Positions 1 to 64,000 of a DNA stretch of 64,000 nt are shown one piece after another. Both the position numbers and the translations under genes were made by a program. This stretch comes from an uncultured bacterium (GTDB taxonomy: Bacteria > Babelota > Babeliae > Babelales > Vermiphilaceae). Location of the stretch: positions 1,088,001 through 1,152,000 of the forward strand of contig OY970212.1 in the NCBI GenBank assembly GCA_963713925.1, written 5' to 3'. Positions within the stretch are counted from its first letter, which is position 1; the number at the start of each line of letters is the position of its first letter. Below the pieces are notes generated by a model. It worked only from the letters and a program-made list of their open reading frames with translations. It was not told the DNA's origin and ran no database searches.

Positions 1-3000
1 TACGGAATCAAGCAACTGTCCAGGGTGACGCAAAAATCGACTCATTTTGCAAAAGATCTGCTAGAGTCTCTTCGCAATTATAAGATACAACATGAAGAAA
101 ACAGAAAATTATTGCATGAAACAATAGTCACGCAAGCAAATCAATTGCTCGATCAAGAAATAACGACTGAGGATCGGGCCGCAACATTAGGGGTTTTGCA
201 AAAAAGTCACGGTTTTTTAGGAAATTATGATAAAGCAATTCAAATTGCTCAAAAACGATGCCTTCTTGACCCGTCACTGCTCGATATGTGCATCAAAATG
301 ATTGGCGCTTTCCGATTACATCCAGAAGCGACCTCCCAAACCGCTTTGCTTTGTATTGATGAACTTATCACGCACTTGCCCACACAAACTCCTCAAGACC
401 AGGCATCTCTCGCATTTCTAAACATGCATAAAGCCTCAATTACACAGCCCAACAACAGGGATCTTATTGAACACGAACTTTGCAACTTTTTAAAATTATA
501 TGACTATCGAACGGCAACAACTTACAATAAACCTATCATTGAAGCTTTCAGCTCATTAATTGAAAACAAAAATGAGAACAGAGATGGGGAAATCATGTCA
601 AAAGCGATTCATGCGATCTTATGTCTCTATCAAGACATACAAAGCGGTCAAAAAATGGATGCTGAAATGCAAGATACCATAAAAAGGACTGCTGCCATTG
701 CGGGGCTCAAAATTCCCGGGTTGATAGAAACGGGTGGGATCTATGGGATCACCAACGCGTTGCATTACACAAGCGATGCCGGCAGACGTCATTCATTAAT
801 AAATAAATTGATCACGGAACTTGATAATGACCGGTATGCTCATTGCAGACGAAGCATTTTGCATACTCTTACCGATTTTTTTCAAAATCATTCCGATCCT
901 GTAAACATACTGCATGCCTTCGCAAAATATTACGATGACGGACAAAAATTTTTCAAAAAACTACAACCATTTCCAATAACCACATTGCCCGGCATTCATG
1001 ACCCTGAAAGGCTTGCCTCTGCAAAGCGGAAGTTTGGTGAATTATATGAAACCCATAAAACACCAGAACTTCTTGAGGCATATTCATATGTATCAATGCT
1101 CGACGCTCAGGGAATTCAAAAAAAATCCTTGCCAGCCGGTGTCGGTATTGCCACGGATGGCTTTAATGTTGTAAAAAAAAATATTGGTAAAATTGCCCAT
1201 TATCTCCAATCGGACCTTACTGAATATGCAATCGCTTATTTTGTCAATTGCGTTGAGCAATGGGCATGTATGGGAGAAAGGCTAAAAAGGCACGGTGAAG
1301 TTGTCAGAGCAATATCTGAATATACCAATATGTTGAACTCAAAGAAAATGGGCATGCCAGCTTCAAATATCGTTAAAGCTCAACTACAAAAGTTGGAATT
1401 ATTAAAACAGCTCATCATCGTAATAAGTACGGATTTTTCTGCGGAAGAAAGTAAAGAGGCTCTTGACAAAGTGCGTCCATTAATCGCACAGTCGGAAAAA
1501 CTGACCAACAATGATTATGAAGCAATGGCAACGAAAACGGATGTCTACCTCAATCTACTTATCAACCGGATAAAGAGACTTTTAACGGAACAAACCGCTT
1601 CTGCGACAACTACCTCAGCCGGACAAACACAAAATCGATCAAATGACGGCCACATGCCCGCTGTTCCCCTGGAAGATACAGATGAGTCTTCATTAGACAA
1701 AGTGACATCACGCAATCAAGAAGATATAAAAAACAGCTTTAAACAACTCCTTGATGACATTCAAAAAAGGAGCTTGCCGGAGTCGGATCAATTTTCACTT
1801 CTACAAAAATTTTCTCTTTCGCTTACCCCCGGAACATTATCGGACAAGATGCGTCAAACGGCTCGTTCAACACTAAAAACCATGCTTGAGAATCCATCCA
1901 TCACCGCACAACAACGAGGAAGCCTTCTGGGTTGGATGGGAAAAATCTTACGTGATGACACTCTCCTCAACCAATCAATCGAGACACTCCGGAGAATTCC
2001 CGGTACTGATGCAGCCATCGAACGCGTATCAGCTGCGGCGCAAATTATATTGCACCTGGAAAAAAACCCGTCGTTTCCAAAAGCTAAAATATTAGATAAG
2101 CTGCTCGAATTGGAAAAAAGTGAAGCCGATCCGGAAGTTCAAAATGATGTAATCCGCATTGCATCACAATTTATCATGCGTAATCATGATGCATTTTCGG
2201 AACAACAAGTTGCAGATTATTTTGAACAACATGCGAATGCAACGGAAAAGACAGCATCCCATTTGACGTATGCTTCTTTGTTTTTTCCGCACCTTCGCAC
2301 TCACACCAAAAAATATGGGACTGCTGCTCTTGCATATTTCGCAGACCCCGAAATCAGAAACAAAATTCACAAGATACTGTTGGACATAGCAGAAAATTTG
2401 GACGAACAAGTCGAACATTTCTTTGGACAGACAAGTATCGATTCTGCATCTGCTCTGCAATTATGCAGCAAACTTTCCGATAGAAAATTACCCGGGGACG
2501 ACGCACTTGCACGACAAATAGTAGACAGGCTCCCCGAAACGGATTCTCAAGAAAAGGATGTCAAATCAATCGCTGACGCAACATTTGGTGTCTGGTTTGC
2601 AGAAAACAACGAAGCTGCTGCCGGAAAAATTGAACAGTTGCTTGCACTGTTGATTGCAAACAATAATTTTTCCCTGTTGCAAACCCCGGTAGAACAAAGG
2701 TTAATACCGGCTCTTGAGATCGTTTTTCATCGAACACCGGATCCCGACGTCAAAATGTTGGCCGGTCTTCTCATTGCAAAAAGCAGCAAAGAGGAAAACC
2801 AAATCAAAACCGCACAACAAATCCTAACATTCACAATCCCAACAAATATGGAACTATTACGTCATGCCCTTGATTCAGCCGGAGACCCCGAATCGATTTA
2901 TCGATATGGGACGCAACTCATCGTGCAATACAAAAAAAATCCGAGTCTGGCAACCAAATTTTATCTCCGAGAAATGGCTCTGAAAATGCGACAATCAGAA

Positions 3001-3717
3001 TGTATACTTGATCTTCTTGAATATGTTGCCGATCACTACCAGGAACATAAAGGGGTATTACTTTTACCTATTTATGATTCTGTAGACACCCTCCACCCAA
3101 TGACAACGATACATCCAGATGCCTATAAACGATTTCAATCAATAATCGCCGGATTCAAGAAAGAACTTGATCAACAGAATCTTCCGGAACATGAAAAGCG
3201 AACGATTGGAGATTGGATCATCATGATACATAAAAAAGCTGTTCATTGGCTTGCGGTAAATCCTGAATATAAAAAGGGACCGATAGCACTCGAAAAATGC
3301 ATTATTATTAAAAAAGGTCTGGAAGAAATGGTGCATAAAGATTCAAAAATACTTACTATTGTCTCTTTGTTTGACATCAATATGATACAACGAGTGTGGT
3401 GTGAGCTCTTAAGAAGAAATAACCGAGATTATGAAATGAAGAACGACATAGAATATACAATAAGGTTTCTTGAATTATCGATCAAAAAATTAGCAAAAGA
3501 TAAGCAGAGTAATGATTTATTGAAAAAAGAACTTGAAAATCTGATCGTATTGAAAAATCTTATGTATGCAACCACCAACGATACAAAGCTCTTAGCCGAA
3601 AAAAGTGAATCAAAAAAATATTTTCTGAAACGAATAGGCGAGACTTTCAATCTGCCCCCAAACGATACATTTATGGTGGAGTTATTTGAACAAGTGATGA
3701 AAAAGATTATAAAATAA
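1..3717 (+). CDS. Large, probably alpha-helical hypothetical protein (likely 5'-truncated by the window edge)
   Basis: 1230-aa ORF from GTG at 25; the frame is open back to base 1. Leu/Ala/Ile-rich with a TPR-like segment near the N-terminus; no family recognised. Confidence 0.75.
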   Translation, partial: YGIKQLSRVTQKSTHFAKDLLESLRNYKIQHEENRKLLHETIVTQANQLLDQEITTEDRAATLGVLQKSHGFLGNYDKAIQIAQKRCLLDPSLLDMCIKMIGAFRLHPEATSQTALLCIDELITHLPTQTPQDQASLAFLNMHKASITQPNNRDLIEHELCNFLKLYDYRTATTYNKPIIEAFSSLIENKNENRDGEIMSKAIHAILCLYQDIQSGQKMDAEMQDTIKRTAAIAGLKIPGLIETGGIYGITNALHYTSDAGRRHSLINKLITELDNDRYAHCRRSILHTLTDFFQNHSDPVNILHAFAKYYDDGQKFFKKLQPFPITTLPGIHDPERLASAKRKFGELYETHKTPELLEAYSYVSMLDAQGIQKKSLPAGVGIATDGFNVVKKNIGKIAHYLQSDLTEYAIAYFVNCVEQWACMGERLKRHGEVVRAISEYTNMLNSKKMGMPASNIVKAQLQKLELLKQLIIVISTDFSAEESKEALDKVRPLIAQSEKLTNNDYEAMATKTDVYLNLLINRIKRLLTEQTASATTTSAGQTQNRSNDGHMPAVPLEDTDESSLDKVTSRNQEDIKNSFKQLLDDIQKRSLPESDQFSLLQKFSLSLTPGTLSDKMRQTARSTLKTMLENPSITAQQRGSLLGWMGKILRDDTLLNQSIETLRRIPGTDAAIERVSAAAQIILHLEKNPSFPKAKILDKLLELEKSEADPEVQNDVIRIASQFIMRNHDAFSEQQVADYFEQHANATEKTASHLTYASLFFPHLRTHTKKYGTAALAYFADPEIRNKIHKILLDIAENLDEQVEHFFGQTSIDSASALQLCSKLSDRKLPGDDALARQIVDRLPETDSQEKDVKSIADATFGVWFAENNEAAAGKIEQLLALLIANNNFSLLQTPVEQRLIPALEIVFHRTPDPDVKMLAGLLIAKSSKEENQIKTAQQILTFTIPTNMELLRHALDSAGDPESIYRYGTQLIVQYKKNPSLATKFYLREMALKMRQSECILDLLEYVADHYQEHKGVLLLPIYDSVDTLHPMTTIHPDAYKRFQSIIAGFKKELDQQNLPEHEKRTIGDWIIMIHKKAVHWLAVNPEYKKGPIALEKCIIIKKGLEEMVHKDSKILTIVSLFDINMIQRVWCELLRRNNRDYEMKNDIEYTIRFLELSIKKLAKDKQSNDLLKKELENLIVLKNLMYATTNDTKLLAEKSESKKYFLKRIGETFNLPPNDTFMVELFEQVMKKIIK

Positions 3718-3768
3718 GCGCGATTCGTAGGCGCTATAAAAAAATATTCTGATGCGTACCTTAACAAT

Positions 3769-3798
3769 AAAGAAGGCCGATTATAATCGGCCTTCTTT
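3769..3798. terminator. Bidirectional terminator-like palindrome
   Basis: Perfect 30-bp palindrome AAAGAAGGCCGATTA-TAATCGGCCTTCTTT between convergent genes. Confidence 0.8.
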
Positions 3799-3799
3799 G

Positions 3800-5299
3800 T
3801 TATTCTTTTTTCTTTAATGTCGGAAAGAGAATCACATCTTTTATCGTGGTACTGTTGGTCACCAACATGACAAGACGATCAATACCGATGCCAACGCCAA
3901 CGGTCGGCGGCAACCCATATTCAAGCGCTTCGATGTAATCAGCATCGTAATAGTGCGCTTCATCATCACCTGCAGTGCGCGCGGCAGCTTGTGCTTTGAA
4001 TCGATCCGATTGATCAAACGGATCGTTCAACTCATTAAAGCCGTTGCTGAGTTCCATGCTTGCAATAAAAAGCTCAAAACGGGCTGCAACATGTGAGTTG
4101 TTTGGATCTCGTTTTGCAAGCGGAGAAACTTCTATCGGAAACTCCGTAATGAATGTTGGCTGAATAAGCTTATGCTCTACAAGCTCTTCAAAAAGCGCAT
4201 ACACCTTTTCACCAAGGGAAGCCTGTTTATTTTTAGCTTTCACTTTGCGCGCCGCCATAGTTGCATCAATCGTTTGTTCAGTTAATTCATGCGGCTTAAT
4301 ATCAGTGTAATCAAGCACAGCTTGATGCAATGTCACGCGCTTGAATGGTTGCCCAAAATCTAAGGTGTGATTTCCAAACGGTACTACCAATGTGCCACAG
4401 GTGGTCATAACAACCTTGCGTAACATTTTTTCAGTAAAATCCATCGCAAATACATAATCTTGATGCGCCGTATACATTTCAAGCATGGTGAATTCAGGGT
4501 TGTGACGCGTAGAAACCCCTTCATTTCTGAAGTTTCTGTTGATTTCGTACACTCGCTCAAATCCGCCAACAACCAGACGCTTCAAATAGAGTTCCGGAGC
4601 AATACGAAGATAGAAGTCTGAATCAAGAGCATTATGATGTGTAATAAATGGTTTAGCTGCCGCGCCGCCCGGTATTGGGTGCAACATCGGTGTTTCAACC
4701 TCCATAAAACCATATTCATCTAAAAATGATCTCATGGTCCGTACGACATTTGATCGTTTTGCAAATCGCTCGCGACTTTCAGCATTGCTCATTAAATCTA
4801 AATACCGTTGACGATAAATAGTCTCAATATCAGAAAGCCCATGAAATTTATCCGGCAGTGGGTGTAAGCATTTACTCAAAAGCTCAATTTCATCCACCCG
4901 TATGCTAATTTCTCCTGTTTTTGTTTTAAAGGCAGGTCCCTCAATTAAAACAATATCCCCCAGATCAATATATGATTGAAACAGCTTAAATGCTTCCGCT
5001 CCGGTTTGATCTTCTTTGATATAGGCCTGAATTTTTCCTTTACCATCCTGCACATGGAAAAAGGATGATTTTCCATGGGAACGCATGGACACAAGACGTC
5101 CTGCAATGCGATATACGCGCGATTCTTTTTCAGGATTGAATTCAGAAATAACATCTGTTGAATGCGCGTTAACCTCTGCACGAGCCGGCCATGGATTCAA
5201 TGAGGCTTCTTTAATTTGAGCTACTTTTTCAATTCTATGGCGATACTCATCAGAATGATCTCGAGAAGGCAAGGTGTTAGGAGAAATAGGCTTTGTCAT
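3800..5299 (-). CDS. lysS: Lysine--tRNA ligase (class II)
   Basis: YRQRYLDL, GGAAAKPFITHHN, YLRIAPELYLKRL, FRNEG..HNPEFT and GVGIGIDRL motifs. Confidence 0.98.
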   Translation of the reverse strand: MTKPISPNTLPSRDHSDEYRHRIEKVAQIKEASLNPWPARAEVNAHSTDVISEFNPEKESRVYRIAGRLVSMRSHGKSSFFHVQDGKGKIQAYIKEDQTGAEAFKLFQSYIDLGDIVLIEGPAFKTKTGEISIRVDEIELLSKCLHPLPDKFHGLSDIETIYRQRYLDLMSNAESRERFAKRSNVVRTMRSFLDEYGFMEVETPMLHPIPGGAAAKPFITHHNALDSDFYLRIAPELYLKRLVVGGFERVYEINRNFRNEGVSTRHNPEFTMLEMYTAHQDYVFAMDFTEKMLRKVVMTTCGTLVVPFGNHTLDFGQPFKRVTLHQAVLDYTDIKPHELTEQTIDATMAARKVKAKNKQASLGEKVYALFEELVEHKLIQPTFITEFPIEVSPLAKRDPNNSHVAARFELFIASMELSNGFNELNDPFDQSDRFKAQAAARTAGDDEAHYYDADYIEALEYGLPPTVGVGIGIDRLVMLVTNSTTIKDVILFPTLKKKE

Positions 5300-5480
5300 G
5301 GGATAATTTTCATGTTAAAGGGATAATTTTTACCCAAATTTCACATTCGTTCCATTTGGGACCCGGTTTGCTCAACTAGTTACTATACAGTAAATACACT
5401 CTTTTTACAAAAACATTGAACTCGGACCTCAATTTTAAATATAATCATATCTGTAAATATTCTATTGTGAGGAAAGTGCA

Positions 5481-7361
5481 ATGAAAATCAAAGCCGGGTG
5501 CATTCTTATTTTAATAAGCATAATAACACCTCTTTTTGCCATCACCGTGCATAATCAAAGCCCATTTCCGCTCTTTGGTGCCCCTTATTACACCTATAGT
5601 AAATATGCTGAAAAAGCCTCAAGCGAACAAGAACTTCCTTCATATGGAACCATCTCATTTGAGCGGCCCAAAATGCGTCTTGATTTTGGCGGCCGACGTT
5701 TTGTGTTCGGATTTGAAAAACAGTTTTTCACAACGCCAAAAATGGCAATAGACACATATAAATTGCTCAACTCTCAAGATATTTCAGAACTTATGGGTTC
5801 AACCTTTTATATCGATTTTTATCAAAACCAACTGCATTCCTACTCACAAGCGGGCTGGGTGCTCCTCAAACCGGTTGAACGAAATGTCGTCGATCCTTTA
5901 AAAGCAATTGTCGCTACGCTCGCCAACAAAACATATCAAGCTATGATTGCTATCTTGCCCTACAAAACAATGTCAGCAACTGTTAAACCAATACAATCAC
6001 TTCCTGCAGAAGAGGCGTCATTTATAACCAAACGAGACAATATCACGCAATCCGCATTGAGCAAAATCACTAAGAACTCAAAGAAATCCCCACGAGTTGG
6101 TCTTTGTTTTAGCGGCGGAGGCATTCGCGCGTGCTTAGCAACGCTCGGTTCTTTGCGCGGATTGCAGGCAACCGACCTTTTAAATACGGTCTCATATGCA
6201 GCTGGTCTTTCGGGATCCACCTGGGCATTAGGCGGATGGATCCAATCAAAAAAAGGTTTAGATGATTACCTGGCATTTTTAATCAATAAACTTGAAAAAG
6301 GTCTTTTCACTGCCGATCTCGATTTTGGAGCGCTCAGTAAACATTTGTTTAATAAAACATGTTTTGGACAACCGCTTTCGATTGTTGATATTTATGGCGC
6401 GCTTCTTGGCCAACTCCTTATCGCTGCCCCCGGTATTAATCCATATCAACAATTCTTGTGGAACCAAAAAGATATTATTGCTTCAGGGCACTATCCATTC
6501 CCCATTTATACTGCGTTGATCACCAAAAAAAATCCAGGATCCAATTTTTATCCGACACTTGAATGCAACCCATTTTGGACCGGGTGTAAAGATTTGAATG
6601 GAATCATTGATAGTTGGGCGCTTGGACGCGCATTTGATGGTGGAAAAACAATCAACTTGGCAAATCCTGAGCCATTCCATTTTTTGCTTGGGATATTTGG
6701 CTATGCAATCGGTGGTAATTATGAAGAATTGTTAGGACACGCAAAAGAAAAAATAAAACCGGAATTTCTCAAAACACTCCTTGGCAAAATAACTGAAGAA
6801 ACACCATTTGGTACTCAGCGCCTACGTCCGGCGCAAGTGCTCAACCCGGTTTATAAATTGAATCCTCAAACAAACACACGCGCAACCCAACAAACACTCA
6901 CACTTGTTGATGCCGGACTCAATTTCAACCTTCCCATTCAGCCCTTTTTTGAAGTGCCGGGTAGAAAAATTGATGTGCTCATCATCGTTGATAACTCAGA
7001 CTATACAAAAGATGGTGCTCCCGGCACAGAACTTGCAAAAGCTGCCGCCTACTGCAAAGAGCAAAAGATTCCGTTCCCCGATATATCAAAATACCCGCAG
7101 CTGAGCAAACAAACATGCACTGTCATGGAAGATGCAGACCCACGAGCACCGATCGTTGTGTATCTTCCGTTGCTCAACAATCCGAACCATCCTCGACAAT
7201 TTGACATTAATCGCTGCTTTAAAGAAGAATGTTCAACATTCAACTTCAAATATAGTGGGGAAAATGCGCAAGATTTATCAGATCTCACCTACATGAATAT
7301 CCTGATACATCAACCGGATATTGAAGCAGCAATTAGAAAAAAGGCCGGACAATTGAAGTGA
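5481..7361 (+). CDS. Secreted cPLA2/lysophospholipase (phospholipase B)-type lipase
   Basis: Signal peptide; SGGGIRA oxyanion/Arg motif, GLSGSTW nucleophile motif, LVDAGL catalytic Asp motif. Confidence 0.85.
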   Translation: MKIKAGCILILISIITPLFAITVHNQSPFPLFGAPYYTYSKYAEKASSEQELPSYGTISFERPKMRLDFGGRRFVFGFEKQFFTTPKMAIDTYKLLNSQDISELMGSTFYIDFYQNQLHSYSQAGWVLLKPVERNVVDPLKAIVATLANKTYQAMIAILPYKTMSATVKPIQSLPAEEASFITKRDNITQSALSKITKNSKKSPRVGLCFSGGGIRACLATLGSLRGLQATDLLNTVSYAAGLSGSTWALGGWIQSKKGLDDYLAFLINKLEKGLFTADLDFGALSKHLFNKTCFGQPLSIVDIYGALLGQLLIAAPGINPYQQFLWNQKDIIASGHYPFPIYTALITKKNPGSNFYPTLECNPFWTGCKDLNGIIDSWALGRAFDGGKTINLANPEPFHFLLGIFGYAIGGNYEELLGHAKEKIKPEFLKTLLGKITEETPFGTQRLRPAQVLNPVYKLNPQTNTRATQQTLTLVDAGLNFNLPIQPFFEVPGRKIDVLIIVDNSDYTKDGAPGTELAKAAAYCKEQKIPFPDISKYPQLSKQTCTVMEDADPRAPIVVYLPLLNNPNHPRQFDINRCFKEECSTFNFKYSGENAQDLSDLTYMNILIHQPDIEAAIRKKAGQLK

Positions 7362-7510
7362 TTTTCTAGAAACTGTTGAGTTTTGTCTTCATGAAAAGCC
7401 GATGGTTATTTCATGTTTTTCTGAACAAAAAGCCCTTCCCCCGTTCGTGGTTTCGGGTGTAACGAACGGATTGAAATTGTTTTTTTATGTTTTTAAAAAC
7501 TCAACGGGCC

Positions 7511-8128
7511 CTACAATGTTTCTTGATAATATTTTTCAACCATGTCCCAGTTGACCACATTCCACCACGATTCAATATAATCGGGACGCTTGTTTTGATA
7601 TTTGAGATAATAAGCATGCTCCCAAACATCAAGCCCGAGTAGCGGTGTGAGATCTTTCATAATAGGACAATCTTGATTTGGAGTTGCGCTGACTGAAAGC
7701 GTTCCTTTTTGATCGACGCACAACCATGCCCATCCGGAACCAAACACAGTCTTTGCATGCGCTGAAAATTGTTCTTTAAACGCATCAAAACTACCAAACG
7801 TTTTCACAATTGCTTGCTCAATTTTTCCAACCGGTTTCTTTTTTGAGTCCCGTGTTAAAACTGTCCAAAAGAAAGTGTGATTCCAATGACCTCCGCCATG
7901 ATTTCTCACCGCAAGTTGAATATCTTGCGGAAGATCAATCAACCCTGCAAGTAGTTCCTCTAATTGCACTGAATACAAAGCAGGATATCTCTCAACTGCT
8001 TTATTGAGGTTATCAATATAGGCCTGATGATGCTTGGTATAATGGATTTCCATCGTCTTTGCATCAATGTGTGGTTCAAGGGCATTATATGCATATTCTA
8101 ATTTTGGTAAGCTGTATGGATAATTCAT
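7511..8128 (-). CDS. sodA: Mn/Fe superoxide dismutase
   Basis: HYTKHHQAY, NHGGGHWNH, FGSGWAW and DVWEHAYY motifs. Confidence 0.93.
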   Translation of the reverse strand: MNYPYSLPKLEYAYNALEPHIDAKTMEIHYTKHHQAYIDNLNKAVERYPALYSVQLEELLAGLIDLPQDIQLAVRNHGGGHWNHTFFWTVLTRDSKKKPVGKIEQAIVKTFGSFDAFKEQFSAHAKTVFGSGWAWLCVDQKGTLSVSATPNQDCPIMKDLTPLLGLDVWEHAYYLKYQNKRPDYIESWWNVVNWDMVEKYYQETL

Positions 8129-8183
8129 TGTCTGACCTTATTTTTTTTGAAATTTGAAAAAACTAATATGATTTATGTTTACA

Positions 8184-8465
8184 TTAATCGATCAAATAAA
8201 TTCTGTCACCCTCTCGAGCCATTTGCAATTGCTCACGAGCTATTTTTTCCTTAAAAAATGATGTTTCTGCCAGCCGCTTGTTTTGCACGCGCAATACGGC
8301 AATCTCTTTTTCAAGCGTTTCGATTTCGCCGCGCACTCCTCTAATTTCCGAGTGCAATGCCGATAGGCTATATAATCCGTCCGGCCCAAAAGAATAAAAA
8401 ATAATAAATGCAGCTACCTCAAGACCGAAAACGATTCGAAACAATTTTTTCTTTGTTATGTTCAT
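8184..8465 (-). CDS. ftsB: Septum formation initiator (FtsB/DivIC family)
   Basis: TM helix, FGPDGL, coiled coil and EKIAREQLQM. Start placed at ATG 8465, which follows a GAGGAG RBS. Confidence 0.75.
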   Translation of the reverse strand: MNITKKKLFRIVFGLEVAAFIIFYSFGPDGLYSLSALHSEIRGVRGEIETLEKEIAVLRVQNKRLAETSFFKEKIAREQLQMAREGDRIYLID

Positions 8466-8714
8466 ATGATCTCCTCTTTTACCCAAGCTTCTATACCCCA
8501 ATTTCACTTTGTTCCAATTGGGACCTCATTAACGTTGGAACTTTAATTTTACCAAGCTTCATCTTGCACTTCGTAGTTGTCCTGACAGCGAAGTCGTTAC
8601 ACTTCAAATTAATGATTTCAACTGATCAGAAGCAAGTGTTGCCCCCAACCATTGGTTATGAGCAGGTCAGCATGCTAAGCTTTCATCACAAAGAAAAAAT
8701 TTTAAGGAGTCGTA

Positions 8715-10202
8715 ATGAAAAATATGAAACATATAATTCTTATATTCGGTATGAGCTGTCTTACTTTACAAACATACGCCGGACTCCAAAAGACCGTTGA
8801 AAAAACGGATGCCGCAAGCGCAACGCAATCATTTGATGACATTGTGTATGAAGGGTTAAAAACCCTTTCACAAGTGATGGGTATGACTAAAAATCGACAT
8901 TACAAAATTAAAGATCTTGAAAAGTGTATGAACAAAGCAATTGATGGTTTCATGCATCAGCTCGACCCTCACTCAAGCTTCTTAGATCAAAAAACATACA
9001 AGCGAATGATGGAAGCAACGAGTGGCGAATTTTGTGGAGCCGGCATCGTCATTGATAACACCCGATCGGCTAAAGATAATATGCTTCTTATTATCGACAC
9101 TATCTCTGGTGGACCGGCTGATAAAGTGGGCATGAAATCGCTTGATAAAATTATTGAAATTGATGGAGAATCGCTGGATGGCATGAGCACTGATGAGGCT
9201 ATGGTTAAAATTAAAGGAGAAAGAAACACGACCGTTACGCTCAAAGTCTTGCGCGAAGGCCAGCAAGACCCGCTCTCCTTTGTTATTACTCGTGACACCG
9301 TCAAAGAGCAAAACTCACTATGCTTCCAAATTGATGATCATGGCATTTACTATCTTTCATTGACCAGCTTCACGGACCTAGCGCTCAAACAAATTGAAAG
9401 TTTGCTGAAAAAATCCCAAGAAAAAAAATATCGCGCACTTATTCTTGATCTGAGAAACAATTCGGGCGGATTGCTTACCTCAGTTATCGACATAGCAGGA
9501 CTTTTCCTTGAAAAAGGAAGCTTGGTTGTCAGCATTAAAGATAAGAATAACAAAGTGACCGCGGAGCACAGAACAACACGAGAGCCGATTCACACCGATA
9601 CACCTATTTTCGTGTTAATTAACAACTACACCGCATCCGCAGCCGAAATTTTATCCGGATGTCTCAAAATTCACTCAGAACAACAAGAACGGGGCGGCAA
9701 AAAACTGATGGTCTTTTTAGTAGGTTCAAAAACATTTGGTAAAGGATCAGTGCAAGACGTGATTCCAATTGGAAACAATTGTGCTATTAAAATCACTGAA
9801 TCGCTCTATTTTTTACCCAATGACACTTGCATTCAAGCGCAGGGCATCACACCTGATTTTGAAATTGAAAAAATGTATCCACCGACAGAACAAATGATTT
9901 GGTTTAAAAAATTCTATGGCTCCGAATCTGCTTCGGAAAACCATATTCCAAACCCGCTTGTTCCTGAAGAAAAGAAGGATAAAAAACCTGCAAAAGATGA
10001 AAAACTTTCTTGGTCAGAAAAGACAAAGAAAAATCTCGAGACTGATAATCAACTTCGCGAGACAATCACCTTAATTAATATTTATCACATGGGGCTCACC
10101 TGCAATGCACACGCCATGGCCACGAGAAAAGGTGCGCTCGAATTTATGAATAATATTCACGTGAGCAACAAGCCATTGAATTTGGTTGAAGTAAAGAACT
10201 GA
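8715..10202 (+). CDS. S41 family C-terminal processing protease (CtpA-like, with PDZ domain)
   Basis: LDPHS, PDZ domain, LILDLRNNSGG, TASAAEI and TFGKGSVQ motifs. Confidence 0.93.
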   Translation: MKNMKHIILIFGMSCLTLQTYAGLQKTVEKTDAASATQSFDDIVYEGLKTLSQVMGMTKNRHYKIKDLEKCMNKAIDGFMHQLDPHSSFLDQKTYKRMMEATSGEFCGAGIVIDNTRSAKDNMLLIIDTISGGPADKVGMKSLDKIIEIDGESLDGMSTDEAMVKIKGERNTTVTLKVLREGQQDPLSFVITRDTVKEQNSLCFQIDDHGIYYLSLTSFTDLALKQIESLLKKSQEKKYRALILDLRNNSGGLLTSVIDIAGLFLEKGSLVVSIKDKNNKVTAEHRTTREPIHTDTPIFVLINNYTASAAEILSGCLKIHSEQQERGGKKLMVFLVGSKTFGKGSVQDVIPIGNNCAIKITESLYFLPNDTCIQAQGITPDFEIEKMYPPTEQMIWFKKFYGSESASENHIPNPLVPEEKKDKKPAKDEKLSWSEKTKKNLETDNQLRETITLINIYHMGLTCNAHAMATRKGALEFMNNIHVSNKPLNLVEVKN

Positions 10203-10205
10203 GCT

Positions 10206-10404
10206 TCCGCTCCCCGCGGTGGGGCAAGAGAACATTTGTCCCCTGCGCGGGGACAAGCGCCAAAAGGGGTTTCGTGACCCCTTTTGGAATACGCACGCTT
10301 AAGACTACGTCTTAATAATCCCTTCTTTCGTTTCAAACCTCGACACACACAATTTCTCCGAAATTGCTTCGGTCTCGTGAAACTACCTGACTTCTTTTCT
10401 TTAT
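10206..10404 (-). repeat. Structured multi-hairpin dispersed element (family D, divergent copy)
   Basis: Same hairpin order as the copies at 55288-55583 and 56582-56839; shares CTCTTGCCCCACCGCGGG and GTCCCCGCG.AGGGGACAAA. Confidence 0.6.
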
Positions 10405-10457
10405 CGTAGACACTTTTGAAACAATAGCCCTATTGCGAGAAAAAAGCTTGTTCTTCT

Positions 10458-10561
10458 GTTCGTGGTGAGCGGCTTGTTCTACGAAGCTTTAGCGAAGTTG
10501 AAAGCATTAGCGCAGTCGAACCATCCTGATCAGACGTAGCCTTGGCGAAGTCTATACGAAC
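10458..10561 (+). repeat. REP-like palindrome family A with nested family B module
   Basis: GTTCGTGGTGAGCG...GTCGAACCAT...ATACGAAC interrupted by AGACGTAGCCTTGGCGAAGTCT. Confidence 0.75.
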
Positions 10562-10666
10562 TTCTTTTCTAATCTCCGGAATATAATAGTTTCCCAATAG
10601 GTCTTTTGATTGCCATCTGCATTTCTTGACGATCAATCGGAGTCAAGCAGCTCATGAATTCACTTG

Positions 10667-11161
10667 CTACCAGTTTCTTATGAACATAAATAAGGCCATC
10701 GCAGCCATTAATACATCTTCAAAAAGTGTTACATAGGTCATCGGTATTTTAAACACCGTTCCCAGGCATGCACACATGATTGTTTGCTTTTTTCTTAATT
10801 CATTGGCAACACCTAACGCACTGGTAATCATGAGTACGCATGTTATTATATTAGTAACATTCAGCTGCCAACGAACAAGATATGCTAAACCTAAAAAAAG
10901 CTCTATAAATGGGTAGAGATATGCGTATACCCTACTTCTTTGCGCAATGAGATCATACATTGAATAAGCTTCTGCAAAATTATTTAAATTGATGATTTTA
11001 AAAAAGCTAAAGACAATGAAAAAAGCTGCCATAAAATCATACATCGCATGCTCTAGATTAAATCCAATAAATAGTTGTCTCGCGATCACAAATAAAATAA
11101 TTATTGAAAAAATAACGAGTAACGGAAGAAAATCACGCACTGTATATCGTTGATTATTCAT
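10667..11161 (-). CDS. MauE/DoxX-like membrane protein
   Basis: Several TM helices; FAEAYSMYDLIA, YPFIELFLGL and CACLG motifs. Confidence 0.75.
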   Translation of the reverse strand: MNNQRYTVRDFLPLLVIFSIIILFVIARQLFIGFNLEHAMYDFMAAFFIVFSFFKIINLNNFAEAYSMYDLIAQRSRVYAYLYPFIELFLGLAYLVRWQLNVTNIITCVLMITSALGVANELRKKQTIMCACLGTVFKIPMTYVTLFEDVLMAAMALFMFIRNW

Positions 11162-11186
11162 TACAATCTCCTTACCTTTTCAAGCT

Positions 11187-11756
11187 TTAAACTATGCCCA
11201 ATTCCTCTACTATGTGATAGCCATCTGACTTTACTCCAAACAGATTGAATGGAATTAAATTCATAAGGTGGCCACACATATAGCTCATAGAAAAGTTTTC
11301 AAAGAAATAGGGTGAGGGAAGTATTCCTGCTAACAAAAGCGAAGTTGATGCGCCGGCAACAGGCCCCGCCGCAGCGCAGAGAATCTCCTGTTTTCTCTCC
11401 ATGTACTCGTTTGCTATGCATACTGAATAGAACGATGGTATTGGATTTATATCAAAGGAAGGGAATGGAGTTTTTTCTTCTTCACCTAGTTGCTGCTGCT
11501 GCACTCTTAATGCTTTGCGATTCCTGTCAATGCTCTTTTGATTTGCATTAATAACTATTCGGGAAGGAATATCGTTAAACCAATACACTAATGCGTGCCC
11601 TAATTCATGGGCAATAGATGTGATCATATGATTGGTATAAAAAAGAACTAAATCGTGAGTAAGCTTTCCAAAAGATGCAAGCTTCTCTAAAGGACGAGAT
11701 TGGATAGGTGTTCCGAGAAAAACTATCGATAATAAAAAGATTGTTTTTTTAAGCAT
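11187..11756 (-). CDS. M50 (site-2 protease)-like zinc peptidase
   Basis: HELGH, AAGP and NLIP...SDG motifs. Confidence 0.7.
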   Translation of the reverse strand: MLKKTIFLLSIVFLGTPIQSRPLEKLASFGKLTHDLVLFYTNHMITSIAHELGHALVYWFNDIPSRIVINANQKSIDRNRKALRVQQQQLGEEEKTPFPSFDINPIPSFYSVCIANEYMERKQEILCAAAGPVAGASTSLLLAGILPSPYFFENFSMSYMCGHLMNLIPFNLFGVKSDGYHIVEELGIV

Positions 11757-11838
11757 TCATTCCCTCATTGAGCGTGACAAATTAAATCAGGTATCCATCA
11801 AAACATGCAATGGATCAATTATGCTCGAGTTTTTCCTT

Positions 11839-13683
11839 TTACTCAATAGTCAACGATTTAGCCAAATTCCTTGGCCGATCAATAGGTCTGCCCAGTTTCA
11901 ACGCAACTTGGTAGACAATAAACTGCATCAACCCAGTCATAACAAGCGGAGTGAGCAATGGATCAATAGTCGGAATAGTAAATGTGACATCTGAAAGGCT
12001 TTCGAGCTCATGCTGGCCTTCAAGCGCAAAGGAAATAACATACCCTTTACGCGCTTTTACTTCCTGCACATTTGAGACCAATTTTTGATAAATGAGTGGG
12101 TCAGCGTGTGAGAATACGATGATGGGAGTCACTGAGTCAACCAATGCCAATGGCCCATGTTTGAGCTCTCCTGCCGGATAACTTTCGGCAAAGATATAGG
12201 AAATTTCTTTTAATTTGAGCGCTGCTTCTTGCGCCAGTGGATAGCTGTTATGTCGCCCCAAAAATATGACATTTTTAAGCGGAGCTAAAATTGCAGCAAA
12301 TTCTGAAATTACAAAATCTTTGTGTTGATGGATCACATTTTCAAGCAATTCAGAGACAACCAAAAGCTCATTTACTTTTTGATCGCTGTGCGCACGAGAA
12401 AGCTGACTGCGTTTGCATGCCATTTCAATCGCAAGCCAATATAATGAAGCTACTTGCGTCGTGAATGCTTTTGTGGAAGCAACGGCAACTTCTTGTCCAG
12501 CACGGGTGACGATAGTGCCACGCACTTCACGCGCTATCGAGCTTGAAGCAACATTGGTTAACCCAAGCGTTGGCAACCGATGACTAGAGACTAAGCGAAG
12601 CGCTTCAAGAGTGTCTGCTGTTTCACCTGATTGAGAAATAAAAATGAAGAGACTATTCTTTGGGGCAAAAAAACGTTGATATCGAAACTCTGATGCCAAA
12701 TGCACAAAGGTCGGAATACCGGTTATGGTCTCAAAAAAATATCGCCCAATTTGTCCGGCATAAAATGATGTCCCACAACCAACCAAATGAATTGATTCGA
12801 CAGACATAAGTTCTTCTTGCGAAATACCTAACTGCGCCAACGCATCTTCACCAAATGATTTGAGCCATGCGACTGTCGCTTGAATTGCACCCTTTTGCTC
12901 AAAAATTTCCTTGAGCATATAGTGCTCATGCCCACCTTTTGACAATTGGGTATTATCCAAAGCGAGTGTAGTAATTGCAGGATGAAGCTCTACACCATTA
13001 GCAGCATACACTTTCAGTCCGGCGTGAGAAACGAGGGCAAAGCACCCTTCACCCAAGAAGATTACTTTATTTGTTTTGTCTGCAAACGCATATGGGTCTG
13101 AAGCCACAAAATATTCATCAATGCCAACACCTATGCAAAGCGGAGATTTGTGCCGAGCAGCCAAGATAAGGTTTGGATATTGTTGAAACATCACCGCAAG
13201 TGCGTATGCGCCTTCAAGCTGAGAAAGCACGCTTACAATAAGTTCAGGAGTTAATTCACCTGATAATAATTTTTGTTCAAACAGATGCGCCACCACCTCG
13301 GTATCTGTCTGTGAATGAAATATATGGCCTTGATCTTTTAATTGAGCTCTCAAATGAGCATGATTTTCAATAATACCATTGTGCATGAGCGCAATAGATT
13401 TTGTGCAATCAAAATGAGGATGCGCATTTTCAAGAGAAAACCCGCCGTGCGACGCCCAGCGGGTATGACCTAAACCGATGTTTCCATCAATAGGATTTTT
13501 TTCAATTTCACGCTCAAGATTCTGAATATTTCCTTCAGCCTTTGCGTAGACAAGCCGCTGGCTTTCTTTATCAAAGCATGCAAAACCTGCCGCATCATAT
13601 CCTCGATATTCTAGGCGAGAGAGAGCTTGCATAATAAGCCCTTTGCTCTTTTTCAAGCCAAGATATCCAAAAACGCTACACAT
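11839..13683 (-). CDS. glmS: Glutamine--fructose-6-phosphate transaminase (isomerizing)
   Basis: Starts MCSVFG (catalytic Cys1); LEYRGYD, GHTRWASHG, SQSGETADT and PRNLAKS motifs. Confidence 0.97.
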   Translation of the reverse strand: MCSVFGYLGLKKSKGLIMQALSRLEYRGYDAAGFACFDKESQRLVYAKAEGNIQNLEREIEKNPIDGNIGLGHTRWASHGGFSLENAHPHFDCTKSIALMHNGIIENHAHLRAQLKDQGHIFHSQTDTEVVAHLFEQKLLSGELTPELIVSVLSQLEGAYALAVMFQQYPNLILAARHKSPLCIGVGIDEYFVASDPYAFADKTNKVIFLGEGCFALVSHAGLKVYAANGVELHPAITTLALDNTQLSKGGHEHYMLKEIFEQKGAIQATVAWLKSFGEDALAQLGISQEELMSVESIHLVGCGTSFYAGQIGRYFFETITGIPTFVHLASEFRYQRFFAPKNSLFIFISQSGETADTLEALRLVSSHRLPTLGLTNVASSSIAREVRGTIVTRAGQEVAVASTKAFTTQVASLYWLAIEMACKRSQLSRAHSDQKVNELLVVSELLENVIHQHKDFVISEFAAILAPLKNVIFLGRHNSYPLAQEAALKLKEISYIFAESYPAGELKHGPLALVDSVTPIIVFSHADPLIYQKLVSNVQEVKARKGYVISFALEGQHELESLSDVTFTIPTIDPLLTPLVMTGLMQFIVYQVALKLGRPIDRPRNLAKSLTIE

Positions 13684-13691
13684 AAACAAAC

Positions 13692-13720
13692 TCCCCAATA
13701 CAACAAAGTTGTATTGGGGA
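13692..13720 (-). promoter_or_regulatory. 13-bp hairpin covering the glmS Shine-Dalgarno; possible rpsI terminator
   Basis: TCCCCAATACAAC-AAA-GTTGTATTGGGGA. On the minus strand the GGGGAG just upstream of the glmS ATG lies in the 3' arm. Confidence 0.6.
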
Positions 13721-13787
13721 CTCATCAAAAATCAATTTTTTTATAAAAGTCACAAAGCAACTTCGTTGAAAAACTGAAAAAACTAAA

Positions 13788-14378
13788 TTAACGTTTTACG
13801 AATTGGAACTTACGACGAGCTGCTTTTTGACCGTATTTTTTACGTTCTTTCACGCGAGCATCAACAGTCAATAAGTCGTTTTGACGCAATAGTGGTCGCA
13901 ATGTTTCATCTGAAGCAACAAGTGCGCGCGCTATTCCAAGCTTAATTGCACCTGCTTGTGATCCAAGACCACCGCCAACGACGTTTACCAAAACGTCAAC
14001 TTCTGCATTTGGAACAACACGTAATGGAGTTGCAGCTTCAGCACGGTTAATATCAGTATCAAAATAATTGATATGTTCTTTACCATTTACAACGATAAGG
14101 CCGGTTCCTCTTTTGAGCCATACGCGGGCAACAGAAGATTTACGACGACCAACACCATGAGAAACTACTTTTTTGCCCCCTAATTGAGCAAGGGCTGATT
14201 TATAGCTCTTTTTTTCGGTTGGTTTCGCTTTTGGAGTAGCCTTTTTTTCAACCTTTACCGCTTCTTGCGCTGGCTTAGCAGCGGCAGCAGGAGCAGGCTT
14301 TTTAGCTGTTTCTTTTTTTGTTGTTTTTGGAGCAGCTTCAGTAGCTTTTTGAGTCGTTGTTTTGGATTGTTTAATCAT
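13788..14378 (-). CDS. rpsI: 30S ribosomal protein S9 with Lys/Ala/Pro-rich N-terminal extension
   Basis: GRRKSSVARV, GGGLGSQAGA and ERKKYGQKAARRKFQFVKR motifs. Confidence 0.97.
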   Translation of the reverse strand: MIKQSKTTTQKATEAAPKTTKKETAKKPAPAAAAKPAQEAVKVEKKATPKAKPTEKKSYKSALAQLGGKKVVSHGVGRRKSSVARVWLKRGTGLIVVNGKEHINYFDTDINRAEAATPLRVVPNAEVDVLVNVVGGGLGSQAGAIKLGIARALVASDETLRPLLRQNDLLTVDARVKERKKYGQKAARRKFQFVKR

Positions 14379-14566
14379 GAATCTTATAAACCTTGTTTGG
14401 GAAACTTTTGTCCTTGAACCCTGTCTTGTATATGATAGGGGCAGGAATAAAAAATGTCAAAGTGCCACTTTGTTTAAAACTTTGTCTATCGGGTTACATT
14501 TTTACCCAATCTACCGAGGTCTCGATCGGAACATAACTGCGCATTGATCTAGAATTATTAATAATT

Positions 14567-14674
14567 CTACCTTATCGGGCGAAGTCTGGCCCGTCGTCGC
14601 TCTTCGAGCTATGCCGGACATGGCCGTGCCAGGCGTAGCTTGCCGAGGCTGAAGCCCCGGATAAGCGAAGCCTG
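14567..14674. repeat. Family B palindromic repeat cluster (left flank of GIY-YIG gene)
   Basis: TGCCAGGCGTAGC-[TTGCCGAGGCTGAAGCCCCGGATAA]-GCGAAGCCTG. Confidence 0.7.
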
Positions 14675-14678
14675 TTTT

Positions 14679-14921
14679 TCATAATAATCTTTTATGCATA
14701 AATGCTTTTCCTGAATGCGACTTTAAATATTTTTCAAACTCTAAGGCTTTAGATTTTGTCATAAAACTACAATGCCAGACCATGCGCCATGGTTTAAACG
14801 CTGATGTGTATTCTGAGTCTCCAGCATTATGCGCTTTAAGCCGAGTCTTTAGGTCTGTCGTATAACCTACGTACATCACCTCAGGAAAATGCATCGATTG
14901 AATTATATAGGTGTAATACAT
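14679..14921 (-). CDS. Small solo GIY-YIG nuclease family protein
   Basis: YYTYII...YVGYTTDLKTRLKAHN..YT...PW...ALEFEKYLKSHSG. Confidence 0.9.
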   Translation of the reverse strand: MYYTYIIQSMHFPEVMYVGYTTDLKTRLKAHNAGDSEYTSAFKPWRMVWHCSFMTKSKALEFEKYLKSHSGKAFMHKRLL

Positions 14922-14938
14922 AAAGGATTTCTACTGTT

Positions 14939-15085
14939 CCAGCCCGTGCTACGCATTTACTCCGAAGTAAACCCAGAGGAAGTGTTAAGCTTCGCAGGGC
15001 AGGCTTCGCATCGTGCTTTCAATGTATATCTTACTACCTTAGCTGCTGGCTGTGCCAGGCGTAGCCCTTTACGGGCGAAGCCTGG
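14939..15085. repeat. Family B palindromic repeat cluster (right flank; overlaps the tRNA-Thr CCA)
   Basis: TGCCAGGCGTAGCCCTTTACGGGCGAAGCCTGG plus an upstream CTACG/CTTCG hairpin. Confidence 0.7.
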
Positions 15086-15158
15086 AGCCGATGATCGGAT
15101 TTGAACCGACGACCTATTGATTACGAATCAATCGCTCTACCAGCTGAGCTACATCGGC
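15083..15158 (-). tRNA. tRNA-Thr(CGT)
   Basis: 76-nt cloverleaf GCCGATG...; anticodon arm ATTGA-TTCGTAA-TCAAT; GGTTCAAAT T-loop; encoded CCA. Confidence 0.96.
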
Positions 15159-15223
15159 AGGAAATGTTATACACTCGACTATTTTAGCCGATAAGCCTGT
15201 TTAAATCAAAATTATCAAAAATT

Positions 15224-15598
15224 TTACAGCCCACCGCCACCTGATTCTTCATATGCTTCCTGACACGAAATACACCGGGTTGCATTTGGGAATGATTTGA
15301 GCCGTTTGGCCGAAATAGGCTGCCCACAATCTACACACACCCCATAAGTGCCATTTTCAATCATTTCCAACGCTTTCACGATGCGATGCAACTCGCTTAT
15401 CTTGCTATCTTGCAATGAGCTTCGCAAGCTTTCCATCGTTGAGGTTAATGCTTGGTCACCCGGGTCTTGCACCTCATCATCGGCAAACTTTTCTTGGTGC
15501 AGTGAACTCATTTCGGATTCAAGCTCAAGCTTTCGAGCCAGAAGCTCTTGCTTCACTTGGGCTAGGTCAAAACCTGCCCCTTTTTTTGCTTCACTCAC
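15224..15598 (-). CDS. DksA/TraR C4-type zinc finger protein
   Basis: Coiled coil with DPGD, YGVCVDCG..I...RL...P.ATRCISC. Confidence 0.9.
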   Translation of the reverse strand: MSEAKKGAGFDLAQVKQELLARKLELESEMSSLHQEKFADDEVQDPGDQALTSTMESLRSSLQDSKISELHRIVKALEMIENGTYGVCVDCGQPISAKRLKSFPNATRCISCQEAYEESGGGGL

Positions 15599-16070
15599 TC
15601 AAAATCCTTCTCTCTTTGAAAAACGCCCGCAAGAGATCTGCTGATTCTTTCGAGCATACGCCTTCTATTATTACAATCGTATCATCTTTGTATAACTGAT
15701 AGCCTATAGAGTTGTCAAGACGATATCCAAAAACCGGAGATGCAGCTGCAAATACGATTCCTGTAATACGGCTTAAACGAGCAAGCGCCATACACATGAC
15801 GCATGGCTCCAGCGTAACGTACAACCAACAACCTTCGAGCCTCCAATCTTTGCGAGCCTCGCTTGCAGCCTTCAAGGCCATCATTTCAGCATGATAGAGC
15901 TGGCAATGGGATTGCTCAACCTTATTATAGGCGCGAGCAATAACAACACCGCTTGCATCAACTACTATCGCCCCGATAGGCACTTCCTTTTCAAGCGAGG
16001 CCTGACGAGCAAGCTCAAGCGCTTCTCGCATCAGACGCTCATCGAATTCACGACCGAATGTGCTATACAT
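15591..16070 (-). CDS. tadA: tRNA adenosine deaminase
   Basis: EVPIGAIVV, HAE, WRL and YVTLEPCVMC motifs. Confidence 0.9.
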   Translation of the reverse strand: MYSTFGREFDERLMREALELARQASLEKEVPIGAIVVDASGVVIARAYNKVEQSHCQLYHAEMMALKAASEARKDWRLEGCWLYVTLEPCVMCMALARLSRITGIVFAAASPVFGYRLDNSIGYQLYKDDTIVIIEGVCSKESADLLRAFFKERRILSE

Positions 16071-16332
16071 GGAAAATAACCCCCGACTTTTACCCCACCA
16101 TCGCGCCCGCGCCTTCATGTGCCCCCACTGGTTTGGAGATTCTGCGTATTGGTAGAAAATATATTGTGATAAGATATACTTATGGTATAGAAATTGAGAA
16201 TACAGAATTTTTTAAGAAAAATAAAAAGCCCCCCAATAAATTACCCATGTTACGCATAAGCATAACTTGGGGCCCAATAAGGCGCATGGAACAATGGGTG
16301 ATTTTTCTATTCATTAAGCCCAGGAGATTGCA

Positions 16333-18750
16333 ATGGCGAACAATCCTTCGTCAAACAATGGTGATTACAAAGCGACGTCTATTAAAGTCATTGAAGGCTT
16401 AGAGGCTGTCAGAAAACGACCTGCCATGTATATCGGTTCAACCGGTGTCTCTGGTCTTCATCACTTGGTGTATGAAATTGTCGACAACTCAGTTGACGAA
16501 GCACTTGCCGGCTATTGCGATACGATCAATGTAATCCTCCATTCTGACGGTTCATGTTCCGTAGAAGATAATGGTCGTGGTATTCCCACCGACATTCACC
16601 CAACAGAAGGTGTATCGGCTGCTGAAGTCGTGCTCACCAAGTTGCATGCGGGTGGTAAGTTTGATAAAGAGTCTTACAAATATTCCGGTGGTTTGCATGG
16701 GGTCGGTGTCTCGGTTGTAAACGCCCTTTCCAAGCGGCTTGAGCTTACTATTTTTCGCGAAAACGCTGTCCACTTTCAAGTATATGAACGAGGCAAACCA
16801 CTCGCTCGCCTTGAAGTAATTGGGGACACCACTAAGCGTGGAACCCTCGTGCGCTTCTGGCCTGATGAAGAAATCTTTCAAGAAACAACAACGTTCAGCT
16901 TTGAAACATTGTCTGCTCGTTTGCGCGAATTGGCTTTTTTAAATAAAAAGCTCAGAATCAGCATTCTTGAAGAATCGACCACGAAATCACATGAATTCTA
17001 TTTTGAAGGTGGCATTAAGTCATTTATTGAACATATTAACGCCAAAAAGAATCCTCTTTTCCCTGAAATTTTGTACACCTTCCTAGATGCTGAAAATTAT
17101 CAATTGGAAGTTGCAATGCAATACAATGAAGGATATGGCGAACAACTCTTCTCATTTGTAAACAACATTAACACTGTTGAAGGCGGAACACACGTTTCAG
17201 GTTTCCGATCTGCATTGACCAAAATTTCCAATAAAAAAGGTACTGAACTCAATATCTTAAAAGGTGGCGAGCTTTTCTCAAGTGAAGATACGCGAGAAGG
17301 TTTAGTCGCGGTGATCAGCATGAAAGTGCCTGAACCACAATTTGAAGGCCAAACAAAAACAAAACTTGGCAACAGCGATGCAAAAGGAATAGTCGATTCA
17401 GCTGTCTTTGCGTTTCTTGATACATTCTTTGAAGAAAATCCATCAATTGCCCGCAAAATATTGCAAAAAGCTGAAATCGCAAAACAAGCACGCGAAGCTG
17501 CAAAAAAAGCCCGTGATTTAACCCGCAGAAAAACGGTGCTTGAATCAATGATCTTGCCCGGAAAACTTGCAGATTGTTCCAATGAAAATCCGGCAGAAAC
17601 CGAACTCTTTATCGTTGAGGGAGATTCTGCAGGTGGATCTGCAAAACAAGGGAGAGATCGAAACAATCAAGCAATCTTGCCACTCAAAGGTAAGATTCTC
17701 AACGTAGAAAAAGCACGTCTTGATAAGATATTATCAAATGATGAAATTAAGGCGCTCATTGCTGCTGTCGGATGCGGAATTGGCGAAGAATTTGATATCA
17801 ACAAAGCACGGTATCATAAAATTATTTTAATGACCGATGCTGACGTTGATGGAGCGCATATCAGAACACTTCTGCTCACTTTCTTCTTCCGGTACATGAA
17901 GCCCGTTGTAGAAGCGGGATATCTCTATATCGCTCAACCGCCACTCTACAAAGCAAAGATCGGCAAAAAAGAGCAATACCTCAAAGATGAACGCTCATTA
18001 AAACAGTTTTTATTTGATTGGGCGCAGGATCATACCTCGCTGCAATTGGACAATAAACCAGTCGATCAAGCAGAATGGAAGAGACTTCTTTTGAATCTCC
18101 TTGCCTATGATGAGCAAGTGCAAAAAGCGTCGATGACATTCAAAGTTGCATCTGATTATTGCCATCGCATTATGACGGCATTGTATAAAAATCCGTGGAG
18201 TTCGGATCAAGGATTTGAAAAACTGATTGAAATACTGCAAAAGAACTTTAAGCGTTTTCAAGTCAGCCTACACAAAGAAGTCGAAAACGTTGAAGAAATT
18301 GATCAAAGCCACAAACATCAATTTATTGTGTTCAAACTACTCAATAAAGAATGGCGTATTAGAACCGAATTCTTCACTTCTCCTGAATATATTCATTTGC
18401 TCACCATGCTTGATCCAATCGATGTCATTGTTGACAATGAATGGAACTTGCAGGTGATTGGCAAAGATCGAACTCTGGCAGGTCAGGGGCCGCTTGCGCT
18501 TGTCAACGCAATCAATCAATTGAGCAAACCATACATGAATATCCAACGCTACAAAGGGCTTGGAGAAATGAATCCTGATCAACTGTGGGAAACATCCATG
18601 GACACAAACACACGCGTGTTGCTCAAAGTCACTATCGCAGATGTGTTGGAAGCCGACAATTGGTTCACCACGCTCATGGGCGATGACGTCTCAGGAAGAA
18701 AAACCTACATTGAAGAATATGGGCATTTTGTAAAAAATTTGGATATTTAA
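16333..18750 (+). CDS. gyrB: DNA gyrase subunit B
   Basis: [47 protein letters not shown] and QRYKGLGEM motifs. Confidence 0.98.
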
Positions 18751-18783
18751 TTATTCTGTATTTTATCTCTTAAAGGAGTTCCC

Positions 18784-19104
18784 TTGAACTTTGCTGCCAT
18801 GCTCAGCATATTTTTCTTTTTCTGTGTTGCTATAAACGCTTCTAATCTCCCCTCATTACCCGGTTACACTAAGAGGAAAATATATAAGGGGCCCCTTAAA
18901 GGTTTCCGGCACATAGCATCCAATAAAATGAGGGACCAGTACATTCATCAGGATAGAGTACAATATCAGCAAAACAGATCTCAGCAAAGCTTTCCATGTA
19001 GCCAAAACCCGGAAGCTTTGCCACAAATAGAATTGGACGAGCCTACATCAGTGGGATCGGAATTCTATAGAAAATTGACGAAACAAGATTCCTGGAGCAA
19101 TTGA
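18784..19104 (+). CDS. Small secreted hypothetical protein
   Basis: AAGGAG RBS before TTG; signal-peptide-like N-terminus. Confidence 0.55.
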   Translation: MNFAAMLSIFFFFCVAINASNLPSLPGYTKRKIYKGPLKGFRHIASNKMRDQYIHQDRVQYQQNRSQQSFPCSQNPEALPQIELDEPTSVGSEFYRKLTKQDSWSN

Positions 19105-19182
19105 TTTTTTTTTCATCGTAAAAAAAGAAGTTATTTCGCTGCACGTACTATTGCGATTTATTTTTAACGAGAAAGGTTTTAT

Positions 19183-19491
19183 ATGAAAACTCAGGCGTTT
19201 GCCTTTGTAGTAGCTATTATTTTCACACAATCAGTTATAGGTAGTGAAAAAAACAAAACCGAATTTGAGCTCTATCTTGAAGCACAAAAAAATCGTCTCA
19301 CTAGTTCGAGGGAAATCTTACGAACAAGCGGCGATAGTGCCATATCAAAACACCAACATAATCTTTCAGTTCTTAAATGTGATCAATGCGGGTCCGGACA
19401 TACTCGAAAAAAGTCCGACGAAGAAATGATGAACCAAGCGCTTATGCATTTTTTGCAACTGGATGATGCGGATAATAATATACATGGATAA
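19183..19491 (+). CDS. Small secreted hypothetical protein
   Basis: ATG with RBS; signal peptide; contains a CDQC motif. Confidence 0.6.
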   Translation: MKTQAFAFVVAIIFTQSVIGSEKNKTEFELYLEAQKNRLTSSREILRTSGDSAISKHQHNLSVLKCDQCGSGHTRKKSDEEMMNQALMHFLQLDDADNNIHG

Positions 19492-20485
19492 ATTCTCCGA
19501 CATCACGCTCAGTGACAAAATTCATTCTTATATTGCTCAAAACAAACTCATGTCCCCCGGGCAAACGGTTGTCATCGGCCTTTCCGGGGGCCCTGACTCA
19601 GCTTGTTTAACCCACTTGTTAGCGCAACTGCGCGAAAGCTTGGGCATTACCCTTATTGCCGCACACCTTGATCACGGATGGCGAACAACGTCAGCTGACG
19701 ATGCGCTGTGGTGCAAACAATTGGCAGAGTCTCTGAATATCCCTTTTGTTGGCAAAAAAATTTCAGAACTTAATCATACCATCGCTTACAATGGTTCTAA
19801 AGAAGCATATGCTCGATCGATTCGTAGATACTTTTTCAAGACTGTGGCAGAACAGTTCCGTGCAGATGCCATCGCAATGGCCCACCATGCTCAAGATCAA
19901 GAAGAAACATTTTTCATTCGTCTCGCTCGAGGAGCAACGCTGAGCGGCCTGACCGGTATGAAAGCAAAGGATGGCATTTTTATTCGCCCACTTTTGCAAA
20001 CTAATAAGACAGACATTCTTGCATATTTGTGCGAGCATAATCTTTCCTATCGTCTTGATGAGACAAATGAATCTCATGATTTCTTGCGCAATAGAATTCG
20101 AATGTCACTCATGCCACAGCTTGATGCCACTGATGCGCGCATGAGACAAAATCTGGCGCGCACAATGGAACATTTGGCCGAGACCGAACAGTACCTTCAG
20201 GCGCATACGCGCAACTTATTCTTACGCGTTACAACTGATCTTGATGGATCTTTGGCACTTACCACTCAACCCTTTTTCGAGCTCGTCCCCTACGCACAAA
20301 AAAGAATTCTCATACATTTTCTCATACAAAACCAAGTTCCTTTTACTCCCAGCGAAGCTTTACTTGATGAGATCCTACGTTTTATGAAAAATAAACGATC
20401 TTTAACGCACGCACTTCATGCTTCATGGAATTTAAAAAAACAACAAACATCAAGCGGTGAATTGCTCCGCATTGTTCATATATAG
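19484..20485 (+). CDS. tilS: tRNA(Ile)-lysidine synthetase
   Basis: GLSGGPDS, HLDHGWR, AHHAQDQEET, RPLL and DETN...RNRIR motifs. Confidence 0.95.
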   Translation: MDKFSDITLSDKIHSYIAQNKLMSPGQTVVIGLSGGPDSACLTHLLAQLRESLGITLIAAHLDHGWRTTSADDALWCKQLAESLNIPFVGKKISELNHTIAYNGSKEAYARSIRRYFFKTVAEQFRADAIAMAHHAQDQEETFFIRLARGATLSGLTGMKAKDGIFIRPLLQTNKTDILAYLCEHNLSYRLDETNESHDFLRNRIRMSLMPQLDATDARMRQNLARTMEHLAETEQYLQAHTRNLFLRVTTDLDGSLALTTQPFFELVPYAQKRILIHFLIQNQVPFTPSEALLDEILRFMKNKRSLTHALHASWNLKKQQTSSGELLRIVHI

Positions 20486-20524
20486 AAATGCACGAGCCAT
20501 TTAAACTTACTTGGCTATTTTCTC

Positions 20525-20780
20525 GTTCGAATGGTTCGACTCGTTTCACTTTTGCCCATGCTTATACCCCACACTTACGTGCGGGGACCCCGAATTCGCA
20601 TGGGGCCCGAAACTCCGCTCACCACGAACGAAAATGGGTTCCGGTTCCGCTGCGTTTACGATGAATGTAGAGGAGCTGCAATACTACAACAAACATTTAC
20701 CCAGGTTCGTGGTGAGCGAAACTACGGGCCCCATGCGAAAAGCTTGGGTGAAAATGTCGTGGAGTCGAACCATTCGAACC
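20525..20780. repeat. Inverted pair of expanded family A repeats
   Basis: GTTCGAATGGTTCGAC...CTCACCACGAAC (20525-20629), then GTTCGTGGTGAGCG...GTCGAACCATTCGAAC (20705-20779). Confidence 0.8.
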
Positions 20781-20854
20781 AATATATGATATGCACCAAA
20801 ATTGTAACCCGTGTTTAGCCATCCGATAAATGCTATATGTGCCCAATAATTTTC

Positions 20855-21805
20855 TTACTTGTCCTTCAATTTTGATTTTCCAGAACGAGAATAAAAATGA
20901 GAAACGGCTGCACACGACTTGCTTCTCTTTTTTTGCTTTAATGATACAGCATCTGAAAAAAAGTTCTTCCAAGGGTCATTTCTTTTTAATATTTTTTTGA
21001 TATCTTTCAGTCGAAACTGATCAGATTTTTTAACAGACTTTTCAAGCTCGTGCCAAGAGAGCGGCAATGCGATCGGAGCTCCCTCTTTAGCGCGTAAGCT
21101 GTAGGGCGCTACTGCCGTTTGACCAAATTCATTACGAAGATAATCAATAAAAATTCTGTTGCCCCGTTTCTCTTTGCGAAGTTCCAAAGTAGTTACTTTC
21201 GGCAATCGTGCATTTAATTCAAGAGCAATATTACATGCAACATTTTTGACAATATCAAAAGCATAACGACGCTTGATGGGAACAACGACATGCAATCCAC
21301 GCGAACCGGTAGTCATCACATACGGATGATATCCATACGATTCTAACAGTTCTTTCAATACAAACGCCGTTTTTTTTATCGTCTCAAATGTTATTTTTCC
21401 TGAAGGATCAAGATCAAAAATGATCCGATCTGGTTTGTCAGGCATATCCGCCTTGCTCAGCCAACTGTGAAACACAAGCGTATTGTAATTGGCAAGATAG
21501 ACTATTTGCGTCTGACTCGTGAGCTGCACATAATGAACCTTTTTGCCATCTGCTCGAGCTATTTCAACTAATTTCATCTCTTGCGCAAAGCTCTCTGGAG
21601 CATCTTTGTGAAAAAAGCCTTCATGCCCAATCCCTTCAGGAAATCGCTGCATGACAATCAAATGGCCTTTAATGAGAGCCATCATTCGAGAAGCACACTG
21701 TTGATAGTACCGAGCGACCTTTCCTTTTGTAATCTTATCTACCGGATATAAAATCTTCGTTGCATGCGTAATTTCCACAAAACGATTACCACTTTTCAAC
21801 TTCAT
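20855..21805 (-). CDS. Stand-alone LigD polymerase (AEP/primase-like) domain protein
   Basis: RFPEGI..FFHK, PDRIIFDLDP, TTGSRGLHVVVP and IFIDYLRN...QTAVAPYSLRA motifs. Confidence 0.9.
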   Translation of the reverse strand: MKLKSGNRFVEITHATKILYPVDKITKGKVARYYQQCASRMMALIKGHLIVMQRFPEGIGHEGFFHKDAPESFAQEMKLVEIARADGKKVHYVQLTSQTQIVYLANYNTLVFHSWLSKADMPDKPDRIIFDLDPSGKITFETIKKTAFVLKELLESYGYHPYVMTTGSRGLHVVVPIKRRYAFDIVKNVACNIALELNARLPKVTTLELRKEKRGNRIFIDYLRNEFGQTAVAPYSLRAKEGAPIALPLSWHELEKSVKKSDQFRLKDIKKILKRNDPWKNFFSDAVSLKQKKRSKSCAAVSHFYSRSGKSKLKDK

Positions 21806-21863
21806 TACCACGTCCCCCTTATTGCATATCTCATTTTTTTTATACACAATCGGCACAAAAAAA

Positions 21864-21890
21864 AGATAGAGACATTTTCATGTCTCTATC
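21864..21890 (-). terminator. Rho-independent terminator
   Basis: GATAGAGACAT-TTTC-ATGTCTCTATC next to an A tract (U tract on the minus strand). Confidence 0.7.
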
Positions 21891-21913
21891 CGTACTTTCT
21901 TGAAAAGGTCTTT

Positions 21914-22306
21914 TTAGTTTTTGGTAACAGTCACCGCAAGTGTAACCGGGCCACCTTCCTCTTGATCAGGAACTATGGTGAAGAGAACTGGACTTCCCCA
22001 GTTTGATTCTACCGACCCTGACCCACGGCTAGTTATCGTATCTTTTCCATCTCTCACTTCTAAATCAAGAACAAGCTTAATATCAGATCCTGCTTGTTCC
22101 ACTGTGTCAAGCACGGTAATATGAAAATCTACAAAACCCGCTTTATTTTCTTGTTCAATTGACAATGTCGCGCGTTCGGAAAACGCAACATCAGCTTCAT
22201 GCTTCATTGATTGATCTTGAATTTTCAATTCTGTTTCAATATGAACTGTGGCATTTATCGCAAGGCAAAGCCCGAAAGCTGATGCCACCATTAATTTCTT
22301 TAGCAT
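21914..22306 (-). CDS. Secreted hypothetical protein
   Basis: Signal peptide; AAGGAA RBS. Confidence 0.7.
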   Translation of the reverse strand: MLKKLMVASAFGLCLAINATVHIETELKIQDQSMKHEADVAFSERATLSIEQENKAGFVDFHITVLDTVEQAGSDIKLVLDLEVRDGKDTITSRGSGSVESNWGSPVLFTIVPDQEEGGPVTLAVTVTKN

Positions 22307-22468
22307 AATATTTCCTTTTTTATTTTATCCAAAGCTGCCGCCGAGGGCCCCGATTTAGCCCCGGCTACTTGCCGGAGGTCCAGATTCAGGAAGTTGTATA
22401 TTCAAGAAAGCTCCCACATTCTAATCAAAGATGTTTAACAAGTAAAGGAAAAACGATGCAACAGATAG

Positions 22469-23089
22469 TCAATGAAGCCGTGGAGAAGTCCCCTTTTGAT
22501 AGTCTGGATTATTAGTCCACTTAACTTTTCCTGCATCGTCTAGAATGAAATATCTGTTTTGTCCTTCATACTTTTTTTTGAACAAAGGGAATATACCCTT
22601 CGGAATAGATATAGTTTGACCTCGCTCAAACGATTCTTTCGGTTTTGTTGCATTCCACTCAGGAAAATCTGTGTTCATTAGATACATCAATTTACCCTCC
22701 GGTATATCCAATCTATACCTATCGTTGCTTTTCCCATCGATGCTTCTCTCATTAAATACAGGCACCCACTTATCATCTTTATACTTAAAATTAGAAGGTC
22801 CTTTATATTTAATACGATAATAGGGTTCTCCGTTCACAATCGATTTATAAATATCCTCATAAAATGCTCCTTCAGATGTGTACTCAAGTGTAACAAGTTG
22901 TTCTTCTTTATTATCTATGTAAATTTTTCCTCTTGGTGCTATATGAGTTCCAGGTGCATTGGTTATTTTATAGTACGGAACATCTTCGGGCCGTGGACTT
23001 TGTAGATCGCGAATAGATTCGGGTTTGTCCGCCGCAAATGAAACAATATGTGTCATTGTTAAAAAAAGAAATAAAAAATTTTTCCTCAT
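22469..23089 (-). CDS. Secreted hypothetical protein, paralog of the N-terminal domain of 23483-25117
   Basis: Shares FYE..YKSIV.G.P.YRIKYK and RGQTISIP.GIFPLFKKKYEGQ with the neighbouring gene. Confidence 0.8.
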   Translation of the reverse strand: MRKNFLFLFLTMTHIVSFAADKPESIRDLQSPRPEDVPYYKITNAPGTHIAPRGKIYIDNKEEQLVTLEYTSEGAFYEDIYKSIVNGEPYYRIKYKGPSNFKYKDDKWVPVFNERSIDGKSNDRYRLDIPEGKLMYLMNTDFPEWNATKPKESFERGQTISIPKGIFPLFKKKYEGQNRYFILDDAGKVKWTNNPDYQKGTSPRLH

Positions 23090-23282
23090 CGCAAACTCCT
23101 GAAACAACAGACATTAATCATTATTTTCAAGTTTGTCATCTTTTACTGAAACAAAGCAACTGTTTAACTCCCACGCCCAAGACTGTGTCTTGTTAGAGTC
23201 CGTTGATTTTTTGAAAATCTCAATAAAATAGTTTCCAATCGTTTAAACGTCACTAAATAAAAATTCCGTGATGTAATATAAT

Positions 23283-23422
23283 CGTTGTGGTGAGCGAAGT
23301 TTCGGACCCCATGCGAATTCGGTGGCCCCCGAACGTCCTGTCGCGCCGCAGTCTATTAACGATGGCGGAAAGTGTGGGGTATAAGCTTGGGCAAAAGTGC
23401 AACGGAGTCGAACCATACGAAC
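23283..23422 (+). repeat. Expanded family A repeat
   Basis: GTGGTGAGCGAAG...GGAGTCGAACCATACGAAC with nested modules. Confidence 0.8.
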
Positions 23423-23482
23423 TTTTTTAATTGTATCTTTTTTGCATAATTCTTCATTTCTCGCTATCCATATGCATATCAG

Positions 23483-25117
23483 TTACCAGTGTCCCGGGTT
23501 CTTCCAATAATCCATAGTCATATACCCCTCAAAAATAGTTGGTATAATTTCCTCTCGTTCTACCCATATCAAGAACGGTTGGTTGATGATATATCGAGTC
23601 GGCTGAGAGATAGGTGCGGAACCACGCATCATTCCCACTGTAACGGCTGTTTCAAATTTCGCCCCAATTTCATTCATTTGAAACTTTATTTCTTGTAGAG
23701 CTTGGTTAACGGTATACGCTCCAAATCGAAGACCCATTAATGTATCTAATTGCTTTTCCACCTTACAATCAATCATGGGAAAGACGAGCTCATTATAATA
23801 AGAAGATTGACCCTTTTTACTGCTTATAGCATCTTTAATAGCATTAATTTCCAAAGAAATTTCGTCTTCCGTCGGCGGATGACCAAAATATGGCTTGTCT
23901 TTCTTTGCTGCCATATAAACAAGATCGTTACTCTTAGTTACCAATTGAATGACCGTTATCTCTGCGCCGAACTTATCAAAACGCATATTGGGCTCTCGTG
24001 TAGAATTTTTCATTATTACCACAGGAAATTTCTGACTATCGTTAAGCGTAAGTGTCCCATTGCTACCCTTAAACAGCCATTGAACAAGAATCTTTTGGAT
24101 AGTAACAACTCCCAAACCGTTAGTCGGGAAGGGATTCAATCGAATCGAAAAACCATGAGTCGCAAGTACATTATTGAGAAGATTATAATTATTTGATGCG
24201 GTCGCTATTAATTCTTGATTGTTAAATGCTGTCAATCGTTTATCACCTTGTTGGCTGTATGAAAGATACTGCTGCTTAAAATTTTGTTGCGCATTTAGCA
24301 TATCAGTAGCTCTTGTAGCAGTAAGACATTCATCTATTGCTCTCATAATGCTAAACGGAGCCAGCAAAGGTCCGGATTGTGTCGTTTGACCCCCTCTGTA
24401 AACCGGTTGCGGTGTAGACGGGGAAGGCAATGGTACTTCATGTGTTTGCGAAACACCCGCTGCCGCTGAAGCCGATGGAGTTGATGATAATCCACGATGT
24501 GTTGACGTGGCAGCCGCTGAAGCCTCCGCTAGCTTGCTTGTTACAGGATACCTTGAATGATTATTACTCCAAACAACTTCCCCCACATCATCTAGAATGA
24601 AATATATGTCTTGCCCTTCATACTTTTTTTTGAATAAGGGGAATATGCCACTAGGAATAGATATCGTTTGACCTCGCAAAAATGATTCTTCGCGTTTTTC
24701 AGGAGAAGAGGAGTCCCAATGAGGAAAATCTAAGTTTTTTAGTAACACCAATTTGTCGCGAAGTATATCACTTCTACTATAATTCTTTCCATCATTAAAT
24801 ACAGGCTCCCATCTATCATCTGCATACTTAAAATGAGGAGTTGTTTTATATTTAATTCGGTAAAAAGGGTCCCCTGTCACAATCGATTTATAAACAGCCT
24901 CATAAAATTTTCCTTGAGACGGGTAATCATATACAAGGGGTTGACCATTAGGGATCGTGTAAACAAGTCCCCTTGGTGTTACCGATACATGTTCGTCATA
25001 ATAAATAGAGTTGGTATTTGCGTCGTCTTGAAGCTTGGGAATAGGATTGGATTCTTCTGCTGCAAATGAAACAATATGTATCATTGTTAAAAAAAGAAAT
25101 AAAAACTGTTTCCTCAT
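23483..25117 (-). CDS. Secreted protein: orphan N-domain, low-complexity linker and serpin-like C-terminal domain
   Basis: C-terminus EIKFQMNEIGAKFETAVTVGMMRGSAP...YIINQPFLIWV...IFEG resembles the serpin hinge, reactive loop and 'NHPF' region. Confidence 0.65.
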   Translation of the reverse strand: MRKQFLFLFLTMIHIVSFAAEESNPIPKLQDDANTNSIYYDEHVSVTPRGLVYTIPNGQPLVYDYPSQGKFYEAVYKSIVTGDPFYRIKYKTTPHFKYADDRWEPVFNDGKNYSRSDILRDKLVLLKNLDFPHWDSSSPEKREESFLRGQTISIPSGIFPLFKKKYEGQDIYFILDDVGEVVWSNNHSRYPVTSKLAEASAAATSTHRGLSSTPSASAAAGVSQTHEVPLPSPSTPQPVYRGGQTTQSGPLLAPFSIMRAIDECLTATRATDMLNAQQNFKQQYLSYSQQGDKRLTAFNNQELIATASNNYNLLNNVLATHGFSIRLNPFPTNGLGVVTIQKILVQWLFKGSNGTLTLNDSQKFPVVIMKNSTREPNMRFDKFGAEITVIQLVTKSNDLVYMAAKKDKPYFGHPPTEDEISLEINAIKDAISSKKGQSSYYNELVFPMIDCKVEKQLDTLMGLRFGAYTVNQALQEIKFQMNEIGAKFETAVTVGMMRGSAPISQPTRYIINQPFLIWVEREEIIPTIFEGYMTMDYWKNPGHW

Positions 25118-25267
25118 CGCAACCCCTTGAAACAACAGACATTAATTATTATTTTCAAGTTTGTCATATTTTACTGTAACAAAGCAACAGCTTAACTCCC
25201 ATGATCAAGACTGTGTCTTGTTAGAGTCCGTTGATTTTTTGAAAATCTCAATAAAATAGTTTCCAAT

Positions 25268-25484
25268 CGTTCGTGGTGAGCGAAGTTTCGGGCCCCCTGC
25301 GAATTCGGGGCCCCCATACGTAAGTGTGGGGTATAAGCTTGGGCAAAAGTGCAACGGAGTCGAACCATACGAACTTTTTTATTTGTATCTTTTTGCAAAA
25401 TTCTTCATTTCTCGCTATCCATATGCATATTTATTTTTTGTTCGTATGGTTCGACTGCACTACGTTCCGCTCACCACGAACGGT
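25268..25484. repeat. Inverted pair of family A repeats (expanded plus minimal)
   Basis: Forward copy 25268-25373; reverse minimal copy GTTCGTATGGTTCGAC..CTCACCACGAACGG at about 25440-25483. Confidence 0.8.
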
Positions 25485-25598
25485 TAATGTAAAAAATCAA
25501 TTAAGTGTCGATCGGATATCACGAGCAATTCATTTTAACCCCGGCAAGTAGCCGGGGGCCCGTTTCAGCGCAAAAAACTCTTTGAGGCACTATTTCAA

Positions 25599-28049
25599 CT
25601 ATTGCACAACAAAATTAATCAAGCGATCCGCTATATAGATGACTTTGACAACTTCTCCAAGCGCGAGCCATTTGGCAATTGCTGCCTCTGCTTTTGGCTG
25701 CACTTCTTTTTGAGAAAGCCCTTTTGCTACCGTCACATGAGCGCGTAACTTGCCATTGATTTGCACAACGATATCGACTGTTGATTCTTGCGCAGCAACC
25801 GGATCGTAGACCGGCCAGGCGCATTCAGACAATTGCTTGTCGCACAATTGTTCCAACAATTCTGAGGCCACATGCGGCGCGAATGATGAAAGTGCGACAA
25901 AAAGCTTTTCAAGTGTTGCCATGCTGAGCTTCATTTTTTCTGCCATAGCATGGTTGAGCCATTCCATAAGCGCTGAAATAGCAGTGTTTGGTTTGTAGAG
26001 ATCCAAACGTTCTTGGAATTTTTTCAAGAATTGATGGAAATGGTGCGTCACTTCCGGAGCTTCTTGTTCCGATTTGCTCACGTGATGTTGAGAATCGGTC
26101 ACATAGGTGTACAACCGATATATGAATCGACGAATTCCCTCAAGCCCCGTGTCTTGCCATTCACAATCAAGTTCTGGTGGTCCCATGAACAGAATGTACA
26201 TGCGTAATACATCGGTGCCATATTTTTCTATCATCTCATCGGGGCTAACAACATTGCCTTTTGATTTTGACATTTTTTCAATTTGGCCTGATTTCTCAGA
26301 ATATTTCAACACCATGCCTTGATTGAACAATTGTTTAAATGGCTCGTTAAATGGCAGATGCCCCAAATCAAACAAGACTTTGACCCAGAAGCGCGCGTAA
26401 AGCAAATGCAAAATCGCGTGCTCAATGCCGCCGACATACAAATCAACCGGTAGCCAATAGTTCATGTCTTTCATATCCCATGCTTTATTCGTCAAGTCCG
26501 GATTTGGATAGCGCAAGAAATACCAACAGGAGCCGGCCCATTGTGGCATGGTATTTGTTTCACGTTTTGCTGCGCCATTGCATTGTGGACATTTTACATT
26601 CACCCAATCTTGAATGGCCGCAAGCGGTGATTCCCCGGTGCCGGTTGGTTGATATTTTTCAACTTCAGGCAATCTGACTGGCAATTGATCTTCAGGAACA
26701 GGAACAACCCCACATTTTGAGCAATGAATGAGCGGTATCGGTTCACCCCAATAGCGTTGGCGAGAGAAAATCCAATCGCGCAATTTGTAGGTGACCATGC
26801 GTTCGCCATGTCCTTGATTGACAATCTCATCAATGATACGTGTGCGGCCTTCGCTCTTGGCATCGAGACCGTTGAATGACCCGGAATTGATTAATGGGCC
26901 AGATCCTTCACCAATGGGTTCGGTGACATTGTCGTGTCCATCAATCTTTTGTTTGTAGTCGATAACCGGCATACGTCGTAAATCAAATGCTGTCGCAAAG
27001 TCAAAATCGCGTTGATCATGCGCAGGCACGCCCATGACAATTCCAGTGCCATATGAAAAGAGTACATAATCGGCAACATAAATCGGAACGGTGCCCCCGG
27101 TTACCGGATTGGTCGCCCAACTTCCCGTGAATACACCTGTTTTAACTTTTGAATCATCAACAGATTCGCCCATTGCATGAGCTGCTTTGGCAAGTTTGCG
27201 ATAATTTTCGACATCTTCTTGCTCTGCTGAGCGGGTAATTTTTGTAACCAGCTCATGTTCCGGGGCCATGACTAAAAATGAAACGCCGAATATCGTCTCA
27301 GGGCAGGTGGTAAAGACGGGAAGATCGACCCGTTTATTTTCTCGGTCAATCGTGTGGAAAACAATCGAAGCACCTTCGCTTTTGCCGATCCAGTTGCGCT
27401 GCATCATTTTTACTTTTTCTGGCCACTCGAGCGTATCAAGGCCGTCAAGCAATTTTTCGGCATAATCAGTGATTTTGAGCACCCACTGCGGGATATTTTT
27501 TTTAGTAACCTGCGTGCCGCATCGCTCACAACCACCGTCGACAACTTCTTCATTGGCAAGCCCGGTCAAGCATGAGGGGCACCAATTGATTGGCATATTG
27601 GTGCGATAGGCTAGACCAGCCTTATACATTTGTAAAAAGATCCACTGGGTCCACTTGTAATAGTCCGGATCCGTGGTGTTTACTTCTTTATCCCAGTCAT
27701 AGATTGCCGCAATTTGTTTCAATTGACGTCTGAAGTTTTCAATATTGGCAGCCGTGCTGATCTGGGGCAAGATACCTTTTTTGATCGCGTCATTTTCAGC
27801 CGGCAATCCAAAGGCATCCCAACCCATTGGATGAAGAACATTGTATCCTTCAAGCACCTTGATGCGTGCGTACACATCTGATAAGACATATCCCCGCCAG
27901 TGGCCCACGTGCAAGCCCGAACCTGATGGATAGGGGAACATATCAAGACAATAGTATTTTTCGCCGCTCCCGGTCGGCTGCGTTTTAACAGGATGTTCTT
28001 CCCATCTACGTTGCCATTTTTTTTCTATTGCTTGAAAGTCGTATGACAT
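25599..28049 (-). CDS. leuS: Leucine--tRNA ligase
   Basis: [32 protein letters not shown] and KMSKS motifs. Confidence 0.98.
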
Positions 28050-28171
28050 ATGATTACCTTTTAGAAGAGCGGTCAAAATTTTTATTTCTCAATTGTGATA
28101 ATGACATTTTAACAAAAAATGTAAAAGCTCTCAAAAATAATCATTGTCAATAATTTTAAGAAAGCCTCAGT

Positions 28172-28786
28172 ATGCAAAATAAACAAATCAAACCACAATC
28201 CACTTCTTCCTTACAAGAACATATTCTCGTCGTCCCGAGGGACACCCTCTTTGCACAACAACCATCCTGGCACGGGATCAAAAAAGATGGGCTCAATGAA
28301 TTTCTTGAAACAATAAAAACGCATCAAGAATTTCATTTGAGAAGCAGCATGGAGCAAGATCCTCGCTATAAACAGATCATTCCCTACTTGATCTTCCGCC
28401 ATGGGCAAACGTATTTTTTGATGCAACGAACCGCACATACAACCGAACAACGTCTAAAAAACAAACTGAGCATTGGTATCGGCGGGCATATGCGCCAAGA
28501 AGATATGATCAATGGTTCAACCGTTTTTGATTGGGCTCGCCGCGAATTTCATGAAGAAGTCTTTTACAGCGGACGCTTGGAAGTCACGCCGCTCGGCATG
28601 ATCAATGATGATACCACTGAGGTTGGCCAAGTACATATCGGCCTTGCATTACTGCTTGATGGATTTAATGGGCAAATCAGCGTGAAATCAGAACTCAAGA
28701 GCGGGACGCTCGTGAGCCTCGAAGAACTCCGGCGGGTGAGCCCTGACCTTGAGACTTGGAGCCAAATGGTGCTTGAGCTGTTATAG
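28172..28786 (+). CDS. NUDIX-like predicted phosphoesterase
   Basis: YKQIIPY, SIGIGGH, ARREFHEE and VGQVHIG motifs. Confidence 0.8.
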   Translation: MQNKQIKPQSTSSLQEHILVVPRDTLFAQQPSWHGIKKDGLNEFLETIKTHQEFHLRSSMEQDPRYKQIIPYLIFRHGQTYFLMQRTAHTTEQRLKNKLSIGIGGHMRQEDMINGSTVFDWARREFHEEVFYSGRLEVTPLGMINDDTTEVGQVHIGLALLLDGFNGQISVKSELKSGTLVSLEELRRVSPDLETWSQMVLELL

Positions 28787-30370
28787 GCCAAGCTTTTCTT
28801 TTGCCGCATTTAAAATTTTAGATATCTTCTCTGCTAATTGCTTATCTTCGGCAGATATATATTTATCAGGATGATATTTTGATATCAATGTAAGATATGC
28901 TTTTTTCATTTCTTTCTTTGTTGCTTTGTCGGATAACCCGAGAATCATGAACGGCTTTCCATATTTTTCATACGTAAACGCATATTTATAATAATCTTGC
29001 AACGATTCGGGTAACGTGTCGCTTTTGACCGAATAATCAAAAGCAGGCTCATCTTTCGCAAAAGCAGAATAATCGGAATCGGAAGCAGAGTTATCATACC
29101 CATACCCTAAATCCCCGACTTTCAGGCGAAACTCGATTCCGGAAAGTACTGTCTTCTTATATATTGTTCCATTTCGCTTAATATATGTATAATTATATCC
29201 CTTAGGTTTCTCACGGAAAAATTCTTCCGAACCATATTGTGAACGCGCGATGTGATTCAGTTCATCCACTATTCCTTCAGCTAAAAATGGATATACGCGC
29301 ATTCCATTTGAAAGACGAATCCAATTCTTAGTCCCAATTGTGAAAGTATACAAGCTAGCGTAAGCCCATTTTTCTATCACTGATTTATCAAGACCAGTAA
29401 ATAATTTTTCACCGTTTGTAGCTTTCATGGAAGCTTTGATCAACCAAGGATTGTTCGAAAACAGAATAATGTTTCGCATGGGTCTTAGTGAAAGTTGACT
29501 ATTTCCGCCTTCTCTAGCAAGTGCGGAGATGTGATCATCATCAATGGCTATCCCCCTATCTGTCAGCACTTTTACTAATTTTTCATAAAAAGGGTCTAGC
29601 TTCTTATCTTTTAAAATTTTTTCGGCAGTATTCTCGATGTCCGCAAAAAGTTTTTCCTCATCGGTGTGATGCGTCGATGCATTTAAAGCCAATGCATCTA
29701 TTTTTACATGATATTCCTTAATCACGGAAGCGAGGAGATAGTTTTGCAATAAATCGACAATCAAGGATTGCCCACGGGGATTATATGCAAAAAAAAGCGA
29801 TTTAACGGGAAAACCTGAGACTACCTCCATTATTTTGTCATTATATTTTTGCAAATTATAACCGTCAGGCCATTTCAAATCATCAGTCAAGGCAGCTCCC
29901 AGAAATGCTGCATCTTTTTTTCGTTTTTCAACCTCTTGCTCGGTCTCCAATGAACCATCATCTTTGACAAAGGGTTGGTTATATCCTCCACCTTCAAACG
30001 AATAATCAACCTTAGGTAAGCCAAACCAAGATTTCAGACTATCAAACAAGCCTCGTTTTTGCGTGATAGGCCCTTGTTGTTTAAAAACAGTGGCAGCTGC
30101 CGCTGGAAACACGGCATTTGTACGCTCGGGCATTATTCTTGGAGCGGGAGAAAATCTTTGAATTGGAGATGCATAAGAAGTTGGAGTTGTGGCAGGAGCA
30201 ACGTTTTGTCGATATGGCAATTGATTCACCGGTCTTTGCGCTTGTTGCCTATCAAAACGGACCGCAGGTTGCCGCCTGATTTGAGCTTGCGGAGCTCGAT
30301 ATAACATGGCATAAACCTGAGGCATGCTCGCTGCAAGCATTAAAAACAAATAGCTTACTTTTCGCTTCAT
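28781..30370 (-). CDS. Secreted protein with a C-terminal DnaJ domain
   Basis: Signal peptide; ILGL...MKKAY...KYHPDK J-domain. Confidence 0.85.
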   Translation of the reverse strand: MKRKVSYLFLMLAASMPQVYAMLYRAPQAQIRRQPAVRFDRQQAQRPVNQLPYRQNVAPATTPTSYASPIQRFSPAPRIMPERTNAVFPAAAATVFKQQGPITQKRGLFDSLKSWFGLPKVDYSFEGGGYNQPFVKDDGSLETEQEVEKRKKDAAFLGAALTDDLKWPDGYNLQKYNDKIMEVVSGFPVKSLFFAYNPRGQSLIVDLLQNYLLASVIKEYHVKIDALALNASTHHTDEEKLFADIENTAEKILKDKKLDPFYEKLVKVLTDRGIAIDDDHISALAREGGNSQLSLRPMRNIILFSNNPWLIKASMKATNGEKLFTGLDKSVIEKWAYASLYTFTIGTKNWIRLSNGMRVYPFLAEGIVDELNHIARSQYGSEEFFREKPKGYNYTYIKRNGTIYKKTVLSGIEFRLKVGDLGYGYDNSASDSDYSAFAKDEPAFDYSVKSDTLPESLQDYYKYAFTYEKYGKPFMILGLSDKATKKEMKKAYLTLISKYHPDKYISAEDKQLAEKISKILNAAKEKLGL

Positions 30371-30474
30371 AGACTGCCTCTTACACAAATATAATATTTT
30401 TCAATAGAATCATCTTTGTTTGATTATATATAATATATATGTATAATTGCAATGTTATAAAATAATAAAACAGG

Positions 30475-30523
30475 GCATACGCATCAAAAAAACTTATAAA
30501 CTAAGGGTTTTTGATGCGTATGC
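30475..30523. other. Intergenic hairpin between divergent genes
   Basis: GCATACGCATCAAAAA ... TTTTTGATGCGTATGC, a 16-bp stem. Confidence 0.6.
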
Positions 30524-30631
30524 TTTGCCGATTCATTGATTTCTATTTGAAACAAACAGTAGGATTAAAAGAGCTAGTAATAAATTAATAAAAACAGATA
30601 AAAACCATATTGCGCAAAAAAAGGGCAAAAA

Positions 30632-31108
30632 ATGAATATCTCTGAGAAAAAACAGTCGTCAATGATATTTGTGTTCGCTCTGTTTTGTGTACATTCATGC
30701 CAGGTGAGCGCGAGCGCATTTCATAAAGCACAACTTAAAGCAGAACAACCAAGACAACAAAAAGACGACGCCAACGCGCAACGGCTTAAAACATTGGTTA
30801 CTGACCTGATACTGAATAACCAAACTTATTTCGCACAAGATGAACAAAAAATTACAAATGAACCGATCCCAGTTGAGATCTCAGCAAGTCTGTTGCAAAT
30901 AATGCTCATAATGGGAAATCTTCCGCTCTACGTCACCATTTCATTACAAACCGATAATGATAAAACAAATAAGGTTTTGGTATCACTTTTGCCCAAACTG
31001 AAATTCATCCTCAGATCAACTATGCGTCAACACTTAATGACTCCTGAGCAGTTCCGACGCCTCAGGGATAGGCTAGAAATATTAATGCCGGGGCAGCTGG
31101 GTCTTTAA
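30632..31108 (+). CDS. Hypothetical protein (probable signal peptide)
   Basis: 158-aa ORF with a hydrophobic N-terminus. Confidence 0.65.
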   Translation: MNISEKKQSSMIFVFALFCVHSCQVSASAFHKAQLKAEQPRQQKDDANAQRLKTLVTDLILNNQTYFAQDEQKITNEPIPVEISASLLQIMLIMGNLPLYVTISLQTDNDKTNKVLVSLLPKLKFILRSTMRQHLMTPEQFRRLRDRLEILMPGQLGL

Positions 31109-31271
31109 TAAAAATAAGAGACAAACCCCACGCGCAAGCTCGAAGACCTTCGGGAAAAACGATTGAGTTCATCACTTTATTAATTTCATTGACATGAAGA
31201 AGAAAAGTTTCTGAATCTTTGCATGAGCACAGAAAAAATTGTGATACATTTCTTGAGAGGAAATAGTAATA

Positions 31272-32387
31272 ATGCAAAAAATACAGAATCATGTCTTCAG
31301 CATGCTCTTTTTATGCATGCCGATGTATGTAGATGCACTCAATAGAGTTGTTGCAACTATACCCGTGGGAGACACCCCAGCTGGAATCGCAGTTACTCCG
31401 GACAATCGTTTTGCATACGTTGCGAATAACAATAATGATGGCATCCCGGGTGGAGATACCGTTAGTGTTATAAATTTGGCGACGAACACTGTTATACAAA
31501 CAATTAGTGATCCCAGTTTTAATGAGCCTTATACTGTTACTATTAATGCTGCAGGCACAAGGGCGTATGTCACCAATAGCAATGGCACAACCGTCACCAT
31601 TATAGACATAGCCACGAATGAAGTTATCGGCACCATTACTGGATTTGATGGTCCATCCGGCTTTGCTATAACTCCCGATGGGAACACCGCATATGTGAAT
31701 AATTATGGTAGTCCTCCACCGGGTGTCGGCAGCGGTAATGCAACAACGGTACGCGTTGTTAATTTAAATACGAATACTATTGTAGGCCCTCCAATCACGG
31801 TTGGACTCGCTCCTGCATCACTTGCGATAACCCCAGATGGCGAATTTGTATATGTCATTAACTATGTCGATGGCAATCCCGGGACCGGAACAACAAGTAT
31901 TATACGAACAAGTGATAATACGGTAGTTGGCACAATACCTGGCTTTTCAGGGCCATTTTCAATTGCAATCACACCCAATGGTTGCTTTGCCTATATCACT
32001 AATTTTGGAAGTAATAACTTTTCACCGGTAGGGACAACCGTCAGCGTTGTTAACTTAAAAACCAATACCGTGATTGCAACTATTCAAGTTGGCACTCAGC
32101 CATCAGGAATTGCCATCACTCCAAATGGTTGTTTTGCGTATGTTACCAATTACAATACATTGTACCTCGGACCTAACTTTACCAATCTAACGGCGGGCGT
32201 AGGAACAGTCTATGTTATTGATATTGCAACCAACAAATTATTGTGTCCTGTCATAGTAACCGGCTCATCACCTGCTAATATTGCAATATCCCCGAATGGT
32301 TGCTTTGCATATGTTACTAATTATACGTCTCACACGGTAAGCGTCATTAATATTTTTGATAGAATGTGGATTGGCACTCGAAACTAA
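31272..32387 (+). CDS. YVTN/YncE-family beta-propeller repeat protein
   Basis: About seven repeats of P.GIAITP.G.FAYV.N....VSVI. Confidence 0.9.
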   Translation: MQKIQNHVFSMLFLCMPMYVDALNRVVATIPVGDTPAGIAVTPDNRFAYVANNNNDGIPGGDTVSVINLATNTVIQTISDPSFNEPYTVTINAAGTRAYVTNSNGTTVTIIDIATNEVIGTITGFDGPSGFAITPDGNTAYVNNYGSPPPGVGSGNATTVRVVNLNTNTIVGPPITVGLAPASLAITPDGEFVYVINYVDGNPGTGTTSIIRTSDNTVVGTIPGFSGPFSIAITPNGCFAYITNFGSNNFSPVGTTVSVVNLKTNTVIATIQVGTQPSGIAITPNGCFAYVTNYNTLYLGPNFTNLTAGVGTVYVIDIATNKLLCPVIVTGSSPANIAISPNGCFAYVTNYTSHTVSVINIFDRMWIGTRN

Positions 32388-32398
32388 AAAGAGCTCTT

Positions 32399-32980
32399 AT
32401 GAAAAAAATAATATTTCCTTTTTTGTGCATTTTCTCATCATTATTACCCATAAGCCTCTCTGGATCTACCGAACAACAAGGCTCCTGTTTTTCAACTGCT
32501 TTTTCTGCCGGATATGTTTTTAAACATAATGATTGCATATTTAAAGAAGTCTACGGGCATGGAATAGTAAATGTCATCACTGCAGACGGTTGCTACTATC
32601 CTTGCGAGCAATGGGGCATAGGCGCAAAGATAAGCTATTGGCGCGCTCATGGACGAACAACGTTTTTAAAGAAATGCTCTCTGCTGCAAGAAGTGCCACT
32701 TACTTTTTACCTACGCAGGATGAAAGATTTTAGATGCGGTTTGCAGCTCTATGCTTCATTGGGCGGTGGGATCATTTGGATTAAAGAGAAAAGCTATCTT
32801 GGTGATTTGCATCTTCACAAAGGTATTGGCGAAGCTGAAATAGGTATGAATTATCCGATATGGCGCTGCGTGAATATTACAAGCGCATTTCGCTATCTTT
32901 TTCCACGGCAATCACACTGCGGTACAAAAATGGATGTCGGCGGATTTGATCTGAGAGCCGGTATCGGATTTCAATTCTAG
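32399..32980 (+). CDS. Outer-membrane beta-barrel protein
   Basis: Signal peptide, amphipathic strands and terminal LRAGIGFQF. Confidence 0.7.
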   Translation: MKKIIFPFLCIFSSLLPISLSGSTEQQGSCFSTAFSAGYVFKHNDCIFKEVYGHGIVNVITADGCYYPCEQWGIGAKISYWRAHGRTTFLKKCSLLQEVPLTFYLRRMKDFRCGLQLYASLGGGIIWIKEKSYLGDLHLHKGIGEAEIGMNYPIWRCVNITSAFRYLFPRQSHCGTKMDVGGFDLRAGIGFQF

Positions 32981-33001
32981 GCTATAAAACTTGTAAATTT
33001 T

Positions 33002-33029
33002 GAAGGCCCGAGATTTCTCTCGAGCCTTC
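33002..33029 (+). terminator. Probable terminator hairpin
   Basis: GAAGGCCCGAGA...TCTCGAGCCTTC followed by a T-rich tract. Confidence 0.55.
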
Positions 33030-33095
33030 GCTCTTTTATAGAAGTTTATTTTTTTTGGAGTTTATCAGAAAATCTCGGAAGTTCCTTATTGCTAC

Positions 33096-33209
33096 GTCAT
33101 CCTGAATTTATTTCAGGATCTACTTAACCTGGATCCAGCCTTCGCTTATCCAGGCTTTCAGGCTTGGTAAGCTACGGCGGACAAGTTGCTGAAACAAGTT
33201 CAGCGCGAC
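33096..33209. repeat. REP-like doublet (GTCATCCTGAA.../...TTCAGCGCGAC) with nested family B module
   Basis: Inverted arms at 33096-33121 and 33187-33209 enclose CCAGCCTTCGC-TTATCCAGGC...GCTACGGCGGACA. Confidence 0.65.
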
Positions 33210-33260
33210 AACCAACCCTTGTATGTTAAAAATTGATTCAAATTTTGATAGATAATGTAT

Positions 33261-33444
33261 TAATTTGTGATCGGTATATTGTTTCACAAATTAGTTGCTC
33301 GGGAAAAGCTGATAGAGCTCGCGCCAACCCTAATCGTAATCGATTGCTAAAAAGTTTGAGACTATCAGCTTATACGAAATTACCTCGAACAATTACTAGA
33401 GGCGTATTAATACGACCTCGAATGTTTACAAGGATGAGGTATTT
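33261..33444 (+). ncRNA. Putative IS110 bridge RNA (5' stem-loop, target-binding loop, donor-binding loop)
   Basis: Three stems: 33261-70/33284-93, 33306-15/33362-71 and 33381-86/33436-41. Loop segments match the flanks and the donor junction. Confidence 0.85.
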
Positions 33445-34386
33445 ATGATTACCCTACCAGAAGTATTTATCGGCGTCGATATTTCAAAGAACAATTTGGA
33501 CATTTTTATTCATCCGTTGAAGCAATGGGTTAAAATACCCAATACAGAAAGCGGAATAAAAAAGTTTGTGAAGCAATTATCCAATTACAGTATTAAGCAA
33601 ATTGCATGTGAGGCAACCGGTGGTTACGAAAAATTGCTTACTCGGGTATTACAGGAACATTCCTATAGTTGTTGGATAGTTGATCCACGGAGGATAAAGG
33701 GTTTTATAATCGCAACTGGTTGCAAAAGCAAAACAGACAAAATAGATGCACAAAAAATTGCTGAATTTGCATCGAAGAATTCTCAAGATTATGAGCCAGT
33801 CAGCAGAACTCATAACCAAGAAACATTGCTATCTTTGGTTAATCGAAAGCAGGATTTGACCAAATTTTTGGCAACTGAAAAAACTCGACTTAAACACCCC
33901 TCGCATGCACTCGGTGTTTCAAGTATCGAAAGAATGATCCTCTTTTTAAATAAAGAAATCAAGGCTTTGGATGAACAAATTGAAGAATTGATTGATCAAG
34001 ATGCGGTACTGCAGAAACGGACAGAGCTTTTGGAATCAATCCCGGGAATCGGTAAATCTTCGGCCGCGATATTGATTTCGTTTGTGCCTGAACTTGGATC
34101 TGTAAGCAATAATGAAATAGCAGCCCTTGTCGGAGTTTGTCCTTACGATCGAGAAAGTGGCAACTATACAGGCAAACGGTTCATTCAAGGCGGTAGGATT
34201 ATTCCTCGAAATGCATTATATATGTGTGCTATAACGACTATTAAGTATTATGCTCCTTTAAAATCCTTTTATGATCGACTAATAGCAAACAAAAAAAGCT
34301 TTAAAGTAGCTATTGTTGCAGTAATGCGAAAGCTGATCATCATTGCAAATGTTATCTTGAAAAAGGGCGAAGTATGTAGTGCTTAA
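33445..34386 (+). CDS. IS110 family DEDD recombinase/transposase
   Basis: GVDISK, CEATGGY and KTDKIDA (DEDD residues); SIPGIG; CPYDRESG (catalytic Ser candidate). Confidence 0.96.
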   Translation: MITLPEVFIGVDISKNNLDIFIHPLKQWVKIPNTESGIKKFVKQLSNYSIKQIACEATGGYEKLLTRVLQEHSYSCWIVDPRRIKGFIIATGCKSKTDKIDAQKIAEFASKNSQDYEPVSRTHNQETLLSLVNRKQDLTKFLATEKTRLKHPSHALGVSSIERMILFLNKEIKALDEQIEELIDQDAVLQKRTELLESIPGIGKSSAAILISFVPELGSVSNNEIAALVGVCPYDRESGNYTGKRFIQGGRIIPRNALYMCAITTIKYYAPLKSFYDRLIANKKSFKVAIVAVMRKLIIIANVILKKGEVCSA

Positions 34387-34393
34387 AAATTAA

Positions 34394-34399
34394 TTGACT
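34394..34399 (+). promoter_or_regulatory. Outward-facing -35 box completed on circularisation
   Basis: TTGACT lies 17 bp from TATGTT (33222-27) once the two ends are joined at a single CT. Confidence 0.7.
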
Positions 34400-34447
34400 T
34401 TTAACACAATTACTTTTTAGTTAGAAAACTTAATTTTCGTACAAGCA

Positions 34448-35281
34448 CTAAAACCGAATAACCGCCGTCATACGATTGAGTTCATCTTGGTATTCTTGGA
34501 GCAGTGTTTTATATTTTTTCTCACGAAGCGCCATCTCAATTTCATCATGTCGCTCTTCAAGCGGCACGGGGCGACGCGGCAAAAGACTCACCGATTTAAA
34601 GAGTTCAAAGAAATCGCCGTGCTTAACAATCTTTATTTGCCCAGGTTTAAGCTTGCAAATAAATTGCTTATCTTCGGCTACTTCCGATTCCTTAATCCAG
34701 AATGGATCAGACCACGAGATAGTCACCGTCTGATCGGTTATTTTCTTCTGCAACTCTTTTACTGTCTTTGCTACATCAAAGCCGGTTGCAGCTCTTTTGA
34801 CCTCATAGGAAGGCTCAAGATATTGTGGGTTTTCATTCCAGTAGATTTCCATTTCACGTTTTGAGACCGTCAAACGGCTCATAATGCGAAACCCAGTGAC
34901 CTGGTTAACCCCAGTCATAACCTTAAACTGATCTTTACCTTCTTCTAAAGTATAGCCACCGGAAGTAAATATTGATTCCAACTCTTTATCACTTAAGTTA
35001 TTTTCTCGTTTAATTTCTTTCAATTGGCGCTCAACAGCATCTTCATCGACCATTTTAAACTTTTCGGCATCCATAAACATCTGACATTCCCGGGTGCGAT
35101 TCTCCAGGGAATGCATCCGGCCATCAATGCCCGGGCGATTGACATCTGATTTGGTTATAACGTCAGTTCTTTCAGGCCCAACGACTACGGCACTAATTGA
35201 ATCGAGCTCAACTGCCCCCTGCGGGAGGGCACATATTCTCAAGGCAGTTGCTAGAATAAGAAAGAGACAGCGTATGTTCAT
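34448..35281 (-). CDS. SurA-like periplasmic chaperone
   Basis: Signal peptide; LDSISAVV...VITKSDV SurA-like N-terminus; degenerate parvulin region. Confidence 0.65.
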   Translation of the reverse strand: MNIRCLFLILATALRICALPQGAVELDSISAVVVGPERTDVITKSDVNRPGIDGRMHSLENRTRECQMFMDAEKFKMVDEDAVERQLKEIKRENNLSDKELESIFTSGGYTLEEGKDQFKVMTGVNQVTGFRIMSRLTVSKREMEIYWNENPQYLEPSYEVKRAATGFDVAKTVKELQKKITDQTVTISWSDPFWIKESEVAEDKQFICKLKPGQIKIVKHGDFFELFKSVSLLPRRPVPLEERHDEIEMALREKKYKTLLQEYQDELNRMTAVIRF

Positions 35282-35295
35282 AATGAATCCTTTTA

Positions 35296-35336
35296 AAACT
35301 AAGAGTAGGATCAGGGTATGATCCTACTCTTAGTTT
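35296..35336. terminator. 18-bp stem hairpin between the two chaperone genes
   Basis: AAACTAAGAGTAGGATCA-GGGTA-TGATCCTACTCTTAGTTT. Confidence 0.65.
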
Positions 35337-35363
35337 ATATATCTTATGGCAACGCGTCTATGC

Positions 35364-36449
35364 TTATACGGCGCGCGCGGCAGCGGCTTTCTCAGGAGCT
35401 GCGGTTTGCTGTTCCATCATAATCGCTTCTTTGAGCTGTTCAATGGCATCAGCAGACTTTCTCCCTGCTTGATCTTGGAAATAGGTATCCTTGATCTCGA
35501 TTTTAAGTTCTTTTTTGTAATCTTCAATGGCTTTTTGAGCAGCACCTTGCTCTTTTTCTTGCTTCACGTAAGGCGCCAATTGCTCTTTGACTTCCTCAAA
35601 TGGAGCATATTTGGCTTCTTCCTTTGAAATAGCATTGATAATCCACACGGTACCATCAGAAGCTTTCATCACTGCAATCTTTGGAAAAGTAGTGATTTCC
35701 ATCAATTTTCCACGAATAGCTGCATCGACGGCAGGGCTGGCAGCATTAACGAGTTTGAAATCTTTGAATGATTTGCCAAGGTTTGATTCTTGAGCAATCT
35801 TTTCAAACTCACTATTTTTGCCTTTCACTTTTTCAGCAAATGCTCGTGCGTCAGTTTCGTTTGCAAATGAAACACCTTGAGCTTTCACGCCACCACGAGA
35901 AACAACAAGGCCCGGAATTTGATTTTTATGTTCCTCATAGAAGGCTCTCACATCAGCATCGCTTACATGAACATTCAATCCTTTTTGGAACAGTTCAATG
36001 TTTGCCATCTGAGTTGCATTTTTAATTAAATCAGCAAGTCGTGCTTTGTATTCAGGCGTTTTATCCAAACCTTTTCCATACACATGTGCACTAATAATGG
36101 CCGGCGTGACAAGCGCTTGAATAAGTTGTTTTTTGACATCGGCTTCGATCCCCGGATTCATCGCCAAAAGTTCACTCAATTGCGGATCTTTTAACGCTTC
36201 TTGGAATTGCTTTTCAACCATTGCAACAGTAACCAAAGGCTTTCCGTTAATAGTTGCAATGACATCAGACTTGTCTGATGCATCAGGATATTCAATACCA
36301 CTCGGAGCTGTTGGCTCGGATTTTACTGGTGCTGCGGTTGATTTTTTTGCCTCAGTCGTTTTTGATACATTAAACCAATCGCATCCAGGGAAAAGTATGG
36401 TAAGCGAAAGTAAAATGCCTACATTCAAATAATTTGTATGTTGTTTCAT
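35364..36449 (-). CDS. PpiC/PrsA-like peptidyl-prolyl isomerase lipoprotein
   Basis: Lipobox-like FPGC; VIATING, VSDADVRAFYEEHK, FEKIAQES and PFEEVKEQL motifs. Confidence 0.75.
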   Translation of the reverse strand: MKQHTNYLNVGILLSLTILFPGCDWFNVSKTTEAKKSTAAPVKSEPTAPSGIEYPDASDKSDVIATINGKPLVTVAMVEKQFQEALKDPQLSELLAMNPGIEADVKKQLIQALVTPAIISAHVYGKGLDKTPEYKARLADLIKNATQMANIELFQKGLNVHVSDADVRAFYEEHKNQIPGLVVSRGGVKAQGVSFANETDARAFAEKVKGKNSEFEKIAQESNLGKSFKDFKLVNAASPAVDAAIRGKLMEITTFPKIAVMKASDGTVWIINAISKEEAKYAPFEEVKEQLAPYVKQEKEQGAAQKAIEDYKKELKIEIKDTYFQDQAGRKSADAIEQLKEAIMMEQQTAAPEKAAAARAV

Positions 36450-36620
36450 ACACGTCCTTTTGTTATAATACCGTTGATTTTTGAAAATTGATTTAATGCT
36501 AGCATGAATCAATCGAGTGCTCAAGAATCAACCCTACTTTGCCAAAGGCTTTATCCCAAATTTTATTGGGACTCAGGCTTCGTAGGGCAGGCCCCCACAA
36601 ATCAGGAAAAGGAATCCATC

Positions 36621-37667
36621 TTGAAAAATGCAATCCGATTTATTTCAATTTTCAGTTCTTTTTGCTCATTTACATTGTTTTCGGCAGATATACCGAATAA
36701 CGATAATTCAATTGGTGGAATGGTAGGGAATGTCGTTAAAGTAGCTCTCAACAAAGCAACCAGAAAGATTTACAAAACACTCGATCCAAACTTAATCATA
36801 GATGACACTGCCACAACAAGAGGCGTCATTGAAAAGGGGTATCAAATTGTTGATAATCTGTCCGTAAGCAAGAAAGCAACTATTACTGCAAGCGATTTTG
36901 AAACATTTAAGCAAATTGGTGAAAGAGCAGATGCAATGGCATTAAGCACTCATCAAGCAGTGACTGCTACTGGAGGATTGCAAAAATTAAACAGCTTTTT
37001 ATTGTATCCCAACGACGAAGTTCTTGTTCCTATCATTCGTGAGATCATCGAAGCGTATGTAAAGCAAGCAAAAGCGATCAGTGAAGATTGTCTACTACAA
37101 CCACTCGCACAACAGCCATCGCCGAGAAAAGAAGAAAAGCAATTAACACCAGACAATGATAATTCAATTTCCGGGATGTTATGGGACATAGGAAAAGCAA
37201 CAATCAATAAAGCGAGTAGAAAGATTTCAAAAACACTCGATCCAAACTTAATCATAGATGACAAAGTTACAACAAAAGGTGTCATTGAAAAAGCAAAGCA
37301 AATTATTGTTAGTCTTTCTTCGAGCAAAAAAGCAACCGTTACTGCAAGCGATTTTGAAACATTTAAGCAAATTGGTGAAAGAGCTTACACAATCGCGTTG
37401 GGCTCACATCAAGCTATGGGCACTCCGGGGGGCTTGCGGAAATTGAACGAATTTCTAGCACCTCCCAATGATGCGCTTATCCCTCCTATCATTTATAAGA
37501 CCATCGAAGCATATGTAAAGCAAGCAAAGGCAATCAGTGAAGACTGTTTACCAAAACCACAACCGACTGTGAATTCCACATCAACACTGAAACCGGCGGC
37601 CACAAACCCTTTGTTTGAATCACCACCGACGTCTCCACGGCAACAACAAAAACCGGCGAAAAAGTAG
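36621..37667 (+). CDS. Secreted hypothetical protein with an internal 152-aa tandem duplication
   Basis: TTG start after AAGGAA; repeat units offset by 456 nt (36702 vs 37158). Confidence 0.75.
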   Translation: MKNAIRFISIFSSFCSFTLFSADIPNNDNSIGGMVGNVVKVALNKATRKIYKTLDPNLIIDDTATTRGVIEKGYQIVDNLSVSKKATITASDFETFKQIGERADAMALSTHQAVTATGGLQKLNSFLLYPNDEVLVPIIREIIEAYVKQAKAISEDCLLQPLAQQPSPRKEEKQLTPDNDNSISGMLWDIGKATINKASRKISKTLDPNLIIDDKVTTKGVIEKAKQIIVSLSSSKKATVTASDFETFKQIGERAYTIALGSHQAMGTPGGLRKLNEFLAPPNDALIPPIIYKTIEAYVKQAKAISEDCLPKPQPTVNSTSTLKPAATNPLFESPPTSPRQQQKPAKK

Positions 37668-37713
37668 GTCAAAATCAAGACGAACCTACATAATCTTTTG
37701 AAAAGTTCTTTAA

Positions 37714-38409
37714 CTATACTGCCCGCGCACCGACAACCGCAATAATCAGCGCGGGCTTTGCTTTTCGTAATTCTTGAATCATGGCTTTGAGCGTTGATCC
37801 GCTCGTGAGCACGTCATCGACAAGCAAGATTGCTTTTCCTTCAATCATCGAACTGTTTTTTTTCAGCGTAAACGCATTTTTGACGTTTTGCAGTTTTTGA
37901 TCAAAGGAAAGCAGCGATTGGAATTGAGTCTTTTTATTTCGTTTGATGATGTTTAAAACAGGTTTATCGAATCTGCGTGAAATTACAGCAGCCATTTCTT
38001 CTGCTTGATTGTATCCACGTTGCGCATACCGCGTCCAATGGAGCGGAACGGGAATGATATAATCAAATGATTGTGTCTCAACCCCCGATTGTTTCACTAC
38101 AATTTCACCCAAAACGCGCGCGGCAAATACATCTTTATTCTTAGTTGCTAAGACCAAATCACGCAAAGGGCCTTCATATGAGCCGGCAGCCCACACACGA
38201 ATCTCATAGTTTTGCGTGATTGAAAGCGATTTGCTCACGACCGGAGTTATACGAGCTAGGCAGTCAGCGCAGAGGCGTCTATACAGATCAATTAATCGAC
38301 GGCAACTCACACATCGTGGCTGAGTGATATGCCAGACTAAGACGCGTGCAAAAGCATGTACCCCGCGTATAACATGAGAGAAATTGCTATATATGTAAAA
38401 GTTTTGCAT
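37714..38409 (-). CDS. ComF family phosphoribosyltransferase-like protein
   Basis: CxxC...CxxC, PVPLHW.R..QRGYNQA and LLVDDVLTSGST motifs; start uncertain. Confidence 0.9.
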   Translation of the reverse strand: MQNFYIYSNFSHVIRGVHAFARVLVWHITQPRCVSCRRLIDLYRRLCADCLARITPVVSKSLSITQNYEIRVWAAGSYEGPLRDLVLATKNKDVFAARVLGEIVVKQSGVETQSFDYIIPVPLHWTRYAQRGYNQAEEMAAVISRRFDKPVLNIIKRNKKTQFQSLLSFDQKLQNVKNAFTLKKNSSMIEGKAILLVDDVLTSGSTLKAMIQELRKAKPALIIAVVGARAV

Positions 38410-38421
38410 ATCTATTTTCTT

Positions 38422-38711
38422 GTTCGTATGGTTCGACTCCGTTACACTCCGCTCACCACGAACGGAGAACTGTCCTATGCTCCAATTAGTCTTTTATTTT
38501 TTCGCGTTCGCGGGGCCCCCGATCGTAACGTCAGTGTAGATTGGGGTTGTCATGGTGAGTATAGCGCAATTTTGGGGTCCCCGATGAAGGGTCCCATGCG
38601 TAAGCGCAACGTAAGCATGGGTAAATGGAGCGTAAGCGAAATGGGGCCCCATACGAAGTTTGCGAAGTATGGGTAAAAATTGGGGCAATAGCGAAATCGA
38701 ACCATACGAAC
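38422..38711. repeat. Inverted pair of family A repeats (minimal plus heavily nested)
   Basis: Reverse minimal copy 38422-38465; forward copy about 38506-38711 ending TCGAACCATACGAAC and containing several family C modules. Confidence 0.75.
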
Positions 38712-38750
38712 TTCCAAAATTTTTTACACTTTCAAAAAACTCAACAGAAC

Positions 38751-39227
38751 CTAGTTGTACTTAAAAAATTCACTCTCAGATAAAAAAAGAGTTGTGACGC
38801 CCAAAACAATGGCCACATCGGCAATATTAAACGTTGGAAACTGCCAACCGTAGGCAGAGACAACAATGAAATCAACAACGCCGGGATATACAATTCGATC
38901 CCACACATTAGAAAGTGCTCCGACAATGATTGCCACATGTGGCACGATTGATTTGTTACGTTTGAACGTGTCATAGGTGTAGCGGGCAAACAAAAAGAGC
39001 ATTGCACAAATCACGCCAATAAGCACGGCTTGCATCATCGGGTGTTCAGAATGCAGCATGCCCCAGGAGATGCCTCTGTTGAATGCTAGCTCAAAAGAAA
39101 TGGGCTCAAAAAAGGCTTGCTCGACTAATGCGTGTTTGATGGCCCAAAGCTTAGTAAATCGATCAGCGCAGACGATCCCGATCGCTAGAAAAAATGGCGC
39201 AATCAACCTATCGAATCTGAATTTCAT
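38751..39227 (-). CDS. lspA: Lipoprotein signal peptidase II
   Basis: DRFTK, NRGISWG, GALSNVWDR, GVVDFI and FNIAD motifs. Confidence 0.95.
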   Translation of the reverse strand: MKFRFDRLIAPFFLAIGIVCADRFTKLWAIKHALVEQAFFEPISFELAFNRGISWGMLHSEHPMMQAVLIGVICAMLFLFARYTYDTFKRNKSIVPHVAIIVGALSNVWDRIVYPGVVDFIVVSAYGWQFPTFNIADVAIVLGVTTLFLSESEFFKYN

Positions 39228-41511
39228 AGCTTCCAAGTCGTGTCACAACGCTGTTATAAATCTGTTCAACTTCATCTTTTGATAAGGTTTTTGTGTGGTC
39301 TGAGATAACCATTCTGAGCGTGATTGATTTTTTATCTTTCCATTCAGGCTTGCTGAACAAATCAACAACATGCATCGACTCAATGCGAGGTTCAACTGCT
39401 GCTATACTACGCAATAATTCTTGCACCGTCACCTTCTGGTCAACCAAAAAGCTGATATCGCGAGTTGATTTTTGGAATTTTGAAATCGGTTTTAACTGGG
39501 TAACCGGCTTATTAAAATCGATCATGAAACTCAGATCAAGCTCAAAGACAAATGCATACCCTTGCGCGACTTTGGCAAAAAAAGACGCGTCAACCAACCC
39601 TGCCATTCCTACAACCCGGCCGTTGTACAAAAGCTGTGCGCTCGTGTATCGCGCATACCACGGAACCGTAGGTTCACTCATTTGCTTCCACTCATAGGTG
39701 AACCCGAATGAATGAGAAAGTTTATCGATTATCGCTTCGCATTCGTAGAAATCAACAGCCTCATGCCGCTTATAAAAAATCCCCGATAATGATTTATTCT
39801 CATTAATAGTTCGATCCGAAGGCATATACCATGTACGTCCCGATTCAAAAAAGCGTAATTCATCATGGTCAGGTGCCGCATGAGCAACATATTTCAAAAG
39901 TCCGGGAATCAGTGATTTGACGAGATATTTCCAATTTTCTGATACCGGGCTTAAAACGTGCGGTTGTTGCATAAAATCAGTCAACCCCAGTTTTGTTACA
40001 AAATCGGTGTCATACAATGCATAGTTATACACTTCGCGCATGCCATGACCAAAAGCCAACAAGCGTTTGATCTGTCTTAAGATCAATGGTGCATGCAAGG
40101 GAAATGGATCCATCAATCGTGATTGGAGCCTCGTTGGGATTTTTGCAAAGCCATAGATACGCACTACTTCCTCAATGATATCTTCAGCAATTTTAATATC
40201 TTTAGTTGCGCGGAAGCTCGGCACGCCAATATGATATGAACCATCGCGCGTTTCAACTGAAAATCCAAGCGCGGTGAGCGTTTTTACGATAAATGATGAT
40301 TCAATCGGAGCGCCGACACGCTCTTCAATTAAATGATGTGAAATAGTTAAGAAAGTTTGTTTCGGCAACTGTCCACGCGCAACGACGGCATACGATGAAA
40401 ATGGAACGAGCTTTGTTCGTTGTGCAAGCGCAAGATATCGCTCAATTGCATCGGTGACATTATATGGATCGAGGCTTTTTTCAAAGCGGGCTGATGCATC
40501 GGTGCGTAACTTGTGTCGAGCCCCGCTCAAGCGGACTGCTGCCGGATCAAAGTGAGCTGCTTCGATCATCACCGAGTGAGCATTTTTATCAACCATAAGC
40601 GATTGACCACCCATGACTCCTGCAAGTGCAATCGGCTGCTTGCCATCAGTCACCACCAGATCTTGGGGCACCAACTCAATTGATTGCCCGTCGAGCAATG
40701 TCATTTTTTCTTTGTTTTGAGCAAGACGCACCTCAAACTGCTCAATTTTTGATTTCGTCGTGTTATAGGCATGCATCGGTTGGCCAATATCAAACATCAC
40801 ATAATTGGTCAGATCGACCGTCGCATTAATCGGCTTCGCATCAACGCGCACCAACCGAGCGGCAATGCCAACATCAGATGCGCTGTAGTTGACCGTATCA
40901 AGGGCTGCGCAGGCAAAGCGGGAACAAAGTTTTGATTCTTTCAAAACGATAGCACCGGTCTGTTTGCTTGATACTTCGTTTGAAAGTTCTTGGATTTTTT
41001 GTTTTTCGATCAATGCATCTATCTTTTTGAGCTGAACTCCAAAAAGCACCGAAAGCTCTCGAGCCACTCCCCGATGCGACCACAAATCAGGCCTATGGTT
41101 GATTGATTTATTATCGACATCGATAACCCAATCTTCTTCGGGTATTGATTCAAACGATTGTGAGAATGTGCTTGGCTCTATGGGCCCCAGCAATCCATCT
41201 TTTGATGAGCCCAAATCAGCGAGTTTTACCCAGCGATAGGATTTTTCTTGGATAACAAGCGCATGCTGTCCGACACTCAAATCGGTCCGACCAGAAAGCT
41301 CATGGACCGAACCATTTGGCAAAGCTGCTTTAATTCCTGACGCAGTAGATTCTTTGACTTCCGCTAACGCAAACTTCTTTTTCTCTACGGTAACTTTATG
41401 AAATGACTCTATTTCAGCCACGGACTCATTAAATCGATTTACGATAGTTTGTATATCGACAGCGAATTTTCCATCAAGATGATCACATATCCACGCAAGA
41501 GAAAGTTTCAT
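39208..41511 (-). CDS. pheT: Phenylalanine--tRNA ligase beta subunit
   Basis: HRPDL.SHRGVARE, VDLTNYVM...GQPMHAY, ALAGVMGG and EEVVRIYG motifs; C-terminal FDX-ACB domain. Confidence 0.96.
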   Translation of the reverse strand: MKLSLAWICDHLDGKFAVDIQTIVNRFNESVAEIESFHKVTVEKKKFALAEVKESTASGIKAALPNGSVHELSGRTDLSVGQHALVIQEKSYRWVKLADLGSSKDGLLGPIEPSTFSQSFESIPEEDWVIDVDNKSINHRPDLWSHRGVARELSVLFGVQLKKIDALIEKQKIQELSNEVSSKQTGAIVLKESKLCSRFACAALDTVNYSASDVGIAARLVRVDAKPINATVDLTNYVMFDIGQPMHAYNTTKSKIEQFEVRLAQNKEKMTLLDGQSIELVPQDLVVTDGKQPIALAGVMGGQSLMVDKNAHSVMIEAAHFDPAAVRLSGARHKLRTDASARFEKSLDPYNVTDAIERYLALAQRTKLVPFSSYAVVARGQLPKQTFLTISHHLIEERVGAPIESSFIVKTLTALGFSVETRDGSYHIGVPSFRATKDIKIAEDIIEEVVRIYGFAKIPTRLQSRLMDPFPLHAPLILRQIKRLLAFGHGMREVYNYALYDTDFVTKLGLTDFMQQPHVLSPVSENWKYLVKSLIPGLLKYVAHAAPDHDELRFFESGRTWYMPSDRTINENKSLSGIFYKRHEAVDFYECEAIIDKLSHSFGFTYEWKQMSEPTVPWYARYTSAQLLYNGRVVGMAGLVDASFFAKVAQGYAFVFELDLSFMIDFNKPVTQLKPISKFQKSTRDISFLVDQKVTVQELLRSIAAVEPRIESMHVVDLFSKPEWKDKKSITLRMVISDHTKTLSKDEVEQIYNSVVTRLGSYEIQIR

Positions 41512-41713
41512 GGCCAACCTTTATCAAAAACTTCGCCAAGCTCTGTTTTTGAGTAATATCAGAATAAGATAATTTTTTACGTAAAATTAAGTTTATATTG
41601 AGATTCTACAAGATAAATAGACATCTATAAAGAGCAAACAGCTAAAAAGATATATTTATATTGAAAACCGACGCAATCCGATGTTACAATTAAGAAAAAA
41701 TCAAAGGATCGAT

Positions 41714-43759
41714 ATGAATAAAATTATCCTACTATTTGTTTTTGCAGTCACTCGGGTTTTCAGCGCTCAACAAGCTGTCAAACCTGAGGATCTTGGAGCA
41801 TATGCCGGAATCCAAGCATTTTCAAAACAAGCGTCGTTAAAACCAACGCTCGCAGCTACACACCCGGAAAAATTGCATGTTCCCATGACTTTTGATGACC
41901 GTCTTGCTACTGATGGGTTACTTATTTTTTTGGATAATACGGAAAAAATGCTGAACCCAGTTTCGGAACAATTGCTTTTTGCGCTCCATCAAAAGGCATG
42001 TCCTATTTTAGCATCGACCCATCTTCTAAAAGCAATCGAAGAAACGCCGAACGTCGCACAATTTGCCGCGACTTTCGACACGCCGATGGCTGAAAAAATT
42101 CGACAGTATTTTAATGATATAAAAAAGGCAGTACCCCATTTTATTGATAATAATCCGGGACTTTCTCAAGAAGAAATAAATAAAAAAATACAAGATTTTT
42201 TATTTGCGAAAGCCTCGGAGCTTGATCTTAAATTCAAAGGAACTTCAATAAAAAATTTATTGTTTGATATTCATCGCTCTCTCATCAAAGAATTCACTCC
42301 TTGGAACCGAAATGAATGGCTTATTAAAGCCGTCAATCAACAACTTCTTTTATTGGTTCCACGGAACTATGTAAAAAACCGATCTGGAGAGATTATTTCC
42401 GGATCTCTTTCTTTGCCAAGCTCTACTTCTCTGACTACTTTTGAATACAAAACGGGACTCAAAATAGGCCATATGCAAACAGTAACCGATTATCATGCAG
42501 CAATCAAAGTATCTTCAGTTGCCGTTCCTGACCAATATTTTATGGACCCATTATTGAAATCAAGTATCTTTGTTTCTCGCGCGGAATATGCTCAAATCTC
42601 TCAGATTTATGAACAACCTCGATGGGCGCTTTTCATAAATGGTCATGGCTCCATTGGGAAGAAAATATGCGGATTATCTATACCCGCATTTTCTCAAATG
42701 CTTGAATTTCTTGATACGAAAATAAATACTGCTTTTTTGACATATTCCAGTTGTTACTCAGTAGGAACTAATCAGAAACAAATTTACAAAGATCTTGAGC
42801 GGCCGACAAAATTATCTTTTCCTGTTGCAACGGCATCTGCTTTTGATGATGTAGCTTTTTCTTCCGTGACACTCCCTTGGCCAGGTATAGGGGTAGACAC
42901 CATTGATTTTCAAAATAAAACGTTAAAAGTAAAATATACTACCAATTTCAAACAATTTATTGATCTTGCGACTTCAAAAAATCCTGATATTACGTTAATC
43001 GCTTCGACTGTTATGCCGCAAGCAATTAAATTGGCAGAACTCGCTCCACATATTCGCTTTGGGGGCAGTGAATGGTTTACTATTGATAGTGCTAAAAACT
43101 CTGTAGCAACTATCGGAACTCCATTTGCACAAACATGCACCAAAGTTGACCTAATAAAACGATTTAGTAAAAAAGGACTTATTCCTACTATTTATTGCCT
43201 TTACATACCTATTATTCCCTGCGAGCTCGTAATAAACTCATCGGGCTATAAACCTTTTTTCTTTCCAATGGCATCTTTGAAGACTCTGGATCAAAATTAT
43301 TTTATGTATTACATCAAGAAATTGTCCGTACCACACCACTCTTTAAGAAATGTTCATAATATGTTCACAAAATCGATTTCGGATAAATACAAATTGATAG
43401 CAGCTCTTGATGAGATTGAATTAAAAGAGATCGATGATCGAACCTTGTATGCAGAACCCCAAATTATCAAGGATGTGTTTATTATCCATAATAATCCTAT
43501 TCAAAATGTTGTATGGTTCACCGCCCAAGAAAATTTTCATCATGAAAAAACCGAACAAATGAACGAACCGGTAGAAAAGTTTTATGAAATAGATTTCAAC
43601 AAACCTATTTTAGAAAAAAAAGAAATCAAAGATTACCGCCGTTTGAGAAAGACTCTTGGATTTACTGATGCAATAGCTCAATTCGAGAAAGAAAAAAGAG
43701 AGCCGGCTCAAGCGCTTGAAAATATTTTGAAGAAAAAAATTGAGCGCGGACCGCAATGA
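41714..43759 (+). CDS. Secreted hypothetical protein with possible clan CD-like His/Cys dyad
   Basis: Signal peptide; ALFINGHG and FLTYSSCY motifs about 35 aa apart. Confidence 0.65.
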   Translation: MNKIILLFVFAVTRVFSAQQAVKPEDLGAYAGIQAFSKQASLKPTLAATHPEKLHVPMTFDDRLATDGLLIFLDNTEKMLNPVSEQLLFALHQKACPILASTHLLKAIEETPNVAQFAATFDTPMAEKIRQYFNDIKKAVPHFIDNNPGLSQEEINKKIQDFLFAKASELDLKFKGTSIKNLLFDIHRSLIKEFTPWNRNEWLIKAVNQQLLLLVPRNYVKNRSGEIISGSLSLPSSTSLTTFEYKTGLKIGHMQTVTDYHAAIKVSSVAVPDQYFMDPLLKSSIFVSRAEYAQISQIYEQPRWALFINGHGSIGKKICGLSIPAFSQMLEFLDTKINTAFLTYSSCYSVGTNQKQIYKDLERPTKLSFPVATASAFDDVAFSSVTLPWPGIGVDTIDFQNKTLKVKYTTNFKQFIDLATSKNPDITLIASTVMPQAIKLAELAPHIRFGGSEWFTIDSAKNSVATIGTPFAQTCTKVDLIKRFSKKGLIPTIYCLYIPIIPCELVINSSGYKPFFFPMASLKTLDQNYFMYYIKKLSVPHHSLRNVHNMFTKSISDKYKLIAALDEIELKEIDDRTLYAEPQIIKDVFIIHNNPIQNVVWFTAQENFHHEKTEQMNEPVEKFYEIDFNKPILEKKEIKDYRRLRKTLGFTDAIAQFEKEKREPAQALENILKKKIERGPQ

Positions 43760-43761
43760 TC

Positions 43762-44631
43762 TCAGCGTCCTTCACGCTCATTTAAAAGCTCTTCCGACAT
43801 CATGCTGTATATTTCTGACGCATCCTTGAGCATTTGGCAATCAAGCCGGTGTTCTTTGCTTTCTTCATGAGGTTGCACATCAGGGTATAATTGCTGGTAG
43901 AGCAAAACGCCTTCTCTCGCTTGACGGACGCCGCGAGTCAATGTCCAGATCTGAGCTCTTCTGCGCAAAAAATCTTTGACATTATCAGGCACTACCCTTG
44001 CCCAATCATAACCAATATCTTCATTATCTCCATCATCCGGCATGAGATAATCCTGATGAGCTAAATGCCCCATTGCTTGAATAAGATACTTTTTAATGCG
44101 GCTATTTCTCGCATATTCGTAGTGATCGGGAATAGCGAGAGCATTCTCAGACAGGCAAGCGTTCATAGATAAATCATTATCATAGACGGTGTAGATTTCT
44201 ATTAGCTTAAATTCAGGTTCCAGTTCACGACGAATCCTTTTCTCCAGTCTTCTGGGAACAACAGAAAAAAAATGACTTTCTCCTGTTAAGCGCGCCTTTT
44301 GGGATGACTCTTTGATCAACTTCTCTTTCAATTGTTCAGCAGTCACCTGCCGGAAACTGCACAACTCATTCATTGCTACTGTCGCTTCTTTTTCAATTTT
44401 ATTTTGGAAATAGTGTTGCACTGCAAGCACATGCGCCGGAAATTTTTTAGCATTTTCCGGGGTATATATACATGTGTTTAAATTTGAAATATTGTACGAA
44501 GACGATGAATACAAACGCGATTGGTGCTTGACTTGAGATTTCTGTACGGACTTTTGGGGCATAGGTCGATATAACATGCCATAACTTGATAGATACAGTA
44601 ATAGGCTAAGACTGATACATTTGATTGTCAT
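43762..44631 (-). CDS. Secreted hypothetical protein
   Basis: Signal peptide followed by a basic/Ser-rich segment; degenerate M48-like QAMGH helix. Confidence 0.65.
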   Translation of the reverse strand: MTIKCISLSLLLYLSSYGMLYRPMPQKSVQKSQVKHQSRLYSSSSYNISNLNTCIYTPENAKKFPAHVLAVQHYFQNKIEKEATVAMNELCSFRQVTAEQLKEKLIKESSQKARLTGESHFFSVVPRRLEKRIRRELEPEFKLIEIYTVYDNDLSMNACLSENALAIPDHYEYARNSRIKKYLIQAMGHLAHQDYLMPDDGDNEDIGYDWARVVPDNVKDFLRRRAQIWTLTRGVRQAREGVLLYQQLYPDVQPHEESKEHRLDCQMLKDASEIYSMMSEELLNEREGR

Positions 44632-44648
44632 AGATAATCCCACAAAAG

Positions 44649-44924
44649 CTATTGCGTTTTATTAAATGTATTTTTTGATTTTCTTTCCATTTTAATTTTT
44701 TCTTGTTCGTGTTTTTTCATATGATCTTGCAATTCTGCGAGCGTCGGAAAAACTACCAAATCGGCTTTTGGATTGTCGAAATCTAAATTGTTGAACGGAT
44801 GACACACTGTGCAAAAATGAAAAATCTGGATATCCATTTGTTTCAATGGTCTCTCATTTTCACTTGCATTAATTGCCGGAAACAAAAAAACACACATCGT
44901 GATTATCTTTTGTATAAAGTTCAT
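44649..44924 (-). CDS. Small secreted protein with a C2H2-like motif
   Basis: CTVC...F.TLAELQDHMKKH. Confidence 0.6.
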   Translation of the reverse strand: MNFIQKIITMCVFLFPAINASENERPLKQMDIQIFHFCTVCHPFNNLDFDNPKADLVVFPTLAELQDHMKKHEQEKIKMERKSKNTFNKTQ

Positions 44925-44959
44925 AAATTCCTCATCTCTTTTGCTGGTCAACACCACAA

Positions 44960-45397
44960 TCAATAAATGCCATCGTCCGAATCACTTGAAGAGGAATCGC
45001 CGGAAGAAGAAGATGATGATGATGATTCCAATTTTTGAGAGGCAGCGGGTACAGATCTTCTGATCCGGTTAGCCGGTAACGCATATCGCATGAAACTTCC
45101 TTCAAATCGAACATCGCCTATGATAACGTTATGATCCGCAAGCGTATGATTCTTTTCTTCGTCCAAGCCGTTACATTGCTGAAGGCAATAGCGACACTGA
45201 GTTGCTTGATTATCCGGAATTACTTCAACATGTACTTCGGACAGATCAAGCAAATTCTTTTTAGGTTCCTTAAAATTCTCTGATGGGGTTGTTTGGGAGT
45301 GAGAGAGGGCATCAAACAACTTTCTCCGCTTTGCGGGAGATTCAGCTCCTTGCACAGCCATGCAAAAAAATAGTGAACATAAAAATAATTTTTTCAT
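44960..45397 (-). CDS. Secreted protein with a C2H2-type motif and NLS-like segment
   Basis: PAKRRK; CRYC-x12-H-x4-H; Ser-rich tail. Confidence 0.65.
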   Translation of the reverse strand: MKKLFLCSLFFCMAVQGAESPAKRRKLFDALSHSQTTPSENFKEPKKNLLDLSEVHVEVIPDNQATQCRYCLQQCNGLDEEKNHTLADHNVIIGDVRFEGSFMRYALPANRIRRSVPAASQKLESSSSSSSSGDSSSSDSDDGIY

Positions 45398-45675
45398 TCA
45401 GACTTTCCAACCTCAATTCCACTCACTGTGCGCATATATTTACATTTCGTATCTTGACCAACAGGCATGATTCCAAGGAATCTTCTTTTTTCATGCAAAT
45501 CGAGTGCTTCATAAAGCTCGTTATCAATATCAATATCTTGATAATGAGAACGCCTTGCTCTTTTGCCATATTTTTTTTTGGCAGACGTTTGATGGAAAAA
45601 TGTAAAATCGAATGAATATATACTCAATACAAAAAACGTTATTATGTTTATAGCAAAAATAACCGATTTTTTCAT
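45394..45675 (-). CDS. Small hypothetical membrane/secreted protein
   Basis: Overlaps its neighbours by 4 nt (translational coupling); hydrophobic N-terminus. Confidence 0.55.
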   Translation of the reverse strand: MKKSVIFAINIITFFVLSIYSFDFTFFHQTSAKKKYGKRARRSHYQDIDIDNELYEALDLHEKRRFLGIMPVGQDTKCKYMRTVSGIEVGKSE

Positions 45676-46454
45676 TGCAATACATTCCATAAAGAAAGAA
45701 GCATTTCCATGTCCATTTGTTGCGCCCTGAGTTTCAAAATATCTTCGCCAACACGCTCAAGGTTGTAATGAGACTGCATTAAATTATTGCGTATGGTACG
45801 ACGCGGTTGCAAGAAAATCAGTTTTATAAATTTCCAAAATTCAGTTTCATTTGGAATTGAGCGCACGACTGAGCGAGGTTTGAAATAGAGCAATCGAGAA
45901 TCAACTTTTGGTGGCGGGTAAAAAGAGAGCGGAGCAATTTTATCAAGCAACTTGAACTCAAAATAGTGCTGGAAATAGAGCGATGAGTATCCGTATCCAC
46001 GCCCTTCTTGTTTTACAATCTTTTGAGCGACTTCTTCTTGCACCATCACCACTCCCTCAGAAATGATATCACGCGCAGAAATCAGCTTGTGCAAAATAGG
46101 GAACGTAATTTGGTATGGCAAGTTGGCAAGCACGATCCAAGGAGCTTCGCTTGCAATACTTTGCAGATCAACATCGAGGAAGTTCACGAGCCGCATATCA
46201 AGCCGCTTATCTGGCAAGAGCTCGCGAACATATTGCGCCCATTCCGGGTCTATCTCAAAAACAATCAATTTTTTGACAGGACGCTCAAGGATTGCGCGCG
46301 TTAAAATCCCCTCACCGCAGCCAATTTCAAACACATGAGAATCGGCATTAAGTTTAACATAATCCCGCATTCTATGGACAATGGCAGCATCTTTTAAAAA
46401 ATGCTGCCCATACCTTTTTTTTACCTCAATACCTTTTATATAAGGTTTTTTCAC
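45672..46454 (-). CDS. rsmA: 16S rRNA m6(2)A dimethyltransferase (KsgA)
   Basis: KKRYGQHFL, EIGCGEG, ANLPYQIT, MVQEEVA and FYPPPKVDS motifs. Confidence 0.95.
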   Translation of the reverse strand: MKKPYIKGIEVKKRYGQHFLKDAAIVHRMRDYVKLNADSHVFEIGCGEGILTRAILERPVKKLIVFEIDPEWAQYVRELLPDKRLDMRLVNFLDVDLQSIASEAPWIVLANLPYQITFPILHKLISARDIISEGVVMVQEEVAQKIVKQEGRGYGYSSLYFQHYFEFKLLDKIAPLSFYPPPKVDSRLLYFKPRSVVRSIPNETEFWKFIKLIFLQPRRTIRNNLMQSHYNLERVGEDILKLRAQQMDMEMLLSLWNVLQ

Positions 46455-46489
46455 AAAAATTCCCGATTTTATTCATTATTTCTGGGGTT

Positions 46490-46515
46490 CCAAGTCAGCG
46501 TTAATGCTGACTTGG
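46490..46515. terminator. Hairpin downstream of mreB
   Basis: CCAAGTCAGC-GTTAAT-GCTGACTTGG. Confidence 0.55.
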
Positions 46516-46591
46516 TATATTTTATTCCATTAAAGCTTTACACCCAAGCTCCGCATTAAGCTTCGCTTGGGGCCCGTGAATTTTGACATTT

Positions 46592-47638
46592 TTATTCCAT
46601 TAAGGCTTCTTTAAAGAAGTCAAAGTTCTCCAACACTTTTCCGATGCCTTTTACCACGCAAAAGAGCGGATCTTCTGCTATTTGCACCGGGAGACCAGTC
46701 TCTTTTGAAATGAGCCTATCAAGCCCTTTCAACATGGAGCTTCCTCCAGCCATCATGATTCCCTTGTCAACAAGATCTGATGAAAGTTCAGGTGGAGTAT
46801 TTTCAAGCGCAACGCGTACAACGTCAACAATCGCGGCAACCGTTTCAAGCAATGCCTCATTGACTTCAGGAGCCGTTAATGTGATGGTCTTTGGAACACC
46901 GGAGACAAGATCGCGTCCCTTAACTTCAAGGCTCATTTTTGAAATATCTGAATCTAGCAACGCTGAACCAATTTCAATCTTGATAATTTCCGCAGTGCGC
47001 TCACCGATTAATAAATTGTACTTGCGTTTAACATATTGCACAATAGCGCGATCCATTTCATCGCCACCAACACGCACCGAACGGCAGAAAACGACTGACT
47101 TTAAGGAAATAACAGCAACTTCAGTTGTTCCCCCGCCAATGTCTACAATCATGCTGCCGGTTGGCTCTTGAACCGGGAGACCTGCGCCAATTGCTGCCGC
47201 CATCGGTTCAATGATGGTGCGAACAAATCGAGCGCCTGCTTGTTTTGCCGAATCAGTTACGGCCCGTTTTTCAACCTGAGTGATTCCTGAAGGAACTCCA
47301 ATGATCATGCGCGGACGAATCAAAGTGTTGCGATCATTATGCACCGCTTTAATAAAATAACGAAGCATGCTTTCAGTAAGTTCAAAATTGGCAATCACGC
47401 CATCTCGCATGGGGCGGCACGCAACAATATTTTCAGGAGTTTTACCAAGCATTTCTTTTGCCGCTTTTCCTGCCGCAAGCACAATATTGCTATTGGCCCG
47501 CACAGCAACAACTGACGGCTCATTAAGAATGATGCCTCTGCCTCTTACATAAACCAGTGTATTTGCGGTTCCCAAATCTATTGCCATATCATTTGACAAT
47601 ACTGGCAATTTTGGAAGCCATGCCGGTAAAAATTTCAT
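46592..47638 (-). CDS. mreB: Rod shape-determining protein MreB
   Basis: IDLGTANTLVY, EPSVVA, RPMRDGVIA and DIGGGTTEVAVISL motifs. Confidence 0.98.
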   Translation of the reverse strand: MKFLPAWLPKLPVLSNDMAIDLGTANTLVYVRGRGIILNEPSVVAVRANSNIVLAAGKAAKEMLGKTPENIVACRPMRDGVIANFELTESMLRYFIKAVHNDRNTLIRPRMIIGVPSGITQVEKRAVTDSAKQAGARFVRTIIEPMAAAIGAGLPVQEPTGSMIVDIGGGTTEVAVISLKSVVFCRSVRVGGDEMDRAIVQYVKRKYNLLIGERTAEIIKIEIGSALLDSDISKMSLEVKGRDLVSGVPKTITLTAPEVNEALLETVAAIVDVVRVALENTPPELSSDLVDKGIMMAGGSSMLKGLDRLISKETGLPVQIAEDPLFCVVKGIGKVLENFDFFKEALME

Positions 47639-47655
47639 AATACTTTCCTCTACTC

Positions 47656-48906
47656 TTAAAACATAAATTCTATTCCAAGCGCTACTTTATTAGTTTTCGC
47701 AACCGAATGTCCCACCATGAATGAAATCGGTATGTCCCACTTTAAAAAGACAATGGGCTTCATACCACGTTCTTCACACATTTTTCCAAAATCATAAAAG
47801 GCATTCAAGGTGAGATACTCACTTGCCCAATGTGAGAATGTTTCTTGTAGATTTGAATTGGCTTTCGCGTCCGTCACCGGAGACGTTGTCAAGCATGGAT
47901 TTCCGTTGCTCCAATGATCTCTAAAATGGCTGATCAATGTATATTGCAAGCCAAGCCCCAATCCATCACGCAAGTTTTCGACATAAAAGTAAGGTAAGAA
48001 GACTAAAGTAACCCCAGGATCTATGCGAGCTGTGCCGGGAACAACGCCAAAGAGCGGTTGTTCTAGTAATATATTAAACCGCGCAGGCCGAACTCGCGCG
48101 AATCGCTTGCTTACGCGTAGCCAGAGACCGAGCTTCCAGTCTTCTTTCAACTCAAATTCTGCTTCCCCCTGCACATAGGCTCCATAAAAGCCGTTTCCAC
48201 CAAAGGGCACCGAAGCCGGAATATTGGCATCTGAAGCCAAACCGGTTGGAAACAACAACCCGGCGCGAAGGGCGCCAAGCAATCTTCTGAATTTATATGC
48301 ATAGTCAAGAGAACGTTCATAGCGGGCGTACAGATCAAGGTCTCCAAAGCCTATTTGATTCCAAAATCCGCAATCAATGCCGATTGTTGAAAGCATTCTT
48401 GCCCGAATCAAATCAAGCTCAACAACCTCCTCCCCGGTCATGATGTTGGGAGTCGAATTGACCCCATCAAGCACATACAATATTCCGGAATTGAGGCGAA
48501 GAATATACCAATACAAACCGAGAGAGAAATGGTCACCAAGCCCAAGCTGCGTCGCAAATTCGAAACTCTCTGCTTGAATTTTTTGATGCAATCGCCATAT
48601 AAGAGAACTATCTGCAAATCCCGGCACCAACGGATTGGCAAACCCGACTTCTTCCATTGCATTGGCGATTTCTGTTTGATTAAATGTGCCAAAAATTTCA
48701 GGAATACCAACAATTTGACTTAGTACGCTCGGCGATGGATATGCTTCTTTTCCCGAATAGAATGCGAGGTCAAAACGCAAATGTGAATTGTAATATTTTG
48801 ATGTTATATAGGGATATTGCAACAATGGCAGATATCTATTGTCAAATACTGCGTGACACGACGCAACAATGAAGATCGCCCATACATAGAAACTACGTCG
48901 AATCAT
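47656..48906 (-). CDS. Probable outer-membrane beta-barrel protein
   Basis: Signal peptide; GFGDLDL..R, GLLFPTG; terminal LGIEFMF. Confidence 0.65.
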   Translation of the reverse strand: MIRRSFYVWAIFIVASCHAVFDNRYLPLLQYPYITSKYYNSHLRFDLAFYSGKEAYPSPSVLSQIVGIPEIFGTFNQTEIANAMEEVGFANPLVPGFADSSLIWRLHQKIQAESFEFATQLGLGDHFSLGLYWYILRLNSGILYVLDGVNSTPNIMTGEEVVELDLIRARMLSTIGIDCGFWNQIGFGDLDLYARYERSLDYAYKFRRLLGALRAGLLFPTGLASDANIPASVPFGGNGFYGAYVQGEAEFELKEDWKLGLWLRVSKRFARVRPARFNILLEQPLFGVVPGTARIDPGVTLVFLPYFYVENLRDGLGLGLQYTLISHFRDHWSNGNPCLTTSPVTDAKANSNLQETFSHWASEYLTLNAFYDFGKMCEERGMKPIVFLKWDIPISFMVGHSVAKTNKVALGIEFMF

Positions 48907-49155
48907 ACGCTCTCACCTGCTTATTTTGATCTGATCAAAGATGTACCACTTACATTCCATTTTTTGTTTATTTTTTCTCCCAAGTACGACTTGGGTAAAT
49001 ATGGCCGTTCCAGTCCGCCGTCGCTTATCCATGTCTTATTACCCAAGTTACGCATTGCCTCACTTGGGACCCAATTCTGACTTGGCAAGCTATGGCGTGA
49101 CAGCCTACACTTGTTCTATAAATGTCAAATGTTCTACCTTAAAAAGCTGGCCCGC

Positions 49156-49181
49156 CCAGCCGTAGCCTTGGCGTAGGCTGG
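49156..49181. repeat. Family B hairpin overlapping the tRNA-Ser CCA end
   Basis: CCAGCCGTAGCCTTGGCGTAGGCTGG; its final TGG is the tRNA CCA. Confidence 0.7.
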
Positions 49182-49271
49182 AGGAGAGAGGGGGATTCGA
49201 ACCCCCGATCCCGTTCATCGCGAGATAATCGCTTTCGAGGCGACCGCTTTCGACCACTCAGCCATCTCTCC
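49179..49271 (-). tRNA. tRNA-Ser(CGA)
   Basis: 93-nt class II cloverleaf GGAGAGA...; anticodon arm GTCGC-CTCGAAA-GCGAT; long variable arm; encoded CCA. Confidence 0.95.
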
Positions 49272-49516
49272 ACAACACCCAATCTGCGTGCTAGCACTTC
49301 GATTGGGACCCGAATATATCAAAATTTCGTTTTTATTATATCTAACTCATACTTGCATATAGCGCTTTCTTTGAGTTAGTTTTGCTGTCCAATATACCTG
49401 ATTTTGTTTTTTTTAAAAGTTTTGATCGGCAAATGGGTTATATACCCACTATGTTCTTGATGTCCAACCCTTTTTGCAAAGCTGTACGCTTTTTTCTCAA
49501 TTTTTACCTGCTCATA

Positions 49517-50236
49517 TTATTTATCCATCTTGACTACATCAGCAAGCAAAGATGCCCCTTCTTGAATACAAACCTCATGAATCGCACTATTCACGCGCGA
49601 AAAATATTTTTCCAAAGCCAGATATTCCCAATCAACAGTATCTCCCATTGCTTTTGCCAACCTCTCTGCATCTCCTTGGGCAAAAGCCTGAAAATACTGA
49701 TTCCTATTATCAACAATTGATAGTGCAACTTTTGTAAGCTCACCAACAAGCCGTTCTTTTTGTTCATCGGTGCGACAAGCCATGTATGAATCATATTCCG
49801 CTATTTTTTCGTCCGATATATATATCTTGCCTCTCACAAAATCATAGAGGCGAAGAGCTTGGATTTGAGATATATTTCTTGGACACGGTGAAAGATATCC
49901 CGCTCTATTTAATATAAAAGTTGGTTTTATGCCTACGTTTGTCGCACTTTTAACCTTTTCATATACACCTATTAAAACAGCATGTGCAGTTTTGAGATCA
50001 ATGGAATGAATAACTGATTTTTTATTAATGTATCGGCAGGAAATCATCGTTTGATTGTTGATCTTTTTGATTTCAAATTTTGCCAATATAAATGCATCTA
50101 TTAATGAGTTTACTCTCCCCAAAAAAAATGGTGATGCTTGCGGCTTGTAAATCGCACAAAATAAATCGTTATTATTGCTATTACTTGCGGATAATGGAAG
50201 ACAAAAGATACATGATGTAAAAAATATATTTCTCAT
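49517..50236 (-). CDS. Secreted hypothetical protein
   Basis: Signal-peptide-like N-terminus; no family recognised. Confidence 0.65.
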   Translation of the reverse strand: MRNIFFTSCIFCLPLSASNSNNNDLFCAIYKPQASPFFLGRVNSLIDAFILAKFEIKKINNQTMISCRYINKKSVIHSIDLKTAHAVLIGVYEKVKSATNVGIKPTFILNRAGYLSPCPRNISQIQALRLYDFVRGKIYISDEKIAEYDSYMACRTDEQKERLVGELTKVALSIVDNRNQYFQAFAQGDAERLAKAMGDTVDWEYLALEKYFSRVNSAIHEVCIQEGASLLADVVKMDK

Positions 50237-50285
50237 AATTTCTTTTCTTAGATGCATCATAATTCAAGTTTTTTCTTACATTATT

Positions 50286-52286
50286 CTATTTCTTCGGTCT
50301 CAACAAGCGATGATACACACATGCATCGCCCGAATCTTTTTCCATCATAAACGTGTATTCCGCCCGGCATTCTCTCTTTTTTCCGGTGCTCAGATCAATG
50401 CGCGTCACATCTGCAATCAAACAATCTTGACTTTGAGAAATTCCATCTTTAACAAATGGAACGAGCTGACCATAATACTGAACAACATAATCAAGCATTT
50501 GGGCAAAAGTATGATCATGTTTTGTGTCTTCTCTTTTCACTCGTTGTCGTTGTAAAATACGTGGATGAAAGGTGAGGGCTGAAATACTGGCCAAATCTCT
50601 TTCGATATGTTCCGGCGCATACACAACCAATTTTTCATTGTGTACGGAATCGAAAATCTCAATCTGTTTTGTATTGTGGTTCACTCTTTTTACAAGACTG
50701 CCATCGGCAGTTTGAAAATAATCATTCCACTGCTCTTTTGAAACTGAAAATGGTGTTTCGTCTACACCGCTCTGCGTTTTTTCAATGGGGGCTACTGCTG
50801 CGCTTGCTGAAACTGCCGCTTCATGTTTCTTTTTCAATCTTTCAAGAGATGGTAGTAGCTCCTCTGTTTTAAAAAAGACATCATCTATTTTCGTTTCCGA
50901 CTCTTCGATAAGTCGTAAACCGGCCGGTATATCTTGCTTCACGCCAAGGCCAATGAGACGCATATACCCACGAGCAAAAAGCAATGATCTGTATTGTGTC
51001 CCAGTATTATTCTTTATTTTCGACAAATAACTATCAGCTTTTTGATTATGAGCGGTAACACCCATTCCATATTTATAGCCAATAGCAAGCTGCAGCCAGA
51101 CAATCGGAATTGCTTCTTCTGAAGCCTGTTGCAAATAACTCATCCCTTGTTCGGGAGATTCAAAAAGTAGCTTACAACCAATTAAAAATTGGGCGAGTCT
51201 ACAACCACTATCAGCAGATTTTTTAATATCTTCTTCTGCCGCTTTCTTATCCCCCTGAATTTTATTGATCAAAGTCAAACGCGCAAGCTCGAAAGCTCCA
51301 TTCAATTGATTCTTTTTGTAATGATCTACCGCTTTTTGAATGTCTATATTCTCTTTACCAAAAACCCCTTCGTAAGTGCGCGCAATGGTAGTAACAACAT
51401 GGCAATAGAGGTCTAGATCTTTCTCTTTATCAATTTTTTGCTCGCTATCAAACAGTAATCTCAATCCCTCAGCCGCATTTCTCGGCACCACAGCTCCCTG
51501 TAAATAGTGCAGCGCCAAACCCCACTGTGCGTTATGATCCCCTTGCAGCGATAAATCTCTTAAAATAGCAATTGCTTGATCATGTGCGTTGCTATCATTC
51601 CCCTGAAGAAGAAGGAATGCCAGCTGTTTTTGTGAATCACGAATCAAATCTTGATAGTGTGAAAATTTCCGATATGGCTCCAATACAGCAACAGTTTTTT
51701 TAAAGTATGTCTTAGCTTCATCATGCTTACCAAGCTTCAGATATGCGTCTGCCACAAAATAATTGTTATCAATTAATCCGTCTTTAACTGCATCAAAAGC
51801 ATATTGTAACATATCTCCATAACGTTCTTTTACCTGGGCAATTAAAACCAGGTGTGCATGCGCTGGCAAATATCCATATTTGCGCGACTGCAGCAACCAT
51901 TGTTCTCCTATTTTAACATCTTCACCGACTGGCGGAGTGCCAAGGGTATATCTTACTCCGATAACAAAAGCCGTCTCAGCAGTCTGAGTTGCTGAAAAAT
52001 TTGGATTTTTCGAATCTAGGGCAACAAATTTCAAACCTGAACGAGCATTCACATTTCTGGATCTACACGCCTTTTTACAAAACAGCAGACGCTCCTTCGT
52101 AGCAGCTTCAAGATTCTTGAATGTATCCGGATCCAATGGAGTGACACACATTTGTTGCACTTCCAACGAAGGTTTTACCGCAAAGTCCGGTGAGAGTTGT
52201 AATGTGCGTTTATCAGAATCATCCATTGAATAAATGCTACACATAGTAAAAATAAGACCAATTATAAAAGGACAGAATTTTTTCAT
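50286..52286 (-). CDS. Secreted Sel1-like repeat protein
   Basis: AQWGLALHYLQGAVVPRN, AQFLIG, LAIGYKYGMGV and GLGVKQDIPAG repeats. Confidence 0.85.
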   Translation of the reverse strand: MKKFCPFIIGLIFTMCSIYSMDDSDKRTLQLSPDFAVKPSLEVQQMCVTPLDPDTFKNLEAATKERLLFCKKACRSRNVNARSGLKFVALDSKNPNFSATQTAETAFVIGVRYTLGTPPVGEDVKIGEQWLLQSRKYGYLPAHAHLVLIAQVKERYGDMLQYAFDAVKDGLIDNNYFVADAYLKLGKHDEAKTYFKKTVAVLEPYRKFSHYQDLIRDSQKQLAFLLLQGNDSNAHDQAIAILRDLSLQGDHNAQWGLALHYLQGAVVPRNAAEGLRLLFDSEQKIDKEKDLDLYCHVVTTIARTYEGVFGKENIDIQKAVDHYKKNQLNGAFELARLTLINKIQGDKKAAEEDIKKSADSGCRLAQFLIGCKLLFESPEQGMSYLQQASEEAIPIVWLQLAIGYKYGMGVTAHNQKADSYLSKIKNNTGTQYRSLLFARGYMRLIGLGVKQDIPAGLRLIEESETKIDDVFFKTEELLPSLERLKKKHEAAVSASAAVAPIEKTQSGVDETPFSVSKEQWNDYFQTADGSLVKRVNHNTKQIEIFDSVHNEKLVVYAPEHIERDLASISALTFHPRILQRQRVKREDTKHDHTFAQMLDYVVQYYGQLVPFVKDGISQSQDCLIADVTRIDLSTGKKRECRAEYTFMMEKDSGDACVYHRLLRPKK

Positions 52287-52487
52287 ACTTCTCCTTGCAC
52301 AGGAATGAGTTGATCTGAACAAAAAATTCGATATCGTATGTACCATAGTAAATATTCATCTAAAAAAAGGAAGTTTCATATGAATACTCATCTTTCACGC
52401 GCATGGACGACGCAGCTAATAATTGGTACACTCATCTCGCTCGTAACATCATTTGTAGCAAGTAAAGAAAAAGGGGAACCGGTTATC

Positions 52488-53951
52488 ATGGAAAAGATGC
52501 AAGCTATAGTACTCGGGGCAGGCAAATCAACCCGATTCAACACCGGCAATAGTAAGTTGATTGAGCCTATTTGCGGCCAGCCGATGATTCTCTATTCCAC
52601 AAAATTATTGGCAAAACTTGATATTGCAACCATTGTTGTTGTCGGTTATCAAAAAGAACTTATTATGGACACCATCAACAAAGTGCATAGAGGAACGGTT
52701 CAATTTGCCGAGCAAGTCGAACAACGCGGAACCGGTGATGCCATTAAATGTTCAAAAGATTTTTGGAAACGTGATCATATCTTAATTCTCAACGGCGATA
52801 TGCCGTTGATCGACGAATCAATTGTTCTCGATTTGTATCATCAACATATGCAATCAAACGCCGCTATCAGCTTTGTCACTTCACACATCGAAACCACAAA
52901 TCATGGCTACGGACGAGTGGTGACGCAAGATGGTATCACGCAAATCATTGAAGCGAAAGATTTCACTCTCAATCCAGACGAACACTGTGTTATCAATGCA
53001 GGTGTTTATTTAGTCAAACGAACATTCCTGCAAGATTCGATTAATAAACTGAATTGCAACAACAAAAGTAATGAATTTTATATCACTGACTTGGTGAAAA
53101 TTGCTTCAGAAAGCGGTGCCGGCGTTTCCACGCTCATGGTTCCGTTTGATCTAGTTCGCGGCATTAACACCATGCAAGAACTCTGGGCTGCAGAGCAGAT
53201 TCAGCGATCGCGCATCATCAAGCACCACATGGATAATGGCGTTCGCTTTTCAGTCGCCCAAAATGTGCATGTTGATCTTGATGTAGAAATCGGCTCGGGA
53301 TCATACATCGGATGCGGCGCTCATCTAATTAAAGACACTCGCATTGGTAAAAATTGCATGATTCACGAAAATGTTTCCATTGAATCCAGCGACATTGGCG
53401 ATTCATGCGAAATCAAGCCATTTACCATCATCACCGAATCAATTATTGCAGGCAATTGCTCAATAGGTCCTTTTGCTCACATCAAGCAACATTCCATGAT
53501 TGGAGAACAATCTACTATTGGAAATTTTGTTGAAATCAAAGAATCAAAAATCGGTAGCAGCACAAAAGCAAAACATCTTGCCTATATCGGCAATGCGCTC
53601 ATCGGCGATCAGGTCAATATTGGCGCGGGGACCATCACATGCAACCATAATGGGGTGAGCAAACACCAAACAACAATATCAGACAATGCCTACATCGGCA
53701 GCAATAACACACTGATTGCTCCGGTTACCGTCGGGGCAGAAGCATACACTGCTGCTGGATCGGTCATTACTCAAGACGTTCCTGCAGGAGCGCTCGCCAT
53801 CGGACGCGCACGCCAAGTTAACAAAGAAGGGTATGCGCATAATCTGCGTCAAAATGACCAGATGCACTCGCAGCATGAAGTCATTGAAACCAAATTAATG
53901 TTTTCTGGTGCTCTCAAAACACAGAACGATACAACAAATCATTCAGATTAA
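52488..53951 (+). CDS. glmU: Bifunctional UDP-GlcNAc pyrophosphorylase / glucosamine-1-P acetyltransferase
   Basis: LGAGKSTR, QRGTG, GDMPLI, hexapeptide repeats, GNFVEIK and NIGAGTITCN motifs. Confidence 0.96.
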   Translation: MEKMQAIVLGAGKSTRFNTGNSKLIEPICGQPMILYSTKLLAKLDIATIVVVGYQKELIMDTINKVHRGTVQFAEQVEQRGTGDAIKCSKDFWKRDHILILNGDMPLIDESIVLDLYHQHMQSNAAISFVTSHIETTNHGYGRVVTQDGITQIIEAKDFTLNPDEHCVINAGVYLVKRTFLQDSINKLNCNNKSNEFYITDLVKIASESGAGVSTLMVPFDLVRGINTMQELWAAEQIQRSRIIKHHMDNGVRFSVAQNVHVDLDVEIGSGSYIGCGAHLIKDTRIGKNCMIHENVSIESSDIGDSCEIKPFTIITESIIAGNCSIGPFAHIKQHSMIGEQSTIGNFVEIKESKIGSSTKAKHLAYIGNALIGDQVNIGAGTITCNHNGVSKHQTTISDNAYIGSNNTLIAPVTVGAEAYTAAGSVITQDVPAGALAIGRARQVNKEGYAHNLRQNDQMHSQHEVIETKLMFSGALKTQNDTTNHSD

Positions 53952-53966
53952 AGGGACCCACGCGAC

Positions 53967-53996
53967 CTGTCCGCCGTAGCCTTGTGCGAAGGAGGA
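53967..53996. repeat. Family B repeat
   Basis: CCTGTCCGCCGTAGCCTTGTGCGAAGGAGG. Confidence 0.6.
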
Positions 53997-54025
53997 AGCG
54001 TCAACAAAGTGTGGGTAAAATAATT

Positions 54026-55267
54026 ATGATACGCTTTATACACACCGCTGACGTACATTACGGCATGGAAAATTATGGCCGCATTGACCAGGCAACCGGG
54101 ATTCATTCTCGATTGCTCGATTTTCATAAGTCTTTTAACATCTGCATTGATTATGCGATAGAACATGCCGTCGATTTCTTTCTGTTCTCCGGCGATGCGT
54201 ATAAAACGACAATGCCAAGCCCCACGCAGCAAAAATTATTTTTAAAATCATTGCTTCGTCTGCAACAAGCGGGAATTCCGGTTGTGCTTATCATTGGCAA
54301 CCATGATAACCCACTCAGTTTCGGCAAAGCACACACGCTCGATCTCTTTTCTGAACTTCCGCTGGCAGGCTTTCATGTCATATCGAAACCATCGATTGTG
54401 TCATTGAACACAAAAAATGGCCCGGTCAACGTTGTTGGGATCCCCTGGCCAACCCGCAACACCATCAGCATAAGCTCAAAATATGGGGCGCTCAATGCAA
54501 TCGAAATTACTGATCATATTTCGCAAGCAGTTGCGCGCATTATTGCCGAGTTGGCAGGACGATTGGACAAATCAATCCCGACTGTGCTCGGTGCGCACCT
54601 GACAGTAAGCTCTGGAATTTTTTCAGGATCTGAAAAACGAGCCATTTATGGCACTGACCCCATTTTATTACCTTCGCAATTGGCTATCGAACCATTTGAT
54701 TATGTTGGATTGGGCCACTTGCATCGGTATCAAAATCTGAATGAAAACGGATATCCGGCCGTTGTCTATTCGGGATCAATTGATCGAGTTGATTTCGGCG
54801 AACGAAAAGAAGAAAAAGGGTTTTGCGATGTGATGATCCAAAGCAAAGGAAAAACATCACATCAATTTATCCAAGTGCCCACACGTCCGTTTTTGCAAAT
54901 CGAGATTGAGCTGACTGAAGCAAAAGATCATACTGATCAGATCATTCATCATCTGAACAAATATGATATTCAAGATGCCGTTATTAAAATAATTTACCAT
55001 TTACCCCCCGACACAAAAGATAGTGTGAATGTTTCACTCGTGCAAAAAGCATGCAGCGCGGCATGGTATATTGTCGGCATTATCCCAATTCGAGCATTGA
55101 GCGCAAAACAGCGCCGCGCACAACTGAGTGTCGACATGGATTTGGAGACAGTGCTTGATCGCTATTTTGATTCCAAAGCTGATTTAAAAGTGCACAAAGA
55201 GCGGTTGGTGCAAAAGGCGCTTGCTTTGGCGCAAGAAGTTGCGAGTGAAAGCGAAGAGAACGTGTAG
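54026..55267 (+). CDS. sbcD: SbcD/Mre11 family exonuclease subunit
   Basis: HTADVHYG, SGD, GNHD, LGHLH, YSGS..R.DFGE and EKGF motifs. Confidence 0.9.
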   Translation: MIRFIHTADVHYGMENYGRIDQATGIHSRLLDFHKSFNICIDYAIEHAVDFFLFSGDAYKTTMPSPTQQKLFLKSLLRLQQAGIPVVLIIGNHDNPLSFGKAHTLDLFSELPLAGFHVISKPSIVSLNTKNGPVNVVGIPWPTRNTISISSKYGALNAIEITDHISQAVARIIAELAGRLDKSIPTVLGAHLTVSSGIFSGSEKRAIYGTDPILLPSQLAIEPFDYVGLGHLHRYQNLNENGYPAVVYSGSIDRVDFGERKEEKGFCDVMIQSKGKTSHQFIQVPTRPFLQIEIELTEAKDHTDQIIHHLNKYDIQDAVIKIIYHLPPDTKDSVNVSLVQKACSAAWYIVGIIPIRALSAKQRRAQLSVDMDLETVLDRYFDSKADLKVHKERLVQKALALAQEVASESEENV

Positions 55268-55287
55268 CCTACTCCGCGTAGGCTGAC

Positions 55288-55583
55288 GCAAAGGGTAACG
55301 CCCCTTTTGAAACCCAAATTTGATTTTTAAAGAATGGTTTTTTGCCCACTGCGCGTGGGCCAGCGGCAAAAGACCCGCTTCCCGCGGTGGGGCAAGAGTA
55401 GTTTTGCCACCACTCTTGCATCTCGGGCATTTAAAACCAAGGTTTTAAAATTTCCTTGAGGTTCAACTCACCCAGCCTACGTTTATCCAGGCCTTCCGGC
55501 TTGGCAAACTACGGCGGGCAGGCCATACTTTAATTAAATCGCTTCCATTGGTTCGGTAAACCTCATCAGACTTTTTTATTTTA
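55288..55583 (-). repeat. Family D structured element, left inverted copy
   Basis: Reverse complement of 56582-56839, with a perfect 25-nt inner end and a ~100-nt core with about 6 mismatches. Confidence 0.85.
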
Positions 55584-55636
55584 CGAATGAAAACTTTAAT
55601 GCGAAATCAATTGGCTTTGGAATTGTGAGTTTGTTA

Positions 55637-55680
55637 CCGTTCGTGCTGAGCGAAGTGTAACGCAGTCGAAGCATACGAAC
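55637..55680 (+). repeat. Minimal 44-bp family A repeat
   Basis: CCGTTCGTGCTGAGCGAAGTGTAACGCAGTCGAAGCATACGAAC. Confidence 0.8.
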
Positions 55681-55710
55681 TTCTTTTCTGATCTCAAGAA
55701 TTTTACAAGC

Positions 55711-56463
55711 TTAGAGAGCCAAATCCTGTCGGATCTTTTTCAATATCGCTATGCGCTCTGCTGGAGTTGGGTGATAAGCAGAAGTTGTTTCATCCGTCGC
55801 ATAAAAATCGATTAAATATTTTCCATGATCACATGAATGGAGGGTGGCATATACATCTGCCCTTATTTCGTGAGCACGACGCAATAGATAACTTGCTTCT
55901 TCAATCTCCTCGTAACTTTCCTGAGAATGAGTCCAGACCAAGCATTGGACAAGCTCCCTGTGAAAATTATCCTCATAGATGATGTGGCTCAATTCATGAC
56001 GCAAAATCTCTTTTAATTGAGGAATATTTTTTACATGCTGTTCACTATTAAGATTAATAAAACATTCTTTGGTTGCGTAGTTCCGACATACACTTACCTG
56101 TTGGAGCAAAAAATCGTCATGTGATAAAATTCGGATCTTTACATCGGTCGGAAAAATAGTTTTAGCAGTTCCTAAAATGACTGCTGTTGAATTACTCGTA
56201 GATGTGCCATGGATCTGGTCATACAAAGCGACCATATCTTGAACCAATCTATCATGACTTAATTTTAGGTCTGCATGAAGTTTTGCATCATCAAGCTCCT
56301 TTTGATCTACTCCATATTTTTTAAGAAACGTCTCCTTTTCTCTTGCTACATTTTCATGGGCCCAATCCATCCATTTCATTTTGATAGCATTAGCGTTTTG
56401 ATCCACATCAGCAGAAAACAGCCCGACACATGTCAATAATGCTGCAAACAACATATGTTTCAT
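55711..56463 (-). CDS. Secreted M48-like zinc metallopeptidase
   Basis: Signal peptide; ILRHELSH, HEIRAD and YHPTPAERI motifs. Confidence 0.8.
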   Translation of the reverse strand: MKHMLFAALLTCVGLFSADVDQNANAIKMKWMDWAHENVAREKETFLKKYGVDQKELDDAKLHADLKLSHDRLVQDMVALYDQIHGTSTSNSTAVILGTAKTIFPTDVKIRILSHDDFLLQQVSVCRNYATKECFINLNSEQHVKNIPQLKEILRHELSHIIYEDNFHRELVQCLVWTHSQESYEEIEEASYLLRRAHEIRADVYATLHSCDHGKYLIDFYATDETTSAYHPTPAERIAILKKIRQDLAL

Positions 56464-56581
56464 GATGTATTCCCCTTATTCTACGAAATTAAGATCCAGA
56501 TTACACCCCGCTTTAGGGCTAGACAAGCGCCAATAATTCTACGACATTGTCATTTGACTTGAAACTATAATGTCACATAAA

Positions 56582-56893
56582 TAAAATAAAAAAGTCTGAT
56601 GAGGTTCACCTGAACACATGATAGAATGTTTTTTACAATTATGGCCTGCCCGCCGAAGTTTGCCGAGCCGGAAGGCCCGGATAAACGTAGGCTGGGTGAG
56701 TTGAACCTCAAGGAATTTTTAAAACCTCGGTTTTAAACGCCCGAAATGCAAAAACGGTGGCGAGACCGTTTTTGCCGCGAGTCCCCGCGGAGGGGACAAA
56801 ATGTTTCTGGGGGTTTCAAAAGGGATGCTATCCCTTTGCCGTGCCCGGCGTAGCCTGCCGAGCCGGAAGGCCCGGATAGGCAGAGCCTGGGCA
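56582..56893 (+). repeat. Family D structured element, right inverted copy, plus trailing family B hairpin
   Basis: See 55288-55583; followed by GTGCCCGGCGTAGCC...GCAGAGCCTGGGCAC. Confidence 0.85.
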
Positions 56894-56913
56894 CCTGCCC
56901 CCTTGGTGAGGGG

Positions 56914-57411
56914 CTATATGTCTCCTAATGTCGGTGCAACGCTTGATGTCAACTGATCAAAATTAAGCAAAATTCTTCTGAAAAATATATCGCTTGCCAA
57001 CTCAGTGGGTGTATATCCTAGATCATTTCTGCCATAAATATCAGCTCCAAATCCAAGCAATGTATAGAGCGCTTTACGCCTATTTGCTTTACGAGTGTCA
57101 TACATAACGACATAATGGAGCGGAGTGTTACCATAAATATCACGCGCATTGGGGTCATCTCCAGCAGCTAAATAGCCATCCAAAGCAGTCCAATCAGCCG
57201 CTATCGCTGCGTGGTGCACACGGGTGCGCTTACGTGCGTCGAGTTGTTCATAATGTGGCTTTTTCTGATCTTTCCCATTGAGGTTATCGTTATGTTTGTC
57301 GCGCATCAGATTGATTCTATTTTTCATAGAAGCAGTGAGAGTCGAACTTTGTTGCCCTGCATTGAGCATAACTACGCCGGTGATGCACATAATAAAAAAT
57401 ATTTTTTTCAT
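56914..57411 (-). CDS. Secreted ankyrin-repeat protein
   Basis: TRVHHAA, GDDPNARD.YGNTPLHY and GADIY..NDLGYTP repeats. Confidence 0.9.
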   Translation of the reverse strand: MKKIFFIMCITGVVMLNAGQQSSTLTASMKNRINLMRDKHNDNLNGKDQKKPHYEQLDARKRTRVHHAAIAADWTALDGYLAAGDDPNARDIYGNTPLHYVVMYDTRKANRRKALYTLLGFGADIYGRNDLGYTPTELASDIFFRRILLNFDQLTSSVAPTLGDI

Positions 57412-57654
57412 ATGAAGCCTCGCTTCTTTTTATGTCATTCAAATTCAATGCTAAGCCGCACATTTTACACAGTTTGATTGAAATATTTTCTTTCCTGTAA
57501 TGCAACACTATAGTACTCTTATGGCATGTAGATATACAAGAAAAACTATTTAACCGGACAGCGAAAAGTCTGCGTTCTTTTTCAGTCCGGTTGGTACAAC
57601 GATTGAATTCATTACGAAATCATGGCTTAAAGACATGGAATTTATCGGAGATGC

Positions 57655-58785
57655 ATGAAACGAGTTCTCATTTTCACTTCAGCCGGCGGAGGCGGACATT
57701 TATCCGCCAGTAACGCCATCAAACAACAACTTGAGGCCTATTACACGGTAGAAACTCGTCTCATTTTTGAAGTACTAAGTTCAATTGATGTTATCCGTTT
57801 TTTTACATTTCAAAAATATGGGTTTGAAGATTTTTATAATTATCTTTTAAAGAAACAGTATCTTAAAATTCTCAATCTATGTATCGCATTAGGACTTGTA
57901 TACTTCAGACTGCGACCCAAAAAAATCACGGCGGTCATGACGCAATTCTTAAGCAAAGATAAGCCTGACCTCATTATTTCAGTCATTCCGTTATTCAATC
58001 AATATATCCATAAAGCAGCCCAACAACTTTCCATTCCTTTCATTTTGGTGCCAACAGACCTTGATATCACTACCTTTGTTACCGGCATTCAAGATACCTA
58101 TCCCAAATTCAAATTAGCTCTGGCATTCGAAGATCCGGCGTGCACGAAGCTTGCAGAATCACACGCAATCACCAAGCGACATATGGCGGTAACCGGTTTT
58201 CCACTCAAGAAAGATTTTTTTAAAACCGACCTGTTGCGCACGTCCGTCCATCAAGAATTTTCAATTGATGCATCAAAACCCGTCATTATGATTCTCATGG
58301 GAGCCCAGGGATCATTTTCCACTTATACACTCGCCCGAGAATTACAATATTGTGTCATGCCCGTGCATATCATTTTTTGTCTGGGGAGAAATGAATCGTT
58401 GAGAGCAAAAATTCAGGCGCTCCAATTTGGGGAACATGTTAGTTATAGCATTGTCGGATTTACCAATAAAATTTCAGAGCTTATGTCGGTGAGCGATCTG
58501 ATTATTACCAAATCAGGTTCGGTAAGCGTCTGCGAAGCACTCTATAAAAATATCCCAATTATTTTAGATGGAACATCAGATTTATTACTGTGGGAAAAAT
58601 TTAATCATTCATTTATAGAACAACACAAATTCGGCAGAGTCTTAAAACATCCAAGAGAATTGTGTTTTCTCATTGAGCAATTTTTATCGAAACCCGTGCA
58701 TCGGCAATATAAGAAAAATATTGAACTGCTTGAGAAAAAACAGGGCGTTGTCGAAATTGAGAAACTAGTGAAAGAAATGATATAG
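57655..58785 (+). CDS. UgtP/MGDG synthase-like glycosyltransferase (GT28)
   Basis: GGGHLSAS, KPDLIISV, PTD, TGFP and DLIITKSG..SVCEAL motifs. Confidence 0.88.
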   Translation: MKRVLIFTSAGGGGHLSASNAIKQQLEAYYTVETRLIFEVLSSIDVIRFFTFQKYGFEDFYNYLLKKQYLKILNLCIALGLVYFRLRPKKITAVMTQFLSKDKPDLIISVIPLFNQYIHKAAQQLSIPFILVPTDLDITTFVTGIQDTYPKFKLALAFEDPACTKLAESHAITKRHMAVTGFPLKKDFFKTDLLRTSVHQEFSIDASKPVIMILMGAQGSFSTYTLARELQYCVMPVHIIFCLGRNESLRAKIQALQFGEHVSYSIVGFTNKISELMSVSDLIITKSGSVSVCEALYKNIPIILDGTSDLLLWEKFNHSFIEQHKFGRVLKHPRELCFLIEQFLSKPVHRQYKKNIELLEKKQGVVEIEKLVKEMI

Positions 58786-58822
58786 ATGAAAGAGTGGACT
58801 TGAAGTCCACTCTTTCATCTAT
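58782..58822. terminator. Bidirectional terminator-like inverted repeat
   Basis: 20-bp perfect inverted repeat ATAGATGAAAGAGTGGACTT-G-AAGTCCACTCTTTCATCTAT spanning both stop codons. Confidence 0.75.
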
Positions 58823-59078
58823 TTGGCCGCTTATGTAAGCTGTGAGCGCCTTTTCTTGTATAACTTGGATTAGACGCTTTCGTTTTCTGATTTCGTTTTT
58901 GTTGAATCAAATTAGCTTTATTAAAATTATTAATTCGCGGCGGTGTGTTCACTTGGTTTTGTGCCAATTGCGCCATTTCAATGGTGTATGCAAGCGGCAA
59001 CAATGGATGTAAATGCTCCATGGCAAACAGAGAAGCGCTGTTCAACAATGCGAAAACACCAACTATTTTTATGTTCAT
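58815..59078 (-). CDS. Small secreted hypothetical protein
   Basis: RBS, signal peptide ending SLFA, basic tail. Confidence 0.6.
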   Translation of the reverse strand: MNIKIVGVFALLNSASLFAMEHLHPLLPLAYTIEMAQLAQNQVNTPPRINNFNKANLIQQKRNQKTKASNPSYTRKGAHSLHKRPNR

Positions 59079-59119
59079 AAAATCCTTTTTATCATGCAAA
59101 AGCGCATGGTTTGTTATTC

Positions 59120-59449
59120 TCATTTTTTGATTTCTTTTTCAAGATCTAAGACAATTTGATTCGCTTTCGTATGCTGTTCAAGCTTATACGCCAGCAATTT
59201 ATCCTTATCCTGTTGGTCTAACGGGTTTCCTAAAGTTTTATATCCAAGTTCGAAACCACTGATGCGCCCGTAACAATCATTCATTGCTTCTCTTGCTTTC
59301 TCAAATTCTTTTAAAGCAACAGTTTTGTCATGATCAAGTTTTTTTAAAGTAGCCGCTTCTAATGCATCAAGTCTTTGCTGTGGAGACTTGTCTGCCGCAT
59401 ATTGCATACCGATCACGCAAGCGGTCACTAAATACATGAGATTTTTCAT
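59120..59449 (-). CDS. Small secreted hypothetical protein (paralog of 59487-59816)
   Basis: MKNL.YL...G.QYAA; C.G.ISG.E.G.K.L motif shared with the neighbouring gene. Confidence 0.75.
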   Translation of the reverse strand: MKNLMYLVTACVIGMQYAADKSPQQRLDALEAATLKKLDHDKTVALKEFEKAREAMNDCYGRISGFELGYKTLGNPLDQQDKDKLLAYKLEQHTKANQIVLDLEKEIKK

Positions 59450-59486
59450 TGTTAACTCCTTATATCGCGCAAAAGCGCATGGTTCG

Positions 59487-59816
59487 TTATTCTAATTTTT
59501 TGAGTTCTTTTTCAACATCTGCAAGAATTGTTTTCATCTGCACTTCTTGCCCTCTTTTGTATGCTTCGAAACTCTCTTGATCTATTGATTCTTTTTCTTT
59601 TGAAGGAGATGGCGCTAAATGCTTCATTCCATCCTCGTATCCACTTATACAGCCGGAGCATTGAAGAATCTTTCCTTCTGCTTTTTCCATTAAAGCCAGC
59701 TTGAGACTATATTCGTCAAAAGCAACTTTTCTCAACGAACTAATACGTATCAACGCGTGTTCGGCCGCATATTGTGTGCCCATTACAAAAGCAGTTAGGT
59801 ATATGAGATTTTTCAT
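59487..59816 (-). CDS. Small secreted hypothetical protein (paralog of 59120-59449)
   Basis: Identical RBS/start region TAAGGAGTTAACAATGAAAAATCTCAT. Confidence 0.75.
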   Translation of the reverse strand: MKNLIYLTAFVMGTQYAAEHALIRISSLRKVAFDEYSLKLALMEKAEGKILQCSGCISGYEDGMKHLAPSPSKEKESIDQESFEAYKRGQEVQMKTILADVEKELKKLE

Positions 59817-59837
59817 TGTTAACTCCTTATGATATGG

Positions 59838-60224
59838 TTACTTTTTTATCAACCAGGGCAATTCCGGTACGTCTCTGACTTTAATTAAATATGCGCGTGA
59901 TGTAGCTTTGGTAGGACCATTTTTCCATTCAAGCAATAATGCACGATTGGCCTTCCGAAAAGCATCTAAATCATGACCTTTTTCATCAAAGATTTTCGTT
60001 TGTTCAGAGGAAATTTCTTGAATAATATTTTGCAGTAGACCTTCGCAAAAAGCTTTAACCCATCCCTCTCTTACCTTAATCGGCAAAAGTTGTGTGCGAT
60101 ACTGCTCAATGAGTGCTTTTAATTCAGCAAGAGAATTGAATTCGAGTGGTTTTGGATCATTCGAATTATCACTAGAAAAACAGGAAACAGTTAAAAATAC
60201 AAGACCGATCAATAGCGATTTCAT
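59838..60224 (-). CDS. Small secreted hypothetical protein
   Basis: AAGGAG RBS; signal peptide. Confidence 0.7.
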   Translation of the reverse strand: MKSLLIGLVFLTVSCFSSDNSNDPKPLEFNSLAELKALIEQYRTQLLPIKVREGWVKAFCEGLLQNIIQEISSEQTKIFDEKGHDLDAFRKANRALLLEWKNGPTKATSRAYLIKVRDVPELPWLIKK

Positions 60225-60308
60225 CAGGCTCTCCTTTTATCGCGCAAAGCGCAAGGTACTACTCCAATTTTTTGAGTTCTTCTTCAATAGATTCTCTCTT
60301 CACGATCT

Positions 60309-60908
60309 CTATTTTTTAGGCGCTTCGATAGTCGGCACCTTATATTTTTTTGAATCCAAAAGCAACCCCCCTCCATCTTGAGTAGCCAATTTCAGCGTAT
60401 CAATGAATTCCTTTTTTAAGGTTGAGAACCTTTTGGGTACCTCAATTTCAATCCCTTCTCTTCCATACCTTTTCGTATTGATTGCGTTTATTAAAGCTAC
60501 TCGAATTTTATTTTTTTGCAGATCAATAGTCTCCATGGTCGGTTCATCGAGCTCTATTTGCAAGACTTTATCAATCGCATCAATTCCTACATATTCAAAC
60601 GAATCTTGTGACAATTCTTTTTTCTTAAAATGAACTGCTTCTCTTGATTCATAAAAAAATTGACGATATTCATTACGATATTCTTCTAATGCTTTCTCGT
60701 ATGCTTTTAATTTTCTTTGACGCTCCATCTCTTCAGCTTCTTTTTTGTATAAATCCATTTTTTCTTTATACGTCATACCCTCTGTTCTCTCTTCTTCTGC
60801 TTTGCGCTGGTCTTCAAGCCTATCGAAATATCTCTGCAATTCGCTGGAATAAGAAAGGCTATAAATCATCGAAATGGAAACGAGCGCGAACAGTTGCATA
60901 TTTTTCAT
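60309..60908 (-). CDS. Secreted charged coiled-coil hypothetical protein
   Basis: Signal peptide; E/K-rich. Confidence 0.7.
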   Translation of the reverse strand: MKNMQLFALVSISMIYSLSYSSELQRYFDRLEDQRKAEEERTEGMTYKEKMDLYKKEAEEMERQRKLKAYEKALEEYRNEYRQFFYESREAVHFKKKELSQDSFEYVGIDAIDKVLQIELDEPTMETIDLQKNKIRVALINAINTKRYGREGIEIEVPKRFSTLKKEFIDTLKLATQDGGGLLLDSKKYKVPTIEAPKK

Positions 60909-60930
60909 GTATTCATCCGGTGCTGAAGAT

Positions 60931-62385
60931 TTAAAGATGTTTCTTTAACAATTCCTGAATTACTTGCGGGTTGCCTTTGCCTTTTGTCTTTTGCATTGCA
61001 AGGCCAACAAAGAAGCCAAACAATTTATCTTTACCCGATCTATAGTCAGCAACCTGCGCTTGATTTGATGCAACAATCTCTTTAATAATTGCTTCAAGCT
61101 CATCGGTGGATCCAACCTGCTCAAGGCCCAACTCTTTGACCAAGGCATCCGGCTCTTTGCCAGTGGCAGCGATAGCAGCAAAAATTTCTTGAGCCGCACG
61201 ATTGTTGATCACACCTGTTTCAAGGAGTTTCACCAAACGGGCTAATCGCTCAGGAGTCACTTTGCATGCAACCGGTGGAATTTTTGTTTCTTTGATATAA
61301 GCCATCAATTCACGCAAAATCCAATTGGCAACCTGCTTGCTTGGATTGATTTTGTGCGCTTGATCGAAATAGTAAGAAAGTTCCGGTTCATCAACCAAGA
61401 TATCAGCTTCTGCGGCAGTGAGTCCGGCATTTATAAAGCGATTTCTTTTTGCTTGTGGAAGCTCAGGCAACGATTGTTTCGCATCTGATAACATGTCAGA
61501 AGTGATTTCAACAAGCGGAAGATCCGGATCGTAGAAATAACGATAGTCGGCAGCTTCTTCTTTGCTTCTCATGACAAATGTTTTTTTAGCTTTTGTATCC
61601 CACAGCCGTGTTTCTTGGGTAATTTTTCCGCCCGCTTCAATTGTTTCAATTTGGCGTTCGATTTCATACTCGGTTGCATCGGAAATATATTTTATTGAGT
61701 TAATATTTTTCAACTCAACCCTGGTTCCCAATTTTGTCGCACCCTTCTTTTTGACTGAAATATTTGTGTCGGCACGGAATGCCCCCTCTTCCATATTTCC
61801 TGAACAAATGCCCAAATGGCGCACCAGCGTGTGTAGCTCTTTCAAGTAAGCACGCACTTGCGCCGCATCTTGCAAATCAGGTTCGGTAACGATTTCAAGA
61901 AGAGGTGTGCCGGTACGATTGAAATCAACAAAGCTTTCATTGCTGGAATCAAGGTGAAGATTTTTTCCCGCATCTTCTTCCATATGGATCCGCATGATGC
62001 GAATGTTTTTGGTGCTCCCATCTTCGAGTGTGATGGTGACATGCCCATTCGCGCAGATGGGCAAATCGCTTTGGCTGATTTGATAATTTTTTGGCAAATC
62101 AGGATAAAAATAATGTTTTCGAGCAAAGCAGGAGACCGGGGTGATTGAACAGTTTGTTGCCAGACCAAGCTTAATGGCATTATTGACAACTTCCTTGTTC
62201 AAAACCGGTAATGACCCGGGATATCCGGTGCAGATGATACAAATATTGGTGTTAGGCTCTTTGCTGACCTGATTCGCGCACGTGCAAAAAATTTTGCTTT
62301 TGGTATTCAATTGCACGTGAACTTCGATACCAATGGTAGCTTCATACGCAGGATAGTGATCAAGAATTGATTGCGGCTTGGACAT
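60931..62385 (-). CDS. gatB: Asp/Glu-tRNA amidotransferase subunit B
   Basis: IGIEVHVQL, RKHYFYPDLPKNYQISQ, HMEEDAGK and YRYFYDPDL motifs. Confidence 0.98.
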   Translation of the reverse strand: MSKPQSILDHYPAYEATIGIEVHVQLNTKSKIFCTCANQVSKEPNTNICIICTGYPGSLPVLNKEVVNNAIKLGLATNCSITPVSCFARKHYFYPDLPKNYQISQSDLPICANGHVTITLEDGSTKNIRIMRIHMEEDAGKNLHLDSSNESFVDFNRTGTPLLEIVTEPDLQDAAQVRAYLKELHTLVRHLGICSGNMEEGAFRADTNISVKKKGATKLGTRVELKNINSIKYISDATEYEIERQIETIEAGGKITQETRLWDTKAKKTFVMRSKEEAADYRYFYDPDLPLVEITSDMLSDAKQSLPELPQAKRNRFINAGLTAAEADILVDEPELSYYFDQAHKINPSKQVANWILRELMAYIKETKIPPVACKVTPERLARLVKLLETGVINNRAAQEIFAAIAATGKEPDALVKELGLEQVGSTDELEAIIKEIVASNQAQVADYRSGKDKLFGFFVGLAMQKTKGKGNPQVIQELLKKHL

Positions 62386-62403
62386 TGTAGAATTCCTTAG
62401 ACG

Positions 62404-64000
62404 TTATTTTTTTGCGCAGCATTTTTTACTTTTTTTGCCCGAACCACATGGACAGGCTTCGTTTCGGCCAACTTTTTCGCCACTTCGCACTTGTTGTTGT
62501 TGAGCCGGCTCTTCAGGCCCGCTGACTTGCATTTGTTCAAGCTCACGTTCACGACGATGCTCAAATTCATGCTGATCAAAATGCTCAAGATTCAGATGGA
62601 AAACATGATGGACAACCGTGCGTCTGATGCTTACAAGCATTTCTTCAAACATGGCAAACGCTTCTTTTTTGTATTCAATCAGTGGATTCTTTTGACCCAT
62701 TGAGCGCAGGTTAATGCCCTCTTTCAAGTGATCAAGGTTGAGCATGTGTTGTTTCCAGGCCAGATCCATGGTCTCAAGCAGGAGCCAGCGTTCTGCACCC
62801 TGAACCATTTCTTGATTTTTTTCAGTGCGATAGAGCTCATATTTTTCAAGCAAGAAATTAATGACATCTGAGATGAATTGATCAACACTCTTTTCATTAA
62901 ATCCTTGATCAATAAACATTTGCGGCTTCAAACCGGTCATTAATGATAATTCTTGGTGTATCGCTTGGACCTGCTCAGAAGTCATGGCGCGTCCGGCAGT
63001 GAATGCCCCGACAAGATCTTCAACGGCTCGTTCGATCATATCGCGCACGAGCGTGTAAATCTCTTCATTTCCTTCTAAAATAGAGCGACGGTAGCTGTAA
63101 ATAACTTTACGTTGTTGATTGAGCACGTCATCATATTCAAGCAAATGCTTACGTGTTTCAAAGTTTTGCTTTTCAACCTTTTCTTGCGCACGCTCGATCT
63201 GCTTTGAGACAAAATTTGATTCGATTACTTCATCTTCTTTCATCCCCGCCCATTCCATACGCTTTTTAAACGTATCGCCTGAGAAACGACGAATGAGATC
63301 ATCTTCCAAAGAAATATAAAAGCGAGATTCGCCGGCATCTCCCTGACGCCCGGATCGCCCGCGCAACTGGTTATCAATACGACGCGCTTCATGGCGCTCG
63401 GTGCCGAGAATATACAACCCGCCCAGCTTTCTTGATTCATCGGTAAGCTTAATATCAGTTCCGCGGCCGGCCATATTGGTTGCAATGGTAATACGGCCCG
63501 GTTCGCCCGCATGTGCTACGATTTCTGCTTCACGTTGGTGTTGCTTTGCGTTTAACACATCATGTGGAATACCGTGTTGGGCAAGTATGTGGCTCAAAAA
63601 TTCAGATGTTTCAATAGCGACCGTACCAATAAGCACTGGCTGACCTGTTTTGTGCCGTTCTTTGATATCTTCAACAATGGCCTTATATTTTGCATTCTTA
63701 TTCAAAAAGATAAGGTCAGATTTATCAGTACGAATCATCGGCTGATTCGTTGGAATCGAGACGACATCCAACTTATAAATCTTGTAAAATTCTTCCGCTT
63801 CGGTGGCCGCAGTACCGGTCATACCCGCAAGCTTCTTGTAAAGCCTGAAATAGTTTTGAAGCGTGATCGATGCAAGCGTTTGAGATTCTCGTTCGATTTC
63901 AACCTTTTCTTTTGCCTCAATTGCTTGGTGCAATCCATCTGAATAGCGTCGACCTGCCAGGATACGGCCAGTAAACTCATCTACGATGAGTACTTCCCCG
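62404..64000 (-). CDS. secA: Preprotein translocase SecA (C-terminal part; runs off the window)
   Basis: GMTGTA, LNAK, ATNMAGRGTDI, RRIDNQLRGRSGRQGD and the SEC-C motif GRNEACPCGSGKK. Confidence 0.98.
   Translation of the reverse strand, partial: GEVLIVDEFTGRILAGRRYSDGLHQAIEAKEKVEIERESQTLASITLQNYFRLYKKLAGMTGTAATEAEEFYKIYKLDVVSIPTNQPMIRTDKSDLIFLNKNAKYKAIVEDIKERHKTGQPVLIGTVAIETSEFLSHILAQHGIPHDVLNAKQHQREAEIVAHAGEPGRITIATNMAGRGTDIKLTDESRKLGGLYILGTERHEARRIDNQLRGRSGRQGDAGESRFYISLEDDLIRRFSGDTFKKRMEWAGMKEDEVIESNFVSKQIERAQEKVEKQNFETRKHLLEYDDVLNQQRKVIYSYRRSILEGNEEIYTLVRDMIERAVEDLVGAFTAGRAMTSEQVQAIHQELSLMTGLKPQMFIDQGFNEKSVDQFISDVINFLLEKYELYRTEKNQEMVQGAERWLLLETMDLAWKQHMLNLDHLKEGINLRSMGQKNPLIEYKKEAFAMFEEMLVSIRRTVVHHVFHLNLEHFDQHEFEHRRERELEQMQVSGPEEPAQQQQVRSGEKVGRNEACPCGSGKKSKKCCAKK

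Follow-up and report, generated by a model that had tools for sequence, protein, structure and literature searches.

The IS110 element and its recombinase

Analysis of the window, that is, the whole stretch of 64,000 nucleotides from an uncultured bacterium of the Vermiphilaceae (contig positions 1,088,001–1,152,000), revealed an IS110 element of 1,197 bp, both CT cores included. The host genome, a single contig of 1.32 Mb that is 95.75% complete, holds three copies of it, at contig (C1) positions 1121218–1122414 (+ strand; the window copy), 1277391–1276195 (− strand), and 679641–678445 (− strand). In window coordinates, with all the features below on the + strand, the element begins with the CT core of the left junction (33218–33219), identical in the three copies, followed by the right donor arm (33220–33224), which is the left end of the element and matches its guide. 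It closes with the left donor arm plus CT core (34406–34414), the right end, assigned by its match to the guide and by the copies. Between them lie a predicted bridge RNA of approximately 208 nt (33234–33442) and, downstream of it, the recombinase gene (33445–34386), beyond which the right end of the element takes up 28 bp.

The ends were identical in all three copies, with one 2-bp core at both junctions and constant boundaries, and empty paralogous sites were also found, as anticipated by an earlier account of this DNA made without database searches (hereafter, the sequence-only reading), which had expected fixed boundaries across other copies. Between copies, 0–2 of the 1197 bases differed, corresponding to two synonymous third-position changes, with copies 2 and 3 identical throughout the element. 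As the frame, catalytic residues, guides, and promoter boxes are conserved in the three copies, the element is, on its sequence, intact and recently active, and it is probably active at present. Public contigs agreed with the assembly at two sites only, the right junction of the window locus and one empty allele, the study they come from being possibly the source of the assembly itself; the right junction of copy 3 was present in a run from a second study. In contigs from three DNA runs of patchy cover, neither a circle junction nor an empty allele of the window locus was detected. The left-end motif was the same in 21/21 related elements with both ends parsed, in a parse that itself searched for the motif. 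In one relative (L013), the left end of the element seems to be tandemly duplicated across about 20 bases.

The recombinase, of 313 aa, matched PF01548 and PF02371, both above cut-off in a profile search, and NF033542 (197.7 bits, cut-off 140). The only solved structures found as relatives were those of IS621 (E 1e-37, residues 8–309) and ISCro4 (E 2e-38). Residues D12, E56, D98, D101, and S238 align with D11, E60, D102, D105, and S241 of IS621 and are invariant in 38/38 proteins of an alignment composed of the query of 37 homologs taken from the 119 listed as best, so the DEDD and Ser motifs are intact, as had been noticed before. The description of the protein as compact was overstated, as 107 of its best 120 homologs have 311–316 aa and the published size range for these recombinases is 300–460 aa (PMC11208160), of which it occupies the small end. 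Among 8000 candidates scored, at least 327 proteins reached E 1e-60 or better, the nearest of them being 72% identical, and a homolog at 65% identity carries the name Candidatus Dependentiae, to which the host genome probably belongs. In plasmid records, none closer than about 38% identity was found among the best 12 of 2598.

Bridge RNA and junction promoter

In single-sequence folding (z −2.4, 4/200 shuffles as good), the leader formed a 5′ hairpin followed by two stem-loops, both with large internal loops, the same architecture that the sequence-only reading had drawn. The 5′ stem-loop spans 33257–33297 in the minimum-energy fold; the target-binding loop (33306–33371), placed by fold and alignment, is closed by an outer stem in which 33306–33315 pairs with 33362–33371, and contains an inner hairpin (33332–33345); the donor-binding loop occupies 33381–33441. 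In 25 aligned related leaders, 96.7% of 720 stem cells were paired and 10 of the 29 stem pairs showed changes on both sides, with 0/500 shuffles as high and 27–42% of cells paired in slid controls; these leaders are kin and the shuffle result is not a probability. A search of Rfam over 32900–34600 returned one sub-threshold chance match and nothing else. The start of the RNA, previously set at 33255, is probably near 33234, a 5′ end deduced from the junction promoter described below.

Four guide segments, in the expected order and in the expected loops, could be read against the DNA, and every one of them, together with the target-loop stem, was read back where the sequence-only reading had placed it. 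Positions 33324–33331 equal the left flank 33212–33219, and 33347–33354 are the reverse complement of the right flank 34413–34420; 33389–33397 equal the right end of the element (34406–34414), and 33427–33432 are the reverse complement of 33218–33223. All four matches contain the CT core, and their chance frequencies in first-order Markov resamples of the 212-nt leader were 0/3000, 0.7%, 0.07%, and 4%, respectively. The proposed target CCAACC-CT-TTTTAG and donor ACAATTA-CT-TGTA gained support from the three identical boundaries, the empty paralogous sites, and the covariation of guides with flanks.

From flank match and covariation, the left target guide probably comprises 9 nt, core included (33323–33331, 7 nt + core), with a G:T wobble at position −7 in the window copy and a Watson–Crick pair in copy 2. 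Positions 33348–33354 form the right target guide (5 nt + core). In the donor loop, the left guide (33389–33397, 7 nt + core) matches the right end, whereas the right guide (33422–33432) is probably discontiguous (AU, looped bases, ACAAG), following the pattern of IS621, for which PMC11208158 describes a discontiguous right donor guide, a G72-U73 linker, a disordered linker between loops, the handshake rule, and the structure. Handshake bases were located at 33433–33434 (GA, donor loop) and 33355–33356 (UU, target loop), the first base of each pairing the non-cognate DNA at −1, target and donor, respectively, in 22/22 related RNAs with readable flank and in 23/25; the second positions did so in 5/21 and 0/25.

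The 3′ strand of the donor-loop stem also holds the ribosome binding site of the recombinase, GAGG (33436–33439), 5 nt ahead of the start codon, and this site falls inside the stem in 25/25 aligned relatives (33436–33445 in the window). Such an arrangement could limit translation from the bridge-RNA transcript.

A putative −10 box TATGTT, preceded by TG (33222–33227), lies at the left end of the element and a −35 box TTGACT (34394–34399) at the right one, so that a promoter TTGACT-17-TATGTT, predicted from sequence, would be made at the circle junction. The 17-nt spacing was kept in 20/21 elements, and no + strand promoter match was found in the linear form.

The target repeat is a MITE

All three copies of the element were found at one position of a dispersed repeat, of which 26 copies have a scorable target module; that the target is a MITE had been missed by the sequence-only reading. 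The repeat is about 145 bp long, up to about 270 bp with nested hairpin modules, and has 16-bp terminal inverted repeats and no coding capacity. Its 3-bp flanks are identical in 10 of 14 paired empty copies, nine of those being TAA or TTA, and one long DNA hairpin is formed by an empty copy on folding (z −6.1). In another genome of the same family (G232), the ends of the repeat flank a 260-aa IS5 transposase (locus L083, positions 1851–2723; NF033580, 184 bits, cut-off 110), and we therefore assign it as an IS5-type MITE with a REP-like core. That locus is in itself a complete small IS5 element sharing the terminal repeats of the MITE.

Within the window, the left part of the MITE forms a REP-like long hairpin (33058–33217) that encloses a second, small hairpin repeat (about 33130–33187). 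Its left terminal inverted repeat (33058–33073), recognized by alignment with other copies and with the IS5 ends in G232, is degenerate in this copy. The left target (−7 to −1, 33211–33217) and the right target (+1 to +5, 34415–34419), matching their respective guides, border the element, and the right terminal inverted repeat closes the MITE (34433–34448). The last base of this repeat lies in the stop codon (34448–34450) of a convergent 277-aa ORF without Pfam match.

Other MITE copies of the host genome can be seen, for example, at contig positions 187354–187503 and 730877–731016, and the core or ends were matched in 53 of 260 other genomes of the phylum. No autonomous IS5 partner was detected in the host genome, which is 95.75% complete, with PF13359, PF01609, or the L083 protein as queries; a search with PF01797 gave a single 30-residue fragment. 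A 9-bp tandem duplication at the target site of one MITE copy (873350–873365) is possibly the scar of an earlier insertion. In addition, a small hairpin repeat of another type is inserted close to the IS110 target position, no more than a few bases away, in two MITE copies (around 910120 and 994000).

Occupancy of the target sites

Occupancy was scored after removing the elements in silico and scanning the 1.32 Mb for the 14-bp target (−7 to +5), with wobble allowed at −7 and +5. The perfect target occurs three times in the genome, and the three sites are filled. An 11-bp match, the length read by IS621, was found at 13 sites, the other ten of them empty (seven in the MITE and three elsewhere), and a 12-bp match (−5 to +5) at six sites, with mismatches at −6 or −7 in the three empty ones. 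Bases +3 to +5 fully separate filled from empty sites in this chromosome. Within the MITE, filled sites were 3/3 versus 0/7 (Fisher p 0.008), in a test made on three insertions and with T-run lengths taken from one assembly. True mismatches, one or more, were present in each of the 23 empty scored MITE copies, often owing to a T run of different length. As for the left arm, its 7-nt length is drawn from this genome alone, positions −6 and −7 not covarying in the relatives.

The host repeats of the three copies differ at 18/200, 14/147, and 13/147 aligned bases (about 9%), one of them being devoid of an inner module, while the elements within them are 0–2 bases apart, and such divergence of repeats and modules points to three independent insertions. 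The opposite reading would be a single insertion followed by duplication of MITE and element together, through IS5 mobilization or gene conversion, in which case occupancy would be silent on guide length. Copies 2 and 3, identical within the element and with good MITE ends kept, could be taken in that sense. However, co-duplication was rejected on the divergence of the host repeats and the differences in their modules, set against elements with 0–2 differences in 1197 bases; the bases beside the target differ as well, and no IS5 transposase was detected in the host genome with three queries. We regard it as highly improbable.

Covariation in related elements

Matches at E 1e-40 or better were found in 19 of 261 genomes of the phylum, host included, and metagenome loci were added by a DNA pattern search, which gave 23 metagenome loci (five of them chance matches in coding DNA) and no viral ones; locus scans with a peptide pattern gave one locus in genome contigs and none in metagenome contigs. 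The covariation set consisted of 37 parsed loci with 27 distinct bridge RNAs, window element included, of which 21–24 were scorable per position. Loci left out were L012, equal to L001; the fragments L006, L007, and L010; the chance matches L037, L049, L050, L055, and L056; and L004, L005, L009, L019–L026, L030, L031, L035, L061, and L062, not parsed and mostly more distant. One genome (G155) carries two members of the clade, L016 and L061, which share the left donor guide and differ in their target guides.

The target guides of these elements vary freely and track their flanks. Watson–Crick matches at +1 to +5 were 0.96, 0.94, 1.00, 0.75, and 0.86, against 0.36, 0.37, 0.72, 0.28, and 0.45 in 2000 guide–target shuffles. 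On the left side, matches at −1 to −5 were 1.00, 0.85, 0.72, 0.54, and 0.50 (shuffled 0.75, 0.37, 0.36, 0.30, and 0.27), with −4 and −5 moderately above shuffled, and fell to 0.37 at −6 (shuffled 0.24, p 0.07) and 0.21 at −7 (shuffled 0.24). Significance is overstated by these shuffles, since the relatives are kin and many of them have related REP-like repeats as targets. In 18/25 RNAs, the left guide has one base fewer than that of the window element, and in these the outer left positions match less. The donor guides, in turn, are nearly invariant, so their evidence consists of conservation and one co-changed base, T/C at donor −2.

Positions +6 (0.17 versus 0.18 shuffled) and +7 were at background, and only two of the four scorable RNAs with a non-U base at +6 pair there. 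The right guide is preceded by a G in all RNAs (27/27), and the base after this G is U in 22/27, which fits the G72-U73 linker of IS621; thus base 33347, although it matches +6 in the window, stands at the linker position. On these grounds, the right target guide has 7 nt, core included, and not the 8 nt of the sequence-only reading, and an 8-nt right guide was rejected as a feature of the clade. The same reading had suggested that its long right-guide matches might be new; the 8-nt one does not hold, 7-nt right target guides longer than that of IS621 are already known from natural orthologs (PMC11208160), and the 6-nt donor match agrees with the discontiguous right donor guide already described.

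The profile along the two arms might indicate that this Dependentiae clade weights target reading to the right (five strict positions on the right, two to five on the left), the reverse of IS621, a proposal that we put forward only tentatively. Copies of related IS110 elements were also found at sites matching mainly one target arm, the right one in L003, L032, and L034 and the left one in L018. They resemble the published insertions with one arm matched (10.64898/2026.08.31.748434) or could derive from later rearrangement.

Hairpin gating, linker contact, and loss of activity

The three insertions lie inside the repeat, the left target starts a few bases past a long DNA stem, and related elements are found mostly in hairpin repeats, their flanks being judged by eye. 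Guide pairing may thus be needed but insufficient, the MITE hairpin beside the site also acting as a gate, in the manner of the 5′ stem-loop of ISPpu10, the precedent for target-hairpin gating (10.64898/2026.03.19.712850). Against this, perfect 14-bp sites are confined to the repeat, so that sequence alone accounts for the occupancy; moreover, the left target itself is outside the long stem in the fold, and no repeat of this kind could be seen in the flanks of L032. We consider such a gate rather unlikely, and it is in any case a supplement to guide-directed targeting and not a substitute for it. A silent element, a relic of recent activity, would explain that the chromosome has no perfect empty target, but frame, catalytic residues, guides, and promoter boxes are intact in all three copies and the differences among them are synonymous only, which makes this improbable.

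A different question was raised by the end of the target-loop stem and the linker (33367–33379), a 13-nt complement of the consensus right end of the MITE (34435–34447), exact in two copies and with two mismatches in the window copy. If this stretch paired with the MITE right end, 18–30 bases past the core, as a third contact of the bridge RNA, or mimicked the IS5 end in DNA, the element would recognize not just a site but also which transposon hosts it. In 9/5000 Markov resamples of the leader a match of 13 nt with one empty repeat was reached, and the IS5-type end is also present in other genomes of the phylum. However, L001, L014, and L046 carry 12 of the 13 bases and aim at unrelated repeats, the longest linker–flank match in 19 other loci tested was 9 nt, and the stem already ties up five of the 13 nt. 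Furthermore, at least seven empty copies have the exact end, so the match does not separate filled from empty copies; the linker of IS621 is disordered (PMC11208158), and the activity of IS622 rose without it (10.1101/2025.05.14.653916). The comparison of linkers and flanks across relatives leaves a third guide unsupported, and a function of this kind is very doubtful. The match is probably inherited sequence plus chance.

Proposed mechanism and comparison with known systems

Taken together, the data indicate that this is very probably an autonomous IS621-type IS110 bridge-RNA element directed by its guides to a site in a MITE. The parts, the boundaries, the target choice, and the covariation come from the sequences themselves; circle formation, transcription, RNA binding, strand exchange, and reprogramming are carried over from work on IS621 and would apply here by analogy, reprogramming having indirect support in the natural change of targets across the 27 related RNAs. 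According to that mechanism, the element would leave as a circle (for excision, see PMC13626964), whose joined ends would set the −35 box 17 nt from the −10 box and drive transcription of the bridge RNA, about 208 nt long. This RNA would be bound by the 313-aa recombinase, with the donor loop reading the circle junction and the target loop the 14-bp site (7 + CT + 5), and recombination at CT would be driven forward by one handshake pair per loop. The target spans a C and T run that is not of constant length in the MITE, which puts the majority of copies out of register; these have probably escaped, with no perfect empty site left.

The mechanism was already published in 2024 and is unchanged by this element, which contributes modestly through its clean pattern of occupancy and through the covariation, weighted to the right arm, of its clade. 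In practical terms, the element adds a small ortholog that natively reads 14 bp, from a large clade, to the pool for screening bridge recombinases. It also offers a natural test of right-arm reading, studied mostly with engineered guides, and the 23 empty MITE alleles constitute a ready mismatch panel. In addition, the data suggest that a host repeat may slip RNA-guided targeting through changes in T-run length. No description of IS110 in Dependentiae was found in the literature searched, largely outside subscription journals, and the supplementary files of PMC11208160, as far as text-searchable, gave no match to this clade; the 72 orthologs listed with 10.1101/2025.05.14.653916 may include a relative.

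The closest parallel is IS621 of E. coli (PMC11208160, PMC11208158, PDB 8wt6), which shares with this element a left-end RNA with a 5′ stem-loop plus target and donor loops, the guide order, the CT core, the donor right arm TGTAT, a junction sigma70 promoter, the handshake bases, the DEDD and Ser residues, and a dispersed hairpin repeat as target. In contrast, its protein is distant (E 1e-37), its right target guide has 4 nt versus 7 here, its RNA 177 nt versus about 208 predicted here, and its target is the E. coli REP versus an IS5-type MITE; in the relatives of this element, moreover, the outer left-guide positions are weak and most left guides (18/25) are shortened. With IS622/ISCro4 of Citrobacter rodentium (10.1101/2025.05.14.653916, PDB 9t56), for which a model of 14 bases read has been presented and removal of the linker raised activity, it has in common the 14-bp reading of target and donor and the handshake logic, although the protein is again distant (E 2e-38) and the activity data belong to IS622. 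ISPpu10 of Pseudomonas putida (10.64898/2026.03.19.712850) is likewise an IS110 element with a CT core in a conserved intergenic hairpin repeat, but a required target stem-loop has been demonstrated for ISPpu10.

REPs, attC sites, and transposon ends are all known as targets of the family (PMC11187229). Membership of the IS1111 group, whose elements carry sub-terminal inverted repeats, with their RNA downstream, was rejected for this element, with its guide RNA upstream of the gene and its right end of 28 bp. Nevertheless, IS4321/IS5075, from that group and inserted in Tn21 inverted repeats (via PMC11187229), are also IS110-family elements aimed at a mobile element, the difference being that the target here is located about 15 bp inside the end repeat of the MITE and not in it.
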